64,000 nt of DNA, from NCBI GenBank assembly GCA_033442325.1, contig JAWQFM010000001.1:3479413-3543412 (forward strand). Direction: 5' to 3'. The translations under genes were made by a program, and so were the position numbers. Below, in pieces: positions 1 to 64,000 of the stretch. The stretch's first letter is position 1; each line of letters opens with the position of its first letter. Origin of the DNA: Salpingoeca rosetta (Eukaryota > Protista > Choanoflagellata). The notes beneath the pieces were generated by a model. That model was not told the DNA's origin and made no database searches. It was given only the letters and a program-made list of their open reading frames with translations.

Positions 1-441
1 ATCATCCATGTCTGCATCGTGGCGGTGATGGCTGCGTCGCCTGTCGTCGTCGTCGTCATCATCGCGATGATCATCGTACGGGCTTCGACCACGACCACGC
101 GACCTGTCTCTGTCTCGGCCCCTGTCCCTCTCGCGGCTCCGACTGCGGCTGCGACGTCGATCTCTGTCTCTGTCCCTGTCCCTGTCCCTGCTCCTGCTCC
201 TGCTTCGCCTGCGTCGGCGATCACGCTCTCTGCTGCGGCTGCGGCCTCGTCCCCTCCTGCGCCTGTGTTTGTCGCAGTCGTCATCGTCGCTATCATCTCG
301 CCTGTCTCTCGAGCTCCTCCTCCGCCTGTGCATGTCGCGATCATCTCTGCGGTGGTGATGGTCGGCATCGTCGTCCTTTGACTCGCGTGCGTCTTTAGAT
401 TGGCGCGGTTCGTCTCCTTGTCCTGCCTCCTCGAGCTCCCT

Positions 442-477
<36 letters not shown>

Positions 478-763
478 GAGTTCTTGCGCTCGCTTCTTCT
501 TCTTCGGGTTGATCCAGCGGCCAAACTCGTCTTTGACCAGCGTGAACTCGCGCGGCTGCTGGTTTCGCTTGATGTGCTCGCCCGTGTCCGCGTCTGTGCT
601 GCCGAAGAAGCCCTGCACGCCCCAGCCCACGGTGCCGCGCGCCCATCCGCGATCGAACTTGCCCCGCTTCACGGGCTTATCCCCACGCACAGCGTGTGGC
701 GCGTCAAACTTGCGGTGCTTCTGCATATCTTCAGAGAAGTCATCCCGCTCACACCTGCAATGC

Positions 764-818
<55 letters not shown>

Positions 819-1004
819 ATGTGTGGGGATGCATGTGTATGTGAATGAGAGAGAGAGAGAGTGTGTGTGTTAACCCATCCATACGACGGCAACATGCCTT
901 CTAGCCCAACGAAGAGGGTTAACAATTCACCACGTCGTGTTTGAACACTACCTTGGTGTTTCCTGGTCCACGACAGGGACAAACTGCCGCGATGAAGAAG
1001 ACAT
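1..1004 (-). CDS. RS/RD-rich (SR-like) hypothetical protein, 3' end outside the window
   Basis: ATG at 1004. Exons splice in frame (MSSSSRQFVPVVDQETPR|RHVAVVWM|GVSGMTSLK...) into a long open exon with poly-Q and RSRSRERDRDRD tracts that runs off the window edge. Confidence 0.65.
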
Positions 1005-1198
1005 GGCGATGACGGGCTGCGGGTGGTGGATGGTGTGTGTGGATGGTGTGTGTGGTGTGCTGTGTGTGTGTGTGTGGTGGTCGTTCGTCTCCTTCACGTT
1101 TGCCGAAATTGCACAGAATCGGCAACAACGGATACACAGAGGACGACAGTGGAAACAGAAGCAGCGCCACAACAGCAGCAGCAACACTCAACGAGGCG

Positions 1199-1614
1199 AT
1201 GAGCGTGGGGCGGTTACAGGGGTGGCTGCAGGAGGCTGGTGTGGGGTTGGTGGTGCTGTTGCAGGTGGCGCTGCTGCACATTGCGTTCTCATATACCAGC
1301 GCGAGGACCCGCGGTAGCGTGCCGTCCCGGTTTATGACGGTGGTGGTTCACGATGTTGCTGCGGCGCTGTTCTTCGCCGCGTCCATCTACAACCTGCTGC
1401 GCGTCATCGCTGCCGCACCCGTGAGCGCGCAGCGCAGGCATGATGTTCCAACCCAGGTCACCCGTGTCGCGTCCTCGGGACTTCCGACTGCTCAGTACAC
1501 AGCCAACCTTCAACCACGGTCAGTTGCAGAAGCATAGATAAAGAAAGAGAGAGAGAGGAGGGAGGGAGAGGGAGAAATTGCGTGTGTGCGTGCGTGTGTG
1601 TGAGTGTGCGAGTG

Positions 1615-1699
<85 letters not shown>

Positions 1700-2596
1700 G
1701 TGTTTGTTTGTTTGTTGACCTGATGCTGTTGCGGCAAGAGCGTGGTCACCAAGTTTGCGCTCACACGACGCTGCTCATTGCTTTCTCACACTTGGATCTA
1801 CACATGCGTTGCAAAACAACAACTTCACACGCACACATGCACACGTAACCAGGATCGCGCAGGCATTCACGGCACTGACGCAGGGGAGCAACCTGAAAAC
1901 GTTTGAGCTGCGTCACTTGATTCGCTTCTACTTGTACGGTGCCGCCTTTGGGTTCTTCACGGGCGCCTCCACGCTCGTCGTCATCTACTCTCAACACGGG
2001 TATGTTGTGTGTGTGTATGTGTGTCTGTCTCTGCGTGTCTATGTGTGTGTGTGTGTCTGTCTCTGCGTGTCTGTGTGTGTGTGTGTGTCTGTCTGTGTGT
2101 TGTCGATGGTGTTGTCGTTGCCCGTGAGGTTGTGGCACATGTGCGTGCGTGTTGATGGCTTGTTTGACCCAGTGGTTGACAGGACACTTTAACTTCGCAT
2201 GACGCCTTCATTCAGGTTAAAAGCGTTCACGCTGAGCACGTTCATGGCCATCGCATCGCCCATGGCCATGCTCTGGCAGGACGAAAGCACATGGGTACGC
2301 GTACATGTGTGTGTGTGTGGTGTGTGTCTGTGTGTGTGTGTGTGTGAGTGTGCGTGTGAGTGTGTACATATGTGTGGCTGATATCTGGTGGTGGTTCCGG
2401 CATGAAGGAGGTGCCGCTGGTGTCCGTCGAATGCCCTCACACCCCGTACGCTCCGCCTCCCTTGCTCTGCTTTCCCTCATCTGCTCGCTCATGCACCACC
2501 ACTTGCTGTATTAGTTTGACCATTACGTGGCGTTTACCACGCGTCTCGCCTTTGCCCAGTTCATCCTATGCGTCGCCGGCCTCATTTACCAGGTGT

Positions 2597-2678
<82 letters not shown>

Positions 2679-3119
2679 AGTGAGGTAGCGCCCAGTTACA
2701 ATCATGCGAACACGCACACACATATACACACGCACACATATATACATACACACATGCACACATGCACATGCATACACAACGCACGGACATGCTGCACCCA
2801 TGGCAGTCTCAACCCCCACTGGTTCTTGCACCCCCTTCACCCTCCACTGACATGTCGTGTCACGTGTGCCAGTTCCAGAACATTCTTCGCGGCGGCACCA
2901 CGGAACTGCCGGCCAAGCACACCATGCAGCAGCGCTCACTCACCTACTTTGCAGAGGTGTTTATGTGTGTGTGTGTGTCTGCGCGCGCATGTGTGCGTGT
3001 GCGTGTATGTGTGTGTTTATGTGTGTGTGTGTGTGTGTGTATTGGGAGAGGATCTTACTCTCACATGCCCTCTCGCCCAGTCGGCTTTGTGCTCATTGTG
3101 CCTCACTCTCACTCTCGCT

Positions 3120-3163
<44 letters not shown>

Positions 3164-3287
3164 ACGTGTTCAACGTTGGCCCCTGTAGGTGTTTGGCAAG
3201 TCCGGGTTGTACACGTGGTTCCTGCCGGCTTGGTTTGACGCCCCCATGGACAGGGCTGAGCTCACACACCAGGACAAGGTCATTTAA
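1199..3287 (+). CDS. Multi-pass membrane protein, ZDHHC22/24-like scaffold without the DHHC Cys-rich domain (6 exons, ~270 aa)
   Basis: Six GT-AG exons join in phase. Hydrophobic segments, RHLIRFYLYG, and a C-terminal YQFQNILRGGTTE...FAEVFGK...WFLP that resembles the TTxE and EVFG..P tail of DHHC proteins. Confidence 0.6.
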
Positions 3288-3940
3288 TAACGCCAGCCAA
3301 CGGCATCGGCAACCAACGCACAAACGCACGAACACACGCATGCAACAGTAATGATGAATGACATGTCATACAACGCATGCAAACAAACAAACAAATAAAA
3401 CACACACACACGCACAAACACAAAACATACATGCAAAAACACACACACACACAAAACATAAGACGTACTGTACTGCATGGGTTGTCTAAGCTTGTTACTT
3501 TCATTTGCTTGGCTTCTTGTACCTCGATAAAAGCGCAACAGAAACAGCTTCACCACCTTCAACATCATCACCACCACCATGTGTAACACGTGCACCAAAT
3601 CCCTCAAATGCAACGACCGACCAGGAGTGAGGGAGAAGGTGAAGGACTGCACCGATTGCACCAACAACGAGCACGGGCGAATAGAAACAGACACAGCAGG
3701 TGGCTGCAACTGGTGCGGTGCTCCAGCAATGACGTGGGGTGCTGTGGTTGTAACAACCGGAGAAACGCTGACACGCACACGCAACGGGCGTCGCGCGGGT
3801 GCTCACCCACACGCTTGTCTCACGCACTCACGCCCTCGCACGCTCTCCATCTCTCTATCTTTCTCTCCTTCCCTCTCCCTCTGCTTCCAATCCCTCACCA
3901 CCTCTCCTAACACCATACAGCCCGCCCGCCCACCCCCACC

Positions 3941-5017
3941 TCAGCCCTGCGTCTGGTCTCCCTCCTCACCCCTGCTCGGCCCCTCGTCACTTGTGGTGCC
4001 CGGCGACCTGCTCTCCTCACTCTTGTCACCATCAGCACCATCGCAATCACGCTGCCGTGCGTGTCCACTCTCGCCGTCGCCGCGGCACTGCAGCTGCACG
4101 TGTGTGAGCGGTGCGCGGATACCGACCGACCGCATGAGCGCCAGCGTCGCGTCCACGTGCGACACCGCCACCTCGTGCTCGCGCTCCGCCAGCACCACGG
4201 CCTCCGCCGCGCGGCAGTCGAGCTGCTGCATGCGCGCGTTGATGAGCGCCATCTGCAGCGGCGGCAGCGACGGGTTGAAAGCGCAGTTCTCCACGTAGCT
4301 CCCGCGCACGTGCTTGTCGCCAATCACCAGGACCAGACCCGCGTGGGAGAGGGTGTGGGGCGAGTACGACGCCTCCGCTGCGGCCACGGCGCTCTCCACG
4401 GCGGCCTTGGGCGCCACCGCCGCATCCGCATCCTTTCCGCTGCCGGGCACCACTGTTGGCGCAGCCAGCACGCGCAGCGGGGTCCTTGGGTGGGAGAGAA
4501 AGTGGATGGGGTCTGCGTGAAGGTCCGAGGGGCCAAAGCTGTGCGGCAGGAGCGCCTCAAACTTCAGCGGGTCGTGGTTGTCGACGAGGATGGTGATGTC
4601 CTTGGCGTTTGGGAGCTCGTTGATAAACTGGCGGCAGTGGCCGCAGGGCATGGCGGTGATGGCGATGGCCCTGACGGCCTCCTCGTGGCCAAGGAACGTG
4701 TTGGCCAGCGCGCACTGCTCCGCGTGGACGCAGGCGGCGATGCTCACACGGGTGTGCTCGTTGTTGGCGCCGAGGTAGACATTGCCCGAGGCGCCGAGGA
4801 CGGCTGCGCCGACGTTGAAGTTGCTGATGGGTGCGACGGAGAGCGTCCGCGCCTGGGGCAGGAGGGCGCGCAGGGCGTCTGTGTGCGTGACACCGGCGCG
4901 GGAAGTAATGGTGTCAAAGTCTGACGCGGAGATGCGCCAGGCCCCGCTTAGCCCCATGGTGTCCACAAAATGGGCCACGCGCTGCGGGGCGCTCAGAGTA
5001 GCGACGTCAAGCGACAT
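3941..5017 (-). CDS. cdd: Cytidine deaminase, homodimeric two-domain (E. coli Cdd/plant CDA) type, intronless; possible upstream in-frame ATG at 5302
   Basis: ISNFNVGAA, YLGANNE, zinc motifs HAEQ and PCGHCRQF, LLPHSFGPSDL, and a second domain with ASYSPH and GSYVENCAFNPSLPPLQMA. Confidence 0.93.
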   Translation of the reverse strand: MSLDVATLSAPQRVAHFVDTMGLSGAWRISASDFDTITSRAGVTHTDALRALLPQARTLSVAPISNFNVGAAVLGASGNVYLGANNEHTRVSIAACVHAEQCALANTFLGHEEAVRAIAITAMPCGHCRQFINELPNAKDITILVDNHDPLKFEALLPHSFGPSDLHADPIHFLSHPRTPLRVLAAPTVVPGSGKDADAAVAPKAAVESAVAAAEASYSPHTLSHAGLVLVIGDKHVRGSYVENCAFNPSLPPLQMALINARMQQLDCRAAEAVVLAEREHEVAVSHVDATLALMRSVGIRAPLTHVQLQCRGDGESGHARQRDCDGADGDKSEESRSPGTTSDEGPSRGEEGDQTQG

Positions 5018-5144
5018 GGGCGTTGGTGTGGGGGTGTTTGAAGATGAGCCGGAGCAGCAGCAGGTGGTGCAGGCCGTCGAGCAGCAGGAAGAGGCGGCTG
5101 AGGGCCAGCAGGAAGAGGAGGAGGAGGTGGTGGTGGTGCAACTG

Positions 5145-5176
<32 letters not shown>

Positions 5177-6009
5177 GGTGTGGAGACTGTGTTTTGTTGC
5201 TGCTCTTGTTGTTGGTGGTGCTGGTGGTGTTGTGTGAGATTGTGATGAGGTTGGGAGAATGCGCTGGCCCTTTGTTGTTGCTGTGCTTGTGGCAGTGTCC
5301 ATGTTTGGTTGTGGTTGAAAGAAACAAGCAAGAAGCAAGCACAGCGGGAAGAGTCAGACCAAAGGAAGAGAAAAGGAAGGAAAGCAGAAGAGAAGGCAAA
5401 AAGAGGAAGAGCAGGTGGGGGGAGGGACAACAAGCGACAACGGAAAACGATGGGCGGACGCGTCGCAACCACGCAGAGACAGTGGAGTGCACGCAAAGCT
5501 CACGCTAACGGAGCTGGTCACGACAAGCTGCTAGTGCAGAAAGAGAAGGCTGCAAAAAAAGGGTGGCACGTGTGCGGTTCTGCGTTCAACGAGTGCTAAC
5601 ACCGGGGACAGCTTTCAAGAAACATAGGCAATCATCGACAATGACTAACATTCGGCGAGCGAACGACTCGGGACACACCGAAGACCCTTTGAAAGGATCG
5701 ATAACTGATTGAGAGACAACGCAACCCCCTTAACGTGACGCGCCAAGCCAACGGAGCCAACGATCACCGAATGCTTACGTAGGCACACAACAGCTGTGTG
5801 GGGAAGCAGCGGAGAGAGACGTGCAGTTGTGTGTGATACAGTTGGATATGGCAAGCAAGCAAGCGGCCAGAAAGAAGAGAGGAAGCACAACAGCAGGGCG
5901 ACCACCAGCCACACACACGCACACACCCCGCGCCAAACAAGAGCAAAAGCAAGAAGGGAGAAAAAAGGCACGTGAATTTCAGTTTATGGTGTTGTGCCCT
6001 GTTATTGGG

Positions 6010-6131
<122 letters not shown>

Positions 6132-6636
6132 CTAACCTTCTGTGTTCTGTGACTTCCCCCCCCCCAAACTTCCTCAACACAAGAACACACAACACACAAC
6201 ACACATCGCAGCCGAATGGCACTCTCGTTCATGTCTTTGGGTGTATGGACAAGGAGGCGCGTACGAGAGAAGAGAACACAGGAAGAACAAGCTCAATAAG
6301 TGACAAGAAGACACACAGCCACTCAAAAGCAAGGGAAGCGAGAACGTAACGCAACAGAACGTAACCGCAGTCATACCTGCGAAAGAGAGAAGTGGAGTAA
6401 CACAAAGCAGAGTGCAAGCTAATGAGACGAGATGAAGCCGAAGCACGGCACGGTGGAGGGAACAACAGAGCAAAGGCGACACACCACACCAACCTGAAGT
6501 GAACGTTGAGGACAACGCGACCTGCAACGACAGCCATGAACGACACCGCACACACAGCGAAGGTATCAAACCAATCAACACCAACAACAACAACGTCACA
6601 ATCACCACCACCACCACCACCATCACCGAGGCCTTG

Positions 6637-7758
6637 TCATTCGGGAATGACAGAGTAGTAAGTGCCACTGCCAGCGGATGCAGCTGAATCACGGTTGCTG
6701 GTGTCGATTCGGAACGCGCGTGTGCGGGGTATCGTCTCATACTCGGCTTCGCCACCATCTGCTGCTGTCGGCTGCGGCAGTGGCAGACGCTGCCCGTGCA
6801 GCCCGTTGCGATGTTCCCACTGCTGCAATTGGGGCTGCTGCAAGTGATTCCGCCCTGGGGTGGCTGTGGATGGTTCGTACAGGATGTTTGCCGTGTGCCC
6901 TGGCACGTCCAGTTCTTCGTAGATGTGCTGCGACACGCCGCGCTCCTGTCGCCATTGACGGTGGGAGGATGTGGGGATCGCCAGCCCATAGTCGACTGTG
7001 TTCGGCCCGGCTGCTGCTAGTGACGGGGGCGATGGGTTGGTCGTGTGGTCCAGGGCAAGCCTGGTCTGCGAGCTCTCGTGGGCGGTGATGTCGTTGTGTG
7101 AAGAGGGGTCGTGCTGGCGGCCTTCAAGCACCAGTGCATAGCCTGCTGGTATCTGGCCCCAAGCACTGATCCCCGCGGGCGGCGGCGATGAAGCTGCCAC
7201 TCCTGCCGTCCGTACCGTCAGCGACTGCCTTTCTCTTTGCTGTTGTTGTGTGTGCCAGGGGCGGGCGCTGCTTGCTGCGGTCGACTCGTAGGTCATCGGC
7301 GTCTTCGTGGTGGGCGTGGTGGTGTACGGTGTGTCCTCTGCTGCAGCTGCAACCGACGGAGAAGGCGGCAGCAAAGCGGTGCTGCTGGAGGATTGCCGGG
7401 TCAGCGTCGGCATTGGCAAGAGCGGGGTGATGTTGTTGACGCGTTTTGCAGGTTGTGGGTGCTGTGGCTGCTGCTGTTGGTGTGGCAAGCGAAGGTCTGG
7501 CTGCACCCTCGGAGCTGCACGCTTGTTTGGCTTTGCTCTCCCACTGGCGCACGTGGACGCGTATTGTGGCGCGTGGCGCTGTCGCTTGTTGCGGCGCCAA
7601 AGCGACGACACGGACAGGCATCCCGCAAGCAGCGCAATGCACACCAGCAGCGGGACCACCATCAACACCGCCCCTCCCACGCTGCCGCCGGGGCAGAGCG
7701 GGCACGAAGGCGCATTCGTCGGGCGACTAGCGCCACCACTGCCAGCGGCCACGACCAT
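6637..7758 (-). CDS. Single-pass transmembrane protein with a disordered Tyr-motif-rich cytoplasmic tail (adaptor-like)
   Basis: ~373-aa ORF. Hydrophobic stretch AVLMVVPLLVCIALLAGCLSV followed by basic WRRNKRQR. Tail has DYGL, HIYEEL, LYEP, EYETI and YYSVI. Confidence 0.7.
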   Translation of the reverse strand: MVVAAGSGGASRPTNAPSCPLCPGGSVGGAVLMVVPLLVCIALLAGCLSVSSLWRRNKRQRHAPQYASTCASGRAKPNKRAAPRVQPDLRLPHQQQQPQHPQPAKRVNNITPLLPMPTLTRQSSSSTALLPPSPSVAAAAEDTPYTTTPTTKTPMTYESTAASSARPWHTQQQQRERQSLTVRTAGVAASSPPPAGISAWGQIPAGYALVLEGRQHDPSSHNDITAHESSQTRLALDHTTNPSPPSLAAAGPNTVDYGLAIPTSSHRQWRQERGVSQHIYEELDVPGHTANILYEPSTATPGRNHLQQPQLQQWEHRNGLHGQRLPLPQPTAADGGEAEYETIPRTRAFRIDTSNRDSAASAGSGTYYSVIPE

Positions 7759-8284
7759 ACCCTTTGCTCTCACGCGCTGTTCCTTGCAGCCGATGGTTGG
7801 TTGCCTCTTGGCAAAAGCATCACACCTGCCTGCCTGTAGTGTAGATGGTCAGGAAAAGGGTGGTCGAGGGTGGCGAGACAGGTGCACAGCTGGATGAGGT
7901 GCACGCAAGCAAGACAAGGTAGACGATGGGTGAGTGTCGTCGTGGTGTGGTGTGGCCATTCGCTTCAAGCAAGCGAGCCAAGCGAGCGCAGGGGCGAAAC
8001 ACAAACAAAGAGCAACCACGTTCGCTCAGCATGAGGACCTCGTTTGGCGCTCTTTGGAAGGGAGGGTGACCTGATGTGACTTGAGGTTGGAAGGAAGGAC
8101 AGGACAGGACAGGACAGCAAGGAGAAGGTGTACCAGCGACGCAAAGAAGTATGAAGTGAAGCAAGCGCCTGCCTGCAAGCACACAACAAGGTTGCTTCAG
8201 TGTTGTTGTGGGTTGTGGGTTGTTGTGGGAAGATTTTGCGCGCACTCGTCACACTGTTCCTCGTGTTGCCCAAAACCCCCAACA

Positions 8285-8386
8285 ATGATGATGGGGAGGC
8301 TGATTCAACGAGGAGCAGCAGCCACTGCTGTTGCGATCACGACCACACGCGCAGCACACTCTGCTGCAAGCTTTGCAGGTCAGCCG

Positions 8387-8458
<72 letters not shown>

Positions 8459-8858
8459 GTACGTGGACACGTCGGCCACTTCTGCACATCGCTATACTGA
8501 TAATACTCAATATTCAATCCGCGGGTGATCTATTTGATCTAATGGCGGATTTTGTCAAAGCAACGTAAGCACCCTAAGGAAATCCTACGACACAAGAGTC
8601 TGCAAACTGCAGGACAATTCGATGTCGTGATGGATAGTGTGAAGTCAGAGGTACAAGCTTGTTCCTCGAGGAATCAAGAACATAGGAGGTAACTATTGTT
8701 CTGAGGTTATCAGATTTAGGGATCTCTTCTAAATATCACTAACGAGACGCGAAGCATTGATAAACTCCTAGCAGCGTTGCATGAGCCTACTGGATTAATC
8801 ATTCGGTCGGTTCAGGCATCGTGGTGAGTTCGACCATAGGCGCGGCTTCTGCGCCGCG

Positions 8859-8928
<70 letters not shown>

Positions 8929-9121
8929 GAACTGACGTGTTCGTGACTCTTGTTTTGGATGCAGTGCGCCCAGCGCTGTTGGATGCGGTGAAGCAGCTTG
9001 GTTTCACCAAGCCAACTCCAATCCAGAGCACCGTTGCTGACGCCCTCAGTAGCAACACCATGCGCAAACCCCTCATTGTCGGTGCTCAAACCGGCAGTGG
9101 CAAGACACTCGGTGAGTTGTA

Positions 9122-9163
<42 letters not shown>

Positions 9164-10819
9164 GGAGTGCGTGCGCGCGCGCGCGTGTGTGTGTGCTCCG
9201 TGTGTATGCGCGCGTGTTTGTGCATACATGTGTTTGTGCATACATGTGTTTGTGCATACAAGTGCTTGTGCTAGCGGCTCTTGCCCAGTGCCCGCTTCTT
9301 GACGTACAATCAGCCTGCCTCCTGCCGTCTTCTCCTCAACCCGAGACACACACACACACACACACACACTTGCATACACACACACACACACTTGCATACA
9401 CACACATTGGCACTGTTGCACACGTGCGAAAGCGTATGTGTTGCCCATGCTGGATGAGTTACTGCAAGCACCTGGACGAGGATGTGGACTCGTAGTAACA
9501 CCTGGCAAAGAGCTGTGTATGCAGGCAAGTCACGGGTTGGCAGTTTCCCTCGCCTTTGATTGCCACGGTCCACTATCGCGTGCGCTCTCTCCACCCCATG
9601 TCTCATACACACTGACACACTGACGCAATGGTAACATGCACAGGTGACGCAAGTTTGCTATGCTGTGGCCAGCAAGGTGGGGATGAAGACCGTGCAAATG
9701 TACTCCTATGACACCCTCGACCAACTCAACAACCCAGATGTCATCGTCACGACAGACACCGTCCTCAAGACTGTACGTCACAAGCACACCTGCCCGTGCA
9801 TGGCCAGCTGAAGGTCGCCCATGCAGAGCTTGGGCATGGCTCTGCACGCGCGCGCGCACAATCTGCGACTCACCCTCACTTGACTGCACACACACACACT
9901 CACACACACACACACACTCACACTCACACTCACACTCACACTCACACGCACCATTGTCGTGTCTGCAAAGGTTGACCTGTCTACACTAGCGGATCGCCTT
10001 TGCTATCTGGTAATCGATGAGTTTGATGCGGCCTTCACTGGAACAGAGACCACCCATCTCTGGTCCCTCATTCGTCAAGTCGGTAAGGTTGATGAACGCC
10101 CAAGCGCACATGACACATTCATGCACAGCCATTCACACGCACACGCACAAACACACGCGCACACACACACACACACATACACACACACTCACTCCCACTC
10201 TCTCCCTGCGTCTGCGTAGCGCCTGGAGCCCTCAAGTTATCGTATTTGAAGCGACAGCGTGCGATAAAGCTTGGTGCGTGCCGCATTGCTCCCCCCTTCA
10301 GATGTGCTTATCTGCGAGTGCACTGACAAACGCAAATGTGGGAGCCACGATTTGCATTGCCATGTACCCACCAGAATACACAGTTACATGCACACACGCA
10401 CGCTGCTGCATGTTCACCCCATATATGTGTGTGTGTGTGTGTGCGTGTGCGTGTGTGTGTGTGTGTGTACGTGCGTGTGCGTGTGCGTGTGTGTGTGTGT
10501 GTGTCAGGGCTTGATCCTAGTGAGGAAGAGGAGCATGCAGTGCGCCCACAGGTCATCTTCACCGGCGCTACCCTCCCTGATCGCGGCACCAAGTCCACCA
10601 TGGCCGAGGTGTGCAGCCGCCTCGCACCTCACATCATCGTCTCAACACCAAAGTTAGCAGGCAGGCCGTGAGTGTGTGTGTCTGACTGTATGATTGTGTG
10701 TGTCTGTGTGTCTGTGTGTCTGCCTGCCTGTGTGCGTGTCAGTGTGTATCTGTGTGTTTTTCTTTGCTTCCCTGCGTTTGTCATGGTTCTTCGTGTTGCT
10801 TTTGAGAGCCAGCAAGAGG

Positions 10820-10885
<66 letters not shown>

Positions 10886-11788
10886 CAACAGGTTGCACAC
10901 GCCTGTTGACCGGCTTGTGCAGCTGTTTGACTTCACGTGTGTGACGCAGGAGCCCTCGCCCGCACCGCGTCCGATTGTCAACACGACGCCTCTCGTCACC
11001 GCTGTCTCGAGGGCCCTGGATGAGGGATGGAAGGAGCGACAACAACACCAACACCAACAGGAGGCAGAGTGTTCTGTGGATGATGGGACATCTTGCAAGG
11101 TGTGCCGCCTGACGCAACACGCTTACACGTGCACGCTCATGCACTGCATGTCTGGATGTGTGTGTGTGTGTGTCTGCCTGTCTGTCTGTGTATCGGTTTG
11201 ACTCAGGCACACACGCACGCAAGCACACACACACGCGCGCGCACGCGCACGCACACACACGCATACACACACACACACTCTCTCTCTCTCTTGTCCTCTC
11301 ATGCTCACTGGTACTCACAAGCAATCGCATGTCCACGTCACAGCACGCGCGCGTGTGCGAATATGTCAGCGCTGCGCTGCAGCAAGATGCGTCTGTTCTC
11401 GTGTTCAACAACACTGTGAACAGCGCCATCGCTCTCAGCGAAACACTGAACGCCCGCTTTGGAGGCGAGTGAACAACCAGACGACACATGTGTGTGTGGG
11501 TGGGTGGATTAGTGAGCTGATCGTGTCAGAGGTTGCACTTCACGTTTCACTTCTTCATTTCGTCTCACACGCGCGCTCGTTTGCATGCATATCACGTACA
11601 AACACACCATTCTCAACACAATGTCTTCACTGCCGTGCCTCAGACGCCGTCCGGCCCCTGCACAAGAAAATACCGCCGCGCCAGCGATCAGCCACCCTCG
11701 AGGCATTCAAGCAGGTGTGCGCACGAATGTGTGCATACATGTGTGTGTGTATGCATGTTCTACAAGGATGCCTTGAGCATTCACACAC

Positions 11789-11852
<64 letters not shown>

Positions 11853-12123
11853 CGCCACAACCACAGGGCGACGTGAAGGTGCTGTGCTGCACGGATTTGC
11901 TCGCGCGTGGCATTGATCTGAACGTCGACCTCATCTTGCAAGCAGATTTTGCACAGGTGCGTGTGCGTGTGCGTGTGTGTATGTGTAAAAACGCCCGTAT
12001 GTGAAAAATGCCGACTCATTATCTGACCTTGCTCTATGCACTTTCATCAGGATGTCGTGTCATATCTCCATCGCATCGGACGGACGGCGAGGAATGGCAA
12101 ACACGGTTGCGGTGAGTGCATCT

Positions 12124-12194
<71 letters not shown>

Positions 12195-12590
12195 ATTACT
12201 CACTCACTCACCACGTAACCTCCCCCCTCTCCTTCCAACGACGGCACAGCGGTGTCGGTAGTGTGCGACGAGCGGCTGCCGCTGGCGAAGGAGATTGCAG
12301 CGCAACTCGACAGCCGACGCGCACAGCAGTGGCACTCGTGGCGGGTGGCAGAGGCTGGCACTGCCACGGAGCACGATACGTCGCCCGAACAAGATGGTGC
12401 TGACGCCGGCACAGCACAACGCACGACCGAGAGCAGTGATGTCGGTATCAGTGGTGTCAGTGGTGTTGGCGCTGCAACGCTGTCTTCGCTGTTCAGCCGC
12501 AATCGCTCAGGACGGAAACGCCGACAGAGGGAACAACGCAGTGGCGGTGGCGTGACGAAGAAGGGCAATAAGCAGAGGAGGCGCGGGTGA
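8285..12590 (+). CDS. DDX28: DEAD-box RNA helicase, DDX28-like (probably mitochondrial), multi-exon
   Basis: Q motif GFTKPTPIQ, AQTGSGKT, TPGKELCMQ, DEFD, motif III GAT (as in DDX28), TDLLARGID, YLHRIGRTAR. Arg/Ala/Thr-rich presequence-like N-terminus. Family is certain; orthology is inferred. Confidence 0.8.
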
Positions 12591-12840
12591 TGATGATGGA
12601 ATGACAAATGGCTTTTGATTGTAGTTGATATCGCTGTGCAGTTTAGGGAAGGTTTTACGACCGCCCGCTGATGGCGGTGTTGTACATAACAGAGCAACAT
12701 ACACAGGAACAACCGAGCACGATGACAAGTACAACGACGACAGGAGGAGTATCTTAGACACACACACACACACACACAACGATGGGGCTGCACGAGACTT
12801 GAAATGACCCAAGGCAAAACAGCCACACGCACACACACAC

Positions 12841-12906
<66 letters not shown>

Positions 12907-12931
12907 ACACACATGGACGAGCACGGGTTGG

Positions 12932-19764
<6,833 letters not shown>

Positions 19765-22700
19765 ATGGAGGGGAAGGACAACCACGATGCTGATGACGCC
19801 GGCCGTGCCGCTGTGGCGCTGCGTCTGAGGCACGACATGCCACACCTGCACGGTGAGCAGCTGTAGTAACCCTGTGACTGCCGTGGTGCCGCCTGCGTGT
19901 TCGAGAGGCCTGCCAACACAACATTGACAATTGCTGTGGGTCTCGGTTGTGTTTTGCAGACGCGTGCTACCTGGACCATGTGGGTGCGGCCATGTACACT
20001 GCAACCCAAGTCAAGGCATGCTCCGACATCTTGTTGCAGGAGCCGCTCGGCAATCCTCACAGCATTCACCCAAGCAGCACTCGGTCCACGGAGCTGATTG
20101 AGGAGACTCGGCAACTCGTTCTCAAGTAAGTGCGTGGTCTGTGAAACTGTGCGCACCTCTGTTTGATCTGCCTCAATGGTGGGAGCAGGCATGTGTTGTC
20201 AGAGCCGAACAAATGGCATTGTGGATTGGGGGTGCGGGCGGACACGTGCACATGTGCGCACGCATTGCCTGCATGTGATGACTGCGTGCACACACTTGTG
20301 TCGCTTCCCTCAAGTTGCTGACCCTTTTTCCGCGCTCACCGCCACTACACTGCGACAGTTTCTTTGGTGCACGAGCACAGGACTACGACGTCGTGTTCAC
20401 GGCTTCGGCAACGCATGCGCTTCAGCTGGTGGCGCAGGCCCTTTGCCCGGACCCAGACACGAGTGGGCTTGACTCCATGCTCTTCAGCTATTCCAACCAC
20501 AGCCACACCTCCGTCACTGGCATGCGCGCCGCGTTCCAGCAGCGCGGTGCCACGTGTCAGCCGTTTTCGCGACAGCAGGTGCAGCCTGCAAGTGGCAATA
20601 GTTCTGCTCGCTCATCCTCCTCATCGACATCATCAAAATCAACCTTTCGCCACCACCTGATTGCATACCCGGCCATGTGCAACTACTCTGGAGAGCGCTT
20701 CCCTCTCGAGTGGTGTCGCCAGCTCAGATCCAACCACTTGCACATCACCAACGCACCACACGCCATCCCAAACACCATGGTGAGTTCGTGTGTGTGTGGG
20801 GGGGGGGGGTGTGGCTGTTTATTCGGGCACATCGTCTCCTGCAGTTCAACGCGACACTCACACACGCACGCACACACACACACACGCACACACACACACG
20901 CACACACACACGCACACACACCCTCTCACACACACACACACGCACGTATATGCACACACACACTCACGCACATGCTGGCGCACATCTCATTCTCCACAAC
21001 CAATGGTGCGCAGGTCCTGCTTGATGCTGCATCGCACGTGTCCACGAGCCCGCTCGATCTCAGCGCACACCAGCCAGACATGGTGTGTGTCTCCTTCTAC
21101 AAAGTGTTTGGCCTCCCCACGGGTCTTGGCTGCCTCCTTGTTCGCCGTGCCGTCGCCCACGCTCTTCGCCCAACCTACTTTGGTGGCGGGACCGTGCGTG
21201 CGTATTCGGTGCTGCCTGATCACCAGCACGTGGCGCTGGCAGACGACGCCCCAGCGCATGTGCGAATGGAGGCCGGCACACAGAACTTCCTCGCCATCGC
21301 CCAGCTCAAGGTGCGTGTGCGTGTTGTGTATGGCTGTGTTGTGGTTGTGTGTGTGTGTGCGTATATGTGTGTATGTGTGTGGTGTGTTTGCGTGTGTGTG
21401 CGTGTATGTGTGTATGTGCGTGTGTTGGTTGTGCGCGCGTGTGTGTGTGTGTGTGTGTGCTGGTTGTGCGTGTGTGTTTCTTGGAGGTTTCACATTGAAT
21501 GACCCATCTCTATTCTTCGTCTCTGTATGTGCTCGCTTGTTCCTTGCTGTCCTCAATTGGCTCATCTGACTTTGCCCTTCCCTCTTCCTCTTCGACCGTA
21601 CGCTGTTTCCCAGGCAAGCATGGCTGCGTTTATGGCCGCTGTGGGCTCGATGCATGTTGTGCGTGCGTACACAGCAGAGCTGGCATCGTACTGTCGGCGG
21701 CAGCTGCTTGCCCTCCGGCACTCCAACGAGCAGCCACTCGTCACCATCAACTCCCCCTGGTCCAACGACGATCTCAACGACACACAGGTGCTGTGCTGTG
21801 CTGCACCGTGCTGTGTTGTCTTGCCTTGTGTGTGCGTCGTGTGCGTGTGCGCAAAACGTGTAGCTGCTTCAGCGTGTGTTCGCATACTTGCTTAAGCTGG
21901 AGATCAACACACATCGTCCAACTCTCACTCTCGCCGCTGTGCATGACCCCCTGTTTCTCTCTCCCCCACCCCTTGGTTTGTATCCATGGCATACTGCGAT
22001 GATCAGAAGCAAGGCCCTGTCGTCAACTTCAATCTGTGTCGCCACGACGCCTCACTCGTCTCCCCGTCCGAAGTGTGCAATCTTCTTGCCCTCCACAACA
22101 TCCACGTTCGATCAGGTTTGGATCATGTGGGTTCATGGCGTTTCGTGGACTGGTTACATCACCCACACTGTGCACATGAGAGGATATCACGTGAACCAGC
22201 ACGAAGCACACATGCGAACAAGAAGAACGGGCGTGCACACTGACAAACACACACACAGACACACACACACTCTCTCTCTTTCCTGACCTCATTGTTTTTT
22301 CTTCACCCCATTGTCCCACCCTTCCTTTCCCCACCCCACCCAGGCTGCCTGTGCAACGCCGGCGCGTGCCACGACATTGGCGGGTTCGCACAGCAAGACT
22401 ACGAACGCATGCTGCAAGCGGGATACGCGTGTGGAACCACAGAGGACATGCTTGTGAGTCAGGGTGTCACGCTGTAGAACAGCACTCACGTGCAACCATG
22501 GCTTCACACACATGCACACAAGTGCGCATGCACAATTGCCGCACTTTCCTCTGTCGTGGCCTTGCTCCGTCTTGGCTTTGCTTGTTGCTCTCATTGTTGC
22601 TGCTGCTGCTGCTGCTGACATGGCAATGCTTCGGCATATGCGTGTGTGTGTGCTTGCTTCAACAGGATGGCAGGCCCATCGGCGGTGTACGGGTGTCGTT

Positions 22701-24384
22701 TGGTGCATACTCTGTCAAGCAGGTGCGAAGTCTCAACAACAATGACAACACGTCACAGATGCACACATGTAGACGTGACAATGCACACGCAGAGTTGTGC
22801 ACAGCGTTGCGCCATGTCCACGCGCTCACATGCATCCACGTGTACTCGTATGCATCCACCATGTCCATAGGATGTTGATCGGCTCGTGCGTGTGATCCGT
22901 GAGTACTTTGTGGACGCGACAGACGCATTGATGGCGCCAGCGGAGAAGCGGCAACAGCGACAGCCGCAGCACAACACAACAGCACTCCCTGTTGACGCCG
23001 CCACACACACGACAGGCCACAATCTGAAGTATGATGATGCTGATCATGACGACGCAAGGGGCGGTGCCGTTGCCGACAAACAACCACACATTGCACAGCT
23101 CACACTGTACCCTATCAAGTCGTGTGCCGGGCAGTCGGTGCAAGCGTGGCCGCTCTCAACAACAGGGCTCGCATATGACCGCACGTGGATGGTGGTGGAT
23201 GATGCAACCGGCAGAGCGCTGTCGCAGAAGCAGCACGCACACATGTGTCTCATCAAACCCACCGTCGACCTCAGCAGCCACACGCTCACCATCACGGTGC
23301 CCACCACCGGTGCTGCAAACGCAGGCCGTGGTGATGGTCACCAAGACTTGGTGTTCACGATCCCCCTGGACCCGCCAGCCGCCACCGACACCGGTGACGT
23401 CACGAGCAAGCCGGCGAAGGTGTGTGCCGATGCGGTGCAGGCATTTGACTGCGATCCTGCCGTCTCAGCAGCACTGTCGACGTTCCTGGGGCGCCCGTGC
23501 CGCCTGGTACGACAGGCCGGTGCCAGCACACGTGCCTGCCGTGTGGCGAAGGGCGAGTCGACTGCTGTGTTGTCGCTCGCCAACGAAGCGCACTTTCTTG
23601 TTGCTTCCCTCTCGAGTACCCGCAAGCTGCTTGCAACCATGCACAAGAGCGAAGAAGGGCAGCGACTGGTAGACCCTCAAGAGCAGCGGCAGCAACGACA
23701 GCAACGGCAGCAACGGCAGCAAGGGGAGGAAAAAGAAGAAGAACACGGCAACAAGCATTGTGATGGGGCGGGGACAGATGACGCGATGGTGTGGGTTAGG
23801 CGGTTCCGCCCAAACATCGTCATTGATGGCGCTGACGCGTTCGCTGAGGACTTGTGGCGTGTGGTGAATGTGTGCGGTGCGACTGGAACGGCAACAGCAA
23901 AACTGGAGTTTGTACGCTGCTGCCGCCGTTGCAACATGGTTTGTGTCGACCAAGCAACCGGCCAGCGCACAGCCGAGCCTCTCGCGACCCTCTCAAAAGT
24001 TCGCAAGCGCAAGGTGTGTGTGTGTGTGTGTGGGTGGGTGTGGGGGTGTGGGGGTGTGCGTGGTTGTGGTTGTGTGTGTGTGTGTGTATGTGTCTGTCTG
24101 TGTGTGTGTGTGTGGGTGTGGGTGTGTCTGTGTGTGTGGGTGGGTGTGTGGGTGTGTGGGTGTGACAGGTCGCCGAGAACGTACACGTGTGAGACTGACT
24201 TGCCAGCGCTGCTTCTCACGTGCTTTACCTTGACGTTGACCTGTTTTGCTGATGTGACCAGGGCGCAACCTATTTTGGTGCGCTATTCAACGTGGTATCC
24301 AGCAAGGGCACAGATGAGACAATGCTTGCCGTTGGTCAGTCGCTCTCCCTCGTCCAATCCACCGCAGATGACGTGACTGAGTAG
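19765..24384 (+). CDS. MOCOS: Molybdenum cofactor sulfurase (NifS-like PLP domain + MOSC_N + MOSC)
   Basis: YLDHVGA, GNPHS, VFTASAT, HTSVTGMR, LLDAAS, PLP lysine SFYKVFGLPTGLG, YFGGGT, RSGCLCNAGAC, LYPIKSCA, YDRTWMVVD, RFRPNIVI, CRRCNMVCVDQ. Confidence 0.95.
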
Positions 24385-24441
24385 TGTGTGCGTGTCTGCC
24401 TGTTTGTCTGTGAGTAAGTCTGCCTGTTTGTCTGTGAGTAA

Positions 24442-24487
<46 letters not shown>

Positions 24488-24770
24488 ATGTTTGTGTGTT
24501 GTTTGCCACCCTAGGGATCTTTAGAACTGCCCGCTCTGCCACGCCCGTACACCCATAATTTTCTCCTCGCTTCTTGCATCGACATGAAAGCGTGTACACG
24601 TTCAACCCATCTGCAAAGATTTTCCCGCCAAAACGATCAACCCAAGAAAGAGACGAGCAAGAGACAAACCCCGTGCCATCTGCTGCCTCACACACACACA
24701 CGCACACATACACACATACACACACATACACACACATACACACAACTATATCGCTGGGTTCTTGGGGGCG

Positions 24771-27700
24771 ATGGCGTTGCGGCCTTCTGGTACGCGCCTG
24801 TGTCTACCCGCCGTCAAGTAAGTCTCCCACGTGGTATCTTGCGTCCCAAGACGTCAAGAAGCCAAGTTGCTGCCCGCTGAGTTCCATGGGATGTTATGTA
24901 CGCCCTTTGCTTGCCCCGTGTCTCACCGCAATGTACATACATATGTGGTCCGCTCTGATGTTAGGGCATGGCACAGGGTTGAGCCGGCAATGCCGGAACA
25001 TTACATCGAGCAAGAGTTGGACCGCTATTTCCCGCTGCAAGATCATGTGGGTCGAGAAAGGCCAGAGAGGCGACCAGCCAAGGTCGCCAAGAAGACAGAG
25101 CGTCATCGCCCCGCACTGAGACAGAACTCAGCACTCGTGCAGCCAGCGAGGGCAATGCATCCTCACCTTCAAGAACAAGAACAGGGCGGTTCATATCATC
25201 ACCGTGATGCTTATGCTTGGAGTCAAAGCGATCAAGCCCCGTCCTCTCGGCAGTTGAGCACCACCGTATCCTTTACGGGCAGTCCCACGACGATGCGCGT
25301 GCGATCACACCAGCCCCAGCACACGCCGTGTAGCGAATCATCCATCTTCTCGACCCCACATGGCACGCCGTCGTTCCATGACCCGCAGCACCAGGCTGAA
25401 CAAACACCAATAGCGTCACGCTTTCGTGAAGAGCTGCAGCATGCCCACGATGGAGAGTTGTGGCAGAGTCCAAGCTTCGCATCGTTCGCGCCCAATGCAC
25501 CTCCAACCACGTCAGCCGCTAAATTGCATGTGCACCAAGACCTGGGTTCATCATTTGTCTCGATGAGCCCAGCGCATGCCGGAAGTGCTACGTCCGCCCA
25601 CCCCCCTCAGCCTGAGCACCGGAAGCTTGGTGGCAGCACAAGGCAAAGGCAGCCTGGAGCGCAAGAGCAGCAACGGGCGCAACAACACGCAGAGAGTTCA
25701 CGTTCTTCCACGCTTGCAAAGCAGCAGCAGCACAAGCAGCATCTGCCCGATGTCCTCACTTCACGGGTGAGCGTATTTGACGGTGCTAGTCTTGGCGTTC
25801 AGGATCACGAGCACACGCTGTTCCTCGTGATTCAACCACAGAGCAGTGGAGACGAGGAACAAGATGGCATTGTGGTTGAGTTGAGTGTTCGGATGCAGGA
25901 CCAAAGTCCAAACAACAGTTTCGCGCTTCAAGCGTTTCAGCAGTGCCTGGCCAGCGCTCGGGTCATCTACACGCATGGCGGGCGGCGAATGGCGGCTCTT
26001 CTCCTCCAGTGCTGCAGCTCAGCCATCGTGGGGCGTGGTGCAAACGAGTCCATTGCCGTTCGCGACACGCAAGTTGCTGCATGGCTGGCAGACCCAGAAC
26101 GAGCCTGGGATGACATGGATGACGTGTTTCGGCTGTGTCAGCTACGACCAGTGACGCGCGGTGCTGGGGACCTTGGGGACAGTAGCGCAAGCGCAAGCTC
26201 GCAGTGGCTGCACAAGCTCGCAAGTCGACACGCGGCTGCGTTTGACCACCTGTTTGCGCGGTTGCGCGCCTGTGATCAAGCCGAGCTGTACTCCCGTCTG
26301 GAGGCGCCGGCAATTTGGCTCCTGGCCGAGATGCAAGTGCATGGTATCCACATTGACACGGAGACTCTGAAGCAGCAAAGGGTGCAAATCCAGCAGTGCT
26401 TGGCTGAGCTTGAGGCCCGCGCAGAGGCGTTGGTTGGCTTCAAGCTGCTGCTCACCAGCCCCCTCCAGCTTCGCGAATACCTGTATGACCAGCTTCAATT
26501 GCACGTTGGAATTCCCAACTTCCCGCGAACTCCAAAGGGCAAGCTGTCGACAGGGGAAGACGCACTCACGCTCATCAAGGACCGACACGAGCTCCCGAAC
26601 TTGCTGCTCTTGCATCGCAGAGCAGCACGGCTGCTGTGCACGTACATTGATGGCGTTCTCCCACACGTGACTCACGGCATGCTTCACCCTGAATGGCTTC
26701 AGGTTTGAGGTGGTCTGGTGGATATCGGTGTTGGTGTTCTGATGTTCGTGGGTGGTGCGGATAGCGACGTGCTCATGGTGGTGTCTGTGTAGTGACACGT
26801 GCGTGGGTGTGACATGTGATTGTGAAGGTGTTCTGGTGTTTGTTTCGCCGCGGTGGCAGGTGGGCAGGCGTACGTACATGCTCTCTCTAGCTGTTGTGCC
26901 TCTCTCGCCTCCTGTGCACCATTCTTCGTAGCTCGTCTCATCGCTGCGCGCCTTGCCAACCCGCTGTCTCTCTTTCCCTGCTTCACATCCTTTACAGACT
27001 AGTGCTGCGAGTGGCCGCGTGTCTTGCCAACAACCAAACATCCAAAGTGTTCCTCTTCGAGAGACCGCGCTGCGTCTCGATCTCCTGGTTGGTGCGATGC
27101 AGGACATATGTCATTGCAATGTAGACCCACGTAGCGCAGCCGGTTGCACTCGGGCTTGTGGGTGTCCTGCTTCGTCTGTATCTTCGCTGCTTCCTCATGC
27201 ATGCACGCACACGAGTCACAAGAAGGGCATCTCTCATGGTGTCACAATGTTGTGCGCATGGTGAGCTTCTGTTGTGCCTTACGACTCTGCTTTCTCAAAC
27301 CGATATCCCCCACCGCAGGGTGTGCAAGTGTCACCACGGGCGGCATACGTTGCGCCTGGCGGGTGCGTGTACGTGAGCTTGGACTGGCGACAGATGGAGC
27401 TGAGGCTGCTGGCCCACTTTTCAGAGGACGAGGGTCTGATTGCCCTGTTCCAGAACCAGGAGGCAAAGGCAAAGGCAAATACACCACCGAGTACAGCGAA
27501 TGCGACGTCAAGGGAGGAAGGTGGCACATCAGATCCCTTCAAAGCACTGGCCAGCAAGTGGTTCTGTGTTCCGGTGGAACAAGTCACGGTACGCTGTTGA
27601 TGACCGCGGAGTGTGTGGGCTTGTGGGAGAGGTAAAGGGACGCAAGTGTTCTTGTTGTGGTGCTTGTCACGCGTGTGTTGTGGTGCTTGTGACGCATATG

Positions 27701-28459
27701 TGAGACGGTGTGTGTGTGTGCTTGTGTGTGTATGTACTGTATGTGTGTGTGTATGTATGTGTGTATGTGTGTATGTATGTATGTATGTATGTGTGTATGT
27801 ATGTATGTATGTGTGTGTGTGTTGTGCGTTGTTTCAAAGGCGACGGGGGCGCACTGTGTGGTGGTGATGGTGTGGCATATCATACATGCCTTGCTTGCAA
27901 GCACTTGAAAACAGAGCAACCGTGGCCACAAGCTTCATTGAGAGTTGCATGTCGTTCTTTTCTCTTCTCTTGTACTGCCTGCTCCGTAACAGGGTCGACA
28001 ACGCGACCAAGTGAAGCGATGTCTCTATGCGTTCATCTATGGGTCTGGTGCACTGCATCTGAGCAAGGTACTGGAGGTGAGCGTGCACGAGGCAAAGAAA
28101 CTGCTGCAAGCGTTTCGGCGGCGCCATCCGCGCATCCAGCACCTTCGCGACCAGGTCCTCATCAGGTTGAAGGAGACGGGCTTTGTCTCGTGCCTCTCTC
28201 GCCGCCGCCGCTACTTTAAGGACAGCGCCAACGACCACAGCCAACGTGCCGCATTCAACTTTCTCCTTCAAGGTCATTGCAGGGCTGGGGAAGGAGGTGT
28301 GTGTGGTTGTGCATGTGCGTGTGTGTGTGCTTGTGTTGCGCGCATCATGACGTGATGTGAAATGGCAGAGGTTGTGGTGGTGGTTGCGAGTTGCGTGTGC
28401 ATTGTTGCTTGGCCACGCCCTCACGCTGTGAAGAAACAACATCCCACTTCGGCTCCTGT

Positions 28460-28517
<58 letters not shown>

Positions 28518-28664
28518 TTTCCATTGCCGGTTGCTTGCAGGCAGTGCGGCAGACATTTGCAAGGCTGCCATGATCAACCTTCGCGAGTTTCTGCGAGCGA
28601 AGCAGATGCGCTCGTTCATGGTGGCACAACTCCACGATGAGATCATCCTCGGTCAGGCCGCGAT

Positions 28665-28723
<59 letters not shown>

Positions 28724-28730
28724 TGTGTGT

Positions 28731-28776
<46 letters not shown>

Positions 28777-29029
28777 GGGTCTCTGGATGTTGTCGGTGTT
28801 GTAAATGTGCGCGCGTGTGTATTCTTGCCGTCAGTAGTGTTTGCGTCCGACCATGCTCCTCTCTACTGCCTTGCTGCTGGCTTGCTGGCTTGCAGAGTGC
28901 CCAGAGAAGGAAGCCAAGGAGGTGCTCGCGTTTACGCGCGGGCCGGCATTCTGCGAGCCCTTTGGGAGAATGCGCGTCCCTTTCCCCGTCCGACAACGCA
29001 TAGGCCGCACGTGGGCCGACATGAGCTGA
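24771..29029 (+). CDS. POLN: Family A DNA polymerase, DNA polymerase nu-like (start uncertain; long exon ~24965-26702)
   Basis: LLTSPLQLREYLY, STGEDAL, TSAASGRVSCQQPNIQSVP, motif A DWRQMELRLLAHFSED, SKWFCVPVEQVT, motif B RDQVKRCLYAFIYG, QGSAADICKAAMI, motif C VAQLHDEI. No helicase domain. Confidence 0.85.
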
Positions 29030-29392
29030 CGCTGCTGGGGTGTGTGTTGTGTTGTGTTGTGTTGTGTGTTGTGTGCGAGCATGTTGTGCGCGTGTGCCCT
29101 TTGTTGGTCCTTAACAGGGCATCATCATACAACAGCCGCTGGAGGGAGGATGAACTTGCTGCGTTTACTGTGTTTTGAAAAGGAAGCAATGCAAAAGCAC
29201 CAAAGATAGCAGTTACAATACACACACGCACAAACACACATACATGACGCAGACAGACAAGCAACACACACACACACATACACACGCACATACACAGACT
29301 GACTGACTGACTGAGACACAGAGCATCAACGTGGCACGCGCGGTCATGGCAAGCGGAGCAGAAACTGTAACAACAAATGTGATCATGATACT

Positions 29393-31362
29393 CTAAAGGA
29401 GCGTGAACGTGGAGAAGGTGGTACTTCCCCGGTAGCCCTGGTTGTGTGTGTGTGTGTGCATAAGGCAAGGCAGCCAGATCGTGGATCAGAGCCAGAGTTT
29501 CACGGCGACACACACACACACACACACACACACGCACGCACATACGCACATACACACATGCATACGTATACACAGACACAGACACAGGACAATACAACGA
29601 ACGGGCCTCACGCGGTACCTTGAAGCCGAGGTATGCAATGTCAATGTTTTCGCCGCATTCAGACTGCGGTCTGAGCAAGTGGACAAGCACGCGTGATGCG
29701 GGAACAGCGACCTTGAACGGCACCACCACGGGCTGAGACTCCTCCTGCTTGGCGGGTGGAGGACGTGGTTGGGTTTGCGTGGGGGACGGGAAGGTGATGG
29801 TTATGGCGCAACAAAGAAGGGAGAGGGGTGAATAATACGAGAAGGATGGTCCCGGCAGGAAGCAGACGGTGACACAACAAACCAAGCAATAGGCAATAAG
29901 CGACAGGCCAACGAACCGATGTTAGGGAAAAGAAGCACACGGGTTCACTTGGATCCCAGGGCTCATTGTTTCTGCAACCAAGCAACGAAGGGCACGGCAA
30001 CGACGCTCGTGATGAGGAGAGGAATATACTGTTTTGGGGAGAGGGGGGGTGTCGAGTAGCACAGCGGACATATGACTGTGCGTGCTTGTGTTGGTGATCG
30101 TGTGGACGTGTGGGCGTGACAATTACAGCTCGTGAGCCTCACCTCTGCTTTCGCGCCCACAATTCATCAAACTGCTCCTTTGTCATGTCTCTGTACCTGC
30201 GGTGGATACAAAGCATATTGGGCGTGTGAGCACAAAGCAGCAACAACATGTAGTGCAGTGCACAGGCACGCACCCATGCACCCATGCGTGGAGGCAAACC
30301 GTGCACGGACGGGCAGGTGTGAACACAGACACACACATGGACGCGGACACAGACACAGAGACACAGACACAGACACACACACACACACACATACAGACCC
30401 AGACACGTACGCGTCGCTGGCAGATGTGAGCGTGTTTGGAGTTGGCAGGAAGACGAGGCCATCTGCAAGCAACGTGAGCGGTAGCGCAAGGTAATGTGAG
30501 ACGGTGTGTGTGCTGACAACACAGCAACAACGAAACAGACACAAAGAAGAACGCAGAAGACCCACACGAATGTTGTGAAGGTGCTATCACACACACACAC
30601 ACACAGGCACACACAGACACGGACACGGACACGGACACGGAGGCACAACAGCGGCAGCGGCGCGCACCTTGAATTGGCGACGTATATCCAACCTCTGGGG
30701 CGGCAACCATGACGTGGGTGAAGACGGTGGCGTGTTCATCCCGAGTCGGGCTGAGCATAAGGTTGACGTTTCGTCGCTTCTCGCTGCAATACACAGACCC
30801 ATCAAACCGCAACACGTTCTGCGGCTGTCGCGCATGCAAAGGGGGGAAAGCGAGAGCGAGAGAGAGAGAGTGTGTGTGAGTGTGTGTGTGTGTGTGTAAA
30901 TATGAGTGCATTGAACAGGATGTGGGCGCGCTATGGAGCGTGGGCGCACTTCATGTGAGCGCGCGACAATGTGCACAGGGTGACTGGTGGGTCTTGCATA
31001 AAGGCGATACCACGTGTTCGGCGTCGAAGCAGCCACCATCGCATTTGTCAATGCCCACGCTAATGATGCTCAGGCCACGGTTGCGGTCCTCGCTTGCAAG
31101 CAGGCGATGTTCATCCTCAAGCCCTTGCAACCCCACTGCATGTTTAAGGGTTGTGTTTTGGGGAAGGAGGAGGATGAGATGTGTTGGAGAAGGGTTGCAG
31201 GCAGGCAGGCAGGCAGGCAAGTCACCCGATGCATGCAAAGGCGGTACCACCACGTGATCACACGAAAAGGAAGCGCGTAGACAGGGAGAGACGGGGAGAG
31301 GGAGAGGAAGAGGCACGTAAACAAAGAGAGACATCGACAAGTGTACATGTGCACACACATAT

Positions 31363-31400
<38 letters not shown>

Positions 31401-31492
31401 TGTCTACTGAGGTTGACGCGGCGAATGGCCATCAAGCGGCGATGGATGTGGGAGCGGCTCAGCCGACGGCGAACGCTGGTTGGACCTTCCAT
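29393..31492 (-). CDS. Conserved hypothetical protein, probable galactose-binding-like/jelly-roll fold, ~8 exons
   Basis: First and last exon junctions check in phase. Motifs CDGGCF, NVLRFDGSVYCSEKRRNVNLML, AAPEVGYTSPIQ.GLVF, ENIDIAYLGFKGYRG. Confidence 0.65.
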
Positions 31493-31927
31493 CCTGTTGT
31501 GTCCACGTGACTCACTCGCTCGACGTTTCCACCTGGCAACTCCTTCCACGTGTACTTCACCCCCAATCCAGTCCCTCTCACTCTAGCCAGTGCACGTGGG
31601 TCTATCGCGCACACACACGCACAAGCACACGCGCACGCACGCGTGGTGTCTGGGTTGGCTGCCTGCACGGGAGGCCTGTGTAGCCTGTGCTGTTGCTGTT
31701 GCTTCGCGTTATTGTGATGGCGTGGTTTGGTTGGTGTTGCGGCGTTGTTGTCAGCGTCGTCGTTGTTGTCGTGCGCAAAATCACACACACACACGCACAC
31801 ACACAAGACGAAGAAGACGACTCAGCAGACGTGTCCGTGCAAATTACCTGCTTGTGGTGAAGGAGTGAGTGTGAATGCGGGGAGGTGGTCACATCAGGCG
31901 CATCTCGTTAGTGACGGACAGACGGCC

Positions 31928-32398
31928 ATGGCTCACGCTGCGCGTTGTGCCATGTGGCGCAAGGCCATCATGGAAGAGAAGCAGGAGCAGATACACGTGA
32001 GTTTGTTGAGTTGGTTGCGTGCATGTCGGTGTGCGCGCATGTTGGTATGCATGCATGTCGTTGTGCGCGTGTCGGTGTGCGCTCATCTCACACTCACTCC
32101 CACCCTCGCGCGCCCTGTCTCTTTATGTGCAGGAACGCCAAGCAAAGCTGGAAGACTTGCCCACGCACGAGCAGGAGAAGCAAGGGCTATGCCTTCGTCG
32201 ACTGCAGGTCACTGCCCGAAAGCGTGACTTGGGCGGCAGGCACATCTTCACTATGACGTCCACGCGATCCACACCGTACGGGCCCTGCGTCTGGCCCTTG
32301 TGATGTGGGGGAAGAGGGGCCAGTGCTGCGTGTTAGCCAGCTTCTTGTTGAAAGGGGACGAGCGCCCCATCTCCTGCCAACGCGCCTTCCACTCTCAC

Positions 32399-32459
<61 letters not shown>

Positions 32460-33497
32460 ACTGCAACAGGGAAGGCGGCACTGCACCGCTGCTCGCCACC
32501 CGCATCAGGTGCGATGTTGCTATGCCTTGTTTGCCTGCTTGCAGGGACATGTGTTTGGTGGCTGCTCAACTCACTGCTTGCCATCACACATCCGTGGCTG
32601 CATTGTCTTGGCAGCGTGGGCGACGTCGTTTCTGTCGGCACCCTGAAGGATGGCATGCGCGGCTTTGCCACCGGCGTCATCAACAAGATGTCAAGTGCGT
32701 GCGTGTGTGTGTGTGTGTGTGCGTGTGTGTATGTGCATGTGTGTGTGTGTGTGTGCGTGCGTGCGTGTGCACATGCGTGTGTTTGCGAGCACGAGCGAGT
32801 GAGCCAGAGAGAAAAGGGAGGCTGGTTCCACGCTTCACGTTCCCTAACGCTATCTTTCCGCTGAAAGGCATGCAGCTGCAGGTTGCGGTTGAGGAATCAC
32901 AGGTGCACCACGACCAGCCGTGGGAGACAAACACGCTCGTCCTGCGCCAACTCAGCGATACCGTCACTTTTGGAAAGCTGCAGTGGTGCGTTTGGACGTG
33001 TGCACGTGCGTGTCTGCGTATGTGTGTTGTAGGTGTACCTGTGAGTCGATGCGCGCGTGCATGTGTGCTGTAGGTGTGCACGTGCGTGTGTGTGTGCACG
33101 CATACGTGTGTGCATGTATGTGTTCACTGTCCTGTGCGCATGCACATGCACCTTCTTCCACGTTTGCTTTCGGCACACACGCTCACACGATGCATGTGTG
33201 CTGTGCATTCGCAGGACCATTGACAAAGTGGAGAAGGGCGACGTGCAGTGCCCGCGCCTGATTCAGCTCTTGATGGAGGAATCTGTGCACCCACTGCCGG
33301 TACGATTGCATGTCATGCTCACGCGCCCCCCAGATACATAGGCGCACACACGCACACGAAGGGAGAGGCAGGAGCAGCCATACGCACACACACACACATA
33401 CACACGCACACATACTCACACACACACACGCACACGCACACACACACACACACACGCACGCACGCACGCACACATACCCCCCCCCACACACACACAC

Positions 33498-33530
<33 letters not shown>

Positions 33531-33747
33531 GCCATATCGAGCCCAAGAGAACCTGTGGAAATGGCAGGAATATCCAGTACTTTTGTTGTCGCTAAGCTTT
33601 CATCACAGTACCTTTTCCATAGGTCTTCTCTAAACTTTATCAATGGGNNNNNNNNNNNNNNNNNNNNNNNNNNNNNNNNNNNNNNNNNNNNNNNNNNNNN
33701 NNNNNNNNNNNNNNNNNNNNNNNNNNNNNNNNNNNNNNNNNNNNNNN

Positions 33748-33818
<71 letters not shown>

Positions 33819-35386
33819 TCCCGTCCCCCTATCCATCCCCTCTTCTCGTACAGCGGATGGCTGAGGAAGCCGTGTATCCGCTGAACAAGTCGCTCAACGC
33901 GTCGCAGCTGGGCGCCGTCGCGTTTGCGCTCCAAAGGCCAGATATCGCTGTCATCCACGGGCCCCCAGGTCGGAAGTAGTGGTGGTGATGGTGATGGTGA
34001 TGGTGATGGTGATGGTGATGGTGATGGTGATGGTGATGGTGATGGTGATGGTGGCACTCGTTGTGGCTTGTGTGTGTGTGTGTGTATTGTGTGTGTGTAT
34101 TGTGTGCTAGCGCCCCTCATGTACACACACACACACACACATACATACACACACATACATACATATGCACCCACGCCCACATCTACACATCTACACAGGC
34201 ACGGGCAAGACGACGACGGTGGTTGAGCTGATTCTGCAGCTTGTGAAGCGCGGGCAGAAGGTGCTGGTTGCCGCAGCATCGAACATGGCCGTGGACAACC
34301 TGGTGGAGCGCCTCATTGCCTTCAACGCAAACGTTGTTCGCATCGGCCATCCATCGCGACTGCTCCACTCCGTGAAGGACCACAGCCTTGACAGTCTTCT
34401 CAGCTCTTCCGAGGACATGGACATTGTTCGGTGCGCTTGATGTGACCGTGGGTGATACTTGAAGCGCTGCTTGTAATGTGTTGGAAGTCCCAACGCATGT
34501 GTCGGAGGTTCCAACACACACACACACATACACATACACAGACATACATACACACATGCACGTCAGCTCACGATCTCTGTGCTTTCGGCTTCCCTCAGCG
34601 GCATTTACGAGGAAATTGCGGACATCCGGAACAAACGTCCGTCAAAGCGCCAACCAGGCGCGCGCGCAGCCCAGTTCCAGGCGCAACGCGACATCAAAGA
34701 CCTCCGTGCGTGCATGCGTGCGCGCGCATCAGTGGTTGTTCGTTTGTTTGTTCGCTTGTGTGTGTGTATGTGTGTGTGTTCGTGCGTGCGTGTGTTTGCA
34801 CACTTCGGTCATGTTTCCGGCCTTCTGCATGGCTTCTGACCCTCCAGTGCCCCCTCGTTCGCTTCGCCACCATCAGGGCGCGATGCGCAATCTCGTGAGT
34901 CGCGGCTGCTGCGGCAGATGCTCACGTCCGCCGATGTCGTGTGCGGAACAACGACGACCGTCTGCCCCACTGGCGTCCTCAAGAACATCCCCAAAGGTGA
35001 CCAAACAGCCAACACGGGCTGTCCTGGCTGCTGTTGTTTCGCTGGACATGATTGCTACTCTGCATCAATCATATGTTCGTGTGTGCTTTGGACTCCACAT
35101 CACCTTGCCAGTCCTGCTCTGCATCCATCTGCCGTGCTCACACCCAGCTGTCACAGGCATCTCCACCACCACGTTCATCCTTATTCACACATGTCCACCA
35201 TCCCCCTTTCAGAGCACTTTGACGTCGCTGTTGTGGACGAGGCCGGACAGGCGCTGGAGCCTGCAGCGTGGGCGGCCGTCATGCAGGCCCCAAGGTCCCG
35301 TGGTGGTGGTGGTGGTGGTAGTGTGGTAGTAGTGGCGGTTTCGTGTGGCCAAGTGGGGAAACAAATCCAGTCATTCCAACCCACTT

Positions 35387-35419
<33 letters not shown>

Positions 35420-36611
35420 CACATACACACATACTCACATACACACACACACTCACACACTCACATACACTCCATGTCTTGTTCCCCCAAATTGCGCGCC
35501 CTCCACCCCCCTCAAACCACACATGTACACAACACGGAGCAGGTGCGTCCTTGCTGGCGATCATTTCCAACTGCCACCCACGGTCATGTCTGCAGCGGCA
35601 GTCGCGTCTGGTCTGCCCATAACACTCCTGGAACGCGCCGTCAACATGTTTGGGGACTCTGTCACACGCATGCTGGACACCCAGGTGCAGCAGCGTGGTC
35701 GTTGGAGCTGTTGTTCTCTGCTGCTTTTGGGCTTGGGCTGTGTTGAGCGGGTTGGCGTATCGTTTAGGTTGCTGGCGTCATTGTTGTTGCTGTGCATCGT
35801 CTGCGTGGGCGTTCGTGAGGTTCCTTTGGTCCGTGCTGCTCACGTCAATCACTACCGCCGCCACCGCTACGACCACGCCCATGACAACGACCACCGCCAC
35901 GATGACCTACCTCCGCCATTGTCAGTATCGCATGCACGCTGCGATCCAGTCGTGGTCGTCGGCGCATCTGTACAACTCGCAGCTGCACCCGGCCGACCAG
36001 GTCGCCGCGCACCTCCTAACACAGCTCGATGGCGTCACCGATACAGAGGTGCGGACTGTGCTGGCAGTTGTTGGTGGCCAGCATGGTGTCATGTCAATTT
36101 CGTGTGCTCGCTCGCGTCTCATTGTACTGGGTGACGTCACAGGTTTTCTTCTGTCTGCTTCACACGCCATAACCAAGTATCACCCACTCACCATCACCAA
36201 CCACTACCACCAACCACCAACCACCACTTCAGACGACGCGGGTGCCGCTTGTGTATGTGGACACGGCGGGCAGCGGTGCGCACGAGTCATCCGGGGAAGA
36301 TGATATCTCAAAGTGCAACGAGGTGATGCAAAGGCGCAGCGTGCACTGTTGTGCTGTGTGTGTGTGTATGTGTGTGTGTGTGTGGTAGTTCGTTGTGTGT
36401 GTGTGGTAGTTCGTTGTGTGTGTGTGTGTGGTTGTTTGCCACGTTTGTTGTGTGTGCTCTCTTCAGAGCCACCCTCTCACACGCGTTCCGCTTGTTTTGT
36501 TGGTACCAGGGCGAGGCAATGATCGTGGTTGAGCACGTGTCCTCTCTTCTGTCTGCTGGCGTTCAACCAAAGGATATTGGCGTCATCACCCCATACAACC
36601 TCCAGGTAAAT

Positions 36612-36669
<58 letters not shown>

Positions 36670-37565
36670 GAGCTGCGATGAAGGTTGTGCGCGCCGCCCT
36701 TGCTTTGCCCATAACACACACACATACACACACACATATACACATATACATACATACACACACAAACATACATACACACACATATACACATATCCATACA
36801 TACACACACATACACACATTCACACGCACACACACCACAGGTTGAGAAGGTGCGCGGGCTGCTGAGTGCACACAGCGGCGACGCGTCCGGTGTTGAAGTG
36901 TCATCTGTGGACGGATTCCAGGTGAGCACACGCTGGTGCTGCTGTTGGCCGTCTCCTCACAGCTGCAGGGCCATAGTGCGCGCTTGTTTGCTCATTTTGC
37001 CGCTGTCTTAGTCATTCACCAACACCTGTTGCATGTGTGTGTGTGTGTGTTGTACACGAAGGGTCGGGAGAAAGAGGCGATTGTCATCTCGCTCGTGAGA
37101 TCGAATGATGAGCGGATTGTTGGATTTCTCAGAGACTTCCGCCGCATCAACGTCGCCGTCACCCGCGCAAGGTGCGCTGGCGCGCGCGCGTGTGTGTCTA
37201 TTGTGTGTGTGCGTGTGCATGTGCAATATGTGACATGAACCCGATATGTTGTCTCACATCCCCGTGCTGTTGTTGTCACATTACGCTGTTTGCACCAGGC
37301 GCCACTTGTGCATTGTGGGCGACAGCAACACCATCACTGCTGACGAGCACATGGATTCCTTGGTCAACTATCTCAACGCGCATGCCGTGGTGCGTACCAG
37401 CCTCTCCGATTTGTTTGTTGTCACCTCCAGACATCTTTCTCATTTGTTCCACTCGCTCTCCTGTCACACTCACTGTCTTATCTCCCACACTCACACTCAC
37501 ACTCACACGCACTCTCGCACGCTCACTGCCTTTGTTTCTCTCACTCATGCACGCACACACATTTA

Positions 37566-37605
<40 letters not shown>

Positions 37606-37633
37606 CACACGTACGCACACATACACGCGCACA

Positions 37634-37664
<31 letters not shown>

Positions 37665-38492
37665 CACCACCGCAGCTTCGAACAGTGCATGATTACGACG
37701 AGGCACTGGCTGTTGTTGGCGGCCAGCAGCAGCAGCAACAGGGCAAGAAGGGCAAGAAGCCGAAGAAGACGAAAGCACAAAAGGAGGCAGGAGAGAAGGG
37801 CAAAGCCGCAGATGCGGACAAAGCGGAACAGAATGTGCTGCGACGAGCCCATTTTGAATCGCAGATCACGGCTTTCCTTCGCGGCAAAGCAATCACTCCA
37901 AAGACAGCCATCACAACCACAACCACCACCACCACCACCAGCAGCAGCAGCAGCAGCACCGGCACAGCGCGTTCGACCACGGCTGTCGTGGAGGGAGATG
38001 CGCTGGTGTTTCCGCCGTCTCTATCGTCATATGAGCGCATGCTCGTGCACGACATCTGCAGCGATCGTGGACTTGAGCACGAGAGTACGGGGGAGGGGCG
38101 AGGCAGGCGTGTTGTTGTTCGCCGGCCAATGAAGAAAGGGAAGGGTGATGATGCAGAAGATCAAGGGAAGGAGGCCAGCGCACGTGGTGGTGATGGCGCA
38201 AGTGGTGATGTTGACGATGACGATGATGATGCCGTGGTGAAGAGGCGACTGGGCCGAAGAGCGGTGAAGCAGCAGGCGCCGTCGGTGGAAGTAGGGTGTG
38301 ACCATGTTGGCGACGGTGCTGATGGTGACGATGGCAAGGGCGAGGACGATGGTGCTGTTGCGTCCGCAGGAGCAGCTGGTGCGACCATACGACACATTCT
38401 GGGCGGCGATGAAAGTCAGGAGGAACAGAAGGCCACTGGAGAGAGGGGCGTCAAGCAGCAGTCACGTGATGACGAGCTGACAACCAAAGGCA

Positions 38493-38544
<52 letters not shown>

Positions 38545-38799
38545 AGAAGGGGAGACGGAGATTCAGCGACTGTTGCGAGAGCGACGGGAGCGATTGCAGG
38601 CGGAGCGGGAGGAAAGATTGCAGAAGCAGAAAGAGCAAGCACAGCAGCAGCAGCAGCAGGGCGGGAAGAAGGGGAAGAAGAGCAAGAAGAATCAGCAGAA
38701 GAGCAGTGGTAGCTCTCGCGGATACAAGCTTGGTGGTGCATCGTCGTCGTCATCATCGTCATCAACGCCTGCTGCCACTGCACGGCGACGGCAGCAGGT

Positions 38800-38836
<37 letters not shown>

Positions 38837-38888
38837 ATTGCGCCGTGCGAACACTTGCACTCGGTTGTTTCTCCTTCACTCACATATG

Positions 38889-38953
<65 letters not shown>

Positions 38954-39576
38954 GCGCGCGCGCAGGGCGGTGCTGTGGATGTGGATGCGCTCGCTGCTGC
39001 AATTGAGGACCCCAACATGATGCAATCCGACCTGGATCGCATGCTTCCGCACGAGAACCGCGTGCAGCGAAACCCATTTATCGACGCCGCTGCGTACGTG
39101 CGTGCAGGCAACATTGAGCGCGGGCCCAAGCGCCATCCAACCAAGGCCGACGTCAAGCGCGACCAACTCAAGAAGTGCGTCCTTCATGCACGTGTGACCG
39201 TGTGAACTGTATGGTGCGCACACGATACATTTTCCTCAATTTAATTGATCATGACCTCAGCTGTCAGAGTTTGGACGTTTGTCTCATCAACCCCTTGCCA
39301 CCCGCCCACACTAAAACAGTACTTCTTTCTCCCTCGCTGACATTTACGTATTCCTGTGCTTGTACTTGTTGTATCCCTTGCTATGTGTATCTGTGTGTGT
39401 GTGTGTGTGTGCTTGTGTATCTCAACAACAGGAAACTGCAGCAGAACATTGGCGCCAAGTCCTCCACGCGAAAGCCAAAGGAACCACAGCAGGGAACCAG
39501 CAGTGGCACTGGTGGAAGTAGCGGCAGTAGTCGTGGTGGTAAGAGGGGCAGAGGCCGGGGAAGGAGGAGGAAGTGA
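31928..39576 (+). CDS. IGHMBP2: SF1 Upf1-like helicase IGHMBP2/SMUBP-2 with an R3H domain; spans an assembly gap
   Basis: IHGPPG|[74 protein letters not shown]3[27 protein letters not shown]. Confidence 0.93.
33648..33747. other. Assembly gap (100 N)
   Basis: N run. Confidence 1.
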
Positions 39577-39869
39577 AGCTGATGGGGAGGTGGATGAAGG
39601 TGCCGCGACGATGAAGCAACGTGTCGTAGTTGCGTGTATTTGCAAGGTAGCGAGGAGAGGGAACACAGTCAAAGAGTAACACAGCGACCAACTGTTGGGC
39701 ACTGTGCTAAATCCAACGCATACATAACTAACGGACGAACGAGCAAGCAGGAACCCGGGTGCAAGGTTGGCGCATAAAACAAACACAGAAAGAGCAAGTA
39801 AAAGGGGGGATGGGGGATGGAACCAACAGACATCATCAGGTAGGGAGGGGGTGGAACAGGTGTGGTCGC

Positions 39870-39900
<31 letters not shown>

Positions 39901-39907
39901 GCAGCAG

Positions 39908-39959
39908 CAACAGCAGCAGCAGCAGCATCCAACACTCAGCGTCAACACATAACGATCAC
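39908..39959 (+). repeat. Left copy of a 52-bp direct repeat (preceded by a CAA/CAG tract)
   Basis: caacagcagcagcagcagcatccaacactcagcgtcaacacataacgatcac, identical to 43228-43279. Confidence 0.95.
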
Positions 39960-40085
39960 CATCTTATCACGACAAGACACAATGGCGAGGAGCGAGGAAC
40001 ACGATTGGCAACACCACGCCATGTTCTTGGAAGCTTTGTTATGAAGCACTTGCGCGTGGGCACTCGACATGACGTCACGCAACAT

Positions 40086-40189
40086 GCGACATTACACACC
40101 ACAAGTGTGAGAAGTCATACGCTAGACCGTACGACATTCCACGCCACAGGTGTGAGATGTCATACGCTAGACCGTGCGACATTACACGC
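40086..40189 (+). repeat. 45-bp tandem repeat, ~2.3 copies
   Basis: gcgacattacacaccacaagtgtgagaagtcatacgctagaccgt / acgacattccacgccacaggtgtgagatgtcatacgctagaccgt / gcgacattacacgc. Confidence 0.9.
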
Positions 40190-40391
40190 GCGCAATTTGC
40201 AACGAGTGAAGGACATATTTGACGGAGCGCAAAGTCGGGTCCTTTTTCTCCATCAAAAGTGCCTTTTTCTCCAATACTTCGTCTGCCCTTGTAACCCATC
40301 CCCCCAGTCCCTCTTGCTGCGCCCGTTTTTGATCTTGTCGCTAACAGTAACTCGCTTCTCTCTCCTCCTTCTTTCTTCCCCAAGGGTAGAC

Positions 40392-42578
40392 ATGACGTCG
40401 ACGGTGCTGTTCGTGGGCGGGGTCATCGAGGACGACGACCACATTGTGTATCGTGTCGATGCTGACAAAAGCGAGACCGCCGAGACGCCGGCGCGTCGAG
40501 CGAAGCCGTCGCCATCCCCTTCAGAGGGTGAGGCACTGGAGGTCCGACTCAGGCCCCTTGCCAACCTCATCAGCACGCTGCCGTTGCCAGACCTCAAGGC
40601 CTTTGCCAAGGCGGGCCTCACAGGCGATGTTGCGCATGCCCGCACACTTCTCGCAAAGGCGCACGATCCCGCCGTGCATGCCCAGGCTCCGCTGGACGCA
40701 GCCCTCGCAGCACTTCGCGCGTGCGCTCTTGAAGCTGACACCGTTGTCACCGTGGGCTCCAGCCTCGTGACCATGCAGTCGCTGGAGCCTGGCCTGGCGA
40801 ATGAGATGGTGGACGTTCTCTGCACGCGTACCTTGTACACTATCCTCGCGCAGAACCTGCTAGCCGCATACATCAACGTTGTGACGGGCGCTGTCCTGTC
40901 CACGAGCGTGTTCCACGCCATGCTCAAGCCGCCAGCGTCACAGTCCAAAGCAGCCGTTCCGCAGAGCCAGCTTGAGGCCCGCGTGACCTTCTTTTTGGCC
41001 AAGGACGTCAAGCACGGATCGCAGGGTGCCAAGTTTGCCAAGCATACGCAAGCAGCACTGCACTTTCTCGACGAGGAGGGCTGGCAGATTCCAGCGCGCC
41101 TTGTCTTCTACTACGTGAATGAAGAGCCCCTGAAACTACCGCAACTCTTTAGCGGCTGGCGCGACATGGACGCAGGCGTCGCTCAGGCGTGGGCAAGGCA
41201 TGCGCTGCATCACGTCAAGCCCGCCGCCCTCCAGGCCGGGCTGAAGCAACAAGACGGACTCAGCTTTGCTGTGGCTGACTCACGCACCCGCGTCTTCGTG
41301 CTTGCTTCGTGGGATACCACTCTGCATGCAAAGGCCAAGGAAGTGCTGGCCGGCATGCCGTCGCAGACCATGTTGGGCCAGGAATGGTCCGAGGCCGTGG
41401 TGCCGCCCGTTCCCTCTGCGCCTGTCGGTCTAGAACGGGCACAAACCGTCTCGTCGTTTCGCGTCCGCAGCCCTCCCGTTCCCAAGCCGGCCCTGAAACC
41501 TGCAGAGGCGGCACGGTTGGCGCGGCTGTGCTCCGTGTTGCGCGATTGGAGGGACCGCAACTTCGTGGAGACCACGGGACAACTGGACAGCCGCAGCTAC
41601 GTTGGCCAGGCGCGAACACTGCTCTTTGAGCGCTTGCGCGAAGTTCCCGACGATGGGCAAGACGCTGCCACCCGGCTGTGCGACATTGGCGTCGCGGAAG
41701 GGCCTGTGACCAAGCCTCTGTTCGACATGGTCCGGCTGCTGGACGAAGTGGGCATGTGGGGTGGGAGGTCGCTGGCGCACTGTCTGTGGTCCTTCCTCCT
41801 CGCCCTCTGGCGGCCCAGCGTGTTGTTGACCCCGCTGGGTGATTCAGACGACCGCACGCCCATGGAAGTCGGCAGCTGCGTGGAGGTGCATGGCGAAGCC
41901 GCAAGCGGGCGCTACGTCAAGGTCTTTGCGGAGACAAGTGAGTCCCTCGGGCGCAAGACAGACGGCAATTTTATCGAAGACGGTATCGATGCCCTGTTGC
42001 CTCCCAAGCCTGACGGATGCCTGCGACTCTACCATGCGACGAGCCTTAACAGCGTAACAAACATTGTGAGATGTGGCATTAACCTCAACATGTGCCTCGA
42101 CACATCCGACTTTGGCAAGGGCTTCTACATGACGCCCAACATCGACTGTGCCGTGCACTTCCTTGTTACGGAGGCGCCCCCGGAAAACCATCATCACCCG
42201 CGCGCGCTGCTGGTTGTGGATGTTGACCAGACTGGCGTCGACGCCATGCCAGAGCTGCCAGAGCTGCGCGATGGTGGCGCGATCTGGGAATCAGTGGTCA
42301 GCACCATGCGAGGGCAGCTTGCTGACAACGCGGTTGAGCCACTCTCTGACCAGCTGGCTGAGAGGCTTGACGCAGCTTCGGTGCTGGTTGGGCCCCTCAC
42401 AACACGGCAAGAAGGGCGCCGCCACTTGGGTCCGATGAACGATACTGCAGTCAGCTGGGAGCAACGTGCCTTTGTCAAAAGGCGCTCGTGCCGTCTGGTG
42501 GACCCGTCCCGCTATCTTGCTGGGATCGAGGACACGCTAGTCCGGGCTCTTCACGTTGTGCGCTTGCTTCCAGCCTAA
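40392..42578 (+). CDS. Intronless 728-aa protein with a C-terminal DUF3990-like (ADP-ribosyltransferase-fold) domain
   Basis: Long GC-rich ORF from ATG 40392. LYHATS..IVRCGINLNMCLDTSDFGKGFYMTPNIDCA fits the YHG/T..DFGxGFYxT signature. N-terminal ~540 aa not recognised. Confidence 0.75.
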   Translation: MTSTVLFVGGVIEDDDHIVYRVDADKSETAETPARRAKPSPSPSEGEALEVRLRPLANLISTLPLPDLKAFAKAGLTGDVAHARTLLAKAHDPAVHAQAPLDAALAALRACALEADTVVTVGSSLVTMQSLEPGLANEMVDVLCTRTLYTILAQNLLAAYINVVTGAVLSTSVFHAMLKPPASQSKAAVPQSQLEARVTFFLAKDVKHGSQGAKFAKHTQAALHFLDEEGWQIPARLVFYYVNEEPLKLPQLFSGWRDMDAGVAQAWARHALHHVKPAALQAGLKQQDGLSFAVADSRTRVFVLASWDTTLHAKAKEVLAGMPSQTMLGQEWSEAVVPPVPSAPVGLERAQTVSSFRVRSPPVPKPALKPAEAARLARLCSVLRDWRDRNFVETTGQLDSRSYVGQARTLLFERLREVPDDGQDAATRLCDIGVAEGPVTKPLFDMVRLLDEVGMWGGRSLAHCLWSFLLALWRPSVLLTPLGDSDDRTPMEVGSCVEVHGEAASGRYVKVFAETSESLGRKTDGNFIEDGIDALLPPKPDGCLRLYHATSLNSVTNIVRCGINLNMCLDTSDFGKGFYMTPNIDCAVHFLVTEAPPENHHHPRALLVVDVDQTGVDAMPELPELRDGGAIWESVVSTMRGQLADNAVEPLSDQLAERLDAASVLVGPLTTRQEGRRHLGPMNDTAVSWEQRAFVKRRSCRLVDPSRYLAGIEDTLVRALHVVRLLPA

Positions 42579-42958
42579 GCTGAAGGGGGGGGGGGAGGAG
42601 TAAGGGGAAGGGCGCATTAATGACACGGAGAGGCTTTGTTTCACTGAAGGGGCTGGACAGTTCCTTCGACCATGTACGTTCTTACGTTGCACTGTTGGAC
42701 TACTGTTTGTTGTTTCACTTTGATTGAGATGTGGATGTTGGAGTATGTATACTGATGCATGCGTGGGCAAATGTAACGAGACACCACGAGTCAACACTCG
42801 ATGACTGGTAATCCATTTGCACGTCACCAAGTCATCGTATTCTTGACTTGGAACGTCGTGTTCTGCATTCTCGGCACCTTGTTCGTGTTAATCGTTGTCA
42901 TGTATCTGAGTCACCAACAATGCGGTTGTGTTTGAACAGACGCGCATGCGGTTTCAAT

Positions 42959-43046
<88 letters not shown>

Positions 43047-43146
43047 NNNNNNNNNNNNNNNNNNNNNNNNNNNNNNNNNNNNNNNNNNNNNNNNNNNNNN
43101 NNNNNNNNNNNNNNNNNNNNNNNNNNNNNNNNNNNNNNNNNNNNNN
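43047..43146. other. Assembly gap (100 N)
   Basis: N run. Confidence 1.
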
Positions 43147-43174
43147 CAACAAGAACAACAACAAGAACAACAAG

Positions 43175-43227
<53 letters not shown>

Positions 43228-43232
<5 letters not shown>

Positions 43233-43279
43233 GCAGCAGCAGCAGCATCCAACACTCAGCGTCAACACATAACGATCAC
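43228..43279 (+). repeat. Right copy of the 52-bp direct repeat (preceded by a CAA tract)
   Basis: Identical to 39908-39959. Confidence 0.95.
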
Positions 43280-43493
43280 ATGCAAGCCTACTCCACTCAT
43301 AACCTCATAACCTCAAACAAGTGACGAGGTGACGACAAGCGTGTTCGTATGCATGAACAACAACGACGAAGCGGCAAAGACAACAACAAACAGCGATGAT
43401 GTGGGTGCCGATTAAGATGAAGAAACTGGCACTGGCAGAGACAAAGCCAGAGGCAACGACAAAGACCAACGACAAATAACACAGACGGCGAGA

Positions 43494-45035
43494 CTAGTTG
43501 AGGGCACTGTAGTCACTGCGCGACCGGCGGAACATGCGGTAGAGAACAGCAAGGCCGATGCACGCGAGCGCAACGGTGACGGTGACGCCAGCAACGATGC
43601 CTGCCTTTGGGATGAGCCGAGTGGCGCCTGGGCCTTGCTCCTCCGTTGCATCGTGCAGCAGGAAGCCAAGCGTCCAGCCAACATCCCGCCCGTTGACCTC
43701 CGACACAAACTCAATCTGCTTCGAGTCCTGACCAAACTCGTAACCGTGGGTGAGGATGGTGTTGACGTAGTGGCCCTGGAAGCAGTAGTCCATGAGGAAC
43801 TTGTCTGGGATAGTCGGCGATTCTCTCCGCAACTGCTGCGCCGTCTCTGCGCACACGCTGTCTGCTGCTGCGACAATGGCCGATGGCGGCATGTGCCACC
43901 CGCTGTTTTCGCCCGCCGTGCACCCGGGCAGACCTTTGGTGGAGCACAGGAAGTCAATCACGTAGTAGTAGCCCGAGAAGGCGAAGAAGCGCTGGTCGGG
44001 GACGGCGGGCTGGCCCGTGCCCATGCGAGGCGGCAAGCCGTCGTCAAGCAGCAGCGCCGTCTGCTGCTGGCACGCGGTGGTGTCCGAGGTGCCCTGCAGT
44101 GTGGCGGTGAGGATGGTGTCGTCAAAGTGGATGGTGTTGGAGCAGTAGTCCGACCGCAAGAAGGCAATGTCGTCCTGCGTGAGGTTGGTGGCAAACCCGG
44201 TTGGAAGGCACGGGTAGTCGACGGTGACGTGCGGGCCTTTGCTCGTTGCCTGTTGCAGCGCCGTAGCGTGCATGCGCTGGCGGGCCGCGTTCATGCCGTA
44301 GCACAGGTACGAGTGCGTGTACAGGTAGTAGTCGTTGCCAAAGAGGTGCAGGTGCAGCTGGTCCTCTGGGGAGAGCTTTGAGTACGTGCTCGGGTCGTCA
44401 AAGGTGATTTGTGTGGATGCACCGCCCAGGTCGAGGGCGCCCGCCGTGGTGTCGTGCTGCTTGGACTTGTGCGTGGGCAGGATTTGGTCGGCGACGTAGT
44501 TGGTGGTGATCCAACCAAACCCACCCTCGAGCGAGCCTGGCAAGATGATGGCGGAGGAGCGGGCGCCGTCGAGCGTGGAGTTGCGGAAAAGCTGCTCGCA
44601 GGCGTCCAGGATGGCCTGCGCCTTGGCGGGGTCGTTGTTGTGCATGACGCGCATGCCCGCGGTGGAGCGGAGGTAGATTGGGGTCGTGGGGCGGGCGTTC
44701 TCCGGAAGCGCGGCGGCGGCCTTGCGCAGGCAGTCTGCCAGGGAGTTTGCGCTGTCCTGTGGGGTGTCGTACATGCTAATGCCTTTGTCCGTGGAGCACG
44801 AGAACTTGACCTGGTTGACTCGGGGCACCTCGTACACCTCGGTGCTGACGTTGGCCCTCGTGGGCCGCCACGTGTAGATGAGGAATTCCGAGTGGGAGGA
44901 GCCTGCGTCGACGACGACGGCGTACTCGTACTGTGGCTGCTTCTTCATTGCGCTGTAGCCAATGACCACGGCAAGGGCAACGACGCTCAGCAGCGTCACC
45001 GCCACCGCCGCAAACGCACCCCGCGTCCACTTCAT
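43494..45035 (-). CDS. ENTPD: Ecto-NTPDase/apyrase (GDA1/CD39 family), N- and C-terminal TM helices, intronless, 513 aa
   Basis: ACR1 DAGSSHS, ACR2 STAGMR, ACR3 EGGFGWITTNY, ACR4 DLGGASTQI, ACR5 WTLG; LYTHSYLCYG. Confidence 0.95.
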   Translation of the reverse strand: MKWTRGAFAAVAVTLLSVVALAVVIGYSAMKKQPQYEYAVVVDAGSSHSEFLIYTWRPTRANVSTEVYEVPRVNQVKFSCSTDKGISMYDTPQDSANSLADCLRKAAAALPENARPTTPIYLRSTAGMRVMHNNDPAKAQAILDACEQLFRNSTLDGARSSAIILPGSLEGGFGWITTNYVADQILPTHKSKQHDTTAGALDLGGASTQITFDDPSTYSKLSPEDQLHLHLFGNDYYLYTHSYLCYGMNAARQRMHATALQQATSKGPHVTVDYPCLPTGFATNLTQDDIAFLRSDYCSNTIHFDDTILTATLQGTSDTTACQQQTALLLDDGLPPRMGTGQPAVPDQRFFAFSGYYYVIDFLCSTKGLPGCTAGENSGWHMPPSAIVAAADSVCAETAQQLRRESPTIPDKFLMDYCFQGHYVNTILTHGYEFGQDSKQIEFVSEVNGRDVGWTLGFLLHDATEEQGPGATRLIPKAGIVAGVTVTVALACIGLAVLYRMFRRSRSDYSALN

Positions 45036-45285
45036 GGCTGGAGTTGTGTGTGTGTGTGTGAGTGTATATGCGTGCGTATGTGTGTATGTGTGCTTGAGTG
45101 TGTGTGCGTGTGCTTGAGTGTGTGTGTGTGTGTGTGTCAGTGAGGAGGAGAAGACAAGAGATGCGGTCAAACACAGAGATGAAGAGCACCAGCGCTTCCC
45201 GCAGGACCAGCAAGCACAAGCCCCAGTGCGATTGTTGGCGATTGGTGAATGTTTTCAAGCACTTTTCTTGCGGCAACAGCTGAGG

Positions 45286-47228
45286 ATGACGACGATGACA
45301 AGAAGCAGACGTCGTTGGCGGATTGGTGGTGGTGGTGGGCTGGCGGCGTGTGTTGTGCTGTTTGCGGTGGCTGTGGTGATGGTAATGAGCGCCAACAGCA
45401 ACTTTGTTGGTGCCATCCCCGCTACTGCTGTAGTCAAAGATGGTGTAGGTGGGGGCGACACACAGACGGCTGGTGAAGGGGAGCAGGCGCCAGTGTGTTC
45501 AACCGAATCAAAAGCGGTCTTGGGAAAAGGTGGACGGCACTGCGAGGTGCGATTCGCTGTGATTGCTGCGGTCGCTGTGCTTGCTGCGGTTGCTTGTGTC
45601 GGGGATCGATGACAGAGTGAAGTGGTAGTGTGCGTTGCCGCATCGCTGCCGTGTCACCCAGGTAATTGTTTGCTTGCGTTGGACCGCACTCACCTTGTCT
45701 GCTGGGTGTTGACGCTGCTCTTGTTGGTGGCTTTGTGCATCGCTTGCTGCTGCTGCTGCCGATCTTTGCGTTCAGTGCCCCTCGGATCATCGCATCTGTG
45801 TTGGGCCGCGATGCAGCGTCGCACGCAACTCCACGGGGCATGTCATCAAACAAGGCTTTCACGTCACGTGCAAGGTGAGAGTGTGTGCGTGTGTGCGTGT
45901 GCGTGTGTGCGTGTGTGCGTGTGCGTGCGTGCGTGTGCGTGCGTGTGTGTGTGTGTGCGTGCGTGTGTGTGCGTGTGTGTGTGTTGTGTTTGCGTTCGTG
46001 CATTCAGTGATCACTGTGCGATAACCCTACCTTTGTCATCCTTTGGCTTTGGTTCCTGCTCCGCCTCCTCTCCACCTGTTTCCCCAAACGGCTGGAACTG
46101 TTGTTCACCATGTTTCGCTACGTTTGCACTCAACATCACGCCCTTTTTGTTCTTGCCTGCACACACACACACACACACATACACACTTGCGCGGCTTTTG
46201 CCTTCATTCAGACCTGCCTGTGCCTGGCAAGCCTGAGGAATGCCGAGGGCAAGGAGGTGGAAGTGTATGAGCCGTATCAAAGGGAACTGGACACGGTGCA
46301 CTTGGTCATGGTGCTGGCGGACGCTTCGCGGAGCCTCGAGGCGAAGTTTGTGAAATGTCTGCATTCGCTGGTGGAGCGGGCGTCCAAGCCCATCACGCTG
46401 CACCTCATCACGGACGACCCGCCCAAGGGCAACGAGCACCTGCCCATGTCTGCGATTGCAGGGGTCGACCTGCGCGTGTACCACGGGCACGACCTGCTGA
46501 CCAAGGCCATGGAGAAGGGCGGGGTGCTGGTGCGCCGGCTCATCCCGGGCATTGACGCGGCCGTGCGCGCGCACCGGGAGAGCGATGGCGGCGACTTTGG
46601 CATTGTCGGCGGCATGACGGTGACGGAGCAGTACCTGGCGCTGATGCCCTTCTACCACCTGTTGCTGCCGGACGTTGACAAGGCGATTGTGGTGGACGCG
46701 GACGTGGTGTTCCGCGTGGACGTGACGCTGCTCTGGCAGATCTTCCGCGCCTTCAAGACCGAGGAGCTGATTGGCTTGGTGTACGAGCAGCAGCCCACCT
46801 TCCGCCACACCTTCGCCGCGTACCGCAAGCTGAACAAGCGCACGCACATTGGCAGCCCCGCTGCCAGCGTCGGCGGCGTGCGCGCGGGTCTGCCCGGCTT
46901 CAACACGGGCGTGGCGCTGCTGAACCTGGCGCACATGCGGGCGAGCGACCTCATCTCCGAGCTTGTGTACACGGACCTCGTGGACCACATGACGCGCAAG
47001 TACATGGTGTCTGAGCGGCTGACGCCTGCGACGCTGTTCACCCTCATGGCTGCGGAGCACCCGTTCCTCTTCCACGTGCTGCCGTGCAAGTGGAACCGGC
47101 AGCTGTGCCAGAAGATGCGGCAGTCCGAGCACAGCGCCGTGTTTGATGAGTACCACCAGTGCGAGCACGACGACGGCAGCGTGCTGGTGTATCACGAATC
47201 ATGCAACACGCAGTTGCCACGAGAGTAA
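45286..47228 (+). CDS. XXYLT1: GT8 xyloside xylosyltransferase 1-like, type II membrane protein; exons ~45286-45546, 45776-45874, 46212-47228
   Basis: DxD (DAD), EQQPTFRHTFAAYR, GLPGFNTGVALLNLAHMR, EHPFLFHVLPCKWNRQLC, VFDEYHQC, YHESCNTQLP all align to XXYLT1. Confidence 0.88.
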
Positions 47229-47290
47229 AACAACAAAACGAGGAGGAGGACCGACCCTCTCTCATGTGCAAACCACACACTCACCTAAGT

Positions 47291-47333
<43 letters not shown>

Positions 47334-47686
47334 TGGGGCTGCTTTTCCCACTGCGTTTCTCTTCCGTTTCAAGAGAAACAAAAGCATTCTCCATCAGTGC
47401 CACCATGAATGAAAACTTCTCTTGCTGTTCCCACCTCCACCCAGCTTTCGAGAGAAACCGTGTGCCTGAGAGCATCGTGTGTACTCGGATGTGTGCGGAG
47501 CACATATACGGAAGCACCAAAGTGCACACACACACACACACGCAGGAAGGAAGAAGGAAGAAGAAGGCCAGGACAGCACATGCAAGGCGCACCACTTCTC
47601 CACTTCCATGACTCCGGCGAACACTTGCTTCATCTCCCACATCATCATCATCATCACCATTGACAAAACGAAGAGCAACGTGTCGC

Positions 47687-48839
47687 TTACGCAAGGAACT
47701 CGTACTTAAGGGGCCTCAGCTCCTGAGCACCAGTGTCCTTGACAAAGTGGGCAGGGCGGGGACCAGCGGGCTGCGAGTGGTGTCAAAAAGCACACGTGGT
47801 CGCAGCACACGTGATTGTAGCAAGGGTGGACAAGGGAAGTAAGGAGCGACAGCGTGAGCATGGAGATGGTGATGGCAATGGGTGTGGCTGTGATTGCAAG
47901 ATTGTGTGTGCGTGCGTGCATGGGGGACGTGCTTGTGTGCTACAACAGCATAAGTGTGCAGTTAAACAGCGAAGGCGTGCAGTGGAACGCGTGACGCCGA
48001 GGGATAGTCATCAACCAATCCACGCACGTACAGCAGCACATACGCACACACACACACACCTTGCGCTTCAGGCTGATGCGCTTTCCAGCGGCGCGGGCCT
48101 CGGCGCGGAGCTTGTCGTTGCTGGCGCGGCGGCTGTCACGCAGGAACAACGCAAGCAAGGATGGAAGAGATCAAACAGCGCAGTCAAAACAAAAAAAGAG
48201 GAAACGACAACGTGAGCATTGGTGAGGTTGCGTGTGTGGGAGGCTGGGCTGAATGAGTGCGCAAGGAGCGCTGCGTAAGCTCTGCCTCTTTGCTTTGCTT
48301 GTGTGGTCAAGCGGCAACAGCACCCTCAACGGGTTGCCGGGTCGGGAGGGCAGTACTTGCTCCACATACACACACACCCACACCCACAGACGCACACGCG
48401 CTTGCTTGTCGCTGAAGAGAGAACGCTCGTTGCTCGACACGTTGTCACACACACGCACGCACGGCGGTTCATCGCGCTGAGCATCACAACACCCTCCACG
48501 CCAGGAAAACGCAACGCACCGGAGGAAGTCGTCACGGCACTTGGAGTGCTTGACGTGCTCGATGCGCACGTTGATCTTCTTCTGCACGTAGCGGTTCTTG
48601 ATGCGCTTGTTGACGACGATACCAAGGGCGCGCTTGCCAACGTTGTAGACGCGGCCAGTCTTGCCGTGGTACGACTTGTGGGGGAGGCCGACAGAGTAGG
48701 CACCGTTGCCCTTGATGTCAACGTACTGGCCAACCTTGTACACGGCACCGTATGTCTTGAGACCGACAGCGCCATGCCCGCGGAAGGGGCGGGCAAACAT
48801 GTAGCGCGTGCCACGACGCAGACCCGTTGTGTTCGTCAT
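47687..48839 (-). CDS. RPL21: 60S ribosomal protein L21 (eL21), 3 coding exons
   Basis: [74 protein letters not shown]. Confidence 0.98.
48232..48365 (-). ncRNA. Candidate intronic H/ACA snoRNA in RPL21
   Basis: ~134 nt: hairpin, A-rich hinge containing AAAGCA (ANANNA), second hairpin gaggc...gcctc, then ACA. Folded by eye only. Confidence 0.3.
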
Positions 48840-50099
48840 GCTGCACGTGTGGTTGAGAGTTTGGTGGTGGTGGCGGTGGTGTATGTGTGTGGCGGTGTGG
48901 TGTTTGAATGGAGTGAGCACCCATCATCCGTGCTTTTCTTGTTCAGGGAGACACAGCGACAGAGATGTACATGGCAAGGATGAAAAAGACACATGGATGC
49001 AGGCACATGGATGCAGACAGACAGACGAACACACAGCCACATACAAACACACAGCCACATACAAACACACAGCCACAGCCACAGACAAACACACATCTAA
49101 CATCCATCCACCCAACACATCCATCCACCCACATGCACGCGCGCGTGGGAGCGAGCACCACCCGATATCAACCCACCTTGGCTGTGGTGGTGGTTGGTGG
49201 TCGGAGAAGACGAGATGGGGGGAGAGCCACGCAAAGAAAAAGGCATGTGATGGTCTGTGCGCACCTCAAGAAGTGTATGCTTCGCACAAGGAACACAGCA
49301 GGTGTGGCGTATCCACCGCTCACCCAGTGACAACAACGGAAGATATTGCTAAATCACTAATGTGCTGACTCAGGTGCACATGTTGTAGAGAAACCAGGCA
49401 TGATTTCCACCGAAATTCGCCGGGACGCCGCACAAGAAGAAGACACACACACACAAACAACGCATGCACACCACCAGCCAGCCAAACGCGCAACCACCCC
49501 ATCATCATCAACGAGTGGGTTGATGTGAAGTGACAAACCACCCATCCAGCCATCCATCCAACCTTTGGTGTGGTGTGCTGCTGTCACACCGCATCACAAC
49601 ATTGGAGCATCGCCCAGCACAGCCCAGCACAGCTCAGCACAGCACAGCTACTTAGCGATCCAGAAGAGTGGAATATCTAGCAGGGAAATCAAGCAGGGAA
49701 ATCAAAGCAACGTCACTGTTCACTTGCGTGTCACATCACATCACACACAGCGGAGAAACCAACAACAACAAGAAGCCATCCAGCATCGCGTCTGAAGTCA
49801 TCATTGGCGACTCTTGTTGATTGGTGTGAACGACGACGGAAGCACACGTGCGCGTGGCGCCGACATTGAGCAGCGACACAAACACATAGCTCGTGACGCG
49901 CGAAGCGCGCGTGTGCTTGCTCTGTGCCTGTGTGCCAGTGCTAGTGCCTGAGTGAGTGAGTGTGTGTGTGTGTGTTGTGTGTTGCGTCAGGCCATCTGGG
50001 AGGCGCGTGCTCACGGCCTTCGTGGTGAACAACCCCTCCTCCTGACCAAGGAGGGAGGGCTGAGGCGCTCGGCTCAGGATGAACGGGCTGCACGTCGAC

Positions 50100-57747
<7,648 letters not shown>

Positions 57748-58320
57748 AGTCACTTGCGCTGCCACTCTTGCTCTGGACATGGACTAGCTTTCGTTCTCCA
57801 TTGTACAAACTACGAGCTTCTCATCTCATCTGTCCACCACACACACACACACGCGCGCGCACACACACACACGCACGCACACACACACACACACACACAC
57901 ACGCGCACACACTAACTTGCTTGCTAACTTAATTGTACTTGACCAGCCAAGTAAACGGTGCTGATACATGCGTGCATTGTGTTTGTTGTGTGTTTGTGCG
58001 TGTGTGTGTGTGTGAAGCTAGAAACAAAGAGGAAGAAAGCAACAGCGCATCACAACAAACACGTCATCGCGAACCAAATGCGTTTAGCTCTTGCTCGATC
58101 GGGCCAATCACCTGCCCGCATGAGAATTTTTATTTTTGCCACAAACGAGAGAAAGGAGAAACAAACGCGAGACAACAACAACAAGAGCAACCAGCCAGCG
58201 ACCAACCAAACAAAAACAGAGCAGCAGCAGCACCAGCAGCAGCACCTCCTCCTTTGTATCATCATCGTGCTGTTGCGCCCGCCCCACACGCTTGGTAGCT
58301 TTGGTGGACACGACACAAAT

Positions 58321-58376
<56 letters not shown>

Positions 58377-58393
58377 ACACACACACACACAAG

Positions 58394-59770
58394 ATGAGTG
58401 AAGTCAAGTCGAAGATCAAGCGTGTGAGTGCGCTGAAACAACGGGGTAAAGTCTTGCGCGACACGAACCCGCTGCTGGCCGTTTTCCAATGGGGCTGCAA
58501 CCACATGGTAAGCCACGCCTTGGTTCCCATTGTGCGGTGGCTGTTGGTGTAGTGTGGTTGTCATTGGTTGTATTGTGTTTGCGTGAATGTCGTCGGGTTG
58601 TTTGCTCTCTCGCATGTGTGTGTTGTGGGGACAGCGGTGTGTGGTCGTGCGAAACAGATGGGCAGCCGGCCGTTTGTGCCATTTGCTGTAGTGTACAGTA
58701 ATCGTGGAGGGACTTACGGTTGCCGTCTGTCTTTTTCGGACAGATGAACGAGGCAGAGCTGGTGAGCGACCAGCCGCTGATTCTGGACAGGGACTTCAAG
58801 GCGTTTTCAAAAGTCCAAGTTCACAACCAATACTACAATGAGTGCGTGTGTGAGTGTGCGTGGTGTGTGCGGCTGTGTGTGTGTGTGGTTGTGTGTGTGC
58901 GGCTGTGTTTGGACGACTGGTGTGGACATGTGTGTTTGCGTATGCTTGTGCTTGCGTGTGTATTCGTGAACACGTGCGTGTATTTGCTTCCTTTCTGTTG
59001 TTGTTGCTCGATCGGCTGACGTACTGCTTCTTGCTCCTTCATTTTCATTCTGTAGGCAAGAGCTTCCGAACAAATTCAAGGTTAAGGAGTACTGCCCAGT
59101 TGTGTTCAAGAGCTTGAGACATCGTTTTGGAGAAGATCCCGCCGACTACCTTGTACGTGGCTGAAGCCGTGCGCTTCTGCTTTGACATGTATGAATTGGG
59201 AGGCAGAGCGGCATTCGCGTGATTGATTGGCATCATTCCAACCGCACACACGCACACACACACATACACACACGCACACACACATACACACATTCACACG
59301 CACACACACACACACTCATTCACGCTGTGCTTGCCTCACGTCATGGCTCACACTGTTGACCGTTGCTGTCAACCAGACGTCGATCTGCGACGGTCAAATC
59401 TATGGCGGCAAGTCCACGGGCAAAGGCGGTGGCGACATCTACTACACACATGACCACAGGGTATGCAACACACAGATGCACGTGTACATGTGTGATGTGT
59501 TGTGTTGTGTGTGTGTGCGTGTGTGGGTGTGTGCGTCTGTGTGCGTCGTCTGAGTCATGTTTCAACACTCACGCAGCAGCCATCGTATGTGATTGCACTC
59601 GTGTCGTTTCCACAACGCAACGACAGCTGGTGATCAAGACGCTGGCAAAGGAAGAAGTGGCGTCCTTCCACCACACATTCAAGCAGTATTACTCGGTTGG
59701 TTCAAACGCTTGCGTATGTGTTGCAGTGTGGATGCGACCGCTTGTGAATACGTTGGTTGTGGCACATACG

Positions 59771-59839
<69 letters not shown>

Positions 59840-61344
59840 ATGTGGTGCGCAATCGCTTTCCGGTCGTGTGAGCTGTGGCTGTCATTCTTGTTGGTTTGAA
59901 GCTCGCATGTTCACACCCGCCATCCACCCATACCTCGTGTCACCTCACTCCACACCCTGTCCACCCGCACCCTGCTATCTCTCACCAGTACATTGTTGAG
60001 TGCGACGGGGACACGCTGCTTGCGCGGTATCTTGGCATGTACCGCATCACCGTGCACGAGAAGGAGACGTACATGGTCGTGATGAACTCCATCCGGCCCG
60101 TTGGCATCCCCACACACCGCCTGTACGACCTCAAGGGGTCGAAGGTCGACAGAAAAGCCAGCGACAAGGAACGTGCAAAGGACCTACCGTGTCTCAAGGT
60201 ACGAGAGGGAAGGTGAAGGTGTTGTGGTGGCTGGCGTGGCGGGTCAGGGTTAGAGTGGTTCATGCGCCAACATACACTTGAGTGAACGCCATCATCATCA
60301 TCATCATCACGTGTGTGTGTATGTGTTTGTGTGTGTGCGCGCGTGTGTGTGTGCGTGTTTGTGTTGATGTGTGTGCTTGTGCTGGTGTGTGAGAGTGTGG
60401 CTATGTGATTGTGTGTATGTGTGTGAGCGTCATAAGTCCCAACGTTCTTGAAAGTCGCTGGCGCCTACTCACCCTTCACCCCGCTGCGTTCGCGATGGCC
60501 GCACATCAAAAGGACATTGACTTTGAGGAAGCGCAGGAGCGGCTGTATCTTGGCGGCGACACCGAAACATTCAAGGAAACACTCAAGCGCGATGTGCAGT
60601 TCCTTGAGAAGCACAATCTCATGGACTACAGTCTGCTCGTGGCCATCCACGACTGCAACGAGCAGGTCGCTTGTCCTTGCGTACATGCGCGTTGAGTGTG
60701 TGTGTGGATGTGGATGTGGATGTGTGAGAGAGAGGATGAATGTGTGCGTGTGCGAGTGCGTGTGTGAGTGTGTGTGCGAGTGTGTGAGAGAGTGTGTGTG
60801 TTTGTACGCCATGCTGCGTTTCTGTATCCTCACTCATCCTCTCCGTGTCCTGCGGTGTGCTGCTCCGCCACCACCCGAAACATGCAGACGCCTGGCGAGA
60901 TTGACCGGGATGTCGATGTGTATCACGTTGGTCCACACGCCAAAGACCTGAAGGCGGACCCGAAGCGCCTCTACTTTATCGGCATCATCGATGTGCTCAC
61001 CGTCTACAGCACCCGCAAACGCGCAGCGCACGCGGCGAAAACAGCGAAACACGGAGCGGTCAGTCGTGTGTGTGTGTGTGTGCGCGCGCGCGCGTGTGTG
61101 TGAGTGTGTGTGTTGTTTGTGTGTGTGTGTGTGTAGGTGTAGGTGCGCGCGCGTACTGCTTGTGGCAGCAACAAAATTTCTGTGAGTTTGCTTGCTGCTC
61201 TTACACCACACCTCACTGCCACGCTCTTGCCCCCCCCCCGCCTTCTCCTCTTTTCACGGTTATCAGCGTGCGGAGATCTCCACAGTGAAGCCTGACCAGT
61301 ACGCAAAGCGACTGCTTGAATTTGTGTCGTCCATGTTGGCGTGA
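58394..61344 (+). CDS. PIP4K2: Phosphatidylinositol 5-phosphate 4-kinase type 2
   Basis: [113 protein letters not shown]. Confidence 0.96.
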
Positions 61345-61567
61345 CAGCAGCACGCCCACCAGTGGTGTTGGTGGTGATGAATTGCTCCTTGCTTCATATC
61401 ACAATGTGTTGTTCCCGTTCATGGTTTCTTTGTTGACTCGACGGTGGTGACGCAGGGGACGGGGAGAGGGAACAGAAAGTGTACTTTACATTGAGAATCA
61501 CTGAAGAAGAAACGCCAATCAACAGCAACGGCAACGGCAGTGGCTCTGGCAGGGCAGCGAATGGCAG

Positions 61568-61647
<80 letters not shown>

Positions 61648-61824
61648 TTGGACAGTGTGTCCGCGTCAGAAATGGAAGAGGACATGAAAATAAGGGAAAA
61701 ATATCAGCAGCGCGCGTGGAACAAGCCTGGATGGCTGGTGTGTAATTTAACCCACTGCAATGGCATGGCAGAGAGCAGGCAGATGAAAAATGCAAGCAAG
61801 CGTGAGTATCCCGAGCGTACATGC

Positions 61825-61862
<38 letters not shown>

Positions 61863-61924
61863 TGGCGGTGGTGGTACAATTGCACTGCAGCCGCAACAAT
61901 TCCTTCAGCCCCCCCCCGTCATCT

Positions 61925-62046
61925 TCACCATAAAACAAGCTCACTTTTGAGGGTGAGGAAGATTGCACACTCTGTGTTGTTGGTGGCGCGGGCCACGTCC
62001 GCCGCCGTCTTCAGGTCGTGATTCGGTGAATCGAGCGCAACCCCAC
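61925..62046 (-). pseudogene. Orphan 3' exon resembling an ankyrin repeat, cut off from its gene by the duplication breakpoint
   Basis: AG acceptor followed by GVALDSPNHDLKTAADVARATNNTECAIFL. Confidence 0.45.
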
Positions 62047-62069
62047 TGCACATGCGCACAGGGAAACGT

Positions 62070-62070
<1 letters not shown>

Positions 62071-62152
<82 letters not shown>

Positions 62153-63876
62153 GGGGCGCAATCGCTTTCCGGGCGTGTGAGCTGTGGCTGTCATTCTTGT
62201 TGGTTTGAAGCTCGCATGTTCACACCCGCCATCCACCCATACCTCGTGTCACCTCACTCCACACCCTGTCCACCCGCACCCTGCTATCTCTCACCAGTAC
62301 ATTGTTGAGTGCGACGGGGACACGCTGCTTGCGCGGTATCTTGGCATGTACCGCATCACCGTGCACGAGAAGGAGACGTACATGGTCGTGATGAACTCCA
62401 TCCGGCCCGTTGGCATCCCCACACACCGCCTGTACGACCTCAAGGGGTCGAAGGTCGACAGAAAAGCCAGCGACAAGGAACGTGCAAAGGACCTACCGTG
62501 TCTCAAGGTACGAGAGGGAAGGTGAAGGTGTTGTGGTGGCTGGCGTGGCGGGTCAGGGTTAGAGTGGTTCATGCGCCAACATACACTTGAGTGAACGCCA
62601 TCATCATCATCATCATCACGTGTGTGTGTATGTGTTTGTGTGTGTGCGCGCGTGTGTGTGTGCGTGTTTGTGTTGATGTGTGTGCTTGTGCTGGTGTGTG
62701 AGAGTGTGGCTATGTGATTGTGTGTATGTGTGTGAGCGTCATAAGTCCCAACGTTCTTGAAAGTCGCTGGCGCCTACTCACCCTTCACCCCGCTGCGTTC
62801 GCGATGGCCGCACATCAAAAGGACATTGACTTTGAGGAAGCGCAGGAGCGGCTGTATCTTGGCGGCGACACCGAAACATTCAAGGAAACACTCAAGCGCG
62901 ATGTGCAGTTCCTTGAGAAGCACAATCTCATGGACTACAGTCTGCTCGTGGCCATCCACGACTGCAACGAGCAGGTCGCTTGTCCTTGCGTACATGCGCG
63001 TTGAGTGTGTGTGTGGATGTGGATGTGGATGTGTGAGAGAGAGGATGAATGTGTGCGTGTGCGAGTGCGTGTGTGAGTGTGTGTGCGAGTGTGTGAGAGA
63101 GTGTGTGTGTTTGTACGCCATGCTGCGTTTCTGTATCCTCACTCATCCTCTCCGTGTCCTGCGGTGTGCTGCTCCGCCACCACCCGAAACATGCAGACGC
63201 CTGGCGAGATTGACCGGGATGTCGATGTGTATCACGTTGGTCCACACGCCAAAGACCTGAAGGCGGACCCGAAGCGCCTCTACTTTATCGGCATCATCGA
63301 TGTGCTCACCGTCTACAGCACCCGCAAACGCGCAGCGCACGCGGCGAAAACAGCGAAACACGGAGCGGTCAGTCGTGTGTGTGTGTGTGTGCGCGCGCGC
63401 GCGTGTGTGTGAGTGTGTGTGTTGTTTGTGTGTGTGTGTGTGTAGGTGTAGGTGCGCGCGCGTACTGCTTGTGGCAGCAACAAAATTTCTGTGAGTTTGC
63501 TTGCTGCTCTTACACCACACCTCACTGCCACGCTCTTGCCCCCCCCCCGCCTTCTCCTCTTTTCACGGTTATCAGCGTGCGGAGATCTCCACAGTGAAGC
63601 CTGACCAGTACGCAAAGCGACTGCTTGAATTTGTGTCGTCCATGTTGGCGTGACAGCAGCACGCCCACCAGTGGTGTTGGTGGTGATGAATTGCTCCTTG
63701 CTTCATATCACAATGTGTTGTTCCCGTTCATGGTTTCTTTGTTGACTCGACGGTGGTGACGCAGGGGACGGGGAGAGGGAACAGAAAGTGTACTTTACAT
63801 TGAGAATCACTGAAGAAGAAACGCCAATCAACAGCAACGGCAACGGCAGTGGCTCTGGCAGGGCAGCGAATGGCAG

Positions 63877-63956
<80 letters not shown>

Positions 63957-64000
63957 TTGGACAGTGTGTCCGCGTCAGAAATGGAAGAGGACATGAAAAT
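62071..64000 (+). repeat. Near-identical tandem duplicate (offset 2309 bp) of ~59776-61691
   Basis: Identical ORF sets at +2309. The few mismatches lie just after the (GT)n breakpoint. Confidence 0.95.
62298..63653 (+). pseudogene. 5'-truncated duplicate of the last four PIP4K2 exons
   Basis: Copy of exons YIVECDG... to ...SSMLA* with no start or N-lobe exons. Confidence 0.7.

Follow-up and report, generated by a model that had tools for sequence, protein, structure and literature searches.

The choanoflagellate Salpingoeca rosetta has a block of DNA, carrying one gene with an ADP-ribosyltransferase-like domain, that is bracketed by a long direct repeat and situated between two genes oriented tail to tail, those of an R3H-domain protein and an NTPDase. 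This raises the question of how the block came to lie there, and whether it is a mobile element, a retroposed gene, an old resident of the site or a host gene that has moved. A related question is whether the repeat is real, as an assembly gap adjoins its right copy. The window analysed is a stretch of 64,000 nucleotides, and the positions given below are those of the window. The features of the locus are as follows.

37172 to 39205, plus strand: last long exon and stop codon of the left neighbour, an R3H-domain protein (Pfam R3H, E 2e-13), termed IGHMBP2 in a preliminary description of the locus.
39869 to 39959, no strand: left copy of the direct repeat, consisting of (CAA)n(CAG)n and then a 34-mer at 39926-39959; the exact 52 bp are 39908-39959.
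39960 to 40283, plus strand: left end of the block, a low-copy element resembling a promoter or first exon, with the palindrome TGACGTCA and two 45-bp tandem units (40087-40176, 89% identical).
40284 to 40391, plus strand: leader from this element to the ATG, in which motifs read from the sequence (GT, then CTAAC, a pyrimidine tract and AG) may mark a putative 5'UTR intron at 40284-40386.
40392 to 42578, plus strand: the 728-aa open reading frame, a single uninterrupted frame of 728 codons whose coding sequence has no intron.
42579 to 42960, plus strand: 3' flank and presumed 3'UTR of the open reading frame, unique in the genome by a genome search.
42961 to 43046, no strand: (TG)n tract (42961-43043) and AGA, the last letters read before the gap.
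43047 to 43146, no strand: assembly gap of 100 N, of estimated length, which hides the right junction of the block.
43147 to 43279, no strand: right copy of the direct repeat, longer, with a variant (CAA/GAA)n, (CAG)5 and the 34-mer at 43246-43279; the exact 52 bp are 43228-43279.
43494 to 45035, minus strand: right neighbour, a GDA1/CD39 NTPDase (Pfam E 4e-71), annotated as 513 aa in 1542 nt, with an uninterrupted coding sequence.

The block, at 39960-43227, is bracketed by a 52-bp exact repeat (52 of 52 positions identical), of which 34 bp are non-microsatellite. In register, the two copies are 97% identical over 91 nt (39869-39959 versus 43189-43279). The unique 34-mer is found at only these two sites in the 55-Mb genome when up to three mismatches are allowed; the control gave no hits. 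Both junctions were checked in Logan contigs (k=31) from four runs belonging to four studies, dated 2013-2025. The left junction, from repeat to block, is present in all four independent runs (contigs 39930/39899-39993), as is the right junction, from repeat to right flank (contigs 43250/43222-44300+). The depth of the junction contigs equals that of the unique flanks; in run X8 it is 16.4 and 15.5 versus 15.2 and 18.3. In run X14, the start of each junction contig falls exactly 30 nt (k-1) short of where the 34-mer ends, as happens when a single shared node continues in two different ways. Small assembly errors just to the right of the repeat, an A>C change at 43290 and eight extra letters at 43296, are corrected in all four runs. 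The gap itself is bridged in none of the four, and all their Logan contigs stop in (TG)n or (CAA)n. Run X10, guessed to be RNA, covers the spacers exactly as the DNA runs do. As both junctions are found in four independent studies at single-copy depth, the repeat is not an assembly overlap, and the annotation should retain its two copies around the gap as real.

The boundary between repeat and block at 39959/39960 is, to the nucleotide, the start of a sequence that has homologs on contig C15, which shows that target and inserted DNA truly meet there. Other genomic copies of the 5' element are found only on C15. One, at G000:C15:1410387-1410660, has 92.4% identity over 276 aligned nt and a single 45-bp unit; the second is 5'-truncated and inverted (1410247-1410356). 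The C15 copies are not accompanied by the 728-aa gene, and the first ~320 nt of the block are the only part of it with another copy. No terminal inverted repeats were found in the block, in that no inverted repeat involves the termini, the right terminus lying in the gap. Neither reverse transcriptase, transposase nor any other transposable-element protein was found in the block, nor were Rfam families, and the antisense open reading frames have no Pfam matches. The preliminary description had reported the 52-bp repeat, the 45-bp tandem units, the intronless 728-aa frame, the (TG)n tail, the gap, the NTPDase and the lack of reverse transcriptase or transposase, and all of these are borne out; the overlap or misjoin that it allowed for is contradicted by the junction data.

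Evidence that the block is an insertion comes from the closest sequenced relative of S. rosetta, an uncultured marine choanoflagellate represented by Tara metagenomic contigs. The NTPDase ortholog is present on two of these contigs, L024 and L025. Contig L024 has RPL21e, GT8 and NTPDase in the S. rosetta order. On L025, the NTPDase stop codon and the R3H C-terminus are tail to tail and ~640 nt apart; the R3H segment, at 2382-2561, has its sole match in the S. rosetta genome at 38999-39175, in the R3H C-terminus. The ~640-nt spacer on L025 contains no open reading frame or gene. Thus the block behaves as inserted DNA, because the relative has both neighbours adjacent with nothing between them, and on this point the preliminary description is upheld. 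The empty site is known from one relative, in which one metagenomic contig (L025) shows it. Between the two species the spacers can be aligned only in microsatellite, and that of the relative has a single (CAG)n tract. The perfect identity of the two repeat copies, at a time when intergenic DNA of the two species can no longer be aligned, indicates a young duplication.

The relative also has an ortholog of the block gene (74% identical in amino acids, 81.6% in nucleotides), and its coding sequence is likewise uninterrupted. It is found on contigs separate from L025, one of which is from the same assembly. Given the shared assembly and the similar divergence and GC3, L025 and the ortholog contigs are likely to be from one organism. 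No R3H, NTPDase or flanking repeat is found around the ortholog in 1.4 kb upstream and 1.16 kb downstream. The flanks of the ortholog are microsatellite-rich and non-coding and show no informative match in the window, in C15 or in the genome. Compared with the 5' element and leader of S. rosetta, its upstream region aligns for only ~50 nt before the ATG, the last ~33-50 nt being kept. A (TG)n-type tract is also present ~240 nt after its stop codon. A metagenome scan for a donor locus yielded short contigs only. At the NTPDase locus, neighbours are unrelated in the outgroups Monosiga brevicollis and a 39%-identical metagenomic choanoflagellate.

The block is probably, if by no means assuredly, the product of a recent one-off relocation of a host gene at the DNA level in the S. 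rosetta lineage, with a long target-site duplication. The relocation would have taken place after the split from the closest sequenced relative, when a piece of host DNA of ~3.2-3.3 kb entered the spacer between the tail-to-tail R3H and NTPDase genes. This piece would extend from 39960 to a point at or inside the gap, and would comprise one resident gene with its own upstream element and its 3' flank. The piece would have been taken up at a double-strand break with staggered ends, located in the (CAA)n(CAG)n tract or beside it. Once both single-stranded overhangs were filled in, at least 52 bp of the target, and probably at least 91 bp, would have been present twice, as the direct repeat. Because no second copy of the gene exists, the move would have been conservative or the donor copy would have been lost later. 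An enzyme encoded by the block would not be needed. The ~430 nt upstream of the ATG that are included in the block, with their promoter-like motifs, fit a DNA fragment better than an mRNA copy. We infer the direction of the change (insertion here rather than loss in the relative), the staggered-break mechanism and the recent date.

Several observations count against relocation. The right junction is in the gap, where there is room for a poly(A) tail or another terminal structure; the empty site comes from one relative and one contig; no outgroup polarises the event; no donor site is found; and a stagger of 52-91 bp far exceeds the 2-9 bp duplications of S. rosetta transposable elements (PMC6875170). 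That recombination between the repeats removed the block precisely from the relative is formally possible.

A genome search for a donor site or footprint found none, as there is no second copy of the gene and no third 34-mer. Contig C15 is disfavoured as a recent donor: its copy of the 5' element is 7.6% diverged, and with such divergence the chance of 52 identical bases is 0.016. The flanks of the C15 copy have no homology to the relative's locus. Integration of a circle by homologous recombination is also disfavoured, as no third copy of the 34-mer exists in the genome.

If relocation is the correct reading, a single choanoflagellate gene has here moved recently, independently of transposons and with clean limits, the target duplication being unusually long, and the filled site and a related empty site are both in hand. 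Such relocations, by which gene order is eroded, have been well documented in plants and flies only. The species is amenable to genetic work.

The nature of the gene bears on whether the block carries foreign cargo. At the amino acid level, residues ~540-728 display a DUF3990-like ADP-ribosyltransferase fold and residues ~190-341 a ferredoxin-like alpha/beta domain. Pfam DUF3990 (PF13151) matches residues 545-640 with 23.6 bits, which is under the gathering cut-off of 32.2, and the N-terminal 540 residues have no Pfam matches. A profile search with the gene family leads to hundreds of short DUF3990 proteins, and relatives found with the family profile pass the DUF3990 cut-off, e.g. P0032 with 50.6 bits and P0033 with 41.2 bits. 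A first AF2 model, made from four sequences, was unusable (pLDDT 45); the AF2 model used has a pLDDT of mostly 85-98 over residues 540-728. The top Foldseek matches of the C-terminal domain are PE-like toxins, PARP1-3 and ExoA catalytic domains, with probability up to 0.99, and VIA Z values are moderate (RhsP2 7.7, ParT 6.6, ExoA 6.3, diphtheria toxin 5.6). In an alignment of 134 sequences, the motif-1 His (H548) and the motif-2 Tyr (Y579) are nearly invariant. The third near-invariant position in this alignment, which may correspond to that of the catalytic Glu, is a Gln, Q691 in the strand 690-694. The gene product shares with DUF3990 and H-Y-E ADP-ribosyltransferase domains (PARP, exotoxin A, diphtheria toxin, RhsP2, ParT) the predicted fold over the C-terminal ~190 residues, with the His and Tyr motifs kept in the family. 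It differs from these domains in having Gln and not Glu at the third near-invariant position and ~540 residues of unrecognised N-terminus, and any ADP-ribosyltransferase activity is putative.

The gene is single copy in the S. rosetta genome. A distant paralog, 24% identical, is on contig C11. Members of the gene family are found among the transcripts of Savillea parva and Salpingoeca punica, and the P0003 contig, with a 52% amino acid homologue, has neighbours that differ from those of the S. rosetta locus. One P0003 neighbour belongs to a huge WD40-like repeat family and was discarded as uninformative on synteny. No repeats were found flanking the C11 paralog or the relatives' copies. The GC3 of the gene is 0.72, a value between those of its two neighbours, and its codon usage is host-like. 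Because the family is an old choanoflagellate one and codon usage is host-like, the gene is, judged by these sequence properties, a vertically inherited family member and not foreign toxin or defence cargo. In the annotation, the ADP-ribosyltransferase-like gene is thus to be treated as a resident family member rather than as foreign cargo. The toxin- or defence-like cargo of the preliminary description is not upheld; its ADP-ribosyltransferase-like character is. That description had also regarded a gene both single copy and syntenic in related species as evidence against a mobile element; the gene is single copy, and in the relative it is not syntenic.

RNA-mediated retroposition, with a full-length transcript reverse-transcribed at a nicked target by a non-LTR enzyme acting in trans, a long duplication and later loss of the parent gene, is an unlikely alternative to relocation. 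The long flanking duplication agrees with it, as does the defined 5' end common to the C15 copy, the inverted C15 copy being 5'-truncated; this common boundary is compatible with a 5' end defined by the transcription start and is not proof of it. SLACS has a target duplication of 49 bp. Partial SLACS/CRE-type non-LTR sequences are present in S. rosetta (PMC6875170). Elements of the CRE clade are, however, site-specific. The intronless coding sequence, noted in the preliminary description, is no evidence of retroposition, since the relative's ortholog is also uninterrupted and the absence of introns therefore predates the event; the NTPDase neighbour has no interruption either. An RNA intermediate is also made less likely by the promoter-like motifs in the upstream DNA, by a leader intron that may have been retained and by the lack of a parent copy in the genome. 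There is no visible poly(A) tail; the (TG)n tract, previously read as a retroposition tail, is probably an ordinary local microsatellite, given its counterpart downstream of the relative's ortholog.

About as improbable is a gene ancestral at the site, the right repeat being a local templated patch or slippage product and the relative having lost or moved its copy. The lack of an outgroup that polarises the difference leaves room for this, microsatellite-rich spacers are prone to repair-associated duplications, and there are other local tandem duplications in the window. But the repeat ends exactly where the C15-homologous element starts, unlike a random patch, and the relative would have had to delete the whole gene cleanly while a copy survived elsewhere. 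In addition, the 100% identity of the repeat makes it far younger than the species split.

It is very unlikely that the block represents an undescribed non-autonomous element with an ADP-ribosyltransferase-like effector as cargo, as the preliminary description proposed, belonging to a family that is still mobile. A long direct repeat does bracket the block, the orthologous site in the relative is without it, the genomic context of the gene differs in each species examined, and a perfect 52-bp repeat would allow excision of a circle. Dispersed copies of the gene are nevertheless absent from the genome, and the other copy of the block covers only its first ~320 nt, at 92% identity and without the gene. 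Also against an element family are the lack of terminal inverted repeats, of transposable-element proteins and of repeats around the paralog or the relatives' copies, and the age of a gene family with no sign of foreign origin. A still-mobile gene cassette without an enzyme of its own, if anything harder to credit, would form a circle with the gene and its promoter by recombination between the 52-bp repeats and would reinsert at microsatellite-associated breaks. If true, transposon-independent gene mobility would be operating today in a close unicellular relative of animals, and the different genomic context of the gene family in every species examined would be explained. An assembly artefact, with one repeat sequence placed twice around the gap, is extremely improbable: the right copy does start its contig directly after the gap, and that contig end has the small errors at 43290 and 43296, but in four independent runs each junction has its own continuation and reaches full single-copy depth, and X14 has the shared node.

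How the relocated block compares with known systems may now be considered. Southworth et al. (2019, PMC6875170) annotated transposable-element families in S. rosetta that code for pol or transposase and generate duplications of 2-9 bp; most are multicopy, and all but the Helitron carry LTRs or ITRs. The block is in the same genome and likewise consists of inserted DNA with a target duplication, but it has none of these families' features. It differs from a DNA transposon or MITE in being single copy, in a duplication of no less than 52 bp and in that no terminal inverted repeats are found, with the right terminus in the gap. With processed retrogenes and LINE-mediated retroposition it shares an uninterrupted coding sequence, a variable or long flanking duplication and a simple-repeat region at the 3' side; it differs in having neither a parent gene nor a visible poly(A), in its promoter-like upstream DNA and in an absence of introns that is ancestral. 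Under a model of circle formation plus homologous recombination (PMC2869330), the donor site should hold another copy of the repeat, whereas the S. rosetta assembly has no further copy.

The transposed genes of Arabidopsis reported by Woodhouse et al. (2010, PMC2869330) resemble the block in several respects. In both, what is missing from a relative's orthologous site is one ordinary host gene together with its flanks, direct repeats of >30 bp of non-transposon sequence are present without transposon hallmarks, and often no parent copy can be identified. Transposed genes of Drosophila with flanking repeats of 44-433 bp are cited in the same work (PMC2869330). Homology of the repeat to the relative's target site is conjectural here, as the spacers fail to align. 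The present case further differs from the Arabidopsis genes in that the repeat includes microsatellite and the host is a unicellular holozoan.

The window falls within scaffold GL832955.1 of the Salpingoeca rosetta assembly GCA_000188695.1, and choanoflagellates are the source of all nearest homologs of its genes. The block, the DNA between the two copies of a direct repeat, is situated between an R3H gene and an NTPDase gene, which form a convergent pair. The order of features, in window positions, is as follows.

Left neighbour, with an R3H-domain exon at its end
39869-39959, left repeat copy: a (CAA)n(CAG)n tract, then a unique 34-mer
39960-40283, 5′ element of 324 nt with two 45-bp tandem units
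Leader of 108 nt between the 5′ element and the open reading frame
40392-42578, single uninterrupted open reading frame of 728 codons
Unique 3′ flank of about 380 nt after the open reading frame
Remainder of the block: (TG)n, the 100-N gap, then a variant (CAA/GAA)n tract
43189-43279, right repeat copy: the same arrangement of tract and 34-mer
43494-45035, right neighbour, strand opposite to the left neighbour: GDA1/CD39 NTPDase

Over 52 bp the repeat copies match exactly, and an in-register stretch of 91 nt is 97% identical. In the 55.4-Mb genome the 34-mer is found at the two flanking sites only (three mismatches allowed). A microsatellite-led duplication of the same kind, in which (CAA)n(CAG)n is followed by unique sequence, is present in tandem at 17707-17900 (97 nt, 90% identical). 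Close to the window end, 59775-60074 and 62084-62383, 2309 nt apart, form a pair with 99% identity across at least 300 nt; BLAST matches suggest an extent of ~59.7-64 kb, and either tandem segmental duplication or duplication in the assembly could account for it.

Logan contigs of four sequencing runs from four studies (2013-2025) were compared with 38900-44300. Both repeat junctions are found in all four runs, the left in short contigs that pass from the repeat into the block as far as 39993, and the right in ~1.9-kb contigs that extend rightward out of the repeat into the flank. The junction contigs have the same word depth as the unique flanks and the block. Both junction contigs of run X14 start exactly 30 nt (k-1) before the 34-mer end, as expected of one shared node with two continuations. 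Thus the flanking repeat is real; the bracketing repeat of the preliminary description is solid, and the misjoin it had allowed for conflicts with two continuations in every run. Two alleles in a mixed culture are ruled out as the source of the junctions by the equal depths. None of the runs has a contig crossing the (TG)n, the gap or the (CAA)n. The start of the post-gap contig carries two small assembly errors: the A at 43290 is C in 4/4 runs, and the eight letters at 43296-43303 are missing from all four independent runs.

The closest database relative is an uncultured marine choanoflagellate present in many Tara and ENA assemblies. On one of its contigs (L024), RPL21e, a GT8 glycosyltransferase gene and the NTPDase gene follow one another in the order seen rightward of the block in S. 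rosetta, a small block of gene order kept between choanoflagellate species. A second (L025) extends beyond the NTPDase stop and reaches, ~640 nt on and on the opposite strand, an R3H C-terminus (68-69% identical) that matches the S. rosetta genome only at 38999-39175. On this one contig, therefore, the R3H and NTPDase genes appear to lie tail to tail in the relative with nothing between them. Were L025 a chimera, a chance landing on the exact next S. rosetta gene in the correct orientation would not be expected. The relative also has an ortholog of the block's open reading frame (74% amino acid and 81.6% nucleotide identity) on dozens of contigs from samples of the same kind. One of these contigs shares its assembly with L025; the ortholog contigs and L025 are likely from one organism. 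Around the ortholog, R3H, NTPDase and the flanking repeat are absent from the longest contig, with 1.4 kb upstream and 1.16 kb downstream. Intergenic DNA of the two species is not alignable, yet the repeat copies are 52/52 identical, so the duplication appears far more recent than the split between the species. Most simply, the block would have inserted in the S. rosetta lineage, with target duplication; none of the outgroups compared informs on the event.

The gene itself has choanoflagellate kin. Among 1.8 billion proteins, a profile search found full-length relatives of ~700-790 aa, some of them from transcripts of S. parva (Savillea) and S. punica (Salpingoeca). S. rosetta has a distant paralog (24% identical) of this ADP-ribosyltransferase-like gene as a long open frame on contig C11; (CA)n tracts and assembly gaps border it on either side, and its flanks share no repeat other than microsatellite:

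G000:C11:1498073-1500355 (L010 157-2439), paralog in the S. rosetta genome

A maximum-likelihood tree places the window protein together with its two metagenomic orthologs (support 100/100); this clade is sister to the S. parva/S. punica group, and the C11 paralog lies outside. GC3 is 0.72, intermediate between the neighbours' values. The gene is thus not cargo of foreign origin. Nor is the absence of introns a special sign, since the adjacent NTPDase coding sequence is also uninterrupted.

The C-terminal domain matches DUF3990 below the Pfam cut-off, but the profile search connects it with hundreds of short DUF3990 proteins. In an AlphaFold model from a 134-sequence alignment (pLDDT 78.6), residues ~540-728 are predicted to resemble PE-like toxins and PARP and exotoxin A catalytic domains (Foldseek), and RhsP2, ParT, exotoxin A and diphtheria toxin (VIA, Z 5.6-7.7). 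H548, Y579 and Q691 are near-invariant, so the pattern reads H-Y-Q in place of H-Y-E. A generic ferredoxin-like domain is modelled for residues 190-341; the N-terminal 540 residues have no Pfam match.

Genome-wide, the block matches itself only, except for its first ~320 nt. These recur in full once, on contig C15, in a copy with (CA)n before it and one 45-bp unit. Adjoining that copy is an inverted, 5′-truncated copy:

G000:C15:1410247-1410660 (L002 1361-1774), both copies, divergent, (CA)n between

Pairwise identity among the three copies is about 92%. The C15 homology starts at the exact nucleotide where the flanking repeat stops, which marks 39959/39960 as a genuine boundary where target DNA gives way to incoming DNA. 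A C2H2 zinc-finger open reading frame lies ahead of the inverted copy, and the ~300-nt element accordingly has the look of a module for a promoter or first exon; the C15 pair is possibly a bidirectional promoter module that was duplicated. Just outside the pair, a 9-nt sequence recurs in reverse-complement form (TCACCGGCC / GGCCGGTGA). The block shows no terminal inverted repeats, no Rfam family and no Pfam matches on any frame other than that of the open reading frame. It is not a repeated element, and the proposal of a new mobile element carrying an effector is mostly unsupported: the block is single copy and encodes no machinery, and its gene is not foreign.

The locus presents inserted DNA, in a single copy with a long target duplication, and neither donor copy nor self-encoded machinery. 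A DNA-level event is favoured over a transcript copy because the block contains upstream promoter-like DNA, its uninterrupted coding sequence is older than the event, and the (TG)n tail, formerly taken as a mark of retroposition, has a similar tract downstream of the relative's ortholog. In this favoured event, a staggered break would have opened beside the hairpin-prone CAA/CAG tract, where a DNA fragment would have been captured and the overhangs filled in. Retroposition in trans, with the right junction hidden in the gap, is possible; the defined 5′ end common to the C15 copy, the 5′ truncation of the inverted copy and the partial SLACS-type non-LTR sequences of the S. rosetta genome (PMC6875170) are consistent with it. 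A circle with homologous recombination, the route proposed for Arabidopsis transposed genes (PMC2869330), predicts an additional repeat copy at the donor site, but the genome has none beyond the flanking two.

The block fits no transposable-element family of S. rosetta; these have target duplications of 2-9 bp (PMC6875170). Among described phenomena, its nearest counterpart is the repeat-flanked transposed host gene known from Arabidopsis and Drosophila (PMC2869330). Of the features that define that type, an identifiable donor is missing here; shared are absence of the block from the orthologous site and flanking repeats of >30 bp of non-transposon sequence. A further defining feature is a copy of the repeat at the relative's target site; there the spacers of the two species align in microsatellite only, and the relative's spacer has a single (CAG)n tract. 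The block is classed with these known repeat-flanked transposed host genes.
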